Part shown: positions 1-64,000 of the stretch, piece after piece
How the letters are laid out: each line of letters starts with the position of its first letter
Numbering within the stretch: position 1 is the stretch's first letter
DNA from: Candidatus Marinacidobacterales bacterium
GTDB lineage: Bacteria; Acidobacteriota; Vicinamibacteria; Marinacidobacterales; SMYC01
Length of the DNA: 64,000 nt
Direction: 5' to 3'
Assembly: GCA_965224085.1 (NCBI GenBank)
Contig: CBDCYI010000005.1
Location: forward strand, 1,728,001 to 1,792,000
Notes under the pieces: generated by a model
Database searches by the model: none
What the model was told of the DNA's origin: nothing
Seen by the model: only the letters and a program-made list of their open reading frames with translations
Position numbers and translations under genes: made by a program

Positions 1-1131
1 AAAAGCTCCGCGACGAAGGCGTGGCGATACCATCCGATGTCGGTCACGGTGTTCTGGGGACGCGCTGCGCTGCCAGATCACGGATTGGTGATCGTCGCGA
101 AGCTCTTGGCGTTGCCGCTGCCCCGCCAATTCTTGCGCGAGTGAGTTGGTGACACGAAAGGCACTTCCGTTGGCCGAGATGTCGGCGATGACTAGGTCTT
201 TCGGCGTGGGCCTCCAGTCGAGGCGCGTCGCGAGCCGAAACGCATTACCGCGATTGTTGAAGTTGCCGGGGTCGACCGGGTCGAGATAACGCTTGCCGGA
301 GCCGCCATAGGACAGAGCGAAAAAGGCGCCGACTCTATCGTTCAGCTGAGGCAGTTGGCCGCCTCCGGTCGCGGCGACCTCGCTGCTCTGTAGCGATCCG
401 GCCCGAAGCGCGGCCGTGCCGCTCCAGGACTCCCCGAGTCCTGACTTCGGGACGACGTTGATAACCCCACCCGAGGCGTTGCCGTATTCCACGGGCAAAT
501 GCCCGTCGAGGATCTCTATGGTCTGAAAGGCGTCGGGGTCGAGAGCGCTCGAGAAGAACGTGTCGATGCGGTCGCTGAGCGGGATACCGTCGCTGACATA
601 CAAGAAGCCGTCATCCACGCCGCGCGAGTGCAAAAGACCGTTATCTTCCGTCGCCCATCCGGGCGCGGTCGCGACGAGCTCCTGCATGCCGCTTCCCGGG
701 CGCGCCCCGGGCAGACGCTTCATGAGTCCTTGATCGAGCCTCGTGGTCGAGCTTACGTGATCGGGCTCGACGAGAGGGGGCGCTGCGCGCACCGTGAGCT
801 CTTCGCGCGGGCCGGCAATCTCGAGCACGACCTCGAGTGTTAGGGTCAGGTTCGAGCGCACCGCGATCGTTGTCTCGTACGGTCGGAACCCATCCGCCTC
901 GATCCGCACACCGTATTGGCCGAAAGGCACGTTTCTGAGCTGAAACTGGCCGTGATCGTTGGTCGTCGCGAGCCGCTCGAAATCCCACGTGGCGTCGTAG
1001 AGAACGACTTGCGCCTCGGCAACAGCCGCATGTGATGGATCCCGGACAGCGCCGTCGACGGTACCGATCTGGATCTGCGCCGCATCAGCCGAGCTTATTG
1101 CAAGCACGAGTAGCAGAATCCAGTGACGCAT
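1..1131 (-). CDS. TonB-dependent receptor with N-terminal carboxypeptidase-regulatory-like domain (5' part; runs off window)
   Basis: Manual translation from ATG at 1131: signal peptide MRHWILLLVLAISSADAAQ, then GTVDGAVRDPSHAAVAEAQV..FGQYGVRIEADGF, and plug motif VEYGNASGGVINVV. Not in the ORF track because it has no stop within the window. Confidence 0.85.
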   Translation of the reverse strand, partial: MRHWILLLVLAISSADAAQIQIGTVDGAVRDPSHAAVAEAQVVLYDATWDFERLATTNDHGQFQLRNVPFGQYGVRIEADGFRPYETTIAVRSNLTLTLEVVLEIAGPREELTVRAAPPLVEPDHVSSTTRLDQGLMKRLPGARPGSGMQELVATAPGWATEDNGLLHSRGVDDGFLYVSDGIPLSDRIDTFFSSALDPDAFQTIEILDGHLPVEYGNASGGVINVVPKSGLGESWSGTAALRAGSLQSSEVAATGGGQLPQLNDRVGAFFALSYGGSGKRYLDPVDPGNFNNRGNAFRLATRLDWRPTPKDLVIADISANGSAFRVTNSLAQELAGQRQRQELRDDHQSVIWQRSASPEHRDRHRMVSPRLRRGAF

Positions 1132-1432
1132 CTGGAGCCAAAACTTTAGCACGTTGGTGCCGCGGAAGTGACGCATCGAGCTAGAATGAGTGAACGGTGC
1201 ACATAGTCCTTCTCGTGGCGCTCGCTATTGCCTAGGAAAGTATTCTTTCGTAAGCTTCCTGAACAAGAAAGAATGCTTGACTAACCGTAAAGCCCTCAAA
1301 CCATTGAACTCTGCACGGCCAATGGTCGTCGGGAGCTAGGCTAGGAGCTAAGATCTTTTCCCTCAAGGCTTCCGGGTGGATTGGAGTCTCTTTTTTTGGG
1401 TTGCCTTTGTCGACCACTCCAGAGAAGATCCA

Positions 1433-2281
1433 CTACCCTTCGATCGCGTCGATAAGGAATCGGGGCAACGCGAAGGCAGCTTGGTGGATCTCGGGCGTGT
1501 AATAGCGCGTCGAGAGCTCCGCTTGCGCGTAGCGCTTGCTCAACACGGCGAGCGATGTGGCTCGGTGCGACGGCTCGTCGCTCGCCCAGGCGAACGCCAT
1601 GATGCCGCCCACGTAAGTGGGTACGGCTGCTCCGTAGAACGCGCAGTCCTCGAACAGCGGCGCGAGCCGCTTCGCCGTCGTTACGACTTCGTCGGTCTGC
1701 ATGAAGGCACTCCCGTTCTGTGTGACGAGAATGCCTTTCTCGCGAAGACAACGACGGCATCCAGCGTAGAACGAACGCGTGTACAAAGCTTCTCCCGGAC
1801 CAATCGGATCCGTTGAGTCGGAGATGACCACGTCGTAGCGTTCCTGCGTCTCGTTCACGAAGTCCACGCCGTCGGCGATGACTTGCTTCACGCGCTTGTC
1901 GTGGAAAGCGCCATTCGAGTGGCGCGGGAGGTATCGCTCGCAAATGTCGATCACGTCGCGGTCGATCTCGACATGGGTTACCTCCGCGACGCCAGCGTGC
2001 TTCAACACCTCGCGCAACATCGCCCCATCGCCACCTCCGATGACGAGCACATGCCGCACGTTGCCGTGCGCCAAGATGGGAACGTGTGCCAACATCTCGT
2101 GATAGACGAACTCGTCTTTCTCGGTCGTCTGGATGACGCCATCGAGCGCCATGACCCGCCCGAAGGTAGCGCTGTCGAAGATGACGAGATCCTGATGTTC
2201 CGTTTTCTTCTTGAACACCACTTCTTTGACGGAGAAGATCTGACCCCAGTCCTCGAACAAGTTCTCTTTGTGCTCGAGCAT
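1433..2281 (-). CDS. speE: Polyamine aminopropyltransferase (spermidine synthase)
   Basis: LDGVIQTTEKDEFVYHEM, VLVIGGGDG, YDVVISDSTDP, RYYTPEIHQAAFALP motifs. Confidence 0.95.
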   Translation of the reverse strand: MLEHKENLFEDWGQIFSVKEVVFKKKTEHQDLVIFDSATFGRVMALDGVIQTTEKDEFVYHEMLAHVPILAHGNVRHVLVIGGGDGAMLREVLKHAGVAEVTHVEIDRDVIDICERYLPRHSNGAFHDKRVKQVIADGVDFVNETQERYDVVISDSTDPIGPGEALYTRSFYAGCRRCLREKGILVTQNGSAFMQTDEVVTTAKRLAPLFEDCAFYGAAVPTYVGGIMAFAWASDEPSHRATSLAVLSKRYAQAELSTRYYTPEIHQAAFALPRFLIDAIEG

Positions 2282-2301
2282 TTCAGCGAAATTTCCAATC
2301 T

Positions 2302-3399
2302 TCAGTTTCCGACGGTCGTTTCGAGCTCGCCGGAAAGCTGCCGGTAATAAGAAGCGAGCTCGTCGAGATCAGTCGTTGTTCCCATCGCCGCCACGAGTAC
2401 GAGCCGTGCTTTCAACCCATCGAGATCTTCGCCAGAAAGAACGCCGATCCGCTTCGACTCGCTTCCGAGCTCGACCCGTCCGCCGCCAGTGCGGGTGGTG
2501 AAAACGACGACGACGTCTTGCTTGCGTGCCTCACGTACGGCGTCGAGGACCTTCGGCGGTATGTTGCCCCGACCAAACACTTCGAGCACAACGACGCGCT
2601 GGCCCGACCGCACAGCCGCCTTAACTTGGCTCCCGTCGCTTCCAGCGAATAAACGGATGAGCGTCACCAGCGGCTCGACCCGGTCGACATCGAGCTCGAG
2701 GCGACGCGCCGGCCGGTGGAAGAGATAGATCCGAGTGCCGTCCACGTGGCCTAGCGGGCCGACCCACGGTGACGCGAAAGCGTTCAAAGCGATGGAATGG
2801 ATTTTCCGTAGGTCGCGCGCCGCGTGGATCTCGTCGTTCATCGTGACGAGAACCCCCAGGCCTCGCATGCCTTCGGCGGCGGCGATGCGGATGGCGTTCA
2901 GCAGGTTGCGGGGCCCGTCGGGCCCGTCGGTATCGCTTCGACGCGGCGGCCGTTGAGCGGCAGCGAAGACGACGGGCTTTTCGGCGACGCCGAGAAGATC
3001 GAGGAGAAAAGCTGTCTCCTCGAGCGAGTCGGTCCCGTGGATAATGACGATCCCCGAGAGCTCGGGACGCTCGCGAAACAACGCCTGGGCGCGGCGAGCG
3101 AGGCGAAATTGCAGCTCGGGCGTCATGCGCGAGCTCCCAATCGTGACAAAATCCTCGACGCTGAGCTCGGCCACGCCATCGAGGCCGGGAACGAGCTTAG
3201 AGACTTCGCTCGCCGAAAGCGATCCAGAGCTTCCGCCGGAAATAGTGCCGCCGGTGCCGAGGAGGTGCACGCGGGGAAGCTCTTGGGATCCCAGAGAGCT
3301 GGCCCATAGGAGAAGCGCGCACGAGACGTTCCAAATCCTCCCGCTAAACACGATGGGTGTTTTACCACACGTAGGGGAAACAAGGCCGGTTTGGATCAC
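2302..3399 (-). CDS. L-asparaginase (type II-like, probable signal peptide; true start likely downstream of 3399)
   Basis: GTGGTIS and HGTDSLEETA catalytic motifs. Confidence 0.9.
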   Translation of the reverse strand: MIQTGLVSPTCGKTPIVFSGRIWNVSCALLLWASSLGSQELPRVHLLGTGGTISGGSSGSLSASEVSKLVPGLDGVAELSVEDFVTIGSSRMTPELQFRLARRAQALFRERPELSGIVIIHGTDSLEETAFLLDLLGVAEKPVVFAAAQRPPRRSDTDGPDGPRNLLNAIRIAAAEGMRGLGVLVTMNDEIHAARDLRKIHSIALNAFASPWVGPLGHVDGTRIYLFHRPARRLELDVDRVEPLVTLIRLFAGSDGSQVKAAVRSGQRVVVLEVFGRGNIPPKVLDAVREARKQDVVVVFTTRTGGGRVELGSESKRIGVLSGEDLDGLKARLVLVAAMGTTTDLDELASYYRQLSGELETTVGN

Positions 3400-3475
3400 G
3401 GACAGTGGCAGGGAGCATTCCTCACAATGATGAGATACCTAACTTTGTGTCCGTTTCACGCGCGGGGGAAAGCGC

Positions 3476-4078
3476 ATGAACACCGTATTGGATCTCATCG
3501 GAGAATTCGGGGTGCTGAACGACGCCAAGGGGATCTGGGGCGGGAAGCTCCCGCCCGAAGCAGAACGGCGTTGGCTGGAGCTTAAAAGTTTCTACGATCT
3601 ATTGATGCCGAAGAGCGGCGTCGGGCCGCGCCCGGTCACGCGTCGCTTCACGGCTCAGCAAGTCGAGGGGAAAGTGACCGCGCGGGAGCGGTTGCGCGTG
3701 CCGCTCGACAACGACATGATTTTGCGGACTGACTCGGAATTTCACGAGGCGATGGGCGTGAACCTCAGCCGCGGCGGCGTTTTCTTGACGTCGCCCGTTG
3801 TCCTTCCGGTTCGTACGAAGCTGAGCGTTTACTTATCGAGCCCGGACGTATCACACGAAGCGCTACTCGAGGCAGAAGCGGAAGTCGCGTGGAGGACGAA
3901 CACCCGTGGCGAGGAGCCATCGAGGGAGGGTATGGGTCTCAGCTTCCGAGGCGACATGGGCGAGATCATTAAACACCTCGACGCGCTCGTCATCAGCTCA
4001 CTCGTGCGTCGGCTGTCGGGTGTAGACGCGAATAGTCTCGCGCCAGAATTCCTGCGGAAAGAGGCCCTGGAGCTCTAG
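3476..4078 (+). CDS. PilZ-domain (c-di-GMP-binding) protein
   Basis: RERLR (RxxxR) and NLSRGG (D/NxSxxG) motifs, GMGLSF. Confidence 0.8.
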   Translation: MNTVLDLIGEFGVLNDAKGIWGGKLPPEAERRWLELKSFYDLLMPKSGVGPRPVTRRFTAQQVEGKVTARERLRVPLDNDMILRTDSEFHEAMGVNLSRGGVFLTSPVVLPVRTKLSVYLSSPDVSHEALLEAEAEVAWRTNTRGEEPSREGMGLSFRGDMGEIIKHLDALVISSLVRRLSGVDANSLAPEFLRKEALEL

Positions 4079-4130
4079 TCCCTGTATCCGTATTCGTCAC
4101 ACAAATCTCGGGTCCTTAAAGGGGACTAGC

Positions 4131-5972
4131 TCAAAGCCCTGGATAAGGGTCCGGGACGATGTGCACGAAGGCACCGAGATAGCGCCAATCTCTCTGAGCG
4201 CGGCCCTGAAGAAGCGGCACCGCACCGGTCTCGGTCTCGATCGTCACGAGATAGCAGTAGCTGCGGTGACCAAAATCCTCGTAAGGAAACGGCTTGCCCG
4301 CAGGTAGCTCGATAATCTCTTTGTCGCCGGGGGCGATGTCCCGCGCTTCACAGCCTCCTGGCACGCAGACTCGAACGTGATTGGGTTTTCCCGCCACGTT
4401 CGTGACGCGCACGACGATCTGCGTGAGCTCGACATTCGTCCGCACGACCATCTCCGCCGTCGAGCCGCCGCGCACGTGAAAACCTAGACCACCCGGGCTT
4501 CGCCGCTCGCGGCCCCAACTATTGTTGTCCAGGAAGTAGCCGAGATAGCCGTCGTCGAACTTCTGGCGAAACTTTCTCGGGTCGCTGTTGGTTGGCAGGT
4601 GGTTGATGAGCGACAGCTCGGGAGGAAGCCACTTGAACGCCCCCGTCGTCGCGTGCTCGCCGGGACGCCGGCCGGCTTCGAAGGGCCCCGCGAGGATAGA
4701 CGTCAGGAAGAGTGAAGCCGCGGCCCAGGACGCAAAAAGAGGCACTAGAGGCCTCGATAGCGTCCCGAGCAAAAAGAAATAGAGCGGGAAGAGATTCATG
4801 AAGTAACGATTGCCGATCGTCCCTGAACCTCCGAAGTAGTTCGTCGGGGTCCAGGTCAACATCAAAAGGCCGCCAAAGGTCGCGACGCCAAAAACGAGCC
4901 ACTGGTCGAGCGCTTTGTTTTTGGACAGCAAGAACATGATGAGAGCGGCGGCCGCGGGAAAAAAATAGACGGCCATCCCCGAAAAGCGCCCGATATGGAA
5001 AAAATAGATATCGTGAAGAACGATGTCCCACGGCTGATGCGTGTAGATGACGTCGGTCCTCTGGGAGAGGCCGGTGTTCTCGAAAGTGAGGTCGAATCGC
5101 TGATAAGGGTAAGTGCCGCTGAAAGTCTTGCGCTCGCCCCCTTGATAGTTCATTTCACCGGCGGCGAATAACGTGACGAGAAAAAGGCCGCAGAAAAACA
5201 AAGAGAAGACGGCGCCGACCCGAATCGTACGCATCCACTGCCGGCGCCATATGAGAAGTGCTACAAAGGGCACGATCAAGAAAATGTTGTTGGGTTTCGA
5301 ATAGGTGACCGAGCCCCAAATCGCCGCGGCGATCACGTCCGACGTCAAGCCGCTGAGAGGCCACGGCGGATGGTCGGCGCGTTCCTTGTAGAGCCAGAAA
5401 AACGCTCCGAGAAAAACGAGGCACAGGTTGAAGAGCTCCGGCGTGAGCCAAACGAAGTAAGCGGGCGCCACCGATGCGAAGAAGAACGTCAACGTGAAGG
5501 CGAGTGCTACCCCGTTCGCATTCTTCGCCGCGAGGAAGAAGTAGCCAGCCATCAACACCGCGCTAAGGAGGAGCGCGTGGAGCAACAGCATTCCATTTGT
5601 CCCGAAGAAACGAACGAAAGGCGCGGCCGCGAGTGAATAGATGAACGCCTTCGCAAAATAGAGATCTTGGGTGAGAGGTCCAACGCTCACGAGAAAGGGA
5701 ATCTGGGTCGTGAGCGTCAGGTCGAGCTCGCGTCCCTTCTTCAAGAAGATGCCCGACGGCCCGTTTCGGAATTCCTGGAACACGCGCTCCACATCGGCCC
5801 GCTCGAAGCGAAGATCTCCATCGAAGGCGAGGCTGTGCGCCATCGTGTAATACGTAGCCGCATCGCTCCAGAAGGCGCCAGCCCGACGCGGGTAGTCCAC
5901 CGTCAGCGCGAAACCGACGAGGAGGATCCCGATGGCAGCGATGACGAGAAGCGGCCCTCGATGCGAGCTCAT
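4131..5972 (-). CDS. Polytopic membrane protein, GT-C-like glycosyltransferase fold
   Basis: First TM followed by WSDAATYY acidic loop, many TM helices, GNRYF, soluble C-terminal domain. Confidence 0.6.
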   Translation of the reverse strand: MSSHRGPLLVIAAIGILLVGFALTVDYPRRAGAFWSDAATYYTMAHSLAFDGDLRFERADVERVFQEFRNGPSGIFLKKGRELDLTLTTQIPFLVSVGPLTQDLYFAKAFIYSLAAAPFVRFFGTNGMLLLHALLLSAVLMAGYFFLAAKNANGVALAFTLTFFFASVAPAYFVWLTPELFNLCLVFLGAFFWLYKERADHPPWPLSGLTSDVIAAAIWGSVTYSKPNNIFLIVPFVALLIWRRQWMRTIRVGAVFSLFFCGLFLVTLFAAGEMNYQGGERKTFSGTYPYQRFDLTFENTGLSQRTDVIYTHQPWDIVLHDIYFFHIGRFSGMAVYFFPAAAALIMFLLSKNKALDQWLVFGVATFGGLLMLTWTPTNYFGGSGTIGNRYFMNLFPLYFFLLGTLSRPLVPLFASWAAASLFLTSILAGPFEAGRRPGEHATTGAFKWLPPELSLINHLPTNSDPRKFRQKFDDGYLGYFLDNNSWGRERRSPGGLGFHVRGGSTAEMVVRTNVELTQIVVRVTNVAGKPNHVRVCVPGGCEARDIAPGDKEIIELPAGKPFPYEDFGHRSYCYLVTIETETGAVPLLQGRAQRDWRYLGAFVHIVPDPYPGL

Positions 5973-6015
5973 GGGAGCAATATTAGTGCAAAAAGACAGA
6001 TCTTCCCGAACGCGG

Positions 6016-6996
6016 TTACCGTGGGATGAACAGAGCCAGTGAGAACCAATCCTTGTCGTCGGTGAAGAACTCGCGAACGCGAAACCCCGCGTCGTCAGCG
6101 AGCTGGTTGATGATCGGCCGCGTGTATTTGTAGGAGTTTTCCGTATGGATGGTCTCGCCCGCTGCGAGCTCGAAGCTGCAGCCGCAGGCCTCGACGGGAA
6201 CGACTTGATGTTCGTCCGAGCGTAAATGCATCTCGATGCGCTCGGCGTCTTCGTTGTAGAACGCGAGGTGCGCGAAGCGCTCCACTGCGAACGTCCCCCC
6301 GAGCTCGCGGTTGATGCGGACGAGCACGTTGCGATTGAAACGCTCGGTGACGGACGCCGCGTCGTTATAGGCGGCGTTCAGCGTCGCCACATCTTTTTGA
6401 AGGTCGAAGCCGATCAAGAACGCGTCTTTCGACTCCAGATGGGATCGAACGCCGTGCAGAAAATGCAGGCACTCGTCGGGCTCCATGTTCCCGATGCTGG
6501 AGCCGAGAAACAGCACGAGCATTTGGTCTGGGACATGTTCGTGTTCGGCAACGAGGGTGCTCGCTTGCCTGAGCCCCGACTCGTATTGCGACGCGATTGG
6601 CGTCACGCCGAGCTCCGGATAACGCGCGTCCAGGCGGTCCGCCGTCGCGCGCAATATCGTCGGCGAGATGTCAATCGGAAGGTAATGCAGCGCGTCCTGG
6701 CTCTCGATGAAGCTATCGAGCAAGATCGTCGTCTTCGCCGAGCTTCCGCTCCCGAACTCGACGACGCTCACATCGTATCCCAAAATCGAGCCGAGCGCAG
6801 GCGCCGAGCGCCGCAAGAGCTCCGCCTCTGTGCGGGTCTGGTAATATTCGGGCTGTTCGGTAATCAGCTCGAAGAGCTCCGATCCTTCCGCATCGTAGAA
6901 ATACTTGGGATACAGAAATTTGGGCGAGTTTCCCAGGCCACGCGCGACGTCCTGGGCGAACGAATCCCGGCTCGAATCAGGGTACTTTGGGGGCAT
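6016..6996 (-). CDS. egtD: L-histidine N-alpha-methyltransferase
   Basis: PKYFYDAEGSELFELIT, EYYQTRTE, EFGSGS, FLGSSIGN, ETIHTENSYKY; start chosen at ATG 6996. Confidence 0.92.
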   Translation of the reverse strand: MPPKYPDSSRDSFAQDVARGLGNSPKFLYPKYFYDAEGSELFELITEQPEYYQTRTEAELLRRSAPALGSILGYDVSVVEFGSGSSAKTTILLDSFIESQDALHYLPIDISPTILRATADRLDARYPELGVTPIASQYESGLRQASTLVAEHEHVPDQMLVLFLGSSIGNMEPDECLHFLHGVRSHLESKDAFLIGFDLQKDVATLNAAYNDAASVTERFNRNVLVRINRELGGTFAVERFAHLAFYNEDAERIEMHLRSDEHQVVPVEACGCSFELAAGETIHTENSYKYTRPIINQLADDAGFRVREFFTDDKDWFSLALFIPR

Positions 6997-7058
6997 CGCG
7001 AGATTATACACGTTTCTTGAATCGTGCACTGCCGCTTGCTACACTGCGCCCCTCTAAT

Positions 7059-7832
7059 ATGGTCGTCGCTCACACTTTGGAAGACGTGCGTTCCTATTGG
7101 AACGAATACGTCAACGACATCGAGATCACCGAATATCCGGTGGGCTCTCCGGAGTTTTTCGAAGCGCTCGAGAGGTATCGCTACGACAAAATCGACTACC
7201 TGCTCGACTATGTCGACTTCCCGCAATACGAGGGCAAGAAAGTTCTCGAGATCGGCTGCGGGGTCGGGAACGACTTGATGCAGTTCGCCCGCGCGGGAGC
7301 GGATGTCTCGGCCCGGGACCTCACCGACAACGCAGTCAAGCTCGCCGCGGCGAATCTCGCGCGCGAGGGCTATAGCGGCGACATCCAGCAAGGCAATGCG
7401 GAAGCACTCGGCTTCCCCGACGACACGTTCGACGTCGTTTATTCACACGGCGTCCTGCACCATTCGGTCGACACAGAGAAGTCGGTTAGCGAAGTACGCC
7501 GCGTCTTGAGGCCCGAGGGCGAAGCCATCATCATGCTCTATAACCGGATCTCGTGGCTCGCCTTCGTCGCTTGGATCTCGGGAACGAATATCGAGCACGC
7601 GGAAAAAGACGCGCCCATCATAAGCAAATATTCGACGAAGGAATGCCGCGAGCTCTTCCGCGAGTTCTCCAATGTGAGCCTTCACGTCGACCGCTTCCCC
7701 AAGCGCACGCTCAAATTCGAAAACCTCGCCGGCAAGCTCAACAACTACGTGCTCGTCCCGTTTTTCGAGATCCTTCCCGATGCTATCCGCCGACCTTTCG
7801 GATGGCACATCATGATCCGAGCGAACAAGTAG
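7059..7832 (+). CDS. Class I SAM-dependent methyltransferase
   Basis: VLEIGCGVG, FDVVYSHGVLHH. Confidence 0.9.
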   Translation: MVVAHTLEDVRSYWNEYVNDIEITEYPVGSPEFFEALERYRYDKIDYLLDYVDFPQYEGKKVLEIGCGVGNDLMQFARAGADVSARDLTDNAVKLAAANLAREGYSGDIQQGNAEALGFPDDTFDVVYSHGVLHHSVDTEKSVSEVRRVLRPEGEAIIMLYNRISWLAFVAWISGTNIEHAEKDAPIISKYSTKECRELFREFSNVSLHVDRFPKRTLKFENLAGKLNNYVLVPFFEILPDAIRRPFGWHIMIRANK

Positions 7833-7836
7833 AGCG

Positions 7837-9612
7837 GTGCCCGTCGCGCGCCGGTGGTTCATCGGCCACGAAGCCTGGCTGGTGAGCGCCGCTATGGGCT
7901 TCTTGGTGAGCTCGCTTGCAGCGAGCGTGCTATTTCGATTCGAGCGTGCAACCCCTTCCGCGGTCCTAGCGATATCGGTCGTCGTCTTGGCACTCGCGCT
8001 CCGATTGATGGGCGCGGGCAGCCTCGAGGCGTCAGAGCTCCCGTGGCTTGCAGCGACGTGGCTCGTGGTGATGCTCATTGTAGTCGTGCCATTTTCGAGA
8101 GTGGGTGCTTCGGTGGCTGATGGCATTGCGTATCGAGCCTACTTCAGCGCCGATTTGATGACGCACCTCTCGGTGGTCGCGGAGCTCCAGAAAGGCACGT
8201 TCCCAATACAAAACCCGTTCTACGAGGGCGGCGGTCTCGGCTACTACTGGCTATTCTTCACCCTCCCGGCGGCGCTCGGCATTTGGCTCGGCAATCAAAC
8301 CGCGCTTCTCGCAACCTACTTCGCCGGTGGCTTGCTCTTTGCCGGGCTACTGTACGCGGCCGCGCGCCGGTTCGACCTCACCCCTGCCCGCGCCTTTCTT
8401 GCGGTGAGCGTCATGATGGGTGCGGTGAGCTATGAAGGCCTCCTCGCTCTTTTGCAAAGCGAGTCGTGGATGAACATCAACGTGGACGCTTTCTCGCGCT
8501 GGGTGCTCGAGCTCATATCCCTCGACGGGCTGCATCGCGGTCTCCTCTATACGCCGCAGCATCTTTTCAGCTACAGCCTGCTCGTAATCTTGATTCTGCT
8601 CGTCCGTAACGGCGAGCCGCGCCGGGTTTCGGCGGCGGCGTTTTGCGGCGTCCTTCTCGGCGGGATGGCAGGGACGAGCATCGTGACAGCGATGCTCGCG
8701 GGTCCGTGGCTCGTGCTCGTGCTCTGGCGGCGCCGGCGAGAGGTCCCGTTCCTCGCGATGGCCTCGGCGTCAACGGTGACGTCGCTCGCGTTTCTCGCGT
8801 GGTGCGTGGCCCTTGGCTTTTTCGGCGACGCTGGCGCGGCGCTCACGCTACGCACGCCGAAGCTTCTAGAGCTTCCCTCCATTTTGCTCATCGATTGCGG
8901 AGCGCTCTGTCTGCTCGCGTGGCGTCACGCGCGGCGGGAGATCGAGCTCGTCCTGCTCGCCGCGCTCGCGCTCGTCGCCGTGCTCTTTCTCGACCTGTTT
9001 GGCTACGAAGGTGTCTGGATGGCGTGGCGCGCTGGCAGCGTGCTGCTCGTCGCGTTGGGGTTGGTGGCGGCGCGGGCTTTGTCGCGGCCGCTCAGCCTGA
9101 CGCCTGCCATCATCCTTGCTCCGGCCGTGCTCACGGTGTCGCTAGACGTATACAACGCCGCGGACGTGACGAATCGCAACCCGTCCCCGGGCGGGTTCCC
9201 GTGGACGACGGTCGTCCCGCGCGCCGAATGGGAAGCGCTCGACTGGGTCCGGCGAGAGACGCCACCCGATGCGGTCGTACAGTGGGACGTGCGGGCGCGC
9301 GAGCTCGGCGAATGGGCGCTCATTCCCGCTCTCGGCGAGCGCCGCATGGCGGTCGGCTTTCCCATCTTTCTTCTCGACCTTCAGAAATACCGGCAGCGCG
9401 AACGGCGCCACGCCCGCGCGATCTTCAACTCGGGTGATGCGGCGGAGGCCTACCGAAAAGCGCGCGAGCTCGGGATCGACTACCTTGTCATCGGTGCCGC
9501 CGAGCGCCGCATTCGGGGAGAGAGGACGCGGCCTCTTTTCGATGCGAAAGACCGCTTCCGCATCGTCTTCGAAAGCGACGGCGTGGCGGTTTTGGCGGTG
9601 CTCGCGCCTTGA
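7837..9612 (+). CDS. Polytopic membrane protein (GT-C-like) with C-terminal soluble domain
   Basis: Many TM segments; loop ADLMTHLSVVAEL..NPFY..LGYYW; C-terminal ALDWVRRETPPDAVV..LGIDYLVIG. Confidence 0.6.
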   Translation: MPVARRWFIGHEAWLVSAAMGFLVSSLAASVLFRFERATPSAVLAISVVVLALALRLMGAGSLEASELPWLAATWLVVMLIVVVPFSRVGASVADGIAYRAYFSADLMTHLSVVAELQKGTFPIQNPFYEGGGLGYYWLFFTLPAALGIWLGNQTALLATYFAGGLLFAGLLYAAARRFDLTPARAFLAVSVMMGAVSYEGLLALLQSESWMNINVDAFSRWVLELISLDGLHRGLLYTPQHLFSYSLLVILILLVRNGEPRRVSAAAFCGVLLGGMAGTSIVTAMLAGPWLVLVLWRRRREVPFLAMASASTVTSLAFLAWCVALGFFGDAGAALTLRTPKLLELPSILLIDCGALCLLAWRHARREIELVLLAALALVAVLFLDLFGYEGVWMAWRAGSVLLVALGLVAARALSRPLSLTPAIILAPAVLTVSLDVYNAADVTNRNPSPGGFPWTTVVPRAEWEALDWVRRETPPDAVVQWDVRARELGEWALIPALGERRMAVGFPIFLLDLQKYRQRERRHARAIFNSGDAAEAYRKARELGIDYLVIGAAERRIRGERTRPLFDAKDRFRIVFESDGVAVLAVLAP

Positions 9613-9638
9613 ACTGTATACTGCTCGATCGGAAACGC

Positions 9639-11012
9639 ATGCCAGAGAAAAAGAATTTTGACAAGAAGGATTTCGTCGTCGTCGGCGCGGGAGTCGCCGG
9701 TCTCAGCTTCGCCCACACCGTTTTAGGTGAACAGAGCAGTGCGGTCGTCGTCGAGCGGAACGACCACGTTGGAGGGCTCGCGTGCTCCTTCCATTACGGC
9801 GATTTCGTGTTCGACGTCGGACCGAAACGCTTCCACACCGAAGACCCGGAAGTGCTCGATTTTCTGTTCTCGATTCTCGGAGAGGACTACATCGTTGTCG
9901 ACCGCTCGAGCGCGGTGCATCTATTCGGCCGCTATTTCCCGTGGCCGCTCGACCAACGCGCGCTCTTTCGGCTGCCGCTCAAGGTCATGGTCTCCTCGGG
10001 GCTCGATCTTCTCCGCCGCCAAGAGCCCCAGGACGAGAGCTCCTTCACCGAGTACACGCGCTCGCGCTACGGCGACACGCTCTACCGTCTCTTCTTCAAG
10101 CCCTATACCGAAAAATTTCTCCGGATTCCGTGCGAAGACGTGCACGTGGACTGGGCCAAGACGGGCATCAACCGCGCGGTCATCGACAAACGTGTGAAGA
10201 GCGAGACGCTCTTCGATCTCGTGCGCGGCGTTTTGTTGCCAACGCCCGTCGACACGAAGTTTCTCTATCCGAGCTATGGCGGTTTCGGGACGTTCTCTGA
10301 GAAGCTCGGCGAGCAAGTGCGCGGGCGCGGCGGCGAGATTCTTCTCGACAACACGGTCGCATCGCTCGAGCTCGGAAAAGGCAGGGTCGAGACCGTGGTG
10401 CTCGCCGACGGCCGACGCATCCAGCCGAGCTACCTCGTTTGGAGCGGCAACCTCAAAGCGCTCGCCAATCTCATAGGAGAAGAGCCGCCGCCCCTTCGTT
10501 ACCTGAGCACGGTTCTCTACAACATGGAGGTGAACGCGGACGTGCTGCAGCAAGAGCAGTGGATCTATTACGGCGGCCAGGACACGGTGCTTTCCCGCGT
10601 TTCCATCACGAACGAGATGGCCGACTACATGGCGCCCGAGGGCAAAGCCGGCCTCTGCGTCGAAGTGACCGGCTTCGAAGGACAGGGGCATTGGAACAAC
10701 CCCAAAGCCCTCATCCCCGAGATCCAAGCCGATCTCGTCCGATTGAAGCTGGTAGGCTCCGAGTCGGATTTCGGCGCCGTCTATGTCGAGCGCGTCCGTG
10801 ACACCTATCCGATCTACGACCTTGGATACAAAAGAAGCTTCGCCGCGGCTTCGGGGATGGTGAAACCCGTCGAGAATCTCAAGCTACTCGGCCGCACCGG
10901 AGCCTATTGGTACAACAACTCCGACCATTCTATGAAGATGGCGCTCCAAATGGCGAAGCACCTTTTGAAAGGCACGCCGATGGAAGCGAAGGAAGCTTTG
11001 TTTCGAGTTTGA
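9639..11012 (+). CDS. FAD-dependent oxidoreductase (HemY/UDP-galactopyranose-mutase-like family found in glycan clusters)
   Basis: VVVGAGVAGL Rossmann motif, FDVGPKRFH, FLYPSYGGFG, GRTGAYWYNNSDH. Confidence 0.85.
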   Translation: MPEKKNFDKKDFVVVGAGVAGLSFAHTVLGEQSSAVVVERNDHVGGLACSFHYGDFVFDVGPKRFHTEDPEVLDFLFSILGEDYIVVDRSSAVHLFGRYFPWPLDQRALFRLPLKVMVSSGLDLLRRQEPQDESSFTEYTRSRYGDTLYRLFFKPYTEKFLRIPCEDVHVDWAKTGINRAVIDKRVKSETLFDLVRGVLLPTPVDTKFLYPSYGGFGTFSEKLGEQVRGRGGEILLDNTVASLELGKGRVETVVLADGRRIQPSYLVWSGNLKALANLIGEEPPPLRYLSTVLYNMEVNADVLQQEQWIYYGGQDTVLSRVSITNEMADYMAPEGKAGLCVEVTGFEGQGHWNNPKALIPEIQADLVRLKLVGSESDFGAVYVERVRDTYPIYDLGYKRSFAAASGMVKPVENLKLLGRTGAYWYNNSDHSMKMALQMAKHLLKGTPMEAKEALFRV

Positions 11013-11025
11013 CGAGGGCGGCGCG

Positions 11026-13275
11026 ATGCTGTTCCTCCTGGCACTTCTCGCTTTAACGGTCGCTCAGTTTCTACCGGGCCTCGTCGCCGTCAAGCTTCTC
11101 GACATCGGCCGCGATCGCGAGGAGTGTTACGTTCTCTCCGCCGTCCTCGCCGGTCCGATCGCCGCGGCCGTCTACCTCGTCACCTTGCTCGCCAACTGGG
11201 AGCCTCTTTACTGGATCCTGATAGGAAATCTCGGCGTTTTCGCGGTGGTCGTTCCCTGGCGGCGGAAGCGCGGTTCCGGTTTGCCGCGCGCGACCCGGAT
11301 CGCCTTTTTGGCTCTGTTGGTTGTCCTGTTCGTCCCGTACTTTCTGACGACGGGGAGCCTCTATCGGACCGATTCCACCGGTACGTTGCTGCTCGACCGC
11401 GCGCTTCAAACCGACGTGCTGTTTCACCTCGGCGTAATCCACTCGCTCGAGAGCGCCTATCCGCCGTCATTGCTCTCGGTGTCGGGACGGCCGATTGGCT
11501 ACCACGTCGGCTATCACTTGCAGCTCGCGGCTTGGGCCCGCTATTTCGGTATCGCGGCTTTCGATGGGCTCATACGCGTCGGAACGGTATGGCAGGTAGC
11601 GCTTCTCGTGGCGAGCGCTTTCATGCTAGCTCGGCGCTTTACGGAGCGTATCTCCGCGCATGTCTTAGTACCCGTTCTTGTGTTCGGCGCGGGGTTCGGC
11701 TTCGCGTTTTTCTACCGGCCCTCGGTGGACTGGTGGAGTCTCGTCTTCATGGACGCGACGCTCGTGTCGATTTTTCTGTCGAACCCGCTACTGCCAGCGC
11801 TGCCGCTTCTGTTCGCGGGGCTCGCTCTTTTCCACGACTACACGCAAGGTTCAGGCCGCGGTGCTCTTGTAGGAAGCGTTCTTTGTATCGCGTTCATGCT
11901 CGTCGTCAAGATGTTTCTCGGCGCGCAAGTGCTCGCAGCGATGGGCATCGCGGCGATCGTGAGCTGGCGCGACGCGCGTATGCGTGCGGCGTTCGTCGCG
12001 ACCGCGCTCGCGTCGCTCCCGCTTCTCGCGCACACGTTTCTTGCGGCAGGGGGCTCGAATACGAGCATCGGCCTCCGGCCGCTCGAGATCGTTCGCTACT
12101 CGATGGAGAAGCTCGACTGGCACGCCGCGGTCGGCGCTCTCGCATCGGTCGGGCGTTTCGAGCTTTCCGTGGGCGCATGGTCCCTGGCCGCCGCTTCCAC
12201 TCTCACGTGGGGGATCGGTTTTCTCGGGGTGCGCCTCGTTGGCCTCAGCGCATGCGTGAAGGATTTGTGGCGCGGCGGCACACCACTCCGCCGGACAATG
12301 GCGTGGTTCGTCGCGATAGGATTCCCGCTTGCGCTCGTCTTTCGCATCGCCCCCGCGGAATCCGTGGGTCTGTCGAGACTCGAATCGCAAAACGACGTGC
12401 TGTGGTTCGCCACGGCGAGTGGGGTATTGCTGTGGTTCTGGACCGCGGACGCGCTTCGCCGCGCAAGGGCTACCGCAATCGTGACGCTTCTCGCCTTGAC
12501 CGCGACGGTGCAGCACTTCGGCTATGCGGCGACGCTCGAGCCAGATCGCATTGCTGCGTCGCGCGTCCGTACCGCGAAGGCCGCCGGTACGTTGTCGGGA
12601 CCGGACGCCATTTGGCTGGATCCGCTCGACCGATCCCGGCCGTCGCTACTTCCATATGTCTCGGGACGCGCCGTCGTCTACGACCCCTATGTCGGCTACG
12701 ACTACATGTTCGTTGGAAGAGACGAAATCGCCTATCGCCGCCACGCCGTCGCGCAGTTTTGGTCGAGCGGTGATCCAGCCTATCGCGCATGGATGCTCGA
12801 CCATTTCGATGTCGGCTTCGTGTGGGAGCAGGGAAGCGCCGTCGCCCCCTTGCGCGGTCTCGAGCCGATCTATTCGGACGAGGCGGAGCATCTTTATCGT
12901 GTGCGTGATCGTGCGTTCCGGGCACCCGTCGTCGAGATGGCGACCCCTGCCACCATCCCTCTCGGTAACCGAGGCTCGCCCTATCTCGACCCGGGCTTTC
13001 GCCGCGCGGACCGCGCACGCACGCTTCCTTCCGAACGCCGAGCGTTCGTATACGTGCCGCGCGGAGAAGCGCACTCGCTTCGCCTTCGCCTCCGTGTCGA
13101 CGCTCGCCACGGCGGGGGGGAGCTCGTTGTGGAGGGCCAGCATGTTCCCGTCGGGTTGGCGGCGATGTCGATCGACGTCGAGCTCCCACCAAGGCAAGCG
13201 TCCGGCCTTCACGCGATCGCGGTCGAGTGGCGTGGCGAGCGGCCGCTCACGATTCTGGAGATTCTTCTTCGCTAG
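11026..13275 (+). CDS. Polytopic membrane protein (GT-C-like), resembles 7837-9612
   Basis: Loop TDVLFHLGVIHSL..PPS..IGYHVGYH parallels the upstream protein; many TMs. Confidence 0.6.
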   Translation: MLFLLALLALTVAQFLPGLVAVKLLDIGRDREECYVLSAVLAGPIAAAVYLVTLLANWEPLYWILIGNLGVFAVVVPWRRKRGSGLPRATRIAFLALLVVLFVPYFLTTGSLYRTDSTGTLLLDRALQTDVLFHLGVIHSLESAYPPSLLSVSGRPIGYHVGYHLQLAAWARYFGIAAFDGLIRVGTVWQVALLVASAFMLARRFTERISAHVLVPVLVFGAGFGFAFFYRPSVDWWSLVFMDATLVSIFLSNPLLPALPLLFAGLALFHDYTQGSGRGALVGSVLCIAFMLVVKMFLGAQVLAAMGIAAIVSWRDARMRAAFVATALASLPLLAHTFLAAGGSNTSIGLRPLEIVRYSMEKLDWHAAVGALASVGRFELSVGAWSLAAASTLTWGIGFLGVRLVGLSACVKDLWRGGTPLRRTMAWFVAIGFPLALVFRIAPAESVGLSRLESQNDVLWFATASGVLLWFWTADALRRARATAIVTLLALTATVQHFGYAATLEPDRIAASRVRTAKAAGTLSGPDAIWLDPLDRSRPSLLPYVSGRAVVYDPYVGYDYMFVGRDEIAYRRHAVAQFWSSGDPAYRAWMLDHFDVGFVWEQGSAVAPLRGLEPIYSDEAEHLYRVRDRAFRAPVVEMATPATIPLGNRGSPYLDPGFRRADRARTLPSERRAFVYVPRGEAHSLRLRLRVDARHGGGELVVEGQHVPVGLAAMSIDVELPPRQASGLHAIAVEWRGERPLTILEILLR

Positions 13276-13284
13276 GGTTCTACG

Positions 13285-13497
13285 ATGACTCTCAGAACGC
13301 GGCCCGCGATCCTTGGCGCGCGCGGCGTACTTCTCGGCCGCGCGATCATGTGGGCGCTTGCGTCGTACGGGGCGGAGGGAGTAAGAACGCTCATCAAGAT
13401 GCTGCAACGCGACCTCGCGCGCTTTTTTGCTATGCTCGGCGCGTCGAACCTGCGCGCATTAACGCGGGACCACATCACGATCCACCGGCAAAAATAG
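13285..13497 (+). pseudogene. C-terminal remnant of FMN-dependent alpha-hydroxy-acid dehydrogenase
   Basis: LGARGVLLGRAIMWALASYGAEGVRTLIKMLQRDL..MLGASNL matches the family C-terminus; only 70 aa. Confidence 0.7.
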
Positions 13498-13519
13498 CAA
13501 CCGGCATCAAGCCGTTCCT

Positions 13520-14473
13520 ATGGCAAAATACATACACACGCGATTCGGCGAGCTCACCGTCGCGGACGCCCACGCGCACTTCTTCTCGCACCGCTTCTTC
13601 GCCACAATTGCTGCCGAGCTGCCATCACCGCCCGACGAAGGCGAGCTCTTCGACGTGCTTGGACAAAGCCTGCCGTTCGAGTTTCCCGAAAAGGACCCGG
13701 AGACGCTCGCCGCGCGATGGGTGGACGAGCTCGACGGCCATGGCGTTGCTCGCATCGTACTCATCGCGAGCGTTCCCGGTGACGCAGCGTCCGTCGCCGG
13801 TGCCGCGCACGCGTTTCCCGATCGCGTCATCCCGTACTTCCTGCTGAACCCTAAAGCGCCCGACGCGCTCGAGCGGACAGAGCGGGCGTTTCGCGAGCTC
13901 GGGATGAAGGGACTCTGCTTGTTCCCAGCGATGCACCATTTTCATGTCGCTGACGACACGTTGAAGCCCATCCTGGAAGAAGTCGCCGCGCATCGCGGAA
14001 TCGTCTTCGTGCATTGCGGCCGCCTCGTCATCGGTGTGCGAGACAAGCTCGGGCTAGAGAGCCCGTTCGACATGAGCTTCTCGAGACCGCGCGGCCTCGA
14101 AGACGTTGCACTGGCGTTTGATGCGATTCCTTTCGTCGTCCCTCACTTCGGCTGCGACACGTTCGAAGAGCTTCTCGACGTCGCCGCAACGTGTCCCAAC
14201 ATCTACACCGACACGTCGAGCTCGAACGCGTGGATGGCCCGTTTGCCGGGGCCGTTGACGCTGCCACAGGTATTCGAGCGCACCCTCGCTGTGATGGGAG
14301 CTGAGCGCATCCTCTATGGGTCGGATTCGAGTTTCTTTCCTCGAGGCTGGCACAGGGATCACTTTCAAGAGCAGCTAGACGCTTTCGATGTCACGGCGGA
14401 GCAGGCCGCCGCGATCTTCGGCGGCAATTTGTTGCGCCTTGCGGCCCAAGCCGGTCAGGACCGCGAAAGCTAG
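13520..14473 (+). CDS. Amidohydrolase family 2 protein
   Basis: DAHAH, FVHCG, PHFG, YTDTSS, LYGSDS. Confidence 0.88.
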   Translation: MAKYIHTRFGELTVADAHAHFFSHRFFATIAAELPSPPDEGELFDVLGQSLPFEFPEKDPETLAARWVDELDGHGVARIVLIASVPGDAASVAGAAHAFPDRVIPYFLLNPKAPDALERTERAFRELGMKGLCLFPAMHHFHVADDTLKPILEEVAAHRGIVFVHCGRLVIGVRDKLGLESPFDMSFSRPRGLEDVALAFDAIPFVVPHFGCDTFEELLDVAATCPNIYTDTSSSNAWMARLPGPLTLPQVFERTLAVMGAERILYGSDSSFFPRGWHRDHFQEQLDAFDVTAEQAAAIFGGNLLRLAAQAGQDRES

Positions 14474-14630
14474 ACCTGTGCTCCGCAAGAAATAAACCCC
14501 TCGCGGAAGGATGGAATTTTGCGAAGTGGGAGACTTCGGTACCCCGGTGCCGAGACTTCGATACGCCGCTCATGCGCTGGAGTCACCATTCAGACTCCCA
14601 CAGCCGCAGCTCGTTTCCTAGAACCGCAGC

Positions 14631-16031
14631 TCATGCTAGAAGACAGGAGCTATGAGCGGCAACTTGTAACGCCTTGCGGCCGAATCCGGTCACGACCGCA
14701 AAAGCTAGGATCCCGAGCAGCGCCCACGAGTGAAAGTTGACGAGCCCGATCGCGAACGGGCCGAGCCGCGGCATGCCGAAGGCTTCGCCGCCCGCGGTCG
14801 TGCTCGCGGCGAGGATGGTCGGGACCATGTAAGGCAGGATGAACGGCAAGCCGCACACGGTGATGTCCATGAGGTTCGCTCTTCGATATTTCGAGATCCC
14901 AAATCGCTCGCCCGCGCGTCGCGTAAAGTCGCCAGCCGTCAAGATCGCGACGGTGCTATGCGTCGTGATGAGCGCGGCCGCCGTCGTGACCCCTACGATC
15001 CAGCCTTCGGCGGTGCGTGGCGACTGCGCGCGGTCTCCCACCATCTGTACGAGGCGATCGAGCATGCCGGAGGCTTCGAGCGGGGCGACGAGTCCCATCA
15101 GAAGCAGCGTGAAGATCGACGCGCCGATCCCGCGCTCCATGCCTTCCACGAGCATGCCTCGGGCCGCGAAGCGCTCCTCATCGATATAGAGAAGCGCCGA
15201 CGGCTCGACGAGCTCGAAGACGAGTCCGACGGCGGCTGCGGTCAGGATGCCGAAGGTCAACCCTTCGAGGAGGTGGCGTCCTCGCAGCAAGAGTGCTATG
15301 ACGATGACGGGGACGATGAGCATCACGAGGCCGATGGGATTGGCGGCGATTTCGGGGCGCTCGTCGAGGCTCGTGCCGGCGCTCCCGAGCGCACCGTAGG
15401 CGACGAGTGCTACCGCCGCCGCGAGCAGTGCATAACGCAAGCGGCTCTTGACCACGCCCGCAATGTCCGCGTCCTGCGTCAGTGCCGAAGCGATCGTAGT
15501 ATCCGAGATCGGTGACACGTTGTCTCCGAAGGTCGAGCCCCCGATGATGGCGCCGGCGAGGATCGCAGGCGTGGCGCCGAGCGGGCCCCCCGCCGGGTAG
15601 AGGAGCGGGCCGCATACCAAAAGCGTTCCGAGGCTCGTCCCCGTGGCCGTCGAGACGATGCAGCAGATGAAAAAAGCCGTCACGACGTAGGCGCCGCCTT
15701 CCACTCCCGCGCGGGTCGCGAGCCACGTCATCGCTTCGACGAAGCCCGTCTCCTGCATGATCTTTCCCAGGACTCCGGCGAGAAGCCAAGCGAGTATCAT
15801 GATGATCACGAGCGGCCGGCTCATGCCGGCGATGACGATCTCGCTGAAGCGGATACGCTCGCGGCTCAAGATCATGCCCAGGCTGAGCGCGGTCAACAGG
15901 ATCGGCCAGAAGCCGCGCTCGTCGGGCGCGCCCGAAAGGCCCAGCCAAGCAACGCCCGTGAGAAATAGCACGAAGGGTGCAAAGACAGCATAGGAGCCGC
16001 CGTAAAATCGCAGTGACTCCTGTCGTTCCAT
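14631..16031 (-). CDS. NhaC-family antiporter / amino-acid transporter
   Basis: ATGTSLGT, GSTFGDNVSPISDTTIASA; start chosen at ATG 16031. Confidence 0.88.
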   Translation of the reverse strand: MERQESLRFYGGSYAVFAPFVLFLTGVAWLGLSGAPDERGFWPILLTALSLGMILSRERIRFSEIVIAGMSRPLVIIMILAWLLAGVLGKIMQETGFVEAMTWLATRAGVEGGAYVVTAFFICCIVSTATGTSLGTLLVCGPLLYPAGGPLGATPAILAGAIIGGSTFGDNVSPISDTTIASALTQDADIAGVVKSRLRYALLAAAVALVAYGALGSAGTSLDERPEIAANPIGLVMLIVPVIVIALLLRGRHLLEGLTFGILTAAAVGLVFELVEPSALLYIDEERFAARGMLVEGMERGIGASIFTLLLMGLVAPLEASGMLDRLVQMVGDRAQSPRTAEGWIVGVTTAAALITTHSTVAILTAGDFTRRAGERFGISKYRRANLMDITVCGLPFILPYMVPTILAASTTAGGEAFGMPRLGPFAIGLVNFHSWALLGILAFAVVTGFGRKALQVAAHSSCLLA

Positions 16032-16086
16032 AGACCTTGACCCCAGTGAGGATCTACCCGATAGTTGTCTTTTAGCGAAGCAAAAA

Positions 16087-17775
16087 ATGAAACGCGCACC
16101 GAAGCGCGGAAACGCGCTCGTCCTCGTCATCGGCCTCGCGGGCCTCGCCGTGGCCGCTTACGCTTGCGCCCCGAAAGCCGATACCAGCCTACCCGTGGAA
16201 GATCGTTTGCTCGAGGACGTGATGGAGGTGTATTTCGCCGAACGTTTTCGCTTCTTTCCTGTGGAGTCGACGCTGTCGGGCCTTCCTGGCAACGACGATC
16301 GTCTTGGAAGCTTCGCGCGCGCCGATATCGACGCACGCGTTTCATGGCTCGCTGATTTTCATTACAAGCTCCTGGGGCTAAGGCTTACAGAGCTTTCGCA
16401 GCCGGCTTATCTCGACGCGATCTGGCTCACGAGCCTCGTGAAGGCCGAGCTATTCGAGCTCGAGCAAAGGCAGCTTTGGAATCGGACTGCCGCGTTTTAC
16501 GGGGACCAGATCCGGCTCGGGCTCGTTTCCCTGCTCGCGGAAGGGGAGCTTGCCACGCGCGTGGAAGCCCTTGCCGGCAGGCTCGCCGCAATCACACCGC
16601 TCTTGGAGCAAGCGCGGGAGAATCTCGGTCCCGTCCAGCCCATCTGGCGTGCTGATGGCGTCCGGTCGCTAGAGAGCTGCCGGCGTTTGCTGCTCGATCT
16701 TCCTCAGATGCTCGAAGGCCGCTTACCGCCCCCGAGGGTCGCAGAACTCGCCGAGCTCAGCCGCGCCGCGACGCGCTCGGTACAGAGGCTCATGGCCGAC
16801 GCCCCGCGACCCACCGGTGACGACCCCGCCGGTTTCCTCCTCGGTGAGGAAGGCCTGCGCCGCTATTTTCTCTACGAGCACATGATGGATTGGTCGCCGG
16901 ATACGATCCTCGCCCTCGCGGAAGCCGAGCTCGAGATCGCCACGCACGAGCTCACACAGCTTGCGTTGACCCACTTTGCGTCGGAGTCTTTGCTCGCGTT
17001 GCTCGCGCCCAAGCCTCCTCTCGAAGCGGTCGAGCTCGAAGTCGCCGAGGCGTCCGAGCGTGTCGCTGCCTTTGTTCGCGAACGTGACCTTTCGCTCTCG
17101 TCCGATGTCTCGCCTCCGGTACGTTTGGTGCCGTTCTACTTTCCTGGCCGAGCTCCGGTAGTGTTGTGGCGTCCCAAGGCGCTCGAGCCAGCTCGAGGCA
17201 CCTTTCTCATGGTACGCGGCGGGGAGCCGGTTCGCGTTGATCGTAGCGAGCTCCAGCTTCTCACCTTGCGCGAAGTGGGCGGGCGCGCGCGTCAATTCGC
17301 TTACCAGGCTCAGTCCGCCAGCTTGTTGCGGCGCGTCCTCGCGACCGAGACCACGCGCGAGGGGTGGCTTTTGGAGTTCGAGCGTGAAGCTCTCGATGAG
17401 GGGTTCGAACCTGAGAATCTCGAGCTGCGCCTGCGGCACCAGCACCGACGCATGCTCGCCTTCGTACGGTTGATGGCCGTTGTGGAGATGCACGCGCACG
17501 GCCGGAGCTTCGAAGAAATGGTCACTCTGTTTCGGGAGCGAGGACTTCTGTCTCTTGCCGCATCGCGGAACGAAGCGACGCGTGTCGCGGTCGATCCTGG
17601 CGTTTCGGATCCCGCCGCCGGATGGTTGGCTCTGAACGAGCTCGCGGTCGACTACGCCTCGGAGCACCCGCTAGAAACGCGCTCTGAGCTCACCCGGCAG
17701 ATCCTCACCGAGGGGCTCCCGCCGATGCGACTCATCCGGTTCCGCTTGCTTGGAGCTTCCTCGGGCTTTCATTGA
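16087..17775 (+). CDS. DUF885-like lipoprotein
   Basis: Lipobox AAYAC; PVESTLSG..DDRL N-terminus; EGW and RLMAVVEMH C-terminal motifs. Confidence 0.65.
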   Translation: MKRAPKRGNALVLVIGLAGLAVAAYACAPKADTSLPVEDRLLEDVMEVYFAERFRFFPVESTLSGLPGNDDRLGSFARADIDARVSWLADFHYKLLGLRLTELSQPAYLDAIWLTSLVKAELFELEQRQLWNRTAAFYGDQIRLGLVSLLAEGELATRVEALAGRLAAITPLLEQARENLGPVQPIWRADGVRSLESCRRLLLDLPQMLEGRLPPPRVAELAELSRAATRSVQRLMADAPRPTGDDPAGFLLGEEGLRRYFLYEHMMDWSPDTILALAEAELEIATHELTQLALTHFASESLLALLAPKPPLEAVELEVAEASERVAAFVRERDLSLSSDVSPPVRLVPFYFPGRAPVVLWRPKALEPARGTFLMVRGGEPVRVDRSELQLLTLREVGGRARQFAYQAQSASLLRRVLATETTREGWLLEFEREALDEGFEPENLELRLRHQHRRMLAFVRLMAVVEMHAHGRSFEEMVTLFRERGLLSLAASRNEATRVAVDPGVSDPAAGWLALNELAVDYASEHPLETRSELTRQILTEGLPPMRLIRFRLLGASSGFH

Positions 17776-17834
17776 GAGACAGACCCGCCACTTCTTCGGC
17801 AAGCACGGCGAGCAGACTATAATTCCAGGGCCGC

Positions 17835-19043
17835 ATGCGCATCCTCATGATTGCCCCCCAGCCATTCTTTCAGCCGAGGGGTACGCCGTTCAGCGAGTTC
17901 TACCGGATCCGGGCGCTGACTGAGCTCGGTCATCAGGTCGATCTCGTCACCTATGCGATCGGCGAAGATGTCGAGATGCAGGGGCTTCGCATTTTCCGGA
18001 CCCCCGCGGTGCCCGCCATCCGTTCGGTCCGGGTCGGGCCGTCCCTCGCGAAGCTCCCGCTCGATACGCTCGTCTTCACGTCGTCGCTCAGGAGGCTTTT
18101 TTCCGAGCGTTACGACGTTCTCGACTGTCACGAGGAGGCGGGGCTCATGGGTGTCGTCTTATCGAAGCTCTTCGGCGTCCCGACCATCTACGACATGCAC
18201 TCGTCACTTCCGGAGCAGCTCGAGAATTTTCGCTACAGCCGCTCGCGCGTGTTGCGTTCGCTGTTCGACTTCGCGGAGCGCGTAACCATCCGGGGCTCCG
18301 AAGCGGTCATCTATATTTGTCCTTATCTCGGCGCGGTCGTCGATCGCACCGACGCCAAAAAGCCCAAATTCCTCATCGAGAATTCGCCGCTCGCGGAATC
18401 GGGTGAAGCGCTGGCCGAGGAGGAGGCGAAGCGGATCCGCGGTGAGCTCGGCTTGGACGATGCTTTCGTTCTTCTATACACGGGAACGTTCGAGGCTTAT
18501 CAGGGACTCGAGCTTCTTTATGAAGCCGTCGCGCGCGTTTCGGATCCTTCCGTTCGGTTATTGATGGTCGGCGGCAAGCCCGATCAAGTCGAAGCGGCGG
18601 GAAAGAAGGTCGCGCGTTTCGGTATCGCAGACCGGGTCGTTTTTACCGGACAGAAGCCGCCTTCGGAGATGCCGCGCTATCTCGCCGCGGCGGATGCGCT
18701 CGTCTCACCGCGCTCACACGGCAAGAACACGCCGCTCAAGATTTACTCCTATCTCCATTCGGGAAAGCCGATCGTTGCGACCCGCATCCTCACGCATACT
18801 CAAGTTCTCGACGACGCGATCGCGATGCTGACGGAGCCCGAGTCCGAAGCTTTCGCCAAGGGTATCGAAGCCCTCGTAGCGGATCCGGAACGGGCCGGTG
18901 AGCTCGGCGCGGCGGCGCGGCGACTCTCGGACCAAGAATACAGCTACGAGCGTTATCTCGAAAGAACCCGGCGCGTGCTCGACTATGTGTCGAAAAAGCT
19001 CGTTTTACCCGTGCCTCGCGAGACGCCGGCACCTTCGGAGTAG
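17835..19043 (+). CDS. Glycosyltransferase family 4
   Basis: YTGTFEAYQG, NTPLKIYSYLHSGKPIVAT. Confidence 0.92.
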   Translation: MRILMIAPQPFFQPRGTPFSEFYRIRALTELGHQVDLVTYAIGEDVEMQGLRIFRTPAVPAIRSVRVGPSLAKLPLDTLVFTSSLRRLFSERYDVLDCHEEAGLMGVVLSKLFGVPTIYDMHSSLPEQLENFRYSRSRVLRSLFDFAERVTIRGSEAVIYICPYLGAVVDRTDAKKPKFLIENSPLAESGEALAEEEAKRIRGELGLDDAFVLLYTGTFEAYQGLELLYEAVARVSDPSVRLLMVGGKPDQVEAAGKKVARFGIADRVVFTGQKPPSEMPRYLAAADALVSPRSHGKNTPLKIYSYLHSGKPIVATRILTHTQVLDDAIAMLTEPESEAFAKGIEALVADPERAGELGAAARRLSDQEYSYERYLERTRRVLDYVSKKLVLPVPRETPAPSE

Positions 19044-19046
19044 TCC

Positions 19047-20192
19047 ATGAGAATCTATCTCGCTATCTTGACGATCAGTTTCGCCGCCAATCTCTCGGCC
19101 CAACCCGATGCGACGTCACGCCCCCGCGCGCGCGAGCTTGGTCTCGCTCCCGGCGTGCTGCTGACAGGCGAGCTCAATGCGATCACCGATGTCCCCGGTG
19201 TGAAAGTCGGCCAGGTCACGATCTGGCGCGGGAGCGACGTGCGCACCGGCGTGACGACCATCCTGGCTCATGACGGTAATTTGTTTCAGGCGAAGGTTCC
19301 CGGAGCGATCCATCTCGGCAATGCTTTCGGGAAGCTCATTGGTTACACCCAAGTGCGCGAGCTCGGCTATATCGAATCGCCCATCGTGCTCACCGGCACG
19401 CTCGCGGTGTGGAACGCTGCGAACGGTGTTGTGAGCTATCTCATGGGACTTCCCGGGAACGAGAACGTACGCTCGTTCAACCCTGTTATCGGCGAAACAA
19501 ATGATGGCAATCTCAACGACATTCGCGGCCGTCACGTCAAAGAAGAGCACGTGCTCGAGTCGATACGGAGCGCGAGCGGCGGCCCGGTTCAAGAAGGTGT
19601 CGTTGGCGCGGGCACGGGCACGAGCGCTTTCGGGTGGAAGGGCGGCATCGGAACGTCGTCGCGGAAGCTTCCGGAAAGCCTCGGTGGCTATACAGTGGGT
19701 GTCCTCGTGCAGAGCAACTATGGCGGCATCTTGCAGATGGACGGCGTCCCAGTGGGTGAAGAGCTTGGCCGCTACTATTTGCGCGACGTCACAACCGGCG
19801 ACGAAGAAAATCCCGACGGCTCGATCATGATGGTCGTGGCGACCGATGCGCCTGTGCTCTCCGCGGGGCTCGAGCGCGTTGCGAAACGCGCCATGCTCGG
19901 CCTTTCGCGGACGGGCGCGACGTCTTCGAACGGAAGCGGCGACTACGTCATCGCGTTGTCGACCGCGCCCGAGCTTCGAAGCGCCTTTACGAGCCGAGAG
20001 CTCAAAGACGGCGCGCCCTCGCTGCGCAACGACAAGCTCTCGCCGATCTTTCAGGCAACCATCGAAGCGACGGAAGAGGCGGTTTACAACTCGATGCTGA
20101 AAGCGGTGGACGTTAGCGGATGGGACGGCAACCACAGAGAAGCGCTACCGCTCGACCGCCTCCGCGAGATCATGAAGAAATACAACCGCTAG
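19047..20192 (+). CDS. DmpA-like P1/S58 aminopeptidase with signal peptide
   Basis: NAITDVPGVKVG, GETNDG, GAGTG, SNGSGD autoproteolysis motif. Confidence 0.92.
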   Translation: MRIYLAILTISFAANLSAQPDATSRPRARELGLAPGVLLTGELNAITDVPGVKVGQVTIWRGSDVRTGVTTILAHDGNLFQAKVPGAIHLGNAFGKLIGYTQVRELGYIESPIVLTGTLAVWNAANGVVSYLMGLPGNENVRSFNPVIGETNDGNLNDIRGRHVKEEHVLESIRSASGGPVQEGVVGAGTGTSAFGWKGGIGTSSRKLPESLGGYTVGVLVQSNYGGILQMDGVPVGEELGRYYLRDVTTGDEENPDGSIMMVVATDAPVLSAGLERVAKRAMLGLSRTGATSSNGSGDYVIALSTAPELRSAFTSRELKDGAPSLRNDKLSPIFQATIEATEEAVYNSMLKAVDVSGWDGNHREALPLDRLREIMKKYNR

Positions 20193-20193
20193 C

Positions 20194-21441
20194 GTGCCCA
20201 AGATCAAAGTTCTTCAAATCTGTGACCACCTCGGATGGGAAGGATCCCGCATGCACGGGGTCAAGCGGCTCTTTGCATGGATGATCCCTCGCTTCGACAA
20301 AACGCGTTTCGACGTATCGCTTTTGAGCTTGCGCAAAAAGGATCTTTCGGAAGACAAGCTCGAGAGCTACGGCTTCCGCGTCCACTATCTCGAAAAAGGC
20401 AAGTTCGATCCGTTGACGCTTCCCGCGCTCATCGGGCTCTTGAAGCGTCTCGAGATCGACGTAATCCAGACGCATGGCTATGGCGCGACGACCTTCGGTC
20501 GCGCGGCCGCGGCCTATCTCGGGATCCCGAACGTGCTCCACGAGCACGCGAACCTCACCGACACGCCGTGGTTCCAGAAGGTCCCCGACAAGATCTTGGA
20601 TCCTCTGACCGACATCGCGGTTGCCGTTTCCGAATCCACGCGCGAGTTTTGCGTGAGGGGTCGCAAGCTCTCGCCGAAACGAGTGAAGAAAATTTTTCTC
20701 GGCGCTCCGCTCGACGAGTTCCAGCCGTTCTCGCCCGAAGCCCGGCGCGAGGCGCGCCATCGCCTCGGCTTCGAAGATGATGGTGTGAAGCTTTTTGGCA
20801 CCGTCACCCGTCTCCACGAGTCGAAAGGCAATCGCTATTTCGTGGAAGCCGCCGCCGAAGTCGCAAAGAGGATCCCGGAGGCGCGCTTCGTCGTCGTGGG
20901 TGAGGGCCCGCTGCAGCCAGAGCTCGAAGCGCAAGCGACGCGCCTCGGCGTCGGCGATCGCGTCATCTTTCTCGGCTTTCAGCGCGATGTGGCCGCATGC
21001 TTTGCGAGCTTCGACGTCGTTGTTTTTCCCTCTCTTTGGGAAGGCACCCCTTTGACCGTTTTCGAATGTATGGCGCTCCAGCGGCCGATCCTGTCGACGG
21101 ATGTCGATGGCTTGCGCGAAGTGCTCGTGCACGATCAAAATGCGCTCGTCGTGCCGCCGCGCAACGCAAGTGCGCTTGCGGAAGGTATGGTGCGCCTCAT
21201 CGAGGACGAAACGCTCGCGAGTCGACTGGCCGAGCGCGCGCTTGCGACTTCGAAGCGGTTCGGCATCCAGACGTTCGTCGATACGATGGAGCGCCTCTAC
21301 GACGTGCTCGTTGAGCGCTACCGCGCACAAGGCCGGCGACCGCGTTGGGACTACGCGAAGGATTTCGAGTTTCTCGAGGAGCCTTGGCGCGTTCCCGCCG
21401 TCCGAGACGCCCAGCGTGAGCCCCAACCTATAAGCTCGTGA
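20194..21441 (+). CDS. Glycosyltransferase family 4
   Basis: TRLHESKG, PSLWEGTPLTVFECMA. Confidence 0.92.
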   Translation: MPKIKVLQICDHLGWEGSRMHGVKRLFAWMIPRFDKTRFDVSLLSLRKKDLSEDKLESYGFRVHYLEKGKFDPLTLPALIGLLKRLEIDVIQTHGYGATTFGRAAAAYLGIPNVLHEHANLTDTPWFQKVPDKILDPLTDIAVAVSESTREFCVRGRKLSPKRVKKIFLGAPLDEFQPFSPEARREARHRLGFEDDGVKLFGTVTRLHESKGNRYFVEAAAEVAKRIPEARFVVVGEGPLQPELEAQATRLGVGDRVIFLGFQRDVAACFASFDVVVFPSLWEGTPLTVFECMALQRPILSTDVDGLREVLVHDQNALVVPPRNASALAEGMVRLIEDETLASRLAERALATSKRFGIQTFVDTMERLYDVLVERYRAQGRRPRWDYAKDFEFLEEPWRVPAVRDAQREPQPISS

Positions 21442-22409
21442 GCGCTCTTTCCGGAAGACTCTCGTTCGCGCTGCGCGTAATGGTGAGTCTCGGACTCATC
21501 GTCTTCATGCTCTCCAGGCTCGACCTCGAGAACATGCTCCGCTTTCTCAGGCGCGCGGATGCGTTTCTCGTCTTTCTCACGCTCACCGCCGTCTTCATCG
21601 ATCGCTCGTTTATGGTGACGCGCTGGATCCAGCTCGTCGAGGCGCTCGACGTCCACGTACCGCGCTGGCGCATGGTGAAGATCTTCTTTCTCAGCACGTT
21701 CTTCGGGAGCTTTCTTCCGAGCGGTGTAGGCGGCGAAGCCGTGCGCGCGGTATCGTTCTCGCAGCTCACGGAGCGGGGCGTCGAGTCGGTCGCGTCGGTC
21801 GTGATGGACCGGCTTCTCGGGCTGCTCTCGATGCTTCTCACGGGGCTTGTCTCGCTCAGCTTTTTCTACAGCGTCTATCCGCACCCCGCGCTTCTAGCTC
21901 TCGTCGTGGCGGGCTCGATCGGGCTCGTGGCGGCGCTCGCCCTCGCTCTTTCACGCCGCGTGCACGCGAAGCTTTTGGCGAGCGGCAAAGACAATTGGTG
22001 GACGAAGGCGGCACAAGCCATGGCGCGCTACCGCGCACGGCTCAAAACACTCGGTTTCGTTCTGCTGCTCTCCGTGGGCGTTCAGTTGTTGCGCGTGCTC
22101 CAAGCTTACTTGCTCTCGGAAGCCATGGGCCTCAGGACCCCCGCGATTTACTTCTTGTGTTTCATCCCGCCGATCCTCATCGTCACGATGCTCCCGATCT
22201 CCATCGGCGGCTGGGGGACGACGAACGTCGCTTATGTTGCGCTCTTCTCGCAAGTGGGGATGGATCCGGACGGAGCTTTCGTACTCTCGGTGTTAATCCT
22301 CGCGCTCGGCGTCATCGGCAATCTTCCCGGCGGATTAATTTACGCTTACGAAGGATTCAGCTCCACGCATGCCGCAAAAGCTCGAGAGCGGAATCCAGAG
22401 AACGCATGA
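21438..22409 (+). CDS. Lysylphosphatidylglycerol-synthase TM-domain (flippase-like, UPF0104) protein
   Basis: FLPSGVGGEAVR, VMDRLLG, LPISIGGWG. Confidence 0.88.
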   Translation: MSALSGRLSFALRVMVSLGLIVFMLSRLDLENMLRFLRRADAFLVFLTLTAVFIDRSFMVTRWIQLVEALDVHVPRWRMVKIFFLSTFFGSFLPSGVGGEAVRAVSFSQLTERGVESVASVVMDRLLGLLSMLLTGLVSLSFFYSVYPHPALLALVVAGSIGLVAALALALSRRVHAKLLASGKDNWWTKAAQAMARYRARLKTLGFVLLLSVGVQLLRVLQAYLLSEAMGLRTPAIYFLCFIPPILIVTMLPISIGGWGTTNVAYVALFSQVGMDPDGAFVLSVLILALGVIGNLPGGLIYAYEGFSSTHAAKARERNPENA

Positions 22410-23473
22410 CGAAGACGGCTGTCGAAGTTGCGACGGGCCGCCGCGTCGTCGTCGTGACCTCGGACATACCTTTCGTCGCGGGCGGCCATCGCGTCATTGC
22501 CGACGAGCTCACGAAAGCACTGAAGCGGTCAGGCCACGCCGCCGAGCTCGTGCGCACGCCGCAAAATCGTTTCGGCCGGCAGTTCTCGGCTTACATGGCC
22601 AACTGGTTCACCGACGTTTCTGAGACGGGAGAGAGCGAGCCCGTCGATCAGCTGATCTCGCTCCGCTATCCAAGCTTTGCCGTCCGCCACCCGCGCCACA
22701 TTTGCTGGCTGAACCACCGCATGCGCGAATATTACGACTTGTGGCCCGCACTCAAGCGGCGCATCTCGAAAAAAGCCGTCGTGAAAGAATCTGTGCGCCG
22801 TTTTCTCATCCACCAAGCGGATCACTTCTTGCTCACGCAAAACGTCGACAAGCTCTACGCGCAGTCGAAAACCATCGCCCAGCGTCTGCGTGATTTCGGC
22901 GATATCGAATCTGAAGTTCTCTACCCGCCGCCGCCGGAGCGTCCGTACCGGACAGAGGGCTACGAAAGTTTCGTCTTTGCCGTTTCGAGGCTACATTCGC
23001 TCAAACGTCTCGACCTTCTCGTGAAGGCGATGAAGCATGTTAAGACGGACATCCGCGCGGTGATCGCGGGTACGGGCGAGGAAGAAAACGCGCTCAAAAC
23101 CCTCGCCGGCGAGCTCGGGGTCGGGCATCGGGTGGACTTCGTTGGGCGCGTGGACGACGACACGCTCGTCGACTACTACGCGCGCTGTCGCGGTGTCTTT
23201 TTCGCGCCCTATATGGAGGACTACGGCTTCGTCACGCTCGAAGCCTTTCGCTCGAAAAAACCCGTGATGACGTGCATGGATAGTGGCGGGCCCGCCGAGC
23301 TCGTGTCGGTCGGCCGCTCGGGCTACGTGCTCCTCCCCGAGCCGATGCAAATAGCGACAGAGCTCGACGTTTGGTCGCACAATCGGGAGCTCGCGATCCG
23401 CATGGGGGAAAACGGCGAGGCGGATACCCGCGCCGTCCAGTGGGACCAGGCAGTAAGCGTGCTCCTGTCGTAA
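22406..23473 (+). CDS. Glycosyltransferase family 4
   Basis: ATGA overlap with upstream stop; SRLHSLKRLDL, EDYGFVTLEAFRSKKPV. Confidence 0.9.
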   Translation: MTKTAVEVATGRRVVVVTSDIPFVAGGHRVIADELTKALKRSGHAAELVRTPQNRFGRQFSAYMANWFTDVSETGESEPVDQLISLRYPSFAVRHPRHICWLNHRMREYYDLWPALKRRISKKAVVKESVRRFLIHQADHFLLTQNVDKLYAQSKTIAQRLRDFGDIESEVLYPPPPERPYRTEGYESFVFAVSRLHSLKRLDLLVKAMKHVKTDIRAVIAGTGEEENALKTLAGELGVGHRVDFVGRVDDDTLVDYYARCRGVFFAPYMEDYGFVTLEAFRSKKPVMTCMDSGGPAELVSVGRSGYVLLPEPMQIATELDVWSHNRELAIRMGENGEADTRAVQWDQAVSVLLS

Positions 23474-23558
23474 AACGCGTCATCGTTACGGCGCGGATGG
23501 CGAACCCGTTTGGGGAAGTCACAGGCACGCGTCAGTATGGATGCGCAAAGAGGTTGAC

Positions 23559-24176
23559 ATGAAACGCGCTTTCGTCCTGGGTTCCGTTCTTCTAATGGCG
23601 GCCCTCGCCTGCGCTTTTGTACAAGGCTCGCGGGTCGACCGCGACGAGCTCGCGCGCGTGATCGAGCTTCTCGAGATCGACAGCGGCGACGTCGTCGCCG
23701 ATGTCGGCGCGGGCGACGGCAAATGGTCGGTGGCCGTGGCTGAGCAAGTTGGCCCCGAAGGACGCGTATACGCTACCGAGGTCGACCCGAATGACATGAA
23801 GAAAATCCGCGACCGCGTGGCCCGCGAGCGCGCCACAAACGTAAGCGTGGTCGAAGGCCGCGCGGACAGCACCGGCCTACCCCATGCCTGCTGCGATGCC
23901 ATCCTCCTCCGCCGTGTCTACCACCACTTCACCGACCCAGAGGCGATGCAAGAGAGCCTCCGAAACGCACTCCGCGACGACGCCCGCCTCCTCGTCGTCG
24001 ACTTCGACACGAGGGGCCGGTGGAACCGCCCGTCCGGAATCCCCGAATCGCGCGACGGCCACGGCATCGCCAAAACGCTGCTCGTCACCGAGATGAAAGA
24101 TGCGGGCTTCGAGCTCGTCTCCGACCTAAAGTGGCACAACGGCGACTATGCTCTCGTTTTCCGGAAGCAGCAATAA
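23559..24176 (+). CDS. SAM-dependent methyltransferase with N-terminal signal-like segment
   Basis: GAGG RBS; VADVGAGDG, RRVYHHF. Confidence 0.85.
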   Translation: MKRAFVLGSVLLMAALACAFVQGSRVDRDELARVIELLEIDSGDVVADVGAGDGKWSVAVAEQVGPEGRVYATEVDPNDMKKIRDRVARERATNVSVVEGRADSTGLPHACCDAILLRRVYHHFTDPEAMQESLRNALRDDARLLVVDFDTRGRWNRPSGIPESRDGHGIAKTLLVTEMKDAGFELVSDLKWHNGDYALVFRKQQ

Positions 24177-24222
24177 TACAAATCTTTTCGTCTTTTTATT
24201 ATTGATCTCTTGCGACCTCTTG

Positions 24223-25182
24223 TTACGGGCTCCACTCGGCGACGAGCTCGGAGGCTATTTGGCCGATTGTTTCTTCGAGCTTCGTGAAGTCGCCTTCGTT
24301 CTGGTTTATAAAGACGGACACGATTGTCGGGCCGCCTTTGTGGAACAGGATCCCGACGTCGTTGCCGGCTACGGGGGGCCAGTCGCCAGTTTTGTGGGCG
24401 ACGGCTACGCCTTCGAAACGGACGAAGCGCGGGAGTCGTGAGCGGTAGAATTGTCGTCTCAAGATGCTGATCATTGCGTCGGTCGACGTGCGGGTTGCGA
24501 GCTCAGCGTTGTATATCTCTTCTAGAAGTTTTGACATTTCTTTCGCGGTTGTCTGTCCGAGCCACTCTTTTGGATTGCCTTCGAAAGCGAAGGTTCGATC
24601 GGAGGCACCTGGGTCGTTGGGGAAGCCTCTTTCGAAGACTTCAGCGTGGGACAGGCTCCGAAGCGACGGATCTTGCATCTCCCAGACTCGGCGGAAGAGA
24701 TCGCCTGTTGTGGCCAGTAGCCGCGTTGAGCGATAACCGCGCTCGGAGAGGAGCTCGTTGACGCGCTCGAGGCCCAGACGGTCGATCATGATGTCGGTTG
24801 CGGTGTTGTCGCTCGTGATGATCATCTGGGTGACGATGTCGCGATAGGTTGGGTTCAGGCCGGGGGCAAAGGCTTGGATCAGGCCGCTGCCGCGGCGGCG
24901 GTCTTCGGGCTTTATCGTGTAGCGCGCGGCGAGGTCTAGTTTGCCCGCCTCGCTGTCGCGAAAGGCGAGTGCCAGGATAGGGATCTTGATGACGGACAGC
25001 GTGTTCATGAGCTCATCGCCGCGCACCGCGACTTCCCGACCTGTCGGGACGTGCTTCGCGTGGAGTGAGCTTTTAGCTGGGAGGGCGTCGAGCTTGGCGG
25101 CGAGGCGCGCTTGGAGTGTCTGGCCGCTGACAGCTGCGGCGCTGCAGGTTGCTAGGAGGACGGTGAGGAAAGTTGGTCTCAT
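24223..25182 (-). CDS. Class A beta-lactamase-like serine hydrolase (secreted)
   Basis: SVIK (SxxK), SDN, HKTG motifs; signal peptide from ATG 25182. Confidence 0.88.
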   Translation of the reverse strand: MRPTFLTVLLATCSAAAVSGQTLQARLAAKLDALPAKSSLHAKHVPTGREVAVRGDELMNTLSVIKIPILALAFRDSEAGKLDLAARYTIKPEDRRRGSGLIQAFAPGLNPTYRDIVTQMIITSDNTATDIMIDRLGLERVNELLSERGYRSTRLLATTGDLFRRVWEMQDPSLRSLSHAEVFERGFPNDPGASDRTFAFEGNPKEWLGQTTAKEMSKLLEEIYNAELATRTSTDAMISILRRQFYRSRLPRFVRFEGVAVAHKTGDWPPVAGNDVGILFHKGGPTIVSVFINQNEGDFTKLEETIGQIASELVAEWSP

Positions 25183-25234
25183 GCTGCATTCTATGTTGAA
25201 AAATGGCGCCAACGGGTGTATCAACTTAGATCTA

Positions 25235-26101
25235 ATGCGCTTTTTGTGCGCCATCGCTATCTTGCTGGGCTTGGCGGTCCCAGTTGTAGCTCAAGAGGCG
25301 GACAAGCCGGACAAGCCGGACAAGAAAGAAGCGCTCTGGCCAGAGCACGAGAAGTTGGAACACTTCCTCAGCAAGGCCAAAATCACGGAACGTAAGAAGA
25401 TAGGTAAGGGCATTACCAATCCCGAGAAAGTCACCTTGGAGATGGACGGTGTCGTCATGAACGCTATCTACAAGAAGGTCGACAAGAAGCACGACAGCTG
25501 GCGTAACGAAGTGGCGGCCTATGAGCTCGACAAGCTTCTCGGTCTCGGCATGGTGCCGCCGACGGTGAAGCGTAGCATTCGCGGGCGCAAGGGCTGTTTG
25601 CAGCTCTGGGTTATGGGCACCGTGATGAATGAGTACGAGGAAAGCTTTCTCGATATGGATGCGTGGCACGAGCAAGTCAGTGTCATGTGGCTTTTCGACG
25701 ATTTGATTGCCAATATCGATCGCCACTTGAACAACGCGATGATCTCGCCAGACCAGCGGCTAATGCTCATCGATAATTCCAAGACGTTTCGTATCCAGAA
25801 AACGCTGCTCAACGATTTGAACGGCGCGGGTACGGGTACCCACGCGCGCTTTTGGGCCGTGGAGTATGACGGGGACCGAGAGCGATACGACACGCACTAC
25901 CCGCCCGAGCTCATCGAACGATTGCGGACGGTATCCGAGGACGACCTCAAGGAAGCGTTGAAGAAGTTCGTTTGGGGCCGCAATCGTGGTCTTGTTGCCG
26001 ACAGGCTGGAGCTCATCCTCGAACGTATCGACTCCATGGGGCGAGCCGCCTTTCGGCGCGAGAATCGCCCGCCCCTTGGTCCGCCTCGCTCCGCGCATTG
26101 A
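25235..26101 (+). CDS. Secreted atypical kinase-like protein (PI3/PI4-kinase-like fold)
   Basis: Signal peptide MRFLCAIAILLGLAVPVVAQ; EVAAYELDKLLGLGMVPPT, NIDRHLNN, LIDNS. Confidence 0.7.
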   Translation: MRFLCAIAILLGLAVPVVAQEADKPDKPDKKEALWPEHEKLEHFLSKAKITERKKIGKGITNPEKVTLEMDGVVMNAIYKKVDKKHDSWRNEVAAYELDKLLGLGMVPPTVKRSIRGRKGCLQLWVMGTVMNEYEESFLDMDAWHEQVSVMWLFDDLIANIDRHLNNAMISPDQRLMLIDNSKTFRIQKTLLNDLNGAGTGTHARFWAVEYDGDRERYDTHYPPELIERLRTVSEDDLKEALKKFVWGRNRGLVADRLELILERIDSMGRAAFRRENRPPLGPPRSAH

Positions 26102-26103
26102 AG

Positions 26104-26784
26104 ATGCAGCTTCTCAACCGCCAAGGTTTTACAGGAGAGCTCTGGGCGTCCGCCGAGCCCATTTTCCGGGAAATTGTTCGGCACCCTTTCGTGACCGGTC
26201 TCTCGGATGGAACGCTCGATCAGGCGGCGTTTCGTTTCTACGTCGTCGAGGACGCGTACTACCTCACGGAGTTCGCCCGCGCCTTGTCTATCGCGGCGTC
26301 GAAGGCTCCTCGCGACGAATGGATCGTGCGCTTGAATCGCGACGCGATCGGCTCACTCGAAGCGGAGCGCGCGCTCCACGAAAGCTACTTTCGCGATTTC
26401 GGACTCTCCGGAGCCGAGATTCAGAATCGCCAGCCGGCTCCTTCGACTCTTGCCTATACGAGCTATCTCATCGCGTCCACCTGTTCCGGTGCTTTCTCAG
26501 AGGCCCTCAGCGCCGTGCTTCCCTGCTATTGGATCTACTTGGAAGTCGGCAAGGCGCTTGCGGCCAAAGGCTCGCCGAATTCTCTCTACCAAAGGTGGAT
26601 CGACAACTACGCGAGCGACGAGTACGAGGCCGAAGTCCGCTCCATCCTCGACATGATGGACGAGGTCGCCGCGTACGCATCCACGCCTGCCAAGAAGAAG
26701 ATGCTCGAACGCTATGTCACGACCTCTCGTTACGAATGGATGTTCTGGGACATGGGTTACCGGCAAGAAGCGTGGCCGGTGTGA
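26104..26784 (+). CDS. tenA: Thiaminase II / aminopyrimidine aminohydrolase
   Basis: HPFVTGLSDGTL, EDAYYL, LPCYWIY, YQRWIDNY, YEWMFWD. Confidence 0.93.
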   Translation: MQLLNRQGFTGELWASAEPIFREIVRHPFVTGLSDGTLDQAAFRFYVVEDAYYLTEFARALSIAASKAPRDEWIVRLNRDAIGSLEAERALHESYFRDFGLSGAEIQNRQPAPSTLAYTSYLIASTCSGAFSEALSAVLPCYWIYLEVGKALAAKGSPNSLYQRWIDNYASDEYEAEVRSILDMMDEVAAYASTPAKKKMLERYVTTSRYEWMFWDMGYRQEAWPV

Positions 26785-27172
26785 GTGTTTCCGAAGAGAT
26801 TCAAGCTGGTCTTCTCGATTGAGCGCGCCGCTTCACGACGGCGCTTTCTCGGATAGGGGGGCCGGTACGAGAAACGCGAGATAGGCGAGTGCACCCAAAG
26901 CGCGGTCCACGGGTGCGCCGCGGCGAGCTCCGTGTTCAGATATGTGGCGTCGACGAGAAACAACAACCCGACGAGAAAGGCCATCCGCGCATCGCGCTCG
27001 AGACGAACGCGTCGCAATAGAAGGACAGCGAGACTCAATGAACTAGTGCCCGGCTGCTCGCTTCGCTCCTTCGGCCCGAACACTTCGACAGCGGAAAGCC
27101 GACCGAAAGCGAGGCGACAAGCGTGCTCGGCGAAGAAGAGGAGTGAGCCGCGCACTGAGCAAGAAAGTGACG

Positions 27173-28633
27173 TCAAATACCGAAAAGCGGTCGCGCCAAT
27201 AGAAGCGTCAAGATACTGATCAGAATCACGCCGATGATGTTCACGCCGATGCCGGCTTTCACGAGCTGGGGAATGGTGAAGTAGCCCGTCCCGAAGACGA
27301 TGGCGTTGGGCGGTGTCGCGGCTGGGAGCATGAAAGCGCACGACGCGGCGACCGTGGCCGGGATCGCGAGCACGAGCGGTGAGAGCCCCATCGACGTTGC
27401 GGCTGCGGCGAGGATGGGGACGGACATCGCCGTCGACGCGACGTTCGAGGCGAACTCCGTGAGGGTGACGATCAGTAACACGACGATCACGATGAAGACG
27501 GGGAGCGGTAGCTCCGCGAATAGCTGAAGCTGCCCGCCGACCCAGGTCGACAGGCCGTTGCGCTCGAACCCCGCGGCGAGCGAAAAGCCGCCGCCGAAGA
27601 GCAGCAGCACGTCCCAAGGCAGGCGCGAAGCCCACTGCCAGTTCAAAAGCTTCTCGCCGTTTCCGGCCGGAGCGAGGAAGAGCACGACGGTCGCGGCCAT
27701 CGCGATCGTCGAGTCCGAGACGAGATTTCCCGTTGGGATTGCGGCCGTCCAGTAAGGGCGAAACGTCCATGCCGCGGCGGTGAGTCCGAAGACGATCGCC
27801 AGCCGCTTTTCTTGAATCGTCATGGCTCCGAGCTTCTTGAGCTCCGCCTCGATGTGGGCCGCACCGCCGGGAAGCGACTGGATGCGGATCGGTAGCGCCA
27901 CCCGTGTGAGCCACAACCACGTCAAGGGCAGGAACAAGAGCACGAAGGGGATTCCGAAGCCGAGCCATCTGAGAAACGAAATCTCGATCCCGTGGGTTTC
28001 CGCCATGGTTCCGGCGAGGAAGACGTTCGGCGGCGTGCCGATAATCGTTGCGACACCGCCTATGGAAGCGCCATAGGCGATGCCGAGCATGAGGTTCGCG
28101 CCAAAGTGGAAATGCCCCTGCCGGGTGTCGATTGCCGCATCTTCTTTTTCGAACGCTTCCACCGCTTGTTGGATGACGGCGAGGCCGATGGGCATCATCA
28201 TCGCGGTCGTCGCCGTGTTCGATACCCACATGGAAACGAAACCCGAGGCGCACATGAAGCCGAGCACGATGCGCGATGGCGAAGTGCCGATCCGATGCAC
28301 GATGGTGAGCGCCATGCGACGATGGAGGCCCCATCGCTGCATGGTTTGCGCGAGCATAAAGCCGCCGAGAAAGAGATAAACGAGGTGGTTGGCGTAAGGC
28401 GCCGCTGACTCGGACGCCGTGCCGAGCCCGAGAAAAGGGAAGAGCGCAAGCGGCAGAAGGGACGTCGCCGCGAGCGGGATGGCTTCGGTGACCCACCAGG
28501 TAGCCATGAGCGCCGCTACGGCCAACATGCGTTGCACTGTCGGTGGGATCTCCGCCGGTGCTAGCGCGAGAGCGAGAAAGAGCGCCGGTCCGAGAACGAG
28601 GCCCACGCCCTCGCGGGTGAGTTTCTTACTCAC
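27173..28633 (-). CDS. SLC13/DASS family sodium-coupled anion (dicarboxylate) symporter
   Basis: WVSNTAT, IGTPPN, EFASNVAS, MLPAATPPNA. Confidence 0.93.
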   Translation of the reverse strand: MSKKLTREGVGLVLGPALFLALALAPAEIPPTVQRMLAVAALMATWWVTEAIPLAATSLLPLALFPFLGLGTASESAAPYANHLVYLFLGGFMLAQTMQRWGLHRRMALTIVHRIGTSPSRIVLGFMCASGFVSMWVSNTATTAMMMPIGLAVIQQAVEAFEKEDAAIDTRQGHFHFGANLMLGIAYGASIGGVATIIGTPPNVFLAGTMAETHGIEISFLRWLGFGIPFVLLFLPLTWLWLTRVALPIRIQSLPGGAAHIEAELKKLGAMTIQEKRLAIVFGLTAAAWTFRPYWTAAIPTGNLVSDSTIAMAATVVLFLAPAGNGEKLLNWQWASRLPWDVLLLFGGGFSLAAGFERNGLSTWVGGQLQLFAELPLPVFIVIVVLLIVTLTEFASNVASTAMSVPILAAAATSMGLSPLVLAIPATVAASCAFMLPAATPPNAIVFGTGYFTIPQLVKAGIGVNIIGVILISILTLLLARPLFGI

Positions 28634-31322
28634 CCGTACCGGCGCCAGCTTTCGGTAGGCTCAGCAAGTTTGCGAAGAGCCGATAGGCCGAAGGGACACC
28701 TGCTGGAAGCTGTCGAAAAAAGCCGAGCCCGATATAAATCCAACGTCCCTGCCCGTACTTCGCCTCGACGAGCATCCCTTTCTTGACGCCTTCGTTGTAC
28801 TCCCAAGGATCTTCCGACGCGAGCAGCTCCGTGTAGTGTGGATCGCCTTCGGGGTCGAGGAAGTAGAGCCCGCGCTCTTGAACCCAGCCGCCCCAATCGT
28901 CTTCGGTGATTTTGTTGGGAGCGTTGAAGACTGGGTGGTCGGGCACGAGGATGTCGATGGGCGCTTCCTCTACAGTGACGCGGTTGCGGCTGACTTTCTT
29001 CGGATAGGGTCCCCACTGAGCGTTGTTGAACTCGAACTTGTTGTATTGAACGAGAAGGGTCCCGCCGCTCGAGACGTAGTCAAGCAGCCGATGGTTGTAG
29101 GAGCGCAGGTCCTCCCGGCTCAAGTAAGCGCGGATGCCGGTCATGATGACGTCATATTGCGAGAGGTCACCCTCGGCGAGGTCCTCGGTCGTAAGTAATG
29201 CGAGCTTCGCGCCGAGCTGCCGAATGGCGGTCGGGATCTCGTCGCCGACGCCCATGACGTAGCCCACCGAGACGGGAGCGATCGCGAGGTCGAGCGCTTG
29301 CACCGTAGCTTCCGCGGGATGGTAGAGATAGCGCGTTTGGATGTGATCGTAAGCGATCGTCTGGACACCTTCGCGAAACGCTTCGCCGTTCAGTTGTGCC
29401 GTTGCTTTGACGCGATAGGTGCCGCTCGCGACGCCCTCGGGAGGCATGATGCGAAAGCGTATCGACACGGCTTCGTTCTCGCGCTCGAAGCCGAGCGCTG
29501 CTTCGGCAGGCTCGACGGTCCAACCCGAGGGAACGTCGAGAGACAATGTGCCTTCGGCGGGCTCCGTGCCTTTGTAGAGGGCGTTTACCGAAATGGGCCG
29601 CGTCTTGTCGTCGGCGCTCGTCGGGAAAACGATGATGCCCGGTGATAGCGTGACGGAGACGAGCGGTAAGACCGACACCTGCTTCTGCTTTTCGCCGCCA
29701 ACCCACGGACCGGGATAGCGATACTGGACGGGGCGCTCCACGCTGAACGCGGTCGTTCCCGAGCGCAGCACGACAATGGCGTGAAGGCTCGGCCGCCGCC
29801 ACGGCAGGCCGAAAAACTCCGGCTCGGTTAGATCGAAGCGGTCGATGGTTTTGTCGTTGCGCGTCCAGTACGGGCGGTCGTAACTCGCGTCCTGTGCTAC
29901 CGTGACCCCGTAGCCTGCGTCGAGCGCGTAGTTTTCGGACAGCGCCTCCGGAAAATCGGGAAAGATGTCCTCGCCGTCATCGTTTTTTTCTATTGGCGCT
30001 ACGATCCATCCCTTCGGCGCGTCGATGTCGATCGACCGAAGCTCGACGGGCTGGGGACTTCGGTTCGTGACGCGGACGTCGACTTTCAGCTTCGAGCCGC
30101 GCGTCACTTCGCCGCGGTCGGCCACGGAGTCCAAGCCGATCCCGTGCGCGAGCCCGAGGGCGATCTCGAAGTCTCTTTCTTTCGGCGCGAGACGGTGCTC
30201 GAGCTCGTAACGCGCGGCCTCCGAGAGGCCGCTCCCGGCGACGCCCGCTCGCAGCTTGCGCACGGCCTTGAGTCCTCGCCGCAAAGCCGGGACCGTCTTC
30301 CACGGCTCGGCGGCATCGAAAGCACTGTTCGCCGCGTCGACCTCCTTTTGGATGGCGTTCAAGCCGAGGCCGACGAACGCTGCGTCTTCACCTTCGCCGG
30401 CCACGAAAGCTTCGAGGCGCGCGAGTCCGGTCTCGATGCCGTCGAAGAGGTCCGTCTCGTCGGAAGCCACATCGATCACATGGTCTTCGAGCCGCCAAAC
30501 CGATTGTCGCGAGCCCGGGAACGCGCGCAGCTGACCCATGCCCTGGCATCTGTGGTTCGAGCGTCCCTCGAGCCCCATTTGATAGTAGGAACGGCCGAGA
30601 ATGGGATCGTAGAGGCCCGTATCGAGCCGCACGAGATGAAGATCTTCCTCGGGTTCCTGCGGCAGGCGTCTTGGACCGAATCCTACGCGCGTGCGCGAAT
30701 AGAGCTTGAGCGGCTGCCATGGGCGGAGCCCGTTCTCGAATTGCTGGGGAAACCGGTTCGGATCCGCGGCCGCGCGGAACGCTTCCGCGGTGAGAAGCCC
30801 GGAGGTCTGGTGATGCTGGCCGCCGCCCGCACCGCGAGGCGGCAGCATCACGACGACGTCAGGCCGAACCGTGCGGATGATGCGGACGATATCTTCGAAA
30901 ATCTCGTTTTTGCCCCACTTTTCGAGGGTCTCCTCGACGCTGAACGAATAGCCGAACTCGTAGGCGCGGGTAAAATATTGGTCGACCCCGTCGTAACGGT
31001 GCATCGCCATGAGCTCTTCGGTTCGCAAAATACCGATGGCTTCGAAAAGCTCGGGGCCGATCTCGTTCTGGCCCCCGTCCCCGCGCGTCGCGGTGAGTAG
31101 CGCGGTGCGAAAGCCCCTGCCGCGGCTCAGCATCACGAGGAGGCCGTTGTCTTCATCATCAGGGTGCGCCGTCGTATGCAAAAACGTCGCGCCCGCGCCG
31201 AGCTTCCGCAGCTGCAACGCGAGTCCACTAGCGCCGCGGTCCTCAGGAATAGGCTCGAGCTGCGCGAGCGAAAACGTGGCGGTCAGAAGAAGTGCAAGAG
31301 TAATCAAAGAAAGACGTTTCAT
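28626..31322 (-). CDS. Secreted PIG-L family deacetylase with Ig-like (NEW3-type) and C-terminal glutamine-amidotransferase-like domains
   Basis: AHPDDED, TRGDGGQNEIG, GQHHQ; WVQERGLYF. Confidence 0.9.
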   Translation of the reverse strand: MKRLSLITLALLLTATFSLAQLEPIPEDRGASGLALQLRKLGAGATFLHTTAHPDDEDNGLLVMLSRGRGFRTALLTATRGDGGQNEIGPELFEAIGILRTEELMAMHRYDGVDQYFTRAYEFGYSFSVEETLEKWGKNEIFEDIVRIIRTVRPDVVVMLPPRGAGGGQHHQTSGLLTAEAFRAAADPNRFPQQFENGLRPWQPLKLYSRTRVGFGPRRLPQEPEEDLHLVRLDTGLYDPILGRSYYQMGLEGRSNHRCQGMGQLRAFPGSRQSVWRLEDHVIDVASDETDLFDGIETGLARLEAFVAGEGEDAAFVGLGLNAIQKEVDAANSAFDAAEPWKTVPALRRGLKAVRKLRAGVAGSGLSEAARYELEHRLAPKERDFEIALGLAHGIGLDSVADRGEVTRGSKLKVDVRVTNRSPQPVELRSIDIDAPKGWIVAPIEKNDDGEDIFPDFPEALSENYALDAGYGVTVAQDASYDRPYWTRNDKTIDRFDLTEPEFFGLPWRRPSLHAIVVLRSGTTAFSVERPVQYRYPGPWVGGEKQKQVSVLPLVSVTLSPGIIVFPTSADDKTRPISVNALYKGTEPAEGTLSLDVPSGWTVEPAEAALGFERENEAVSIRFRIMPPEGVASGTYRVKATAQLNGEAFREGVQTIAYDHIQTRYLYHPAEATVQALDLAIAPVSVGYVMGVGDEIPTAIRQLGAKLALLTTEDLAEGDLSQYDVIMTGIRAYLSREDLRSYNHRLLDYVSSGGTLLVQYNKFEFNNAQWGPYPKKVSRNRVTVEEAPIDILVPDHPVFNAPNKITEDDWGGWVQERGLYFLDPEGDPHYTELLASEDPWEYNEGVKKGMLVEAKYGQGRWIYIGLGFFRQLPAGVPSAYRLFANLLSLPKAGAGTGE

Positions 31323-31477
31323 CGGAGAGCCTCGTCGACCTCGTAAAATCGATACCTTCGAGCAGCATATTGAGCGACCCGAGAGATGTCAAAACACCGC
31401 TCCGCGAAAAGGTGTCCTGGAAACAGCGGATTACGAAGTGCCGATCCTCTATAATGCGCTCGCTCGAGCGAGGTTTT

Positions 31478-31603
31478 ATGGACAAAGAGCCTGATCTGCC
31501 GCCGCCCATTTTTGAAACTTGGGGGCGCTTCTATGCGGTCGTCATCGCGAATACGCTCGTTATCTATTTGCTGCTCGTTTTGTTCTCAGCTTACGCGCGC
31601 TGA
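31478..31603 (+). CDS. 41-aa single-TM protein preceding the SSS symporter
   Basis: GAGG RBS; MDKEPDLPPPIFETWGRFYAVVIANTLVIYLLLVLFSAYAR. Confidence 0.75.
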   Translation: MDKEPDLPPPIFETWGRFYAVVIANTLVIYLLLVLFSAYAR

Positions 31604-31674
31604 TGCATCCACTTACTTCGCGGATGCATGCCGTTACTCGCTGATGCATCCCTTCTACGTACACTGATGCATCC
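31598..31674 (+). repeat. Four degenerate ~21-23 bp tandem units with (C)TGATGCATCC core
   Basis: ctgatgcatcc at 31600, 31641 and 31664; variant cggatgcatgcc at 31621. Confidence 0.8.
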
Positions 31675-33346
31675 CATCGACTGGCTCGTTGTCGTTGTTT
31701 ACTTCGCGTTGATCGTCTTCATTGGCTATCGGACGGGACGCGGCAATAAAGGGATCAAAGACTTCTTTCTCGCCAGGCGTTCGATGCCGTGGTACGCGAT
31801 CGGGCTTTCGGTCATGGCGACCCAGGCGAGCGCCATCACGCTCGTTGGCACGACCGGTCAGGGTTACGTGGACGGCATGCGCTTCATCCAGATCTATTTC
31901 GGCATGCCGCTCGCGATAGTGATCCTTTGCGTCACGCTCGTGCCTTTCTTTTATCGCGCTAAAGTTTTTACGGCCTATGAGTATCTGGAGAAGCGGTTCG
32001 ACGGGAAGACTCGGAGCTTGACGAGCCTTCTTTTTCTTCTGGGGCGAGGTCTTGCGGACGCCGTTGTGATCTATGCGCCGTCCGTCATACTCGCCATCGT
32101 CTTCGGCATCGATGAAAAGGTCATCATCATCGCGATCGGTCTCGGCGCCACAATCTACACAACGCTCGGCGGCATGCGCGCCGTCATGTGGGTCGAGATG
32201 TGGCAGATGTTGATCATTTTTATCGGGATCTTGTTCTGCCTCGGCTCGGTCATCGTGGGCCTTCCCGACGGGGTCTCGCTCACGGACGCGATCCAGATCG
32301 TCGGGGCTACCGGCCGCGCGGAGACGGTGGACTTCAATCTGGACCCCAACGTCAAATATACCTTTTGGACCGGCGTCTGTGGCGGTATCTTTCTCATGCT
32401 CTCCTATTTCGGGACCGATCAGAGTCAGGTGCAGCGCTATCTGACGGCACGGTCGCTCACCGAAAGCCGGCTCGCGCTTTTGTTCAGCGCGCTCGTCAAG
32501 ATCCCGATGCAGTTCGTCATCCTTCTCACCGGCGCGCTCTTGTTCGTCTTCTATCAATTCGAAAAACCGCCGGTCGTTTTCAATCCTGTAGCGCTCGAGC
32601 GGCTCGCCGACACTCGGCCCAGGGATGTGTCGCAGCTCGAGTCCGATTACGACGCGGCTTTCGAGATCCGCAAAGAGGCCGCGCAAAACTTCGCCGACGC
32701 GCTCGGAGGTATCCGCGAAGACGAGATGCGCAGAATTTTCCTCCAAGCGGATGCGAAGCTCGGCGGGGTTCGTTCCGGGGTGCTCGGGCTCATCCGGGAG
32801 AGCGAGCCTGGTTTCAGCGACACGAATTACGTGTTCCCGACCTTTGTTCTCACGAAGCTTCCTGTCGGGCTCGTCGGGCTCATCCTCGTCGCGATTTTCG
32901 CGGCCGCCATGTCCACCGTGGAGTCTGAGCTCACATCCTTGTCGACAGCGACGGTCGTGGATTTTTATCGGCGCTACGTCCGAAAAGAGGCGGAAGACAG
33001 CCACTTCCTCGTTGTTAGCCGCGTTGCGACGTTGTTCTGGGGAGGCTTCGCGACTTTTTGCGCGCTCTACATGGGCCGGCTCGGCTCTGCCATCGAGGCC
33101 GTGAACCGTATCGGATCTAACTTTTACGGCCCCATACTCGGTGTTTTCGTCCTCGCCATCGGGGCGCGGCGGGCGAACGGCCACGGCGCTTTCGCGGGTG
33201 TTCTGCTCGGCATCGTCGCCGTACAGCTAACGGCCCGCTATTCCGGGATCTCCTATCTCTATTACAACCTCGTCGGGACCGCTGTTTCAGTCGTTTTTGG
33301 CTACCTAATTAGCCTTGTCTTTGCATCGTCTGAGCGGTCTGTATAA
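31667..33346 (+). CDS. Sodium:solute symporter family protein
   Basis: SVMATQASAIT, TAYEYLEKRF, YFGTDQSQVQRYL, AAAMST. Confidence 0.95.
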   Translation: MHPIDWLVVVVYFALIVFIGYRTGRGNKGIKDFFLARRSMPWYAIGLSVMATQASAITLVGTTGQGYVDGMRFIQIYFGMPLAIVILCVTLVPFFYRAKVFTAYEYLEKRFDGKTRSLTSLLFLLGRGLADAVVIYAPSVILAIVFGIDEKVIIIAIGLGATIYTTLGGMRAVMWVEMWQMLIIFIGILFCLGSVIVGLPDGVSLTDAIQIVGATGRAETVDFNLDPNVKYTFWTGVCGGIFLMLSYFGTDQSQVQRYLTARSLTESRLALLFSALVKIPMQFVILLTGALLFVFYQFEKPPVVFNPVALERLADTRPRDVSQLESDYDAAFEIRKEAAQNFADALGGIREDEMRRIFLQADAKLGGVRSGVLGLIRESEPGFSDTNYVFPTFVLTKLPVGLVGLILVAIFAAAMSTVESELTSLSTATVVDFYRRYVRKEAEDSHFLVVSRVATLFWGGFATFCALYMGRLGSAIEAVNRIGSNFYGPILGVFVLAIGARRANGHGAFAGVLLGIVAVQLTARYSGISYLYYNLVGTAVSVVFGYLISLVFASSERSV

Positions 33347-33475
33347 TGGAAGTACACGAAACGGCCAGGTCTTAGCTCCATCCAGCCGGCTACACTGTCC
33401 GAGTACGTCTTGAGCAAGTTCATTTTTTCCGTCGAGAGTCTCGAGCCCCTCGTTCTTCTGACGACGCTCGTCCTT

Positions 33476-34844
33476 ATGGGGGTGGCCAAGGGCGGTGCGG
33501 GGTGGAAAAAGATGTTCGGGCTCGGCAAGAAAGAAAAGAGCCCGGCTTCTGGTGCGGACCCTGCGCTCGCCGCGGGCGATTGGGAGCGGGCCGCCAAGAT
33601 ATTCGAAAAAGACGGACGTTATCGTGATGCGGCCAAGCTTTATCGAGGCAAGGGGCAGAACCACGAAGCAGCGCGTCTTCTCGTGCGCGCTGGAGCGCTT
33701 ACGGAAGCAGCGTCCATCTTCGAGCGGGTCGGACATTATCAAAAGGCTGCGGAGGTGTGCGCGCAGTCCGGGGACAACAAAAGAGCGGGCGAGAACTACC
33801 GGCACTACCTCGAAGACCGGTTCGGCACCCTCGCCCTCGCGCGCTCTCCGGCGGACCATGCGGAGTTCACGAAATATTGCCGGCTTGCCGGGCAAGCCTT
33901 CGAGCGCGCCGGACTTCTCGATCAAGCTGCGGAAGTGCTCGAGCGTGGCGAGCAGTGGGAGGATGCGGCTGCGCTGTTCCTCAAGCTCAATCGTCACGTG
34001 AAAGCCGCCGATCTCTATGAGCGTGCCGGAGCGGTGGACCACGCTGCCGACGCCTACGCGCAAGCGGGCGACCGTGTGCGCGCCGCGCAAATGCGAGGCG
34101 AGCATCTTTACAAGCAAGATCAGAAAAACGAGGCGGCGGTGCAGTTTCTCCTCGGTGGCGATCCGCTTCGAGCTGCCGAAGTCTACGAAGAAGCGGGAAA
34201 TTATCTCGACTCCGCACGCTGCTACGAGCATTGCGGCGCCCACCGTCAGGCCGCCGAGGCCTATGAGCGCGTGGAGCAATTCGGCCGCGCGGCGGAAATG
34301 TACGGACGGAGCCAGGACTATAAGAAAGCCGCGGCGCTCTACGAGAAGGCCGAAGACTGGGGCCAGGCGGCGCGGATGTTCGCCGAGTCAGGCGACTATT
34401 ATCGCGCCGCGAAGAACGCGCGCAAAGAGGGACTCACCGAGTTCGCCATCGACTGCCTCCAGAAGATCGAGACAACGAACCCCAATTATCAAGAATCCCT
34501 CGTCGAGCTCGGGCAGAGTTTCATGGAGCGGGATCTGCCGGGTGTCGCCGTGGAGAAGTTGAAGAAGGCGCTTCACGATCAGCCACTCGCGGCCAAGAAT
34601 CTCGACATCTATTACACGCTCGCGGTCGCTTCCGAGCAGATGGGTAGCTACGAAAAAGCTGTGGAGATCCTCAAGCAGATCGTCGCGGAAAACTACAGCT
34701 ATCGGGACGCCGTCGGGCGGCTCCAGGAGCTCCAGAAGAAGCCGGCGAAAGGGGCCACCGAGCCGTCACGCCATCAAGCCGCCAAAGAAGAGCTCGGTGG
34801 CAAGCGCTATGAGTTCATTGAGAAACTCGGCGCCGGCGGGATGG
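33476..34844 (+). pseudogene. 5' part of a TPR/SNAP-repeat Ser/Thr protein kinase gene, interrupted by IS110
   Basis: Repeats of AAxxYExAG; ends RYEFIEKLGAGGM then runs into IS sequence; start could be 33410, 33476 or 33512. Confidence 0.9.
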
Positions 34845-34859
34845 ACTCCCCACGCCGGA

Positions 34860-36155
34860 TCAAGAGAAAACCTTCTTCGTAGGAATCATCGTCGATTCGC
34901 TTTTTGTTGTGGACGACCGCGAGGGGTCGTAAAGAGTTCTTTGTCGAAGCATCGCCATGGCGATGGGTAGAATGCGGTCCATGACGCCTCTGAGAGCTCT
35001 GGCATGGCTGTGGCCCGCGTCGCGAAGCCGATCGTAGTGCTTTTTAAAGTGTGGGTCGCGAAGCACGGCAGTGCTGGCCCAATGATGGAGAGCGTTATTG
35101 AGGGGCAAAGAGCGAGCTCTCCTCATCAGGATAGTTGGTCGCAACTGACCGCGCTTGCCGCTTTTTTTCGTGACGGGTGCGATGCCGCTGAGAGTCCTGA
35201 AGGCTTTGAGATTTCGTAGCCGAATGGGGTCGTGGGCATAGCAGAGCACGGAGGCGAGCACGTAAGCACCGACGCCGGGCAAAGAGGCAAGAATGGCAGC
35301 GTCGGAGCACTGCTTGTCGTTTAGTGCTTGCAAGCGCTTGAACCACTTCTCGAGATGCTGGTCGGAGGCACGACGATGTTGTCGAACGAGGAGCAACTGC
35401 TGAAGGAGCAGTTCGAGATGCTCAGAAGTAGCTTTGGTGGTTGCATGCGCGACTCGGAGTGGTTTTTGATTGAGGGTATCGAGGATCTGCTCGGGTTTTA
35501 CGCGTCGGATGCGGTGTTTTTTAACGAGCGTCTCGATGGTGTGGCGGCTAAGAGAGTTGGGGCTGGATTCGAAGAAGAGTTTTAGGAGCTCGCAGAAAAA
35601 CGCGTCGAGAGCCTTATTCTTTGGCGCGAGCGAGACGAGGTGAGGCCAACAGCGAGTAAGGAGTTCTCGGATCTGCGAGCTGAGGGCAACGTGGTTTTTG
35701 ACAAGTTGGTCGCGGGTGCTCAACAGCCCGCGCATAGCAAGGATCTCCGGAGGTGGAAGTTGCAAGCGCTGAAAGCGGTGACCGTCGGTTCTGAGCGAAT
35801 CGGCGAGAACGAAGGCGTCGCGCCGATCATCCTTGGCGCCGCTCATAGAATGCCGGTCGCGGAAACGGTCGACCTGCTTGGGATTGATGGAGAAAATGGC
35901 GATGGCGTTGTCAAGAAAGAGCTCGACGACGGCTCCATGAGGCTTTTCGATCGCCACTGCGATGCGCTCGGTGTCTTGCGTGGTCAGTTCCAGAAGCCAG
36001 CCGATCGTTTCTGAAAGTCCTTCGCGGCTATGAGGAAAGCCGCGCTCCCCCATAAATTGTCCCCTGGTATCGACCACGCTGGCCAAGTGAAGCCATTGGC
36101 CCAGGTCGACACCGACGAAGAAGTCGTAGTCGAGCTGATTCCTGGAAGAACTCAT
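34860..36155 (-). CDS. IS110-family transposase / bridge recombinase
   Basis: DEDD residues in GVDLG, AIEKP, KDDRRDA; C-domain SLPGVG, SGIAPVTKKSGK, HARALR. Confidence 0.96.
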   Translation of the reverse strand: MSSSRNQLDYDFFVGVDLGQWLHLASVVDTRGQFMGERGFPHSREGLSETIGWLLELTTQDTERIAVAIEKPHGAVVELFLDNAIAIFSINPKQVDRFRDRHSMSGAKDDRRDAFVLADSLRTDGHRFQRLQLPPPEILAMRGLLSTRDQLVKNHVALSSQIRELLTRCWPHLVSLAPKNKALDAFFCELLKLFFESSPNSLSRHTIETLVKKHRIRRVKPEQILDTLNQKPLRVAHATTKATSEHLELLLQQLLLVRQHRRASDQHLEKWFKRLQALNDKQCSDAAILASLPGVGAYVLASVLCYAHDPIRLRNLKAFRTLSGIAPVTKKSGKRGQLRPTILMRRARSLPLNNALHHWASTAVLRDPHFKKHYDRLRDAGHSHARALRGVMDRILPIAMAMLRQRTLYDPSRSSTTKSESTMIPTKKVFS

Positions 36156-36168
36156 TGCCGTCAGCGCA

Positions 36169-36303
36169 TGTGATGTTTCATCGGCCCCTGTACCGGCGCT
36201 CGAAGCGCAACTCCCCATTGGATGTCCATCACAAGAAAATTGCCGGCACGCGTGTCCATACCGGGCGCTCGGAGCGCAGGGCGAAGTATGGCGTTGCCGG
36301 CAA
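36169..36303 (-). ncRNA. Bridge RNA (target-binding loop 36240-36303, donor-binding loop 36169-36233); exact ends unknown
   Basis: Two stem/internal-loop modules, each with a GCGC-U(C/U)CGA-GCGC hairpin, flanked by guides matching the insertion site and the circle junction. Confidence 0.88.
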
Positions 36304-36350
36304 GCTGCTGACGAAATCGAAAATAGTTCAAGCTCATCGTGAGATTTGCT

Positions 36351-36767
36351 CTACCACTGCAATCGAAGCTGGCGCGCGATGCCACCAGCTCGTGCTGGTT
36401 TTTTTCTCGGTTGTTTCGGGCGAAGCACGTCTGCGAGTTTTTCTCGAAGGTAGCGAACATAAGGCGGGTCTAGATATTCACTTCGCACTTCCTCGAGCAC
36501 AGGTGAAAAATAGCGAAGGGAGCGAATGGGTTGTAGTGGCTCCTCATGCTCTTGTAGCTCCCGACGAGCGCAACCCAGAAGTAGGGCGCACTCGAATTCG
36601 TATAACGGGACGCCCTGGCGGTAGAGTCGCGTCGCCATGAAGCGATCGTCGCGCCGTGGTCGCTCAGGTGTGTTCGGAATAGAAACATAGATATCCAAAA
36701 CCGCCCGGACATAATCGTTTTCTGTTAGAGCGTCGCTCGTGAGCGGTTTATCACTGAGCTTCGACAT
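36351..36767 (-). CDS. IS-borne accessory hypothetical protein, 138 aa
   Basis: Strong GGAGGT RBS (36772-36780); YVRAVLDIY..DDRFMATRLYRQGVP..PIRSLRYFSPVLEEV. Confidence 0.75.
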   Translation of the reverse strand: MSKLSDKPLTSDALTENDYVRAVLDIYVSIPNTPERPRRDDRFMATRLYRQGVPLYEFECALLLGCARRELQEHEEPLQPIRSLRYFSPVLEEVRSEYLDPPYVRYLREKLADVLRPKQPRKKPARAGGIARQLRLQW

Positions 36768-37156
36768 CCATCCACCTCCCGCGTCCGCCGCAGATACAGC
36801 ATTTGGCATATCCGAAACTGTCAAGCTTCGTTTTCATTGAAAGAACCATCGAGCTCCGTGACCGGATCTGTTCTCTGATTCCTACATTGCCCGAGTTACC
36901 GACGTGAATGGAACCATGATCCGTTACTTTTTCTTGGTGTCGTCGATACTCACGTTGCCGGTCCGCACAATCTCGACTGTCCTTCGACACTTTCTCGATC
37001 TTTGCGGTTGTAGCCGCGACACTTTATTAGGCCGGCATGATAAGAGCACGCTTTACCGCAGTAGCAGTGTCCACGGTCACAGCTCTTGCAGATGTAGAAG
37101 GCCTCTGAACAGTTACGACAAAAACGCTGGTACACAACGACTGGTTTGGTGGCCAT
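36751..37156 (-). CDS. IS-borne Cys-rich (putative Zn-binding) protein, ~134 aa, with apparent +1 frameshift near 36976
   Basis: CRNC..CKSCDRGHCYCGKAC then, in the next frame, RDCADRQREYRRHQEKVTDHGS..CCICG; overlaps the next ORF's start. Confidence 0.65.
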
Positions 37157-37436
37157 TTGAGACTCAGCAAGCGCTGGACTATGGCCGCCCGTCTGTGAGA
37201 GGCTAGCTTCCACCTGTACTGGAGCGCCTCCTTCGGGGGGCCATCCAAACATCAGAGCCCCGGTCGTTTCTGGCGGCCGGGGCTCGCTATTGTTGCACAG
37301 CAGGCTCACCCTTATCTCGCCGGGGCGAGACGATCTGACTGCCTCGCGCCTACGGCGCGAGATGATGCCTTGTGCATACACATTTTGGTTCGACCTTCCG
37401 CGTAGCTCACGCTTTCGCTGTTCTGACGCTTCCGCA

Positions 37437-37442
37437 AGCGTA
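37437..37442 (-). promoter_or_regulatory. -10 half (TACGCT) of the circle-junction promoter; the -35 TTGATC is at 34858-34863
   Basis: Joined ends read TTGATC-17 nt-TACGCT on the minus strand. Confidence 0.7.
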
Positions 37443-37445
37443 CAG

Positions 37446-38183
37446 GGCGTCGTCTATCGCGCCAAAGACACGCGGCTCAATCGCATCGTGGCCTACAAGA
37501 TGCTCATGGAGCAGTTCATGGAGGTCAAAGAGGTCCGGGAGCGCTTCTTGCGCGAAGCACAATCGGCAGCGCAGCTCAATCATCCGAATATCGTCACGGT
37601 GTTCGACGTGGACGTCGACTCGGAGCAGAACCGGCTCTTCATCGCTATGGAGTTCGTCGCGGGTGAAAGCTATTTCGACATCCTTCAGCGTGAGACGAGA
37701 CTCTCGATCCAGCAGACCGTTCAGTTCATCGGAGGCGTTCTCAAAGCGCTCGCCCACGCGCATCGCCACGGCGTCCTCCACCGCGATATCAAGCCTTCGA
37801 ACGTGATGCTCTCGAAACAGCGCGTCGTCAAGATCATGGATTTCGGCCTCGCCAAGATACTTCGAGACGCGAAAGCGCAGGGCAGTGAGAAGGCGAGCGG
37901 GACGCCGCTCTACATGTCTCCAGAGCAGATTCTCGGCAAGGCACTCGACTTCCGCACGGATATCTACGCCTTTGGAGGGACCGTGTATCACCTCCTCGCG
38001 GGCGAGCCACCTTTCGTTGATGGCGAAGTGCTCTACCATCACGTGCACACACCCGCGCGCTCGCTGAAAGACTTGCGGCCGGACGTTCCGAAGGTGCTCT
38101 GCAGCATCGTTATGGCTTGTCTCAACAAGGAGCCCGCCGACCGGCCGACCTCCGACCAAATCCTGAAAATGTTGAAGAAGTAG
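37446..38183 (+). pseudogene. 3' part of the interrupted Hanks-type Ser/Thr kinase
   Basis: GVVYRAKD, VAYK, HRDIKPSN, DFG, GTPLYMSPE, DIYAFG. Confidence 0.95.
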
Positions 38184-38188
38184 TCACT

Positions 38189-38285
38189 ATTCAGCATCCA
38201 GCATTCACGAGCTCTCAGGATTGGCGATTTCGTGCCCGTAGTCCTGAGAGTTCCTGAATGCTCATTACTGAAAGCTGAATGCTGG
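38189..38285. repeat. Long imperfect inverted repeat flanked by 7-mer CAGCATT/AATGCTG-type units (REP-like or terminator)
   Basis: 38200-38222 pairs with 38240-38262 (20/23). Confidence 0.7.
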
Positions 38286-38314
38286 TTCCGCGCTATAATG
38301 CTCGGCCGCACGAC

Positions 38315-40087
38315 ATGAGCCGACTCTCGGACATCACGCACCGCATTCAGGAGCGTGTCCGCGGGTCGATGGCGCAAAACGAGAACCAGGTTTTCATGGG
38401 GCTCACGTTCGTCATCGGCGCGGCCGTGGGACTCGTAATCGTCGCTTTCATTGTCGTCACCGATAGTCTCGAAGCGTGGCTCTATGCCGAGGGCACCGCG
38501 CGGTGGCGTCGTCTCGTGACGCCGATCGCGGCGACGCTCTTTGTGGGCTACCTTCTGTATCGATTTTTTCCCGACGCGCGCGGGAGCGGTGTCCCGCAGA
38601 CGAAAGCGGCCATGTTCGCGCGGCGCGGGCTCATCCCGGGGCGAACGGTGGTAGGCAAGTTCATCGCCTCGTCGGTGACTCTCGCGAGCGGAATCGCTCT
38701 CGGCCGTGAGGGCCCTTCGGTACAGATGGGCGCGGGACTCGCTTCGAGTATCGGACGCGGGCTCGGGCTGAGCGGCGACAAGCTTCAAATGCTCCTCCCC
38801 GTCGGCGCGGCCGCCGCGCTCGCCGCCGCCTTCAATACGCCTCTCGCCGCGATTCTCTTCGCGCTCGAAGAGATCATGGGGAACTTGCACGCGCCGATTC
38901 TAGGCTCGGTCGTCGTCAGCGTCTTTACGTCGCTCTTCGTGATGCGCCTCTTGCTCGGAAACGAGCCTCTTTTTCACGTTCCCGCATACGAAACGGTGCA
39001 CCCGGCCGAGTTCATCGTTTACGCGCTTTTGGGTATCGTGGGCGGCCTCGTCTCCGTTTTCTTCGTCAAGCTCATGCTGCGCATGCGCGAGAAGTTCTTG
39101 AGCATGCCGCGCAGAACGCGCTGGCTGCATCCGGCCGCCGGCGGCGTGGTCGTGGGCGTTCTCGCGTTCACTCTCCCTGGAATTTTTCGTTTTGGACATC
39201 ACACCGTAGGCGAGGCGCTCAACGGCTCGCTCCCGCCTTCGCAGATGGTCATTCTTCTCGTGCTCAGCGTCTTCGCGACCGCCGTGTGCTACGCCTCGGG
39301 AAATGCGGGAGGCATTTTCGGGCCGAGTCTTTTCATGGGTGCTATGGTCGGTGGCAGTCTCGGGAGCATTGCGCAAGCTTATTTTCCCGATATGACCGCG
39401 AGCCCTGGCGCCTATGCGCTCGTCGGGATGGGGACGGCTTTCGCCGGGATCTTGCGTGTGCCGATGGTCTCCGTGATCATGATCTTCGAGCTCACGCACG
39501 ACTACGCCATCGTCGTGCCACTCATGATCTCGAACCTCATCAGCTTTTTCGTTTCGTACAAGTTTCAGAAGACGCCGCTTTACGAAGCACTCGCGCTTCA
39601 AGAAGGCATCCACCTTCCGACCTCAGAAAGTGAGAAGCGCCACCTCCAGGTGCGGCTCGCCATGCGTCCGCCCCACGAGACTTTTTCGTCGGACATGACG
39701 GTTGCGGATTGTATCGAGCGAGTCGGCCATAGCAGCATGCGCGCGTGGCCCGTCACCGACAAGAACGGGGTATGGGGTGTGGTGTCTCTCGAGCAGCTCG
39801 AAAAAGCCCACGACGAGGATCGGGGCGACGCCAAAGTCGGTGACCTTCTGGACTCTCGCGCGTTTCCTCATTTGCACGCCGACCATTCGCTCGACCTCGC
39901 ACTCGAGCGCATGGGCAAAGAGGGCTACGATCTCTTGCCCGTGGTGAGTCGAGCCAACGTTCACGAGATGGAAGGGGTTTGCTCGCTTCTCGATGTGCTC
40001 CGCGCGTTCGGCGTTCATGGACGACCGCCGGGTGCGCCTCCCGACGCCAACGACGTCGACGTCGACGTCGGTGAAGGCCGCTCGTGA
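38315..40087 (+). CDS. ClC chloride channel / H+:Cl- antiporter with CBS pair
   Basis: GSGVP, GREGP, AAFNTP, GIFGP; C-terminal CBS domains; TATAAT at 38294. Confidence 0.95.
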
Positions 40088-40524
40088 AAGCCGTAGTGCA
40101 ACGCGTCAGCAACGCGGGCGTCGAGGTCGACGGTGAGCGCGTGGGCGCGATTGAAGCGGGGCTTCTCGTGCTGCTCGGCGTGGCCGACGGTGACACCGAG
40201 GACGACGCTCGGTGGATGGCTGAGAAGATCGTCTCGCTGCGCATCTTCGAAGACGAGGACGGTAAAATGAACTTGTCAGTCGCCGATGTCGGCGGGTCGC
40301 TTCTCGCTGTGTCCCAGTTCACGCTGCTCGGCGATTGTCGTAAAGGCCGGCGGCCGTCTTTCGTAAAAGCCGCGCTGCCCGAGCTTGCGGAGGAGCTATA
40401 CGAGCGCTTCGTGCGCGTCGTGGACGAGTGCCGTATCCCGACCGCGAAGGGAAGGTTCCAAACCCACATGGCGGTGTCTCTCGTGAATGACGGGCCCGTC
40501 ACGATATTGGTGGAGAGTCCGTAA
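40084..40524 (+). CDS. dtd: D-aminoacyl-tRNA deacylase
   Basis: [19 protein letters not shown]. Confidence 0.97.
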
Positions 40525-41510
40525 TGTCGGCGTGGGCGCTCGTTTTGGTCCTCGCAGCTTGGCAGCCAGAGCTCGCCCAGTCGCGGCTTTTTGCTGCGAC
40601 GACGGAGGGCGCGTTCGTGACCTACAGTTGGGGAGAGCACTGGATTCGACTCCGCCCGGATCTGCGTGGCTTCTCGGGTGAGATCCGCGCCTTCGCCTGC
40701 CTCGGGTCGAACGTCTTTGCCGGTGGCTCGGACGGGATCTTCGTCTCCGACGATTTTGGAGAAAACTACCGGCCCGTCGAAGCCTTCGAAGGCAAGAGCG
40801 TGACGACTTTTCAGGCGGCGCGCCTGTTCGCGCTCGAGCCCACACTGTTCGCAGGCACTGCGAAAGGACTCTATCGATCGAAAAATGCCGGAGTCGAATG
40901 GGAGCGGATCGGAACGGATATGATTCGAACCGCCGTCCATGCTTTGGTTTGGCCAGGGCCCGAGCTCTTCGTCGCGAGCGACAGTGGGCTTTTCGTCTCG
41001 GATGACGCCGGCGATAATTGGGAGCCCGTCGAAGAGGGGCTTCCTCGAGTCCCGATTCTCTCGATAGCGCTGTCTCAGCTGTACGGGCTCGACCCTACGA
41101 TCTTCGTCGGGACACGCGACGCGGGACTCTACCGCAGCTCTGACGGCGGCGCGACGTTCGAGCTCCTCGAGCACGAGGTGCTCGAGGACAAGGCGATCGA
41201 CGCTCTTTTCTGGTGGGGCGAGCTCTTGTTGATCGGGACGGAGGAAGGACTGCTGCTTTCGAACGACGGCGCGGAGACGCTGCGCGAAGTCGAAGCGTTG
41301 CGAGGGCAAGCCGTTCTGACCATCAACGTGCCGTCCCCGGAAGGATTTTCGCAGAGCGACGTTATCGTCGGCACGGATGCGGGCGTCTTCAAGAGCTCGG
41401 ACGGCGCCATGAGCTTTCGTCTGGTGAGCGAAGGTATCGGGACCACGCGCGTGCTTGAGCTCGCGACGTTTCCCCAACCTCGGCAGAGCTCTGAGCCCTC
41501 AAATCGCTGA
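40524..41510 (+). CDS. Secreted BNR/Asp-box beta-propeller protein
   Basis: Repeated GxxxSxDxGxxW/F. Confidence 0.8.
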   Translation: MSAWALVLVLAAWQPELAQSRLFAATTEGAFVTYSWGEHWIRLRPDLRGFSGEIRAFACLGSNVFAGGSDGIFVSDDFGENYRPVEAFEGKSVTTFQAARLFALEPTLFAGTAKGLYRSKNAGVEWERIGTDMIRTAVHALVWPGPELFVASDSGLFVSDDAGDNWEPVEEGLPRVPILSIALSQLYGLDPTIFVGTRDAGLYRSSDGGATFELLEHEVLEDKAIDALFWWGELLLIGTEEGLLLSNDGAETLREVEALRGQAVLTINVPSPEGFSQSDVIVGTDAGVFKSSDGAMSFRLVSEGIGTTRVLELATFPQPRQSSEPSNR

Positions 41511-41516
41511 CACGTC

Positions 41517-42065
41517 ATGGGGCTCCCTCTGCGATGGCTGGTCTTGGCCGAGGCAGGGATGGCTCTCGCCACGCTCATATGGGTGCGCTTGAGTGTTACC
41601 GCGCTGCCATATGCACTCACCGCCCGTGCCGTCTCACTTGCTCTCGGCATCACGTTCGTTTTCACGCTCTGCAACTACAGCTTGTTCCGCGTCAGCACGC
41701 GGTTCGCGTTCACGCGACCGGTGCGGGCGTTCTTCGAGGAGGAAATCTTCCCGCTGGTGCGGCAGGCGAGCTTCTTAGATATCGTTATCGCCTCGGCCGC
41801 CGCAGGTTTTGCCGAAGAACTCTTGTTTCGCGGCATGCTCATGCCGCGTATGGGACTCGTGGCGTCGAGCTTACTTTTCGGTTTTCTCCATGGTCCCGAA
41901 TACAAGCTCTGGCCGATGGCGCTCTGGGCGTCGATTGTGGGGCTCGGCTTCGGTGCTCTGTACGCCGAAACGTCTAATCTCGCGATCCCGATGATGGTCC
42001 ACGGCGTCTATGACGCGTTGGCGCTGACCTATATCCGCTTGACGCCCGCGAAGAGAGGTGGCTAG
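41517..42065 (+). CDS. CPBP (CAAX/Abi) intramembrane metalloprotease
   Basis: EELLFRG, FGFLH, HGVYD. Confidence 0.92.
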   Translation: MGLPLRWLVLAEAGMALATLIWVRLSVTALPYALTARAVSLALGITFVFTLCNYSLFRVSTRFAFTRPVRAFFEEEIFPLVRQASFLDIVIASAAAGFAEELLFRGMLMPRMGLVASSLLFGFLHGPEYKLWPMALWASIVGLGFGALYAETSNLAIPMMVHGVYDALALTYIRLTPAKRGG

Positions 42066-42879
42066 TGTGGCGGAGATGCCGCCCCTCGCTTTCGCGAAGA
42101 CCGAAGCGCACGGAAACGACTTCATCGTCGTCTCGGAGAAACGTGTTCGAGAAGCCGCGCCCGATCTCGCACGTGCGATATGCGACCGCCGGCGCGGCGT
42201 CGGCGGTGACGGACTAATTTTGTTTCGCGCCGACGGCGAGCGCTTCGCGATGACGATCATCAACAGCGACGGCACGGCGGCCGAGATATCCGGGAACGGG
42301 CTCCGCTGCCTCGGCGCCTATTTGAGCTATGCGGGCCTCGCAACCGGTCCGGAGATCGAGGTATCGACCGGCGCGGGCCTCTTAAAGCTGACGGCGCTGG
42401 GACAGAACGGCGCGACGTTTCGTTTTCGCGCCGACATGGGGCCGCCGCGAGAGATTGCGGTTGGGGTAGAGCTCGATGTCGGCGGCGAGACGCTCGTGGC
42501 GACAACGCTATCGATGGGGAACCCACACTGCGTCGTGTTCACTGAGCGCTCGAGACTTCGCGACATCGGTCCGACCCTAGAGAGCCATCGGCTCTTTCCC
42601 AACAAAACCAATGTGGAGCTCGTCGAGCCGATCGATGGCCGCGCGATCCATATGGCCATCTGGGAGCGAGGCGCGGGTGAGACGGCATCCTCAGGGACAG
42701 GCTCAGCGGCAGCCGCCGTCGCGTCGATCGTAAATGAACATGTAGAAAGCCCGGTCCAGGTGCACTGTCCTGGAGGCATGATCGAGGTCGCGTGGACGGA
42801 AGGTGAGAGCGTTACCGTCACCGGAGATGCGTCGGTCGTTGCCGAAGGGCACTACCTCATAGATTGGAGAACACCATGA
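42058..42879 (+). CDS. dapF: Diaminopimelate epimerase (Ser in place of both catalytic Cys)
   Basis: GNDF, GVGGDG, NSDG, GNGLRC, GNPHCV, NVE, ERGAGET. Confidence 0.88.
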   Translation: MASVAEMPPLAFAKTEAHGNDFIVVSEKRVREAAPDLARAICDRRRGVGGDGLILFRADGERFAMTIINSDGTAAEISGNGLRCLGAYLSYAGLATGPEIEVSTGAGLLKLTALGQNGATFRFRADMGPPREIAVGVELDVGGETLVATTLSMGNPHCVVFTERSRLRDIGPTLESHRLFPNKTNVELVEPIDGRAIHMAIWERGAGETASSGTGSAAAAVASIVNEHVESPVQVHCPGGMIEVAWTEGESVTVTGDASVVAEGHYLIDWRTP

Positions 42880-42959
42880 AGAAACTTCGTCACGGCTGGC
42901 ATCGCGCAGGGCCTCTTGATGGACTGGAATATCTCGAAGCTGAGCTACTTGAAGGAACG

Positions 42960-43487
42960 CTAGCCTGGCGATCGATGATCTCTAAATCTTTGTTCGAACA
43001 AAAGAAGCTCTGGCTTCAAAACTTGCGCTTCCGCGATCGCGGCCAGGAGCTCGCCCCTCTCGCCCAACGTTCTCACGCTTTGATAACGAAGCTGGAAGGG
43101 CGCGAGCTCTTCGGGCATGGCGCCACGGGATTGCGCGATCGCGATCAAGCCTTCGAGCTCGCCGAGACAGCGCGTGAGCCTTCTGAAAACGATCCTCTTC
43201 GTCATTGTGGATTGTCTGAAGGCGTCGTCCGCGTGCTCAACAGCTGCGCCGGCAACGAGGATGGCCGCGCGGTACGCCTTCTCCTCTTCCGCGAGGCGCC
43301 GGGCTTCCGCGAGCGCGGCCTCGGCACTCGCGAGCGGCAGAGCGGCAAACACGGCAGCTTCCGACGCCCGAGCGACTTCGATCCTTGCCGCGGCCATGTC
43401 CAGCTCCTGACTAGGTGGCTGCGCGCATCCGGCGGCTGATACGATCCACGCAAAGGCGCAAAGTCGCGAAGGTGTTCTGAGAAGCAT
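42960..43487 (-). CDS. Helical lipoprotein (DUF4398-like)
   Basis: AAGC lipobox then AQPPSQELDMAAARIEVARASEA. Confidence 0.6.
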   Translation of the reverse strand: MLLRTPSRLCAFAWIVSAAGCAQPPSQELDMAAARIEVARASEAAVFAALPLASAEAALAEARRLAEEEKAYRAAILVAGAAVEHADDAFRQSTMTKRIVFRRLTRCLGELEGLIAIAQSRGAMPEELAPFQLRYQSVRTLGERGELLAAIAEAQVLKPELLLFEQRFRDHRSPG

Positions 43488-43686
43488 AATTAACCCTAAT
43501 CGCAAAATCTTCGAAGCACGAAAACGCGAAACAGCCGCACTGGGCGCAGGCGAGAAGCTCGTGCTGGGGCACCCGCTCGCCGCCACTATAGGTGATTCTG
43601 CACGGTGTATGCAGAACCTGGAAAAGGTGCTATTCACGGGGCCAAAGACCTCAGACACGGTGACGTTTATTTGCGATTAGGGTTAA

Positions 43687-45051
43687 TTAGCTTTTGCGTC
43701 GAAGCGTCTTGCGGTAATTCGCGATTACACGATTGACGAGCGTCTTCGTCTCGCCTAGATAAGCGCGGTAGTTGACGCAGTCGTCGATTTCTTTTAGGCG
43801 GAGGTGCTTCCGCACGATCGGGTGCGCTCGCACGGCGTCGGAAAAAGAGGTTTCGTTTCGTCGCGCTTCGTCCGAGAGCTCTTTCACAACGGCATGCGCG
43901 CGGTCTCTTCCAACCGCAATGGCGAGCTTCATGAGCAGCGCCTCCGAGCACACGAAACCTCCGGCGCGCTCGAGATTGCGCTCCATGTTCTCCGGTTTGA
44001 CGATCAAGTTCGCGAGAACGCGTTCGGTGAGCTCGAGCTGCGCGTCGACGAGCAAGCAGCTTTCCGGCACGAACTTCCATGCCGTCTCGCCCTGGCGATG
44101 GTCGTCCTCCCACTCCGCGTGAATGTAGTCGAGTGCGGAGAGCACGTTCGAGCGCAATAGCCGTCCGAGAAAAACGACCGAGCCTGAAGCGACGGGGTTT
44201 TGCTTGTGGGGCATCGCCGAGCTTCCAACCTTGCCTTCGGTAAACTCCGTCACTTCATCGACGTCGGTTTGCTGCAAGTTGTAGATGTTCTGCGCGATCT
44301 TGCCGAGGGTGGCGGAGAGCATCCCGAGGTGGACGACGAACTCGGCGAGCCGATCGCCCGCCGTTTTGACGGGGATGGCGGCCACGCCGAGCCCTAGGCG
44401 GTTCATCAGTTCTTTATGGATGCGCAGTCCTTTCGGGCCGAGCGAGGCGAGTGTGCCCACGGCGCCGCCGAACTCGCCCACGAGAACGCGTTTCTTGCCT
44501 TCTCGAAGCCGGTCTTGTTGGCGCAGGATCTCGTCGAGCCAGACGGCCGCTTTGAAGCCGAAGGTCACCGGTAGCGCGTGCTGTCCGTGCGTACGTCCCG
44601 CCATGATTGTGTCGCGATGTTCCTCTGCTAGGCCTGCGAGCAAACGCGCCACGGATGCGAGGTTGTTCTCGATGATCGCATAGGCATCTTTGACCTGGAT
44701 GGCGATACCCGTGTCGAAGATGTTCTTGCTCGTCGCGCCCCAATGCACGTAGCCGGCCGATCGCGAGGACAGCCTGCGCCTCAGGCCGTCCACGAGTGGG
44801 ACGACGGGATTCCAGGTCTGGTCGAAGGTTCGCTTCAGAGCACGCAGATCGAGATTCTCGATCCGTGCTTGAAGCTTTATCTCTCTCGCGGCTTTCTTGG
44901 GAACGATGCCGAGATCCGCTTCGACTTCGGCGAGCGCGATCTCGACGTCGAGCCAGCGCTGGAGGGTGACGCGATCGTTCCAAAGCTTCCGCATCGCGGC
45001 GCTTCCGAAGCGATCCTTGAAATAGAAAGAGTCGAAGACAGTCGATGGCAT
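43687..45051 (-). CDS. Adenylosuccinate lyase / PcaB-like fumarase-aspartase superfamily lyase
   Basis: HWGATS, GRTHGQHA, GSSAMPHKQNP; start ATG 45051. Confidence 0.9.
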   Translation of the reverse strand: MPSTVFDSFYFKDRFGSAAMRKLWNDRVTLQRWLDVEIALAEVEADLGIVPKKAAREIKLQARIENLDLRALKRTFDQTWNPVVPLVDGLRRRLSSRSAGYVHWGATSKNIFDTGIAIQVKDAYAIIENNLASVARLLAGLAEEHRDTIMAGRTHGQHALPVTFGFKAAVWLDEILRQQDRLREGKKRVLVGEFGGAVGTLASLGPKGLRIHKELMNRLGLGVAAIPVKTAGDRLAEFVVHLGMLSATLGKIAQNIYNLQQTDVDEVTEFTEGKVGSSAMPHKQNPVASGSVVFLGRLLRSNVLSALDYIHAEWEDDHRQGETAWKFVPESCLLVDAQLELTERVLANLIVKPENMERNLERAGGFVCSEALLMKLAIAVGRDRAHAVVKELSDEARRNETSFSDAVRAHPIVRKHLRLKEIDDCVNYRAYLGETKTLVNRVIANYRKTLRRKS

Positions 45052-45074
45052 CGAGCCAATCCTAGTAGGTCTCC

Positions 45075-45368
45075 TCAGGACTCTTGCTCGCGCACTGCGG
45101 AAACTTTCGTCTCCACCTCTCTCTCGAGGCGCTCTTTCTCTTGGGACACCTCGGCGCGAAGCAGTTCGAGCTCTTCCATCGAGCCGACGGCCTGCATCTT
45201 GGCCTCCTGCTGGATCTCGAACTCCGCGATTTTCGCGCGACAACGGCTGCGGATGTCGGCTATCTCGGCCTTCTGGTCGTCCGTGAGCTTCTTTTCTTCG
45301 AAGCCGTCCGCGCGAAGCTTCTCCATAGCGAGCTCGACGGCGGATTTGGGTGCTTCGTCGTCTGACAT
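45075..45368 (-). CDS. Small coiled-coil hypothetical protein
   Basis: AGGAGA RBS; charged helical 97 aa; upstream of the lyase. Confidence 0.75.
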   Translation of the reverse strand: MSDDEAPKSAVELAMEKLRADGFEEKKLTDDQKAEIADIRSRCRAKIAEFEIQQEAKMQAVGSMEELELLRAEVSQEKERLEREVETKVSAVREQES

Positions 45369-45438
45369 GTCGTGTGTCTCCTGATCTGGTTGATTCGGCC
45401 CGATGATATACTACCGTCCCCTCGAAGGGAGACACTGG

Positions 45439-45660
45439 ATGGTCGAAATCACTGTGCTCAACAACGGACCTTTGCGGGTGAAGGGTGACGTGACCGTGAA
45501 GGACGCGCAGGGGAACAGCTACGACCTCAAGGGCCGCGATGCGATCTCGCTTTGCCGCTGTGGGCGCTCCGGGAACAAGCCTTTTTGCGACGGATCGCAT
45601 AACCGGCAGGGCTTCGTGCACGCATCTGAAGCGTTCGACCTTCCCGAGCCCAAAGCCTGA
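45439..45660 (+). CDS. CDGSH iron-sulfur domain protein
   Basis: LCRCGRSGNKPFCDGSH. Confidence 0.95.
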   Translation: MVEITVLNNGPLRVKGDVTVKDAQGNSYDLKGRDAISLCRCGRSGNKPFCDGSHNRQGFVHASEAFDLPEPKA

Positions 45661-45672
45661 AGGGAGCTGACC

Positions 45673-46068
45673 ATGGTAGACATTCCGTCGGACTATCACG
45701 ACATACTGGACAAAAAGGCCTTCGTGCATCTCGCGACGAAGATGAAAGACGGAAGCCCTCAAGTGAGCCCGGTATGGGCCGAGCGTGACGGCAACACCAT
45801 CATCATCAACTCGGCCAAGGGCCGTCTCAAAGACCGGAACATGCGCGCGGATGATCGCGTAGCGCTCTCGGCAACGGACCCCGATAATCCCTACCGCGCG
45901 ATCATGATCCGCGGCCGTGTCACGAACGTTACCGAACAAGGCGCTGACGAGCACATCGATGCTCTGGCGAAGAAATATCTCGACAAAGACAAGTACCCTT
46001 TTCGACAGTCGGGTGAAGTCCGGGTGAAATATTTCATCGAGCCCGAAAAAGTCGCAACGATGGGGTAG
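45673..46068 (+). CDS. PPOX-class (putative F420-dependent) oxidoreductase
   Basis: LATKMKDGSPQVSPVW, KDRNM, DPDNPY, IDALAKKY. Confidence 0.9.
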   Translation: MVDIPSDYHDILDKKAFVHLATKMKDGSPQVSPVWAERDGNTIIINSAKGRLKDRNMRADDRVALSATDPDNPYRAIMIRGRVTNVTEQGADEHIDALAKKYLDKDKYPFRQSGEVRVKYFIEPEKVATMG

Positions 46069-46073
46069 GCGTG

Positions 46074-46364
46074 ATGCGATGGGTTTGGTTCGCCGCAAGC
46101 TTGCTCGTGGCCGCTTCGGCGGGCGCCCGGACCATCGTTCTCACGAACGCGAACGTCATCGACGGCATCAGTGATGCGCCTGCGATGGGGCGCGCCGTCG
46201 TCATTCGTGACGGTCGCATTGCTGCTGTCGTTTCGGCACCCGAAGGCGATCTCATCGTCGTCGATCAGAGCCCGCTTGAGAACATCCTCTCTCTTCAGGA
46301 TGTGCTCATGGTCGTGAACAACGGCAAAGTCGTGCTCGACCGTTTGAGCTTCGCTCTCGAATAA
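46074..46364 (+). pseudogene. Amidohydrolase with the catalytic barrel deleted in frame
   Basis: N-terminal NANVIDG..VVIRDGRIAAV fused to C-terminal DLIVVDQSPLENI..VVNNGKVV. Confidence 0.7.
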
Positions 46365-46366
46365 AG

Positions 46367-47722
46367 ATGCGGGGCCTATCCCGCATCGAAGAGCCTTTTG
46401 TCCTCAACGGGATGCTGTCGCTGCTCGTGGCGACGGTCTGGCTATTCTGGCGTCATGACCTTCTGCTGCAATATTTCTACTTCGACCAGCTACTCGCGCT
46501 GACTCATCTAGTAACTCTCGGCTTTCTTTCGTCGCTCATGATGGGGGTGCTCCATCGGTTCGCGCCGACTTTTCTTCACGTGGAGCCGGCGTCGCTCCGC
46601 GTTGCGCGCTTGCAGCTCGTCTTCTACTCCATCGGCAGCTGGGGAATGATCACGCATTTCTGGATGGGCGAATCGAAGGGCGCGAGCTGGTCGACTTTTC
46701 TCGTCTTCTTCGCGAGCGTTCTCCAGATCTGGAACTTCCGTGCGCTTTTCCGCCTATCAGGAAAGTCCAGAAACTCGAGAACGTCCGGAACAAAGATCTG
46801 GGTTGGGCGCTTCGTGGCGTCTGCGCTCGTCTTCTTCCTGCTCGCGGCGAGCATGGGCATTCTGCTTGGCCTACTCAAAGCCTATGACGTGAGGACGCCC
46901 GGGCTCTCGACGCAATTCATAAATAATGTCTTCGCCCACGCGCACCTCGCAGCGATCGGCTGGGTGCTTGCGATGATCCTAGGCATCGAGCTCCAGCTCG
47001 TCCCGTCCACCGTCGGCGACCCGCGGAGCTTACCGATACGCTTCACGCTCTTTTGGGTGGGCGCGCTCGGCGTGGCCTTTGCTTTTCTCACCGGGCGAAG
47101 TGTTTTGCCCTTTGCCGTGATGCTCGCGATCGTCTGCGGCTGGCACATATGCGGCCCACTACGTCTTTTTTGGACGGGCAAGTCCCGTGAGTGGGAGCTT
47201 CTGCCGTTGACGCTTCTCATGACCGCCGCCGGCTTGGGGGTAGCACTCGCTTCCGGCTGGCCGTCGCCGACCGATCCGCTCCGCGGCCGTGTCCAGCTCG
47301 CTTACGGCTTTCTCGGCATCATTGGCTTCATGGTGCTATCCGTCGTTACCGTTGCCTTCAAGCTCTTCCCCATGTGGGTTTGGAAAGAACGCTTCCAGAA
47401 AGAGTTCGGAAAACGGCCGGTCCCCGGGATGAAAGAGCTTCATAGTGAGCGCCTTCGCATCGCCGCCAACATTGCGGTGTTCACCGGAGCTCTGACCACC
47501 GCCATCGGCATCTACCAGGCCAACGAGAACCTGCTCGTCCTATCGACGTCGCTCATTCTGGCAGGCGTTGCCTGCTTCCTGGCCAACTTCGCAAGAGTCG
47601 CCCGCTGGGATCTCCTAAGAAAGGACTACGAACCCACCGAAGCCGATTGGACCAAATTCAAGAAGATGTTCCCGAAGGCAAGCTCTTCAAAAAGTCCGCA
47701 CGGAGACTTGCGTTCTCGCTGA
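46367..47722 (+). CDS. Polytopic membrane protein with His motifs (heme-copper-oxidase-subunit-I/NnrS-like)
   Basis: ALTHLVTLGF, AHAHLAAIGW; about 12 TMs. Confidence 0.65.
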   Translation: MRGLSRIEEPFVLNGMLSLLVATVWLFWRHDLLLQYFYFDQLLALTHLVTLGFLSSLMMGVLHRFAPTFLHVEPASLRVARLQLVFYSIGSWGMITHFWMGESKGASWSTFLVFFASVLQIWNFRALFRLSGKSRNSRTSGTKIWVGRFVASALVFFLLAASMGILLGLLKAYDVRTPGLSTQFINNVFAHAHLAAIGWVLAMILGIELQLVPSTVGDPRSLPIRFTLFWVGALGVAFAFLTGRSVLPFAVMLAIVCGWHICGPLRLFWTGKSREWELLPLTLLMTAAGLGVALASGWPSPTDPLRGRVQLAYGFLGIIGFMVLSVVTVAFKLFPMWVWKERFQKEFGKRPVPGMKELHSERLRIAANIAVFTGALTTAIGIYQANENLLVLSTSLILAGVACFLANFARVARWDLLRKDYEPTEADWTKFKKMFPKASSSKSPHGDLRSR

Positions 47723-48260
47723 ATTTGCCGGTGAAGTGCTGGCTCACGGCACGAGCACCGATGCGCGTAACGCCTCTCGCCGTCATGCAGGTTTGATCGG
47801 TGTCGAGCATGACCGCGGTGCCGGCCGCGTCGAGATGTTCCATGAGAGCCTCCGCGATCTGCCGGGTGACGGTCTCCTGGATTTCCAGCCGATGGGCGAA
47901 ACAATCCACGAGCCGGGCGAGGCTCGAAAGCGACGCGAGCTTCGGTCCGGGAATATAAGCGACATGCGCGCGCCCGTGGAAGGGAAGCAAATGATGCGGG
48001 CACATCCCGTGAAACGGGACGTCCTTCACGAGCACGGTCTCGGTGGCGCCGGCAACGCCTTTGGACGCGTAGGCCGTCTTCATAATCTCGGCAGGATCGG
48101 CGTTGTAACCGTCGATGAAGGATTCGCTCCACGCCCTAGCGACGTTCTCCGGCGTCCTTTCGAGCGCGGTGCCTTCCACGTCGAGGCCGCAAGCGTCCAG
48201 GAAAGAGCGGATCGCTTGGCGCATCGCCGAGAGGCGATCAGTTGGATCCGTTTTCGCCAA
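47658..48260 (-). CDS. folE: GTP cyclohydrolase I
   Basis: TPENVA, CPHHLLPFHG, LEIQE, CMTARG. Confidence 0.88.
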   Translation of the reverse strand: MAKTDPTDRLSAMRQAIRSFLDACGLDVEGTALERTPENVARAWSESFIDGYNADPAEIMKTAYASKGVAGATETVLVKDVPFHGMCPHHLLPFHGRAHVAYIPGPKLASLSSLARLVDCFAHRLEIQETVTRQIAEALMEHLDAAGTAVMLDTDQTCMTARGVTRIGARAVSQHFTGKFSENASLRADFLKSLPSGTSS

Positions 48261-48609
48261 GGGGCTCTCCGTGATAGATCACGGCGCTGTCATTCGTCTC
48301 GTAGAGCTGCATTTCCTTGAGACCTGGAAGTCGGGGCGCCAGTCGATCCCACATCCACATGACGACGTTCTCCGCGGTGGGGTTATCGAGGACCTGGTTG
48401 AGATCGTTGTGGTCGATGTTGCGAAGCACGTGCTCTTGGACGAGCTCTTTCACTTTGCCGAAGTCGATAGAGAGCCCGGTTTTGGGATCGACGGGCCCTT
48501 CGGCGAAAACGAGGAGCTTGTAGTTATGCCCATGCGTGTGGAAGCACGGGCCCCCGTAATAGGGAAGTCGATGTGCGGCGGTGAACTGAAACTCGACGCG
48601 AAGGATCAC
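48238..48609 (-). CDS. queD: 6-carboxytetrahydropterin synthase
   Basis: AAHRLP, CFHTHGHNY, DH..LN, NPTAEN, YET. Confidence 0.92.
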   Translation of the reverse strand: MILRVEFQFTAAHRLPYYGGPCFHTHGHNYKLLVFAEGPVDPKTGLSIDFGKVKELVQEHVLRNIDHNDLNQVLDNPTAENVVMWMWDRLAPRLPGLKEMQLYETNDSAVIYHGEPLGENGSN

Positions 48610-48623
48610 GTTCGCGCGACGTC

Positions 48624-49250
48624 TCAGACGCCGATGACTTGGGCCGTGACGCTGCGCTCACGTGGCCCGTCGAGCTCCGCGAAGAGGATGCTCTGCCATT
48701 GACCGAGATGAATTTTTCCTTCTTGGATCGGGAGCGTGACGTTGTTCCCGAGTACGAGCGCCCTTATGTGGGCTTCCGCGTTCTTGCGCTCACAATCCGA
48801 GCAATCCTCGCAATTGTGGAGGTAGCCATGGTCGCGGTTCGCGATCCGCTCGAGGAAATGCTTGACGTCGGCCATGAGCGCGGCCTGGAACTCGTTGATG
48901 AAGACGGCTGTCGTCGTGTGGAGCGTCGAGATGATGAGGAAGCCCGCTTTGACGCCTGAAGACTTCACGAGGTCTTTGATGCGGTCGGTGACGTTGAAGA
49001 GTTCAACTGGGGAGTTGGTGGCGACCTTCAGCGTGCGAGATAGCATTTTCAGCGAGCCGTTGAGCTCCTGTACGGAGTCGTCCGTCGACCGGAACGCGTC
49101 AACCTCGAGGGCGTAGCTCACGCTGCCTGAACCATTGGCTCCGTTCGATCCGTTGGAACGATTGGATGTTGGGGCGGATGTCGGGGCGTTCATAGTGTGC
49201 TCATCGCTGATGTCGGTGCCCGGCCCGTTTTCGACGTAAAATTCATTCAT
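48624..49250 (-). CDS. YjbQ/UPF0047 family protein with N-terminal extension
   Basis: HTTTAVFINE, NAEAHI, LGQWQ..ELDGPR. Confidence 0.9.
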   Translation of the reverse strand: MNEFYVENGPGTDISDEHTMNAPTSAPTSNRSNGSNGANGSGSVSYALEVDAFRSTDDSVQELNGSLKMLSRTLKVATNSPVELFNVTDRIKDLVKSSGVKAGFLIISTLHTTTAVFINEFQAALMADVKHFLERIANRDHGYLHNCEDCSDCERKNAEAHIRALVLGNNVTLPIQEGKIHLGQWQSILFAELDGPRERSVTAQVIGV

Positions 49251-49272
49251 TAGTCATTCCACTCACTAGTTA

Positions 49273-49590
49273 CTATTCGGGAAACGGGAGAGTTTCGCAA
49301 GCGAGATCTCGCGCGAGCGTGAAACCTTCAGTTCCATAGTCGAGGGTGCTGTCCTGGGCGATCTCGAGCGTTTTCAAGTCGGTAACGACATCGACGCCCT
49401 CCAGGGACAAAGAAACGTCCTGGTCGCGAGGTCTGTCGAAGGCCAATCCCACGTCGAGCACTCCCTTGGCACTTCGCTCCGCGAAAACCCGGACCGTGCT
49501 ACTGTCGTGATCGCTGGATTTCAGGAGCTGTCGAATCTTGGCTTGGGCGCGGTCGGAGAGCCGCAGGCAGTCGTGGCTCATTGGAGTCAT
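49273..49590 (-). CDS. HesB/IscA-like protein lacking the conserved cysteines
   Basis: LRLSDRAQAKI, DQDV..EGVDVVTD, TLDY..GF pattern. Confidence 0.55.
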   Translation of the reverse strand: MTPMSHDCLRLSDRAQAKIRQLLKSSDHDSSTVRVFAERSAKGVLDVGLAFDRPRDQDVSLSLEGVDVVTDLKTLEIAQDSTLDYGTEGFTLARDLACETLPFPE

Positions 49591-49760
49591 GAGTTGGGGG
49601 TTTCGGTACCTGTTTCGCTCGAGATCGAGGCTACCAAAACGATTACTCTAATACAGCAGCGTCCCCGGCGCAAGGCCGTCCGCGCCATCTTCGTGACAGA
49701 AAGGAAGATACGGTGCCACCTCTTGTCTTGACGAATCCGCCCGTGTTAGCGTCGGCTCCC

Positions 49761-51203
49761 ATGCTGAGCGCGTCCTTCCTCGAGAGACTTACGGGCTGCC
49801 TCCGCTCAGAGTCCGTTCTCGTCAAACCGCACCACGTGCTCGTTTACGAGTGCGACGGCAGCACTGCCTTCAGGTCGACGCCCGATGCCGTCGTGCTTCC
49901 GCGCACGACTGAGGAGGTCGCCGGCGTCGTCCGGCTCTGCTCTGAGGAGAAGGTTCCCTTCGTGGCTCGCGGCGCGGGGACGGGCCTGTCGGGCGGCGCG
50001 ACCCCGAGCGAAGGCGGTGTCGTCCTATCGCTTGCAGGGATGAACCAGTTCCTCGAGATCGACCTCGACAACCGGGTCGCTCTTTGTCAGACGGGGATCG
50101 TCAATCTCGAAGTTTCTCGGGCCGTGGCCTCGCACGGGCTGTATTTCGCACCGGATCCCTCGAGCCAGTCTGCGTGTACGCTTGGCGGGAACATCGCCGA
50201 GAACTCCGGTGGACCTCATTGCTTCAAATACGGCGCGACGACCGCGCACATTCTCGGGCTGACGATCGTGATGCCCGATGGTGAGATTACGAATCTCGGC
50301 GGACCGCGGGATACGGTCGGCTACGACCTGGTGGGTCTGTTCGTGGGCTCCGAAGGAACCTTCGGGATTGTGACCGAGGCGCTCGTCCGCTTGATGCCGG
50401 TGCCCGAGACCTTGAAGACCTTCCTCGCCCCCTTTCGCAGTATGGAGTTCGCTTGCGAGGCGGTGTCGGACATCGTCGCCCTCGGGATTACCCCCGCGGC
50501 GCTCGAGATGCTCGACCGTCCGACCATCGAAGTCGTGGAGGCGAGTGTTGTTGCGGCCGGCTATCCCACGGATGCGGAAGCGGTCCTCCTCGTCGAGCTC
50601 GACGGCGCCGCGCACGGGATGGAGCGCATGGAGCGCGAGATTCGAGACATTTGCATGGGCCGGGGCGCGGTGTCTTTCACGGTGGCGCGCGACGAAGACG
50701 AACGCGCGCGTCTTTGGCGCGGGCGCAAAGCCGCTTTCGGCGCGATGGGTCGTTTGTCGACGGACCTCTACGTTCAGGACGGGGTCGTCCCGCGCTCGCG
50801 GCTACCGGAGGTGCTCGTCAAAGTCGGGGAGATTGCGAAGCGCCACCGCATTCGTGTGGCGAACGTGTTCCATGCGGGCGACGGGAACCTCCATCCATGC
50901 ATCCCCTATGACGGCCGCGACGCCGATGAGCGCGAGCGCGTGCTCGAAGCGGGGCGCGAGATTCTCGAGCTCTGTGTCGCGGTCGGGGGATCCATCAGCG
51001 GCGAGCACGGTATCGGGACGGAAAAGTCGAGCTACATGGGGCTCTTGTTCTCGGAGCACGACCTCGACCTCATGAGCGCCTTACGCGACGTTTGGAATCC
51101 CGAAGGCCTCTGCAATCCTGGAAAGCTTTTTCCGACCTCCCATGGATGTGGCGAGGCGGCGAGCCTTCCGAGCGTCGCTGCCACGCCCGGGGCATGGATT
51201 TGA
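49761..51203 (+). CDS. glcD: Glycolate oxidase FAD subunit
   Basis: RGAGTGLSGG, APDPSS, GSEGTFG, HAGDGNLHP, GEHGIG. Confidence 0.92.
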   Translation: MLSASFLERLTGCLRSESVLVKPHHVLVYECDGSTAFRSTPDAVVLPRTTEEVAGVVRLCSEEKVPFVARGAGTGLSGGATPSEGGVVLSLAGMNQFLEIDLDNRVALCQTGIVNLEVSRAVASHGLYFAPDPSSQSACTLGGNIAENSGGPHCFKYGATTAHILGLTIVMPDGEITNLGGPRDTVGYDLVGLFVGSEGTFGIVTEALVRLMPVPETLKTFLAPFRSMEFACEAVSDIVALGITPAALEMLDRPTIEVVEASVVAAGYPTDAEAVLLVELDGAAHGMERMEREIRDICMGRGAVSFTVARDEDERARLWRGRKAAFGAMGRLSTDLYVQDGVVPRSRLPEVLVKVGEIAKRHRIRVANVFHAGDGNLHPCIPYDGRDADERERVLEAGREILELCVAVGGSISGEHGIGTEKSSYMGLLFSEHDLDLMSALRDVWNPEGLCNPGKLFPTSHGCGEAASLPSVAATPGAWI

Positions 51204-52414
51204 ACAAGCTTCCCGAAACGCTCGGCGCGCGTGCGCCGAACGGGAGCGACCCGCGGATCGACGGTCTCGTCCCTTCCCTCGTGCTCGAGCCCGAGGATGC
51301 CGCTGCGACGGCCGAAGCCTTAGCACTTTGCCATCAAGAGTCGATGGCAGCGATCCCGATAGGAGGCGGAACGCGTCTCGAGCTCGGCAACGTTCCCACC
51401 AGGCTGGACGCGTACCTCAAGACATCGGCTCTGACGGGGATCGAGGATCACATTCCAGGAGATCTAACCGCCGTTGCGCGCGCCGGCACAACGCTCGGCG
51501 AGACCCAGAAACAGCTGCGCGAGGCGCAACAGTACCTCCCACTCGACGTGCCGCATCCCGACGACGCCACCATCGGCGGCATCTTCGCGCTCGGCGAGCC
51601 AGGGCTTCGCCGGAGGCCAGGCGCCCGCCCGCGCGATCTCCTGCTCGGCTTCGAGGGCGTTCTCGCCAATGGCACGCCTTTCAAGGCGGGCGGCCGGGTC
51701 GTCAAGAATGTTGCTGGCTACGAGCTGACGAAGCTCTTCGTCGGCTCCGCCGGCACGCTCGCCGTCATGACGCGGGCATTTCTCCGGCTCCGGGCGTTGC
51801 CGGAGGAAGTCACAACCGTGACGATTCGAGCCCGCCGCCCGCGCGGCATCGCCGCTGCATGGCGCGAGCTTCGAAGCTTGCCGCTCCCGCCAGAAATTGC
51901 CGTGGCCTTGAACCCGACCTATGCCGAGAGCCACGGTTTGCACGAGTGGAATCTTCTTCTTCGCTTCGAGGGGCTTCACGAAGAGATGCGCGGCGTGCAG
52001 AAAGACGTTCGAGAACGATTCCACGCCGAAGTCTTGCCGGACGACAAGAATCCTTGGAACGCGATACGTGATTTCCCGAAAAGCGACGCCGCACTCGTGC
52101 TGCGTGGCCAAGCGGCACCCGCACGGACGATCCCGCTCGCAGAAAGCTGGCAAGATGGAGGTGCGCTCATTGCTTATCCGGATTCGGGAATCGTCTACAG
52201 CCACACGGCGGACCCAGAGGCGCTTTCCGACCGGCGCGAACGAGCGGAGGAGAATGGTGCCGCGGTCGTGATCGAAAAAGCGCCGTTAGAGATGAAACAA
52301 GAGCTCGATGTCTACGGAGAAACGCCAGGAGGCTATGAGCTCATGAGACGTATCAAGGAGAAGCTGGACCCGAAGGGTATTCTTTCTCCTGGGCGCTTCG
52401 TTGGCAGAATCTAA
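51194..52414 (+). CDS. glcE: Glycolate oxidase FAD-binding subunit
   Basis: GGRVVKNVAGYELTKLFVGSAGTL, LDPKGILSPGR. Confidence 0.9.
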   Translation: MDLNKLPETLGARAPNGSDPRIDGLVPSLVLEPEDAAATAEALALCHQESMAAIPIGGGTRLELGNVPTRLDAYLKTSALTGIEDHIPGDLTAVARAGTTLGETQKQLREAQQYLPLDVPHPDDATIGGIFALGEPGLRRRPGARPRDLLLGFEGVLANGTPFKAGGRVVKNVAGYELTKLFVGSAGTLAVMTRAFLRLRALPEEVTTVTIRARRPRGIAAAWRELRSLPLPPEIAVALNPTYAESHGLHEWNLLLRFEGLHEEMRGVQKDVRERFHAEVLPDDKNPWNAIRDFPKSDAALVLRGQAAPARTIPLAESWQDGGALIAYPDSGIVYSHTADPEALSDRRERAEENGAAVVIEKAPLEMKQELDVYGETPGGYELMRRIKEKLDPKGILSPGRFVGRI

Positions 52415-53664
52415 TGATTGAAACCTCTCTCTACAACAAGACGCTCTCCTGCGTCCATTGCGGCTTGTGTTTGCCGGCGTGTCCGGCATACGAAGCCCAG
52501 CCGCGCGAGTCGCTCGCGCCACGGGGACAGGTCTATAACGTCCGCGCGCTGCTCGAAGGCCGCCTGGCTTTGACGGAGGATCTCGCGGCGGAGGTCTACG
52601 GGTGCCTCGCCTGCCGCGGGTGCGAGACCGTCTGTCCCGCCGGCGTTCCTGTCGGCGCGATCATGGAGGAGGCGCGTGGGCTGATTACCGAACAGGCGAA
52701 AGAAAGCCCGTGGCTCCGTTGGTCCAAACGGATTTTGCTCGGCGGCGTGCTGGCCCATCCGTGGCGCCTTTCGTTGTTTATGACTCTCGCCCGACTCGGC
52801 GAAGCGCTTGGGGCGAGGCGGCTCGTCGCGATGTTGTCGCCGGCACTGGCGGAGCGGCAAGCTCTGCTCCCCGCGATTCCGAAACGTACCGTTTTGCCGG
52901 AGCGCCTAATGCTGTCGGGCGAGCCGCGCGGGCGGGTGGCACTGTTTTCTGGCTGCATCGCTGCTCATCTGTTCGGTGACGTCAACGAAGCGACGGCGCG
53001 CGTGCTTCAGCGAAACGGCTACGAGGTCGTCGTGCCCAAGGCGCAGACGTGTTGCGGCGCGCTACATCTTCATAACGGCCTTCCGAATACCGGCCGCGAG
53101 CTTGCGCGGAAGAACATCGAAGCCTTCGGCGACCTTGAGGCGATTGTCGTGAACGCCGCAGGGTGCGGTGCCGCGCTCACGGAATATGGCGAGCTTCTCG
53201 AGGGCGACGCGCGCGCGAAAGATTTTGCCGCGCGCGTGGTCGACGTTTCGGCTTTCCTCGTCCGCGAAGGATTCGAAGCGCCGAAGCCGTCGCCATCGAC
53301 GCGCGCAAAGCGAGTCGCCTATGACGCACCGTGCCATCTCTTCCATGCGCAAGGTGTGAAGAGCGAGCCGAGAGAGCTTTTGTCGCAAGTACCTGGCGTC
53401 GAGCTCGTGGACTACCCAGATTCGGAGCGTTGCTGCGGGAGCGCGGGCATCTACAACGTCACGCATTACGACATGTCGATGGATGTGCTTGAGAGCAAGA
53501 TGAAGGACATCATTCCCGCGCGACCGGACGTCATCGCTACGGGGAATCCGGGATGTCACATGCAGCTTTCGGAAGGCGTGCGTCGGGCCGCGCTGCGTAC
53601 GGAGGTCGTGCACCCGGTAGTTCTCTTGGATCGTGCCTACGCGGAAGAGGAGCCAACCTACTAG
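52414..53664 (+). CDS. glcF: Glycolate oxidase Fe-S subunit
   Basis: CVHCGLCLPACP, CLACRGCETVCP, two CCG domains. Confidence 0.92.
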   Translation: MIETSLYNKTLSCVHCGLCLPACPAYEAQPRESLAPRGQVYNVRALLEGRLALTEDLAAEVYGCLACRGCETVCPAGVPVGAIMEEARGLITEQAKESPWLRWSKRILLGGVLAHPWRLSLFMTLARLGEALGARRLVAMLSPALAERQALLPAIPKRTVLPERLMLSGEPRGRVALFSGCIAAHLFGDVNEATARVLQRNGYEVVVPKAQTCCGALHLHNGLPNTGRELARKNIEAFGDLEAIVVNAAGCGAALTEYGELLEGDARAKDFAARVVDVSAFLVREGFEAPKPSPSTRAKRVAYDAPCHLFHAQGVKSEPRELLSQVPGVELVDYPDSERCCGSAGIYNVTHYDMSMDVLESKMKDIIPARPDVIATGNPGCHMQLSEGVRRAALRTEVVHPVVLLDRAYAEEEPTY

Positions 53665-53835
53665 AGCTCGTCGAAGGGCCAACGCTCGCCGAAAAGATCG
53701 CGCAGGGACCGGTCACCGGATGGACGCGAGTTGTTCTTCCAGCCCGCAACACCAGCTCCCGACCGTTGCGGTTCATACGGACCCCCCCTTCGCGGTAGGA
53801 AAGTCCGAGGTCTTGTTCGAGACAACGTATTACAG
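53661..53835 (+). pseudogene. Remnant of a Ser/Thr kinase-TolB-propeller gene
   Basis: LELVEGPTLAEKIAQGP, then SPDGRELFF, then TDPPFAVGKSEVLFE in different frames. Confidence 0.65.
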
Positions 53836-53907
53836 GTGCTCAAAAACGGACGCGGTTGGGACGAGAACGCTGCCTCGATCAGGGTTCGCTGATGGTACAC
53901 TATACAC

Positions 53908-54147
53908 ATGAAACGTACGAATCTTGTGCTTGATGAGGAGTTGTTAGAGGAGGCCACTCGGCTGAGCGGTGAGAGAACTTACTCTGCTGCTGTGAATCAG
54001 GCGCTTCGAGACTATGTTCGGCGGGCGAAGGCGAACCGCATCCTGGAGCTTGCTGGAACCGGCTTGTGGGAAGGTGATCTTTCGGAAATGAGGCGTGACA
54101 GGGGCTCGGCTTCGAAGTCACGAAGACCGCGTCGTGGTACTCGTTGA
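53908..54147 (+). CDS. vapB: VapB-family antitoxin
   Basis: MKRTNLVLDEELLEEA..AVNQAL..WEGDLSEMR. Confidence 0.9.
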   Translation: MKRTNLVLDEELLEEATRLSGERTYSAAVNQALRDYVRRAKANRILELAGTGLWEGDLSEMRRDRGSASKSRRPRRGTR

Positions 54148-54523
54148 CACGTCGATCTGGATCGAAGTCTTCAAGAAACCGCCCGGGCTGGATCTGACAG
54201 CGTTGGTCGACATCGACGAAGTGGCGGTCTGCCTCCCGGTGATTCAGGAAGTGCTTCAGGGGTTCCGTGAAGAACGCGCGTTCGACGTAGCGCGCGAAGC
54301 CATGCTCTCTTTTCTCATCGTGGAATCTCCGTTGGTCGAGACCGTTTTTCTCGAGGGCGCTTCACTGTACCGGAGCGCGCGACGCCACGGCAAGACGATT
54401 CGCTCCGGCGTGGACTGCCTCATCGCTGCCTGCGCGATTCGAAACGGCCTCGAAATCCTGCATCGCGATCGAGACTTCATCGCGCTCGCCGAAGTCTCCG
54501 CTCTGAAGGAGCGTTCACTGTGA
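54134..54523 (+). CDS. vapC: VapC PIN-domain toxin
   Basis: VDTSIWI, QEVLQG, DCLIAA, HRDRDF. Confidence 0.92.
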   Translation: MVLVDTSIWIEVFKKPPGLDLTALVDIDEVAVCLPVIQEVLQGFREERAFDVAREAMLSFLIVESPLVETVFLEGASLYRSARRHGKTIRSGVDCLIAACAIRNGLEILHRDRDFIALAEVSALKERSL

Positions 54524-54797
54524 GCGAGTGGTACGACTTCTTGTCCTCGCTGCTGTTCGAAGGAGAACTTTCGCGGACACGGTCGGCGGAACACCGGTGC
54601 TGGTCCATCTTCTCTTTGCCGTAGTCCATCTCTGCCTATAGAGGTTATGGGCTTGCAGAGAGTCTGATATTAGTGGCGCTTCGATCGCCGCCGAGCCCGT
54701 AGGGGTCGGCGTGATGAAACGGCAGCCCACGACGCTTACTCCTCACCGTGAAGCGCCGCGGATCGATGGTTTCGGCAGCTCTCGCCATACGTTCCTC

Positions 54798-55766
54798 CTA
54801 CGGCTTCAGAATCAGCTTCCCGCTCGTCTTTCTCCCCTCGAGCAAGCGATGCGCCTCCGCCGCTTCCGCGAGCGGGAGCTCGCGATCGATGGCGACGTCG
54901 AGCTCGGCCCGCTCGACCCAACGCAGGACGTCACCGGCGCGCTGGAGAAGCTCTTCACGGTCGAGCATGTAGTGCGCGAGCGTCGGCCTCGTGATGAAAA
55001 GCGACCCTCCCGCGCCGAGCTTGGTGAGATCGAAAGGCGGGACCGGGCCGCTAGACTGGCCGTAGAGCGCGAGCACTCCACGCGGGCGCAAACAGCGCAA
55101 ACTCTTCTCGAAAGTCGTTTGCCCGACCGAGTCGTAGACCGCGTGCAGACCTTCTCCATCGGTCGCGTCGCGAACAGCCTCCTCGAAATCCTCGTCCGTA
55201 TACCGAATAACGACGTCGACCCCGGCACCCTTGGCCGCTTCCGCCTTGGCTTCCGTTGACACCGTGCCGAAAACCCTAGCGCCGCGCCGTTTCGCCATCT
55301 GCGCAAGCAGTAGCCCGACCCCTCCCGCGGCCGCATGCACGAGCACACTGTGGCCGGCCTCGATAGGAAACGTGGTGTGCGAGAGATAGTGGGCGGTCAT
55401 CCCTTGAAGCGTGATCGCGGCGCCAAGCGAGCTCGAAACGCTGTCCGGGACTGGCACGAGCTTCCACGCCGGTACGACCGCCATCTCGGCATAGGCCCCG
55501 GGCGTCATGGCATATGCGACGCGGTCGCCCGACCGCACTTCGCGGACACCCGAGCCCACGGATTCGACGAACCCCGCGGCCTCTCGCCCGAGGGTAAACG
55601 GAGTCTTCTGCGGATAGAGCCCCGTCCGAGTATAGATATCGATGAAGTTGACCCCAATCGCCTCAACCCGCACGAGCGCTTCGCCCGCCCGCGGCTCCAC
55701 CAGAGCGATATCCTCGTACTGAAGCGCCTCCGCGCCCCCCGTCTGATGCACCCGAATAGCTTTCAT
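54798..55766 (-). CDS. qor: NADPH:quinone oxidoreductase (zeta-crystallin family)
   Basis: GVNFID, HAAAGGVG, YDSVG, YGQSSG. Confidence 0.92.
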   Translation of the reverse strand: MKAIRVHQTGGAEALQYEDIALVEPRAGEALVRVEAIGVNFIDIYTRTGLYPQKTPFTLGREAAGFVESVGSGVREVRSGDRVAYAMTPGAYAEMAVVPAWKLVPVPDSVSSSLGAAITLQGMTAHYLSHTTFPIEAGHSVLVHAAAGGVGLLLAQMAKRRGARVFGTVSTEAKAEAAKGAGVDVVIRYTDEDFEEAVRDATDGEGLHAVYDSVGQTTFEKSLRCLRPRGVLALYGQSSGPVPPFDLTKLGAGGSLFITRPTLAHYMLDREELLQRAGDVLRWVERAELDVAIDRELPLAEAAEAHRLLEGRKTSGKLILKP

Positions 55767-55907
55767 AGCGCACGAGTATATCAATGACCCCCAGCAGGAG
55801 GCCGAAAGCAGGCGGCCGCTCCCCCCGCACAAGTTGCTGCATCCGGGCCAGTTTGCTAGCATGACCTGTTTGGGCTGGCCGAGAGGTATGCAAACGAAAG
55901 ATCCAGC

Positions 55908-57014
55908 ATGGCGAATCTTCCTCTGGCGAACATCTTCAACCGCAAAACCCGCACCACGGTCGGTATTCTTGCGGTAGCTCTAGGTGTGGCGCTTTTGCTC
56001 GTGCTCGTGGGACTGGCCACGGGCAGTCTCAATGAGACGGCCGAGCGCATCATGAATGTCGGAGCCGATGTTCTCTTTCAGCCTCCGGATTCTTCGCCGT
56101 TTCTCGCTTTGAGCGCCGGTGTTATCGCCGAGCGCCTTTCTGAGCGGCTTCTCGAAGTAGAAGGAGTGGCTTCGGTGGCGCCGGTACTCGTCGGTTCGCT
56201 CACCAGATTGAAGGGGCAGAGCAAGGTCGTCATGATGTTCGGCGTGGACGAGGCGTCGTATAACCAAGTTGGCGTGGGCTTAGAGATTTTGGAGGGCCGC
56301 GGCCTTTTAAGACCGCTGGATCTCGTCATCGACACCGTGTTAGCCGAGGCGGATAACATTGTGGTCGGTGAGAAGATCAGAATCATGAACCGGGAGTTCG
56401 AAGTCTCCGGCATTTGTCGGGCGGGCGCGGGCGTACGCGTTTTCATGGCCATTTCCGACATGCAAGAGGCGACGGCACAAGCCGGAAAAGCTTCGTTTTT
56501 CTTTATCAAAGCCGCCGAGGGTGTCGTGGTGGACGACGTGAGCGTGTCGCTCAAAGAGCGCTTCGAAGGCTACAAAGTAACCGCGCTCGCGGGTTTTTCG
56601 GAAGCGATGAGGGAGAACGCGCTCGGGCTCAGAGAGTTCATCCGCGCGCTTTCGATCTTCGCAGCGCTCATCAGCTATCTAGTGATCCTGCTCGCAATGT
56701 ATACGACCATCATCGAGCGCACGCGCGAGATCGGGATTCTCAAAGCGCTCGGGGCGAGCAAGACCTACATCATTCGCCTCGTCATGGTGGAGTCGTTCTT
56801 CATCTGCGTGATGGGCGTCATTGTCGGCTTTTTGTTTTCCGTTCTCGGCCGCTGGGCCATCATTACGTCTTTTCCCACGCTTTCCGTGGATTTGATTCCT
56901 CAATCGTTCGCGATGTCAGCTATTCTAGGCATCACCGGAGGGCTCTTGGGGGCGCTCTATCCCGCCTATCGAGCGGCGAAGCTCGATCCGGTGGAAGCGC
57001 TAAATTTTGAGTAG
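55908..57014 (+). CDS. MacB/FtsX/LolE-type ABC permease
   Basis: ERTREIGILKALGA, YPAYRAAKLDPVEAL. Confidence 0.93.
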   Translation: MANLPLANIFNRKTRTTVGILAVALGVALLLVLVGLATGSLNETAERIMNVGADVLFQPPDSSPFLALSAGVIAERLSERLLEVEGVASVAPVLVGSLTRLKGQSKVVMMFGVDEASYNQVGVGLEILEGRGLLRPLDLVIDTVLAEADNIVVGEKIRIMNREFEVSGICRAGAGVRVFMAISDMQEATAQAGKASFFFIKAAEGVVVDDVSVSLKERFEGYKVTALAGFSEAMRENALGLREFIRALSIFAALISYLVILLAMYTTIIERTREIGILKALGASKTYIIRLVMVESFFICVMGVIVGFLFSVLGRWAIITSFPTLSVDLIPQSFAMSAILGITGGLLGALYPAYRAAKLDPVEALNFE

Positions 57015-57033
57015 ACTCAACATCCTTTCATCC

Positions 57034-57768
57034 ATGTCGCAACGCGCCGCCGTCCTGAAGACCATAGCCCTCCGGAAAGTCTACCGGACCGGCTCCCTCG
57101 AAGTGCCTGCTCTTCAGGGCATCGACATCGAGATCAAAAAAGGCGAGTTCGTCTCGATCATGGGTCCTTCCGGCTGCGGCAAAACGACTTTGCTTCAGAT
57201 TCTCGGCGGATTGTCGAGCCCCACTTCGGGGCAGGTCTTCGTGGATGGCGTCGACCTTGCCGGCGTGTCCGATTCCGAGCGCACGCGACTTCGCTGCAAG
57301 AAGATTGGCTTCGTCTTTCAACGGTTCAACCTTCTTGCGACGCTCACCATCCAGGCGAATATCGAGATCGCGAGGCAGATTTATGGCGGGCCTTCGGTAA
57401 GCCGCGAGGAAGTAGGTGATCTGCTCGAAATCGTGCACTTGCGCCACAAGCTCGACTACAAACCGCTCGAGCTTTCGGTAGGCGAGCAGCAGCGCGTGGC
57501 GATTGCCAGAGCACTCGTGAACAATCCGGCCATGATTTTTGCCGACGAGCCCACCGGCAATCTCGACTCTCGCAACTCGGAGCAAGTGCTCCGGCTTCTC
57601 TCGGATTTGAATCGCGAGAAAAAGCAGACGATCGTCATGATCACGCATAATCCCGCGGCAGCGGAGATGAGCAACCGCATCATCGAGATGCTCGACGGGC
57701 AAGTCAAGAGCCAGGGCACCGTGGCCGAGCTCGTAGAGCCGGAACAAGCGCACTCTCAAGCGCGGTAG
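57034..57768 (+). CDS. ABC ATP-binding protein (LolD/MacB-type)
   Basis: GPSGCGKT, LSVGEQQRV, ADEPTGNLD. Confidence 0.95.
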   Translation: MSQRAAVLKTIALRKVYRTGSLEVPALQGIDIEIKKGEFVSIMGPSGCGKTTLLQILGGLSSPTSGQVFVDGVDLAGVSDSERTRLRCKKIGFVFQRFNLLATLTIQANIEIARQIYGGPSVSREEVGDLLEIVHLRHKLDYKPLELSVGEQQRVAIARALVNNPAMIFADEPTGNLDSRNSEQVLRLLSDLNREKKQTIVMITHNPAAAEMSNRIIEMLDGQVKSQGTVAELVEPEQAHSQAR

Positions 57769-57788
57769 ACTGCGTTCGGGGCAAGCTG

Positions 57789-58457
57789 ATGCCGAAACTC
57801 TGGTTGGTGCTCTTGTCGCTAGCGGCCGCGCCTGCTGCAGCCAATACAGCCAATACAGCCAGTACAGGTCGTCTCGATGAGATCCTCTACGAAATGCAGA
57901 AAGCGGGTGCCGAGCTCAAGACCCTTGCGGCCAATTTCGAGCAGACGGATCACGATTTCGTCCTCGAAGAACAGGAAGTCAGCCAGGGCCGCCTCTATCT
58001 GCGCCTTCCCGGACGCATCCGCTTCGAGCACCTTTCGCCGGCTCCCAAGGTCCTTCTCGTACGGGACGAGCGCGTGCGCCTCTACAACGCGACTTCCAAT
58101 CAAGTGATGGAGTTCGACCGGGGGAAAGGCGGCGGCTCGAGCGGCGCTGACCTTCTCGTCGGCTTCGGCACGAGCAACGACAAAATCGGCGAGAACTACG
58201 ACGCGAGCCTCGTCGAAGAGACCGATGACGCCGTCGTCTTGAAGCTCTTGCCCAAACCCGGTTCGGCCGCGTCGATGTTCGCGTCCCTCGAGCTCACGGT
58301 CGCCAAAAAGACCTGGACCCCGATACGCTCCGTGTTTCACGAGCACAACCGGGACCACACGGTCATCCGCTTCGAGAATACAATCATTAATGGCGTGCTT
58401 CCGAACGGCGCCTTCGAGCTCGACCTTCCGTCCAATGTCGAGATCATCCGGAACTGA
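57789..58457 (+). CDS. LolA-like lipoprotein carrier
   Basis: Signal peptide; ANFEQ, PGRIRFE, FELDLPSNVEII. Confidence 0.8.
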   Translation: MPKLWLVLLSLAAAPAAANTANTASTGRLDEILYEMQKAGAELKTLAANFEQTDHDFVLEEQEVSQGRLYLRLPGRIRFEHLSPAPKVLLVRDERVRLYNATSNQVMEFDRGKGGGSSGADLLVGFGTSNDKIGENYDASLVEETDDAVVLKLLPKPGSAASMFASLELTVAKKTWTPIRSVFHEHNRDHTVIRFENTIINGVLPNGAFELDLPSNVEIIRN

Positions 58458-58460
58458 ACA

Positions 58461-59496
58461 ATGAAGTGGAGCAACAAGGCAAAGATCCGGGTGCACGAGC
58501 TCTGGAAAATTGGGAGCGGTCTTATCTCGACGAAACATCCGGTGCTCGCGCACATCGTTCCGATGCGGCGCTGCAACTTGGCTTGTACTTATTGCAACGA
58601 GTACGACGACTTTTCCCCGCCCGTTCCGATCGAAGAGATGCTGCGCCGCGTCGACAGCCTCGGGGATCTCGGGCGTCTATCGTCACCATCAGCGGTGGAG
58701 AGCCGACGCTCCACCCCGAGTTCGATGCGATCATCGCGCGCATCCGAAAGCGGGGCATGATCGCCGGGCTCATCACGAACGGCTACTTTCTGACGCCCGA
58801 GCGCATCCAGAGCTCAACGCCGCCGGGCTTCAGCATCTTCAGATCAGCATCGATAACGTCCAGCCGGATCCAGTTTCGAAGAAGTCCTTGAAGGTCCTGG
58901 AATCCAAACTCCGCAATCTCGCCGAACATGCCGAGTTCTTCGTGAACATCAACTCGGTCATCGGCAGCGGCATCGACCAGCCCGAGGACGCTGTGGAGGT
59001 CGCGAACCGCGCCGTGGAGCTAGGCTTTTCGACGACACTCGGCATCATTCATGACGGCGCTGGCAAGCTCGTTCCTCTCAGCGCTCGCGAGATGTTGCTC
59101 TACGATCGGCTGCGCCAGCAGGGAAAGAAGAGCTACGCGCGCTTCATGGGCTTTCGTAAGGATCTCGCCCACGGCAAACCCCATAGCTGGCGGTGCCGTA
59201 CCGGCGGGCGCTATCTCTACATTTGCGAGGACGGTCTTGTCCACCTCTGCTCCCAACAACGCGGTTATCCCGGGACAGGGCTCGCGGAGTACACGAAAGA
59301 AGATCTCTCGCGCGAGTTCGACAAGCCCAAGACGTGCGCGCGCTACTGCACCGTCGCTTGCGTCCAGATCGTCGGCTTGTTCGATAATTGGCGCGCCCCG
59401 CAAAAAGGCGATCCTTACATGTCTCGACGCGCGGAAGATCCCAAGCCCGCGATGGCGGCGCCCTTGCCGGCCGAACGAGAGCACCAGCAAGTCTAG
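58461..59496 (+). CDS. Radical SAM protein with C-terminal Cys cluster; two apparent single-G frameshifts
   Basis: [22 protein letters not shown] spread over three frames. Confidence 0.85.
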
Positions 59497-59530
59497 CCTC
59501 CGTTTCCGCGGCTATACTGGATGGTCAGAA

Positions 59531-61336
59531 ATGGACTTCCAGAAAAAGGTCGATGAGCTCCCCCAAAGCTCGGGCGTCTACATGTTCCGTGGACAAGGTG
59601 GCGAGATTCTCTATGTCGGCAAAGCCCGCTCGCTTCGAAGCCGGGTGCGCTCGTACTTCCAGGTCGCGCGGGTCGAGAGCCCGCGTCTCGACCGCCTCGT
59701 GGAGCGCGTTGTTGATGTCGACGTCGTCGTCACAGATACCGAGCGCGAGGCACTCGTGCTCGAGAACAGCCTCATCAAGACGCACAAGCCGCGCTACAAC
59801 GTTCTTCTTCGCGACGACAAGAACCATCCTTACTTGAAGCTCACGCTGGACGAAGGTTACCCGCGTCTCTATATCGTGCGCCATCCCGGCTCGGACGGCG
59901 CGGTCTATTCCGGGCCCTACGTTCCCGCGAGCCTCGCCCGCAAGACCGCGAATCTCGTCCACCGGCTCTTCGGCATACGCAACTGCCGGGAGAAGCTGAA
60001 CGGAAAGAGGCCGCGGCCCTGTTTGCAATATCAGATCAAGCGGTGCATCGCGCCTTGTGTCGACGACATCGTGAGCCTCGAGACCTATCGCAACGCTGCC
60101 GAGGACGCCAAGCTCTTTCTCGAAGGCAAGAACGACGATTTGATCGCCTCGCTCAAAGGGAAGATGTATGCCGAGGCGGAGGTGGAACGTTTCGAGGAAG
60201 CGGCGCGGCTTCGCGACAACGTGAGCATGCTCGAGGATCTCGGCATCCGCCAGAAGATGGCCGGTGTGCGCGGGAGCGAAAGCGACGTCTTCGGCCTCTA
60301 CCGAGAGGGTGAGAACGCCGTGCTACAAGTTTTTTCGGTGCGCTCGGGGAAAGTCGTCGATCGCGACAGCTTTCTTCTCGAGGAGCTCGAATTGCAGGAG
60401 GACGCGGAGCTCGTCGAAGCATCGCTGAAACAATATTACGAGCTTGGCCGGTTCCTTCCTTCTACGATCCACCTTCCGTACGATTTCCCCGAGCGCGCGC
60501 TCGTGGCGGACTGGCTGAGCTCAAAAAAGGGCGCGAAAGTGGAGGTCCTCGTTCCGAAGAAAGGCGGCAAGCGAAGGCTCGTCGAGCTCGTCAACAGGAA
60601 CGCGCGGCTCGCCTACGAGCTCGATTTCCGAGAAGAAGGCCGTCAGACCAACCGACGGCTCGAAGCCCTCCGCGACTTGCTCGAGCTCGTGGACAAGCCC
60701 GAGCGTATCGAAGGCTTCGATATTTCGAACATCCAGGGAAGCGAGGTCGTGGCCTCGATGGTTACTTTCGAGCGCGGCCAGCCCAAGAGGAGCGATTACC
60801 GGAAATACAAGATCCGGTCGATCGAAAAGGGCAAGCCCGACGACTTCGCTGCGATGCGCGAAGTAGTGCTAAGGCGTTACCGCCGGGTGCTCGAGCAAGG
60901 TGACGAGCTTCCCGACCTCGTTTTGATCGATGGAGGTAAAGGCCAGCTGAGCGCGGCTCTCGACGCGCTCGAGGAGCTCGGCCTCTCCCATTTGCCGATG
61001 GTGAGCCTCGCCAAGAAAGAAGAGCGGATTTTCCGGCCCGAGGCGCCCGAGCCGATCGTGCTCGACCAGCATTCGCCGGCGCGGCAGCTTCTCCAGCGCG
61101 TCCGCGATGAAGCGCATCGCTTCGCGGTCACCTTCCACCGGCAGCAGCGGAAAGCTCGCGACATGAGCTCGTCACTCGAGTCCATCCCCGGTGTGGGCCC
61201 CAAAAAACGCCGACGGCTACTAACGCGGTTCAAAAGCCTGAAGGGTGTGAAAGCGGCAGAACTCGAGGAACTTCAAGAGCTTCTCGGTGAAAGACTAGGC
61301 GCCCAAGTACACCAAAACCTCCGCGAACTGCTCTAG
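59531..61336 (+). CDS. uvrC: Excinuclease ABC subunit C
   Basis: GVY..YVGKA GIY-YIG, FDISN, IDGGKGQ, RDEAHRFA, HhH. Confidence 0.97.
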   Translation: MDFQKKVDELPQSSGVYMFRGQGGEILYVGKARSLRSRVRSYFQVARVESPRLDRLVERVVDVDVVVTDTEREALVLENSLIKTHKPRYNVLLRDDKNHPYLKLTLDEGYPRLYIVRHPGSDGAVYSGPYVPASLARKTANLVHRLFGIRNCREKLNGKRPRPCLQYQIKRCIAPCVDDIVSLETYRNAAEDAKLFLEGKNDDLIASLKGKMYAEAEVERFEEAARLRDNVSMLEDLGIRQKMAGVRGSESDVFGLYREGENAVLQVFSVRSGKVVDRDSFLLEELELQEDAELVEASLKQYYELGRFLPSTIHLPYDFPERALVADWLSSKKGAKVEVLVPKKGGKRRLVELVNRNARLAYELDFREEGRQTNRRLEALRDLLELVDKPERIEGFDISNIQGSEVVASMVTFERGQPKRSDYRKYKIRSIEKGKPDDFAAMREVVLRRYRRVLEQGDELPDLVLIDGGKGQLSAALDALEELGLSHLPMVSLAKKEERIFRPEAPEPIVLDQHSPARQLLQRVRDEAHRFAVTFHRQQRKARDMSSSLESIPGVGPKKRRRLLTRFKSLKGVKAAELEELQELLGERLGAQVHQNLRELL

Positions 61337-61380
61337 CTTTTGTGCTAGTGTCCAACATTAACAGTGCATCTCAGCACATT

Positions 61381-62385
61381 ATGACGACGAAGAAACGTGT
61401 TTTATCTGGAATGCGTCCAACGGGCCCCGCCCATCTCGGCCATCTACTGGGGGCGTTCGAGAACTGGGAGGCGATGCAGGACGACTACGAGACGTTCTAC
61501 CCCATCGTCGATTGGCACGCGCTCACGACGGATTACGCCGATACTTCGGAGCTGAAGGCGAACACCCACGAGCTCGCCCTCGATTTTCTCGCGGTTGGGC
61601 TCGACCCGGAACGCTCGACGCTCTTCGTCCAGTCCCACGTCCCGCAGCACGCCGAGCTTCATCTTTTGTTGTCGATGGTAGTGCCGCTCCCGTGGCTCGA
61701 GCGCGTCCCCACCTACAAAGAGCAGATGACGCAGCTTCGCGAGAAGGATCTGACGACCTACGGGTTTCTCGGCTACCCGCTTCTTCAATCCGCGGACATC
61801 CTCATTTATCGCGCCGACACGGTTCCGGTCGGGGTCGATCAAGCGCCTCACATTGAGCTCACTCGTGAGATTGCGCGCCGCTTCAACAATTTCTACGGGC
61901 ACGTGCTCCCTGAGCCCGAGGTCAAGCTCACGCCCACCCCGAAGCTTCCTGGGACCGACGGCCGTAAAATGTCGAAGAGCTACGGCAACACGATTGGGCT
62001 CGCGGAAGACGAAGCTTCGGTGCGGAAGAAGCTGAAGACGATGGTCACCGATCCGGCCCGAAAGCTGCGGACAGACCCGGGTGACCCGGCCATCTGTCCC
62101 GTTTTCGATCTGCACAAAGTCTTCTCCAGCCAAGAGACTCGAGATTGGGCCGCCGAGGGCTGCCGCACCGCCGGCATTGGCTGCGTCGAGTGCAAGAGCG
62201 CCCTTGCCGACGCGCTCGTGCCGCGCCTCGAGCCCATCCGCGCTCGCCGTGAAGCGTTCGAGAAGCGTCCCGACGACGTACGGGATATCTTTCGCGAAGG
62301 CGGACGGAAGGCACGCGAGGTTGCCGAGTCGACGATGGTCGATGTGCGCGCCGCGATAAAGCTTCCAACCGAGGACGATTTATGA
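61381..62385 (+). CDS. trpS: Tryptophan-tRNA ligase
   Basis: SGMRPTG..HLGH, VPVGVDQ, KMSKS. Confidence 0.97.
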   Translation: MTTKKRVLSGMRPTGPAHLGHLLGAFENWEAMQDDYETFYPIVDWHALTTDYADTSELKANTHELALDFLAVGLDPERSTLFVQSHVPQHAELHLLLSMVVPLPWLERVPTYKEQMTQLREKDLTTYGFLGYPLLQSADILIYRADTVPVGVDQAPHIELTREIARRFNNFYGHVLPEPEVKLTPTPKLPGTDGRKMSKSYGNTIGLAEDEASVRKKLKTMVTDPARKLRTDPGDPAICPVFDLHKVFSSQETRDWAAEGCRTAGIGCVECKSALADALVPRLEPIRARREAFEKRPDDVRDIFREGGRKAREVAESTMVDVRAAIKLPTEDDL

Positions 62386-63191
62386 GTCTGACAGAGCTCT
62401 ATCTCAGCGCGAGCACGGACGAGAGCGGCGATGTCGAACAAAAGTATCACGTACGACTCCCGATTTTCAAAGGATCGCTCGATCTGCTGCTACATCTGAT
62501 TCGAAAGAGCGAAGTCGATATCCACGACATCCCGATTGCCGAGATCACGAAGCAATATCTCGAGATTATCGAGCTCATGGAAGAGCTCAACCTCGACCTC
62601 GACCTTGCCGGCGAGTTCCTCGTTATGGCGGCGACGTTGATTCACATCAAGTCGAAGATGCTGTTGCCGCCGCCGCACGAGGACGGCACGCAAGACGAAG
62701 AGAGCCAGGATCCTCGGGCCCAGCTCGTCGCGCGGCTGCTCGAATATGAGCGTTACAAAGAAGCCGCGCAGCAGCTACACCAGCACGAAGAGATCCGAGA
62801 CGCGACTTTCGTTCGGCCTGATTCCGTCATCGAGAATCTGACTCCCGGCAACGGTCAGGAAGCTCCGGCGCATGAAACTTTGATCGATGTCGACTTGTTC
62901 GAGCTTCTGAGCGCGTTCCGCGAAGTGCTCTCTCGTGTCCGACAGCGGACCGATCTCGTTTTCGAGCGCGAAACGATCTCGATGGAGGAGATGATCCGAA
63001 AGCTCGAGGCGCGCCTCAACGCCGACGAGCCATGCTCTTTCGTCGACCTCTTCGATGACGCGACGGCTCGCAGCGATGTCATCGTAACCTTTCTCGCTAT
63101 CCTCGAAATGGTTCGCCTTCGGAAGCTGAAGATTTATCAGAAGGAGCTGTTCGGAACCATCCACGTCATGCGGCACCCGGATGCCGGATAA
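62382..63191 (+). CDS. scpA: Segregation and condensation protein A
   Basis: FKGSLDLLLHLI, AATLIHIKSKMLLP, TFLAILE. Confidence 0.95.
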   Translation: MSLTELYLSASTDESGDVEQKYHVRLPIFKGSLDLLLHLIRKSEVDIHDIPIAEITKQYLEIIELMEELNLDLDLAGEFLVMAATLIHIKSKMLLPPPHEDGTQDEESQDPRAQLVARLLEYERYKEAAQQLHQHEEIRDATFVRPDSVIENLTPGNGQEAPAHETLIDVDLFELLSAFREVLSRVRQRTDLVFERETISMEEMIRKLEARLNADEPCSFVDLFDDATARSDVIVTFLAILEMVRLRKLKIYQKELFGTIHVMRHPDAG

Positions 63192-63963
63192 CAAAAATAA
63201 CAGGGAGAACGACGTGCCCGTCAACGGAAGTGGGGAAACCATACCGAATACCGCGGAGCCTGCTCTGCCGCTCGAAGAGGTGCAAGCGAGCGTCGAAGCC
63301 CTCCTATACGCCTCGGGCGAGCCGATTTCCGTGCGCCATTTGAAAAAAGCAATTCCCGAAGCCCCCGAGCTCATCGCAGAAGCGCTCTTAAGCTTGAAAG
63401 AGCTCTACGACCAAAGCGGCCGTGGCCTTCAGATCGTCGAAGTCGCCGGCGGCTGGCAGATCACGACCCGGCCGGAACTCCACGAACGTGTCGGCCGCCT
63501 ATTCGATAGCCCCCGTCCCGCACGCCTTTCAATCCAGGCGCTCGAAACCCTCGCCGTCATCGCCTACCGCCAACCAACGACAATCCCCGAGATTATGGAG
63601 CTCCGTGGCATCCACTCCGCCGGCGTCGTAAGAACCCTCCTAGAAAGAAAACTCGTCAAGATCGTCGGCCGCAAAAAAGTAGTCGGCCACCCACTGCTAT
63701 ACGGCACCACAAGGGATTTTCTAGTCCGCTTCGGCCTAAAGAACTTGAAGGACCTCCCCCAACTAAAAGACATGTCCGAAGTCTTCGGCGACGAAGTAGC
63801 CCAACAACTGGAAACCCTGGAAACCCTGGACCAAGCAAAAGCAGAAGTAGAAATAGAACCGCTACAAGAAGAAACAAACCCCGAGCCACCAAGCCAATCA
63901 AAGCCCGCAGAACAAGGACCAGATAGCCGCCAGATAGCCGATAGACTCGACCAACGGAAATGA
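63181..63963 (+). CDS. scpB: Segregation and condensation protein B
   Basis: VAGGWQ, ALETLAVIAYRQP, YGTT..FL..FGL. Confidence 0.95.
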   Translation: MPDNKNNRENDVPVNGSGETIPNTAEPALPLEEVQASVEALLYASGEPISVRHLKKAIPEAPELIAEALLSLKELYDQSGRGLQIVEVAGGWQITTRPELHERVGRLFDSPRPARLSIQALETLAVIAYRQPTTIPEIMELRGIHSAGVVRTLLERKLVKIVGRKKVVGHPLLYGTTRDFLVRFGLKNLKDLPQLKDMSEVFGDEVAQQLETLETLDQAKAEVEIEPLQEETNPEPPSQSKPAEQGPDSRQIADRLDQRK

Positions 63964-64000
63964 AGAAACGCCTCCAAAAAATTCTATCCCATGCCGGCAT
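63960..64000 (+). CDS. rluB: Pseudouridine synthase RluB-like, N-terminus only
   Basis: ATGA overlap; MKKRLQKILSHAG S4-domain start; usual position after scpB. Confidence 0.7.
   Translation, partial: MKKRLQKILSHAG

Follow-up and report, generated by a model that had tools for sequence, protein, structure and literature searches.

RNA-guided elements related to the locus

According to passages of PMC11208160, the bridge RNA of IS621 carries a left target guide (LTG), which reads in the sense of the left target plus core, and a right target guide (RTG) complementary to the core plus the right target, and IS110 elements possess a junction promoter that spans their joined ends. The locus described here, which lies in the window (the whole 64,000-nt stretch of DNA under analysis, whose numbering is used below), resembles IS621 in several respects: the recombinase gene is preceded on its 5′ side by an RNA with two loops, one for the target and one for the donor, in the guide geometry described in those passages (PMC11208160), insertion is scarless at a 2-nt core, and −35- and −10-like hexamers are split between the right and the left end. 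It differs in that the core is CC here but CT in IS621, in that predicted RTG pairing extends over 7 nt as against 4 in wild-type IS621 (again from passages of PMC11208160), and in that a coding motif shared by a gene family, instead of a REP element, serves as the target. The layout differs as well: the left end spans 0.8-1.3 kb and contains one or two ORFs, which places the RNA next to the recombinase start rather than the element end, at a distance of 0.6-1.15 kb from the end at which RNAs of the IS621 type begin. Elements of the IS1111/seekRNA type (ISEc11, IS4321/IS5075) likewise combine a DEDD transposase with RNA-guided recognition of a repeated target, according to passages of PMC11187229. 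In IS1111 elements, however, the RNA lies downstream of the gene and subterminal inverted repeats are present, whereas here the RNA is upstream and only 13 nt follow the stop codon.

By every sequence test applied, the element classifies as a bridge-RNA element of the IS110 group. What is new is the kind of target, a codon-phased variation of the guides, and a long left end with conserved ORFs. Repeats, among them REP elements, integron attC sites, and transposon ends, are the natural targets known for IS110 and IS1111 elements; the "repeat" targeted here is a protein motif. Group I and group II introns and inteins home into motif-coding sites that are conserved for the sake of the protein, and they splice out so that the gene stays working. 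The present element, by contrast, breaks the gene, encodes a recombinase predicted to be RNA-guided, and disseminates among the paralogues of a single genome.

Our full-text searches of the literature returned no report of an IS110 element directed at kinase genes. Kinases go unmentioned by that word in the text of PMC11187229 and 10.64898/2026.10.21.760802, as does the term protein-coding in that of PMC11208160. Of note, Supplementary Data 2 of PMC11208160, which gives target motifs per guide pair, could contain the kinase group unremarked.

A 2602-bp element splits a Hanks-type kinase gene

The element and the gene that it interrupts comprise the following features:

33410..34844, plus strand: 5′ part of the interrupted gene, a TPR-repeat region (matches to TPR families) followed by the start of a kinase domain
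34845-37446, minus strand: IS110-family element, 2602 bp with one copy of the GG/CC core counted
37447..38183, plus strand: 3′ remainder of the kinase gene, GVVYRAKDTRLNRIVAYK... through its stop codon, starting with GCG at 37447
37255..37285, strand not assigned: 14-bp hairpin between the left end and ORF1
36751..37156, minus strand: ORF1, Cys-rich, with eight invariant Cys
36351..36767, minus strand: ORF2, 138 aa (...DYVRAVLDIYVSIPNTPERPRRDDR...PIRSLRYF...)
36162..36310, minus strand: bridge RNA core, ~149 nt, consisting of a closing stem, a target-binding loop, and a donor-binding loop
34860..36155, minus strand: transposase/recombinase, 431 aa, with its ATG at 36155 and its stop codon 13 nt from the element end

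The 5′ part of the gene ends ...RYEFIEKLGAGGM (also ...KLGAGGM), its final ATGG occupying 34841-34844 and the GG therein being the core; on the plus strand the left gene runs to ...GKRYEFIEKLGAGGM, beyond which the sequence is foreign. From 37447 the kinase resumes as GVVYRAKDTRLNR..., and this 3′ part matches PF00069 (Pkinase; 4.8e-53, profile positions 13-259). The TPR-kinase gene is broken between GAGGM and GVVYRAKD, and the target is a Hanks-type Ser/Thr kinase, with a Pkinase domain and the glycine-rich loop GAGGM|GVVY lying across the junction (a vertical bar denotes the crossover). GG occurs singly at each junction (...GGGATGG|ACTCCCCACG... and ...GCGTACAGG|GCGTCG...), and neither a target duplication nor terminal inverted repeats were seen at the two ends of the element.

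Read from the far end on the minus strand, the order is 14-bp hairpin, ORF1, ORF2, RNA, and transposase. The hairpin recurs in one relative (L042) and also in another (L016), there with both stem sides changed. The RNA immediately precedes the start of the transposase gene and is ~1.15 kb away from the far end; the earlier note had implied a compact insertion sequence, which the length of 2602 bp contradicts.

An empty site was recovered as well. Two contigs in the DNA-like run X1, which may be the source sample, join 34842 to 37445 with a 2-nt overlap, skipping 2602 nt, at a depth of ~10 compared with 90-240 on the element. The kinase gene thus exists uninterrupted and scar-free in the population, and the empty site represents the ancestral allele or else arose by precise excision.

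The recombinase is a distant homolog of IS621

The encoded protein matches PF01548 (DEDD_Tnp_IS110, 5.7e-30) and PF02371 (Transposase_20, 2.9e-11), both above their gathering scores, as well as the equivalog NF033542 ("IS110 family RNA-guided transposase") with 161.8 bits against a cut-off of 140. A longer ORF, from 36218, would run into the donor loop. Among PDB sequences, the search retrieved an IS621 chain (8wt6, E 4.3e-7) and an ISCro4 chain (1.6e-6); the C-terminal part of the alignment is significant, the N-terminal pairwise alignment on its own weak (i-Evalue 120). The motifs GVDLG (15), IEKP (69), KDDRRDA (108), and KKSGKR (330) face the acidic and Ser motifs of IS621 and ISCro4 and are candidates for holding the catalytic D-E-D-D/Ser residues. 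The protein shares both Pfam domains with IS621 and ISCro4, with these motifs aligned, yet overall similarity is low (E about 1e-7).

Both loops of the upstream RNA carry guides

Immediately 5′ of the recombinase gene, the predicted RNA contains two loops, each with two guide segments around a GCGC hairpin:

36240..36303, minus strand: target-binding loop, with outer stem, left guide, hairpin, and right guide
36279..36289, minus strand: LTG AUACUUCGCCC, ~9 nt effective
36256..36263, minus strand: RTG CGGUAUGG, effective part GGUAUGG
36170..36234, minus strand: donor-binding loop, outer stem UGUGAUG/CAUCACA
36217-36210, minus strand: left donor guide (LDG) UGGGGAGU
36208-36196, minus strand: donor-loop hairpin GCGCUUCGAGCGC
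36195-36187, minus strand: right donor guide (RDG) CGGUACAGG

In a single-sequence fold, both loops are closed by a common stem, CAGC (36310-36307) with GCUG (36165-36162). The target loop reads UUGCCGGCA-ACGCC-AUACUUCGCCC-U-GCGC-UCCGA-GCGC-C-CGGUAUGG-ACACGCG-UGCCGGCAA (36303-36240, minus), its outer stem being formed by UUGCCGGCA (36303-36295) and UGCCGGCAA (36248-36240). The stem, the hairpin GCGC-UCCGA-GCGC, and the two guides are all present on the minus strand as the earlier note had described them. The donor loop reads UGUGAUG-GACAUCCAA-UGGGGAGU-U-GCGC-UUCGA-GCGC-CGGUACAGG-GGCCGAUGAAA-CAUCACA (36234-36170). Its LDG, extended to (A/G)UGGGGAGU, recurs as the final bases of the right end (...GTGGGGAGT|CC), and the GUACAGG part of the RDG is the complement of the start of the left end, CC|TGTAC(GC). 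These donor guides match the element ends over 8-9 nt and 7 nt, respectively, with the CC core itself unmatched by the LDG (UU/UG there). That the donor-binding loop matches the element ends is an independent line of evidence that the predicted RNA is a bridge RNA.

To examine the fold across relatives, we aligned the RNAs of 55 loci, from which we removed two cut by contig ends, ten exact duplicates, and the divergent L117, leaving 42 distinct RNAs. Over these, the 31 pairs of five helices are paired in 99.1% of cells and eight pairs show compensatory change; the structure tested was written by hand, and one helix arm falls within the search pattern and is hence invariant by construction. None of 500 shuffles reached any of five structure measures, and sliding the partner by 1-3 columns left only 15-47% paired. 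A search of 34000-38500 against Rfam, with E up to 1, gave no match; Rfam 15 may lack a bridge RNA model.

The target guides spell a kinase motif with the period of its codons

The LTG has the sense of the kinase-antisense strand and would pair with GGGCGAAGTAT of the kinase-sense strand; the RTG has the same sense as the kinase strand, GGNATGG. At the rebuilt site, CGGGATGG|GCGTCGTCT, the two guides match at 7/8 and 8/11 positions, counts that had been put forward before and that proved correct when checked by hand. The real site of this copy is GGGATGGGCGTCGT. Across 36 and 40 junctions, typical guide matches amount to 6-8/9 (RTG) and 8-11/11 (LTG). Within the 9-nt RTG window, the first two letters rarely match—the first never—and the last two letters of the LTG often miss. 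The effective site therefore shrinks to GGNATGG|GNGANGT (5 + 2 core + 7), a 14-mer that encodes G-M-G-E-V of the glycine-rich loop of Hanks kinases.

Among the 42 distinct RNAs, guide letters that face codon positions 1 and 2 of Gly-Met-Gly-Glu-Val are invariant in 41-42 of 42, and 3-4 alleles occur at each of the four letters that face third codon positions. Guide variation follows the coding target with a period of 3 nt.

We also compared each element's guides with its own flanks and with the flanks of shuffled pairings. The LTG, which faces the right half of the site, scored 343 matches versus 326.2±4.4 in shuffled pairings (0/20000 permutations as high); the RTG, facing the left half, scored 239 versus 230.7±3.5 (290/20000 as high), a modest excess, and the sets include related copies from the same genome or sample. 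Covariation of guides and targets, one of the checks proposed in advance, is thereby borne out, and a lineage with other guides (L117 and L136, below) sits in another sequence, one that matches them.

Element copies occupy glycine-rich loops of many kinase genes

The genome of 6.87 Mb in 12 contigs holds 15 element-matching stretches and ten copies of the donor-loop pattern. Two subfamilies, ~85% identical over the element, differ in their guides: subfamily A (this copy, L002, and L007) has LTG AUACUUCGCCC and RTG CCGGUAUGG, subfamily B (L003-L006, L008, L010, and L011) has LTG AUACGUCGCCC and RTG CAGGAAUGG. Of eleven distinct left junctions, six are GxGGM kinase codons (GAGGM, GVGGM, GKGGM, GQCGM, GAGGM, and GSGGM), and four of eight right junctions read G(V/E/D)VY. 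The other five left junctions are non-kinase look-alikes (...GGGGGAATGG, GGCGATATGG, GGGGGCATGG, GGACAAAATGG, and ACGGAATGG). A tblastn search with the kinase domain located kinase bodies next to L001, L003, L004, and L007 but next to none of the five odd sites. Since nearly half of the junctions are look-alikes, targeting acts on DNA and has off-targets. The ATGG beside the crossover is kept in all eleven. Homing on the kinase motif, as proposed from the sequence of this one copy, is therefore upheld but leaky: insertion into unrelated non-kinase sequence had been named as a finding that would speak against it, and the five look-alikes are of that type, albeit all with ATGG.

For relatives, we searched one genome per GTDB species for encoded homologs and obtained 60 loci. 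An adjoining kinase fragment was found only at L016 (61% aa identity) and L042 (85%), with the junction GAGGM|GEVYRARD in L016 and, on the right side of the L042 junction, the flank GEVYRARD. The donor-loop pattern occurred in 1 of 401 sampled genomes of the phylum, namely this genome, and close protein relatives in 2 of 55 genomes of the order.

Metagenomes extended the set. An exact 22-base donor-loop pattern selected 51 contigs, all short, in which, among distinct junctions whose flank was long enough, 26 of 28 left ones are GxGGM kinase codons and 29 of 30 distinct right junctions—counted from a 13-mer left-end search—are GxV(Y/F/W) kinase codons. At the thirtieth, that of L094, the sequence GEV*RACDERLNR belongs to a kinase interrupted by an in-frame stop, and the true right end of L097 gives PYEILSPLGAGGM. 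The flanking kinase sequences differ, and the insertions are hence independent. Thus, the clustering at GGM|GxVY that the earlier note wanted examined is seen in this genome, in L016 and L042, and in the metagenomes, and its central claim, that the target loop spells the kinase glycine-rich loop, goes beyond chance agreement, with the predicted target present at dozens of independent junctions and the fold conserved.

The two left junctions outside this pattern are those of L117 and L136, members of a divergent compact lineage (transposase 40% identical) that shares the donor loop with the kinase-type elements and has a different target loop. The L117 site, ...CATTTGC CC TTTCCCTC... (TTTCCC...), fits its own guides UUUUGCCC.. 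and AGGAAAGG. In a FastTree phylogeny from a mafft alignment of 63 transposases—exact duplicates were left out, as were tblastn matches of <370 residues or with stops, including L016 and L042—all 29 transposases from contigs with a kinase-type loop fall into one clade (support 1.0), with L117 and the distant relatives outside.

The remaining relatives are compact IS110 elements from Acidobacteriaceae, Bryobacteraceae, and others (L017-L075, 31-47% aa identity). Most share the overall RNA layout, the donor ends CCTGTACGC..., and the donor-loop motifs GUGGGGAGU and GGUACAGG; the compact elements differ in a left end that begins ~230-250 nt before the gene, without accessory ORFs, and in having other target loops. 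None of 58 adjoins a kinase fragment. By eye, an LTG UCCGCAACGC matches the flank ...ACCCCGCAACGCC, a REP-like palindrome, and one large compact group appears, from the same visual reading, to target the REP-like palindrome GGGGACACCCCGCAACGCC.

A model for kinase targeting and its alternatives

[quoted passage not shown] In an excised circle, both ends would be joined across the CC core and the donor loop would pair with the junction, ...GTGGGGAGT CC TGTAC..., while the target loop would pair with both strands of the ~14-bp site GGNATGG|GNGANGT (kinase-sense strand). The DEDD/Ser recombinase would then exchange strands at the core, so that no duplication arises. The element always comes to lie antisense to the kinase, which it interrupts between GxGGM and GxVY. 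We infer that the RNA is produced, whether from a promoter at the junction or as a product cut out of a longer transcript, that the recombinase binds it, and that recombination proceeds as in IS621. Selection holds the glycine-loop motif constant in ~40 paralogous genes per genome, offering many durable landing sites; because selection for kinase function keeps the site in dozens of paralogues and across hosts, such sites are not easily exhausted.

The most serious rival, although an improbable one, holds that specificity is weak (~..ATGG|G..) and that the kinase bias stems mostly from selection after insertion, insertions into redundant kinases being tolerated and others lost. The mismatch statistics lend it some weight. 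Over 14 nt and measured against guide A or B, 3 of the 11 sites with no more than one mismatch are kinase sites, as are only 2 of the 163 with exactly two mismatches, yet kinases hold six of the eleven junctions; the occupied sites themselves differ from their own guide by 1-3 letters (this copy by 3/14) and in L006 by five, and the other five insertions are not in kinases at all. Mismatch count alone thus under-predicts the kinase bias, to which position-specific tolerance, selection after insertion, or both must add. Against a purely selective origin, the kinase consensus can be read in the guides across 14 nt, the guides vary only opposite third codon positions and covary with their own flanks, and the lineage with other guides sits elsewhere. 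Moreover, the scan of the genome for guide sites suggested by the earlier note revealed a single perfect 14-nt match in 13.7 million positions, and this is a kinase glycine-rich loop. Selection may sharpen such a pattern but cannot create complementarity.

Even less probable is that the recombinase or the ORF1/ORF2 proteins recognize the site and the RNA complementarity is incidental. ORF1 would be a fitting candidate, being conserved, Cys-rich, possibly nucleic-acid-binding, and present in all kinase-type elements. However, both loops match target and donor in the exact geometry that passages of PMC11208160 describe for IS621, guide alleles track targets while the scaffold stays conserved, and a short class of elements without ORF2 uses the same target site; in subfamily A, ORF1 is frameshifted and three ~100% identical copies nonetheless sit at different kinase sites. 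As to whether the repeated arrangement of kinase and element could derive from duplication of one interrupted gene, the kinases are indeed an expanded paralogous family, the genome containing 46 Pkinase matches and 35 intact Gly-loop motifs. Yet the flanks differ strongly in both protein and DNA (RYEFIEKLGAGGM, PYEILSPVGKGGM, HCKILEKIGQCGM) while the element copies are 85-100% identical, and an empty allele exists of this very site, so we give this origin practically no credence.

Conserved ORFs in the long left end and a possible split promoter

ORF1 is found in all kinase-type elements whose left end was recovered. Twelve aligned copies measure 123-137 aa, are 34-57% identical to the first copy, and share the motifs KVTDH and CxxCGRxG besides the eight invariant Cys. 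Pairs of ORF1 sequences show no third-position bias (18/17/18), so that constraint is weak apart from these Cys. This copy, like subfamily A in general, carries one frameshift: a first piece runs from 37156 to 36950 and the remainder continues in the +1 frame to 36751. Given that subfamily A has spread to three kinase sites in this state, ORF1 must be either dispensable or supplied in trans by subfamily B. ORF2 is 33-69% identical among long-class elements, with a third-position bias of 16/6/24, and is limited to that class, in which the left end lies 1100-1280 nt from the donor loop as opposed to 716-738 nt in the short class. Neither ORF matched a Pfam or NCBIfam family. Against PDB sequences, ORF1 gave a weak match to the PRDM9 zinc fingers (1.5e-6), probably driven by Cys, and ORF2 gave nothing. 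Among 5.8 billion proteins, 56 (ORF1) and 118 (ORF2) unnamed clusters were retrieved, mostly on contigs of 1-3 kb.

The two promoter-like hexamers, recognized from their letters, are:

34858..34863, minus strand: TTGATC, −35-like, in the right end
37437..37442, minus strand: TACGCT, −10-like, just inside the left end

Their consensus is strictly kept: TTGA(C/T)N lies 15 nt before the element end, core counted, in 28/28 distinct right ends, and TAC(G/T)CT lies 2 nt after the core in 28/28 distinct left ends. Joined in a circle, the ends would form a promoter with a 17-nt spacer across the core, and transcription from it would need to run through ORF1 (and ORF2) to reach the RNA. In the linear element, a sigma-70 consensus scan of the minus strand found no promoter. 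As to expression, contigs of X19, the one clear RNA run, resemble the element (88-95%) only across the transposase and a portion of ORF2, with DNA carry-over possible; X19 leaves 36252-36445 uncovered, a part that X18 and X20 cover, although these may be DNA.

Implications

The natural set of guides and sites provides data on the mismatches that a bridge recombinase tolerates, most clearly at wobble positions, and the element is a further, divergent orthologue whose core is CC, whose right guide spans 7 nt, and whose accessory genes belong to no known family. For annotation, it accounts for the split kinase pseudogenes of these Acidobacteriota-like genomes. Where the search for boundaries extends no more than 1 kb around the recombinase gene, as passages of 10.64898/2026.10.21.760802 describe, the far end of the long form would be missed.

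More speculatively, and with considerable doubt, the clade might parasitize a single gene family, that of the Hanks kinases, and perhaps act as a switch for them as well, with ORF1 and ORF2 as new accessory factors of bridge recombination. If so, the guides would have evolved with the genetic code of their target, fixed opposite codon positions 1 and 2 and free at the wobble position, and this freedom would let one RNA reach many paralogues. As IS110 excision is scarless, each kinase would in principle be switchable off and on, and ORF1 and ORF2 might control excision versus insertion, RNA processing, or expression.

Records of the relatives are Acidobacteria and Candidatus Marinacidobacterales MAGs, and run labels suggest marine sediment as the habitat of the carriers.

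Interrupted kinase genes and a polymorphic insertion site

The insertion site of the element (34842/37445) is polymorphic within the population. In the public, DNA-like sequencing run X1, we found two contigs with an uninterrupted kinase gene, in which position 34842 is joined to 37445 (2602 nt skipped, with a 2-nt overlap), and the depth of these element-free contigs was about one tenth of that of the element.

The target gene itself (33410–34844 and 37447–38183) has an unusual architecture, with the kinase domain at the C-terminus, preceded by a long N-terminal region of TPR repeats. Position 13 of the Pkinase profile is also where other Pkinase matches in the same genome (G000) start, at C11:654476 and C4:438341, and these might mark further old insertion or excision sites. 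At the right flank of L094, an element copy on a metagenome contig, the sequence of the interrupted kinase is GEV*RACDERLNR; an in-frame stop stands in place of the Tyr codon, which suggests that the broken gene decayed after insertion.

Accessory ORFs and leader

The element carries two conserved ORFs in the stretch that separates its left end from the bridge RNA; they also occur among L003, a further G000 copy, L016 from a close relative, and the metagenome copies L086–L135. A hairpin lies in the leader, i.e., between the left end and ORF1:

36351–37156, minus strand: ORF1 and ORF2
37255–37285: 14-bp GC-rich leader hairpin

The Cys-rich ORF1 was found in all kinase-type elements compared (the window copy, L003, L016, and those among L086–L135), and ORF2 is restricted to long-class elements. 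Searches of both against Pfam and NCBIfam returned no family; a large protein collection contains unnamed clusters of each (56 for ORF1, 118 for ORF2). Subfamily A (the window copy, L002, and L007) has a frameshift in ORF1 at ~36950–36990 (minus strand), despite which its three ~100% identical copies each occupy another kinase site, and subfamily B keeps an intact ORF1 in the same genome. The leader hairpin is shared with L042, from a close relative, and its version in L016 is altered on both sides of the stem.

Rearranged copies and compact relatives

Several of the G000 copies L002, L007, and L008–L014 are truncated or adjoin inverted fragments, and look like products of inter-copy rearrangements. 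L002 (C11:764560–766953) breaks off at element position ~2340 (query position 2386), where it adjoins an inverted 35-nt right-end fragment bearing its own ..ACGGAATGG flank. The end of L007 falls inside the stop codon of ORF2, at ~40 nt upstream of the bridge RNA, and adjoins an inverted kinase fragment.

Two metagenome elements, L117 and L136, represent a compact lineage devoid of accessory ORFs, with a 40% identical transposase and the left end ~170 nt from the donor loop. They have this loop in common with the kinase-type elements, but their target loop differs and the sites they occupy are not kinase sites. At its right end, L136 adjoins ~12 nt repeating the start of its own left end, and its flank therefore resembles a donor site. 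Among the more distant compact relatives (L017–L075), a large Acidobacteriaceae group (e.g., L025–L038) has the left target guide UCCGCAACGC and flanks ...GGGGACACCCCGCAACGCC, which looks like targeting of REP-type palindromes.

Follow-up and report, generated by a model that had tools for sequence, protein, structure and literature searches.

A probable donor-binding loop in the bridge RNA of an IS110-family element with a CC core and insertions in kinase genes

The window analyzed herein is the whole stretch of 64,000 nucleotides from a Candidatus Marinacidobacterales bacterium. Within the window, an intact coding sequence for an IS110-family recombinase of 431 aa is located at 34860..36155 on the minus strand, as assigned by Pfam, NCBIfam, and alignment with IS621. 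The Pfam domains DEDD_Tnp_IS110 (PF01548, residues 14-171, 6e-30) and Transposase_20 (PF02371, 2.7e-11) were detected, and the protein scored 161.8 bits against a cut-off of 140 for the NCBIfam family NF033542, 'IS110 family RNA-guided transposase'. The similarity to the solved IS621 and ISCro4 transposases is weak but specific; in the comparison with chain E of the IS621 structure 8wt6 (4.3e-07), the significant alignment covers the Tnp domain only. Four of the five IS621 catalytic residues were aligned: D17, D110, D113, and S332 correspond to D11, D102, D105, and S241 of IS621, the residues taken to be catalytic in that protein. S332 is within a KKSGK motif and aligns to the serine of the IS621 SG motif (S241 in native numbering, residue 243 in the chain). 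The E of AIEKPHG is two columns off IS621 E60 in a weak alignment. The recombinase therefore carries both a DEDD RuvC-like N-terminal domain and a C-terminal Tnp domain with a catalytic-type serine.

The element that carries this gene spans 37444-34845 on the minus strand (2600 bp), with CC on either side. At the left end, CC (37446-37445) is followed by TGTACGCTTGC, whose first base is 37444; the tip of this end, TGTACGCTTGCG (37433..37444, minus strand), includes the right donor TGTAC at 37444-37440. At the right end, GGCGTGGGGAGT finishes at 34845 and is followed by CC (34844-34843), again on the minus strand. Its tip, TGGGGAGT (34845..34852, minus strand), is the left donor as located by junction alignment. 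The ends TGTACGC... and ...GGGGAGT show no terminal inverted repeat by eye. The element splits a TPR-Ser/Thr kinase gene on the plus strand between ...LGAGGM and GVVYRAKDT...; the 5' part of the gene (33410..34842) ends in ...EKLGAGGM, and the 3' part (37446..38183) begins with GVVYRAKDT... and has a Pfam Pkinase match that starts at profile position 13.

The ends were mapped from other copies in the same genome and from contigs of public runs. Fifteen stretches of the genome match the 2.9-kb region and were fetched as 12 loci. All 8 left junctions read flank-CC-TGTACGCTTGC and all 10 right junctions read GGCGTGGGGAGT-CC-flank, with unrelated flanks, and a whole-genome motif scan located the full 23-nt right end at 12 right junctions. 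Among the contigs of four public runs, one (public run X1) joins 34842 to 37445 and skips 2602 bp (34843-37444), with 2 letters common to both sides, as expected from a CC core. This bridging contig is about 91% identical to the flanks and therefore represents the uninterrupted gene of a relative. Since the ends are set by the junctions and the bridging contig, the donor loop described below matches ends that were established without the RNA. The initial annotation had read the RNA match as confirming these same ends, with a CC core on the element strand (GG on the plus strand) that differs from the CT core of IS621; both the ends and the core, which is present at both junctions, are now confirmed independently by the 8 left and 10 right junctions and by the bridging contig. 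A second joint, from 37447 to 37837 with a 20-letter side, was also seen in the contigs of the same public runs.

Two variants of the element are present in the genome: variant A, 99.4-100% identical to the window copy, and variant B, about 85% identical. Two variant-A copies located elsewhere in the genome, L002 and L007, share 99.7% identity with the window copy, and from this identity the element appears to have been recently active. Records related to the element are mostly from Acidobacteriota, and an 85% identical fragment was found in a Candidatus Marinacidobacterales record. Two incomplete copies were also observed. L009 (G000:C9:747925-748786) is a variant-A copy in the glycine-rich loop (G-loop) of another kinase; 1 nt is deleted from its left tip (CCTGACGC), and the copy breaks off into unrelated sequence after about 860 bp. 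L011 (G000:C5:333076-334701, about 1.6 kb) lacks the recombinase gene but has kept its two ends along with the bridge RNA and both accessory ORFs; it is possibly a non-autonomous element mobilized in trans.

The segment under study, 36169..36233 on the minus strand, belongs to the element's left part and is situated just upstream of the recombinase gene. Its assignment as a donor-binding loop was based on motif matches, shuffles, covariance, and comparison with relatives. Read on the minus strand from 36233 to 36169, its RNA is UGUGAUG-GACAUCCAA-UGGGGAGU-U-GCGC-UUCGA-GCGC-CG-GUACAGG-GGCCGAUGAAA-CAUCACA. The loop is closed by a 7-bp stem, UGUGAUG / CAUCACA (36233-36227 / 36175-36169). The left donor guide (LDG) UGGGGAGU at 36217-36210 is identical at 8/8 positions to the final 8 nt of the right end of the element. 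It is followed by a single U (36209), the hairpin GCGC-UUCGA-GCGC at 36208-36196 (36208-36205 / 36204-36200 / 36199-36196), and CG (36195-36194). The right donor guide (RDG) GUACAGG at 36193-36187 is the reverse complement, at 7/7 positions, of the CC core together with the 5 nt that open the left end. The base immediately 3' of this guide, G36186, is the handshake base of the donor loop.

A target-binding loop of the same design lies 5' of the donor loop, at 36240..36303 on the minus strand, and was defined by folding, junction flanks, and covariation. It contains a left target guide (LTG) ACUUCGCCC (36287-36279), which includes both core bases, the hairpin GCGC-UCCGA-GCGC (36277-36265), and, as its right target guide (RTG), GGUAUGG (36262-36256) followed by the handshake bases AC (36255-36254). 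This loop matches the flanks of the insertions and not the ends of the element. The hairpins of the two loops differ at a single loop base (UUCGA versus UCCGA). The two left guides differ in their coverage of the core: ACUUCGCCC spans both core bases, while UGGGGAGU is followed by U and then G opposite the core CC. Watson-Crick pairing of the left donor guide to the core is absent, and the most that can form is a single U-G wobble with the bottom strand (U36209). In relatives, U, A, C, or CC follows the left donor guide; because this position varies, core pairing by this guide seems dispensable. The description of the donor loop given in the initial annotation held throughout: every motif coordinate was exact on the minus strand, both guides match exactly at the mapped ends, the UGUGAUG / CAUCACA stem is present, the inner hairpin is nearly identical to that of the target loop, and the left donor guide covers the core less than the left target guide does.

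The guide words taken singly are unremarkable. In the 64-kb window, TGGGGAGT has 3 matches against 1.0 expected, and GTACAGG has 5 against 1.85 expected. The combination TGGGGAGT-N10-25-GTACAGG, by comparison, has one match in the window, and matches were found in 0/100 dinucleotide-preserving shuffles. A second pair of the words at 49008-49073, with TGGGGAGT and CCTGTAC 51 bp apart on the plus strand, lies within ordinary coding sequence and was judged to be a chance occurrence.

Both loops are enclosed by an outer stem (helix 1), CGUCAG-C / G-CUGACG at 36313-36307 / 36165-36159 on the minus strand, which stops 3 nt upstream of the start codon of the recombinase. The core of the bridge RNA as modeled, composed of the outer stem, target loop, and donor loop, extends over 36157..36313 on the minus strand and matches the covariance model over its full length with 173 bits. 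The minimum-free-energy fold of the 221-nt region includes the closing stem of the donor loop and both GCGC hairpins. The stability of this fold is ordinary (z = -1.53), with 16 of 200 shuffles folding equally well. Since the fold energy is unexceptional, the case rests on the matches and the comparison with relatives, not on thermodynamics. A search of 34500-37800 against Rfam 15 at E up to 1 returned no match.

Folding with a covariance model across homologs, which the initial annotation had named as a check, favored the two-loop RNA. The model R1 was built from the RNAs of five relatives, with the structure specified by the analyst, and gave full-length matches in 60 of 68 sources. Among 60 loci from several phyla fetched by protein similarity, a match was found in 53, each immediately 5' of the transposase gene. 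Across 56 distinct sequences, 92.4% of the cells were paired, compared with 73.3% in shuffles, and none of 500 shuffles reached the observed values; when the partners were slid as a control, 19.5-49.1% of the cells paired. The alignment of these 56 sequences (A3) was fitted to the model, which biases these figures in favor of the structure. Compensatory changes on both sides were found in 33 of 36 pairs, including double changes in 9/9 pairs of the closing stem of the donor loop and in 3/4 pairs of its inner hairpin. In the outer stem, all 7 pairs covary in relatives, with this helix 84% paired.

These comparisons bear on the possibility that the internal copies of the terminal words are subterminal repeats, bound by the transposase at the DNA level, and not RNA guides. 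The words are indeed identical or complementary already as DNA. However, the helices around them keep pairing through compensatory changes in the 56 distinct relatives, which is expected of an RNA and not of a protein site. The two words, one of them direct and one inverted, have a hairpin between them, as in the solved IS621 RNA, and the protein belongs by score to a family named RNA-guided. Binding sites in DNA are therefore a very improbable account of the words.

The guides were found to change together with the ends in relatives. The nearest relative outside the genome, G009, with a protein 62% identical, has the same ends, and the left guide of its donor loop matches its right end at 10/10 positions (CGUGGGGAGU). 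In the more distant, multi-copy G040, the guide CGUGGAAAGU accompanies the right end CGTGGAAAGT-CC, and the guide GUAUAGGG accompanies the left end CC-CTATAC. In G035, the guide GUAGAAGG accompanies GGTAGAAGGT. The right end also matches the guide of the same element in L046 (GTAGGGAGT-CC), L078 (GAAGGGAGT-CC), L073 (GAAGAGAGT-CC), and L076 (CGAAGAGAGT-CC). This relationship was measured as the longest match, with a control strand, since a fixed register misses elements with a differing hairpin register. An exact match of at least 9 nt between the left guide and the right end was found 3' of the gene in 14 of 51 testable loci, compared with 4 of 51 on the control strand; the search covered 1100-1800 nt, within which the right end of most loci was not located. 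A right-guide match of at least 7 nt upstream was found in 46 of 51 loci, with a high control rate of 21 of 51 on the control strand. In a 40% identical relative, L016 and its sister loci (G035), flanking repeats of about 60 bp and a constant conserved site (GCCGACCGGAGGTC.GGCGTTCC) were observed, and the core appears to be CT at the left and CC at the right.

The target loop was compared with the insertion sites. At 7 full insertion sites, 9 to 13 of 14 positions match the target guides, and the window copy matches its own target at 11 of 14 positions. Three variants of the element (window, L003, and L014) have right target guides that differ solely at the wobble base of a Gly codon, in step with their flanks: GGUAUGG is found with CC-ATACC, GGAAUGG with CC-ATTCC, and GGGAUGG with CC-ATCCC. 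On the coding strand, the guides of the target loop read GG(U/A/G)-AUG-GGC-GA(A)-GU. In the 6.87-Mb genome, the variant-A target guides have a single perfect 14-nt match, at G000:C5:176704, within the G-loop of an intact and unoccupied kinase gene (LGKGGMGEVW).

About half of the insertions are at one codon position (G-G-M|G-x-V-Y) of the glycine-rich loop of Ser/Thr kinase genes. The ending ...G-x-G-G-M is seen at 6 of 12 right junctions, and the start G-x-V-Y at about half of the left ones as well as at that of L009. The insertions in kinase loops are those of the window (34843/37446), L002, L003, L004, L007, L008, L009, and L014. A kinase split in the manner of the window copy was found in L003 and G009, and weakly in L004. 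The G-loop codons of kinase genes hold at least 8 insertions or remnants of the element in this genome, in which 46 Pkinase matches were counted; 4 of the 46 start at profile position 13. Sites outside kinase genes also exist, such as an amidohydrolase gene. Literature searches that combined IS110 with kinases, the glycine-rich loop, or insertion sites returned no paper on such targeting.

A different function for the stem-loops was weighed, namely regulation of the transposase through its 5'-UTR by translation control or attenuation, in which case the matches to the ends would be coincidental. The structure does stop 3 nt upstream of the start codon, and a terminator-like hairpin with a U-run was scored inside the target loop. 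Against this, the combined pattern of guide words is absent from all 100 shuffles, relatives with other ends carry correspondingly changed words, and the target loop tracks the flanking target sequence. A 5'-UTR regulator is thus the least probable of the alternatives considered.

The predicted bridge RNA and recombinase resemble the IS621 system (PDB 8wt6) in many features. Both recombinases have a DEDD RuvC-like domain and a Ser Tnp domain. In both elements, the RNA is located in the left end 5' of the gene, with the target loop first, then the donor loop, and then the start codon, and each loop is arranged as stem, left guide, hairpin, and right guide. The left guides correspond to the top strand and the right guides are complementary to the core plus the right arm; in each element, the left donor guide covers less of the core than its target counterpart. 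The right guides are followed on their 3' side by handshake positions, a 2-nt core is present at both junctions, and a -35-like hexamer in the right end faces the tip of the left end. The two systems differ in the core (CC here, CT in IS621) and in the protein, which is only distantly related (431 aa here, 328 residues in the solved IS621 chain). The right donor guide here looks contiguous (7 nt), while that of IS621 is interrupted; an extra outer stem surrounds both loops; and the element is 2.6 kb long, with 1.13 kb from the left tip to the RNA. The natural target of IS621 is an intergenic repeat, whereas the target here is coding sequence.

For IS621, Durrant 2024 (PMC11208160) describes a 5' guide that pairs with the bottom strand over 8-9 nt and a 3' guide that pairs with the top strand over 4-7 nt, core included; the guides found here conform in both polarity and length. 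Hiraizumi 2024 (PMC11208158) gives guide lengths of 9 nt for the LTG (A50-U58) and 8 nt for the LDG (A123-C130), and also describes the handshake, in which bases located 3' of each right guide pair with the DNA of the partner once the top strands have been exchanged. In the present RNA, the AC of the target loop is complementary to donor positions 6-7 (GT), and the G of the donor loop is the complement of the C that occupies target position 7 in all 8 left flanks.

Other members of the family were also compared. Bridge RNAs were predicted in 2024 for 85.7% of IS110s. The compact relatives of the same clade (L044-L099), from Acidobacteriota, Gemmatimonadota, Alphaproteobacteria, and Myxococcota, share the matches to the RNA model, and most have the LDG UGGGGAGU, the RDG GUACAGG, and the core CC. 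They differ in that the left tip is mostly 40-55 nt 5' of the RNA and the two accessory ORFs are absent. Members of the IS1111 group have the RNA in the right end and long subterminal inverted repeats. The present element shares the DEDD recombinase and the RNA guidance with this group, but its RNA is upstream of the gene and its right end comes 15 nt after the stop codon; membership in the IS1111 group is ruled out by these two features. Cargo-bearing IS110 loci are described by Hu et al. (bioRxiv 10.64898/2026.08.14.744561), where the canonical size of an IS110 element is 1.0-1.6 kb. Those loci are likewise larger than canonical and move as a unit, but the emphasis of the preprint is on plasmid-derived and resistance cargo and on growth by half-matches, while the present element holds a conserved two-protein module inside its left end.

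This module accounts for the long left end. The left tip is 1134 nt from the RNA in the window element; the distance grows to 1172 nt in L069 and variant B and is 611 nt in G009 (L043), compared with 40-55 nt in most relatives. The first accessory ORF is Cys-rich. On the minus strand, its N-terminal part (MATKP...) is at 36950..37156, with the frame breaking near 36995, and its C-terminal part (...KVTDHGSIH...CCICGGRG) is at 36751..36990 in a shifted frame. This ORF is frameshifted in variant A and intact in variant B (137 aa) and G009; 14 homologs were collected, with 8 conserved Cys. The second accessory ORF encodes a helical protein of 138 aa (MSKLSDKP..., 36351..36767, minus strand) and begins before the Cys-rich ORF has ended, so that the two overlap. 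It is absent in G009. For the accessory proteins, no Pfam, NCBIfam, or PHROG family was found at a meaningful E, and all homologs are unnamed or 'hypothetical protein'. AlphaFold predicts five helices for the 138-aa protein (pLDDT 77.7) and beta-strands with a long helix for the Cys-rich protein (pLDDT 67.8). No PDB fold matched these models at E <= 0.001; the best values were 0.57 and 2.4.

Other genomes in the phylum carry multiple copies of the 138-aa family, and there it is found beside IstB-like ATPase genes (L109 and L112). In L109, the homolog is directly 3' of an IstB-like ATPase gene, an IS21-type helper. The family was counted in 17 of 301 genomes, including one unpublished genome (G089) that entered the analysis through this count only. 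Since these homologs occur beside IstB-like genes and away from IS110 genes, the ORF family is common to different mobile elements.

A putative promoter across the circle junction was examined as well. On the minus strand, the -35-like hexamer TTGATC (34858..34863) overlaps the stop codon of the recombinase, and TACGCT in the tip of the left end is a -10-like hexamer, 17 nt away across the predicted circle junction. In all 13 elements compared, a TTGACA-like hexamer is located 13 nt before the right tip and faces the TAC... of the left tip. By analogy with IS621, these two hexamers would form a junction promoter. On the element strand near the RNA, a simple sigma-70 scan returned no promoter-like site. 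The circle junction itself was sought as a go-back joint in the assembled contigs of the four public runs, where none was found, and with a 25-nt junction probe, which had 0 matches in the metagenome contigs and, with up to 2 mismatches allowed, likewise 0 in the own genome. Owing to the accessory module, the putative junction promoter would lie 1.1 kb away from the RNA.

The 65-nt segment is concluded to be the donor-binding loop of an IS110-group bridge RNA of the IS621 type, with a probability of about 0.9. The protein family, the mapped ends, the conserved structure, and the covariation of guides with ends agree with the proposal of the initial annotation that recombinase, RNA, donor, and target form one set with a CC core. 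Expression of the RNA, its binding by the recombinase, formation of a circle, and IS621-like chemistry are predicted on the analogy with IS621. On that model, the element's left part, just 5' of the recombinase gene, would be transcribed into the RNA. The first internal loop would pair with the target, and the second, the donor loop, with the joined ends of the excised circle. The DEDD/Ser recombinase would exchange strands at CC, and the AC of the target loop and the G of the donor loop would pair with the partner DNA after exchange of the top strands.

The RNA could be real and the window copy a dead relic, in which the loop has no present function. The frameshift in the Cys-rich accessory ORF of variant A and the imperfect match to the target are consistent with such decay. 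The recombinase ORF, however, is intact, with 4/5 of the IS621 catalytic residues aligned, the donor guides match the ends perfectly, and copies 99.7% identical are present at other sites. A relic is accordingly considered unlikely, although it is the least improbable of the alternatives to a working donor-binding loop.

A broader reading joins the donor loop to the other features of the element, and the evidence leans moderately toward it. The target loop would be fitted to the codons that encode the glycine-rich ATP-binding loop of Hanks-type Ser/Thr kinases (G-G-M-G-x-V-Y), the right target guide of sister variants would have been retuned to the synonymous Gly codons GGU, GGA, and GGG, and a gene module would have been taken up between the junction promoter and the RNA. 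This module would consist of a zinc-ribbon-like protein, with or without the helical protein, which in IS21-like elements elsewhere comes after IstB, and the module may alter RNA expression or the control of transposition.

If this broader reading is true, a large family of paralogous genes offers, in its conserved protein motif, a dispersed landing pad, and a natural bridge RNA is reprogrammed along codon wobble. The element provides a fully specified natural bridge system with a CC core from a clade far from IS621, and it may be of use in bridge editing as an orthogonal candidate. Of more weight than the donor loop itself are the side findings, namely the kinase targeting, the guide variants, and the accessory module. 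Homing to a coding motif that is conserved across a gene family would mean that bridge RNAs can draw on protein-level conservation for their targets, and guide variants that follow synonymous codons would be an example of natural retargeting.
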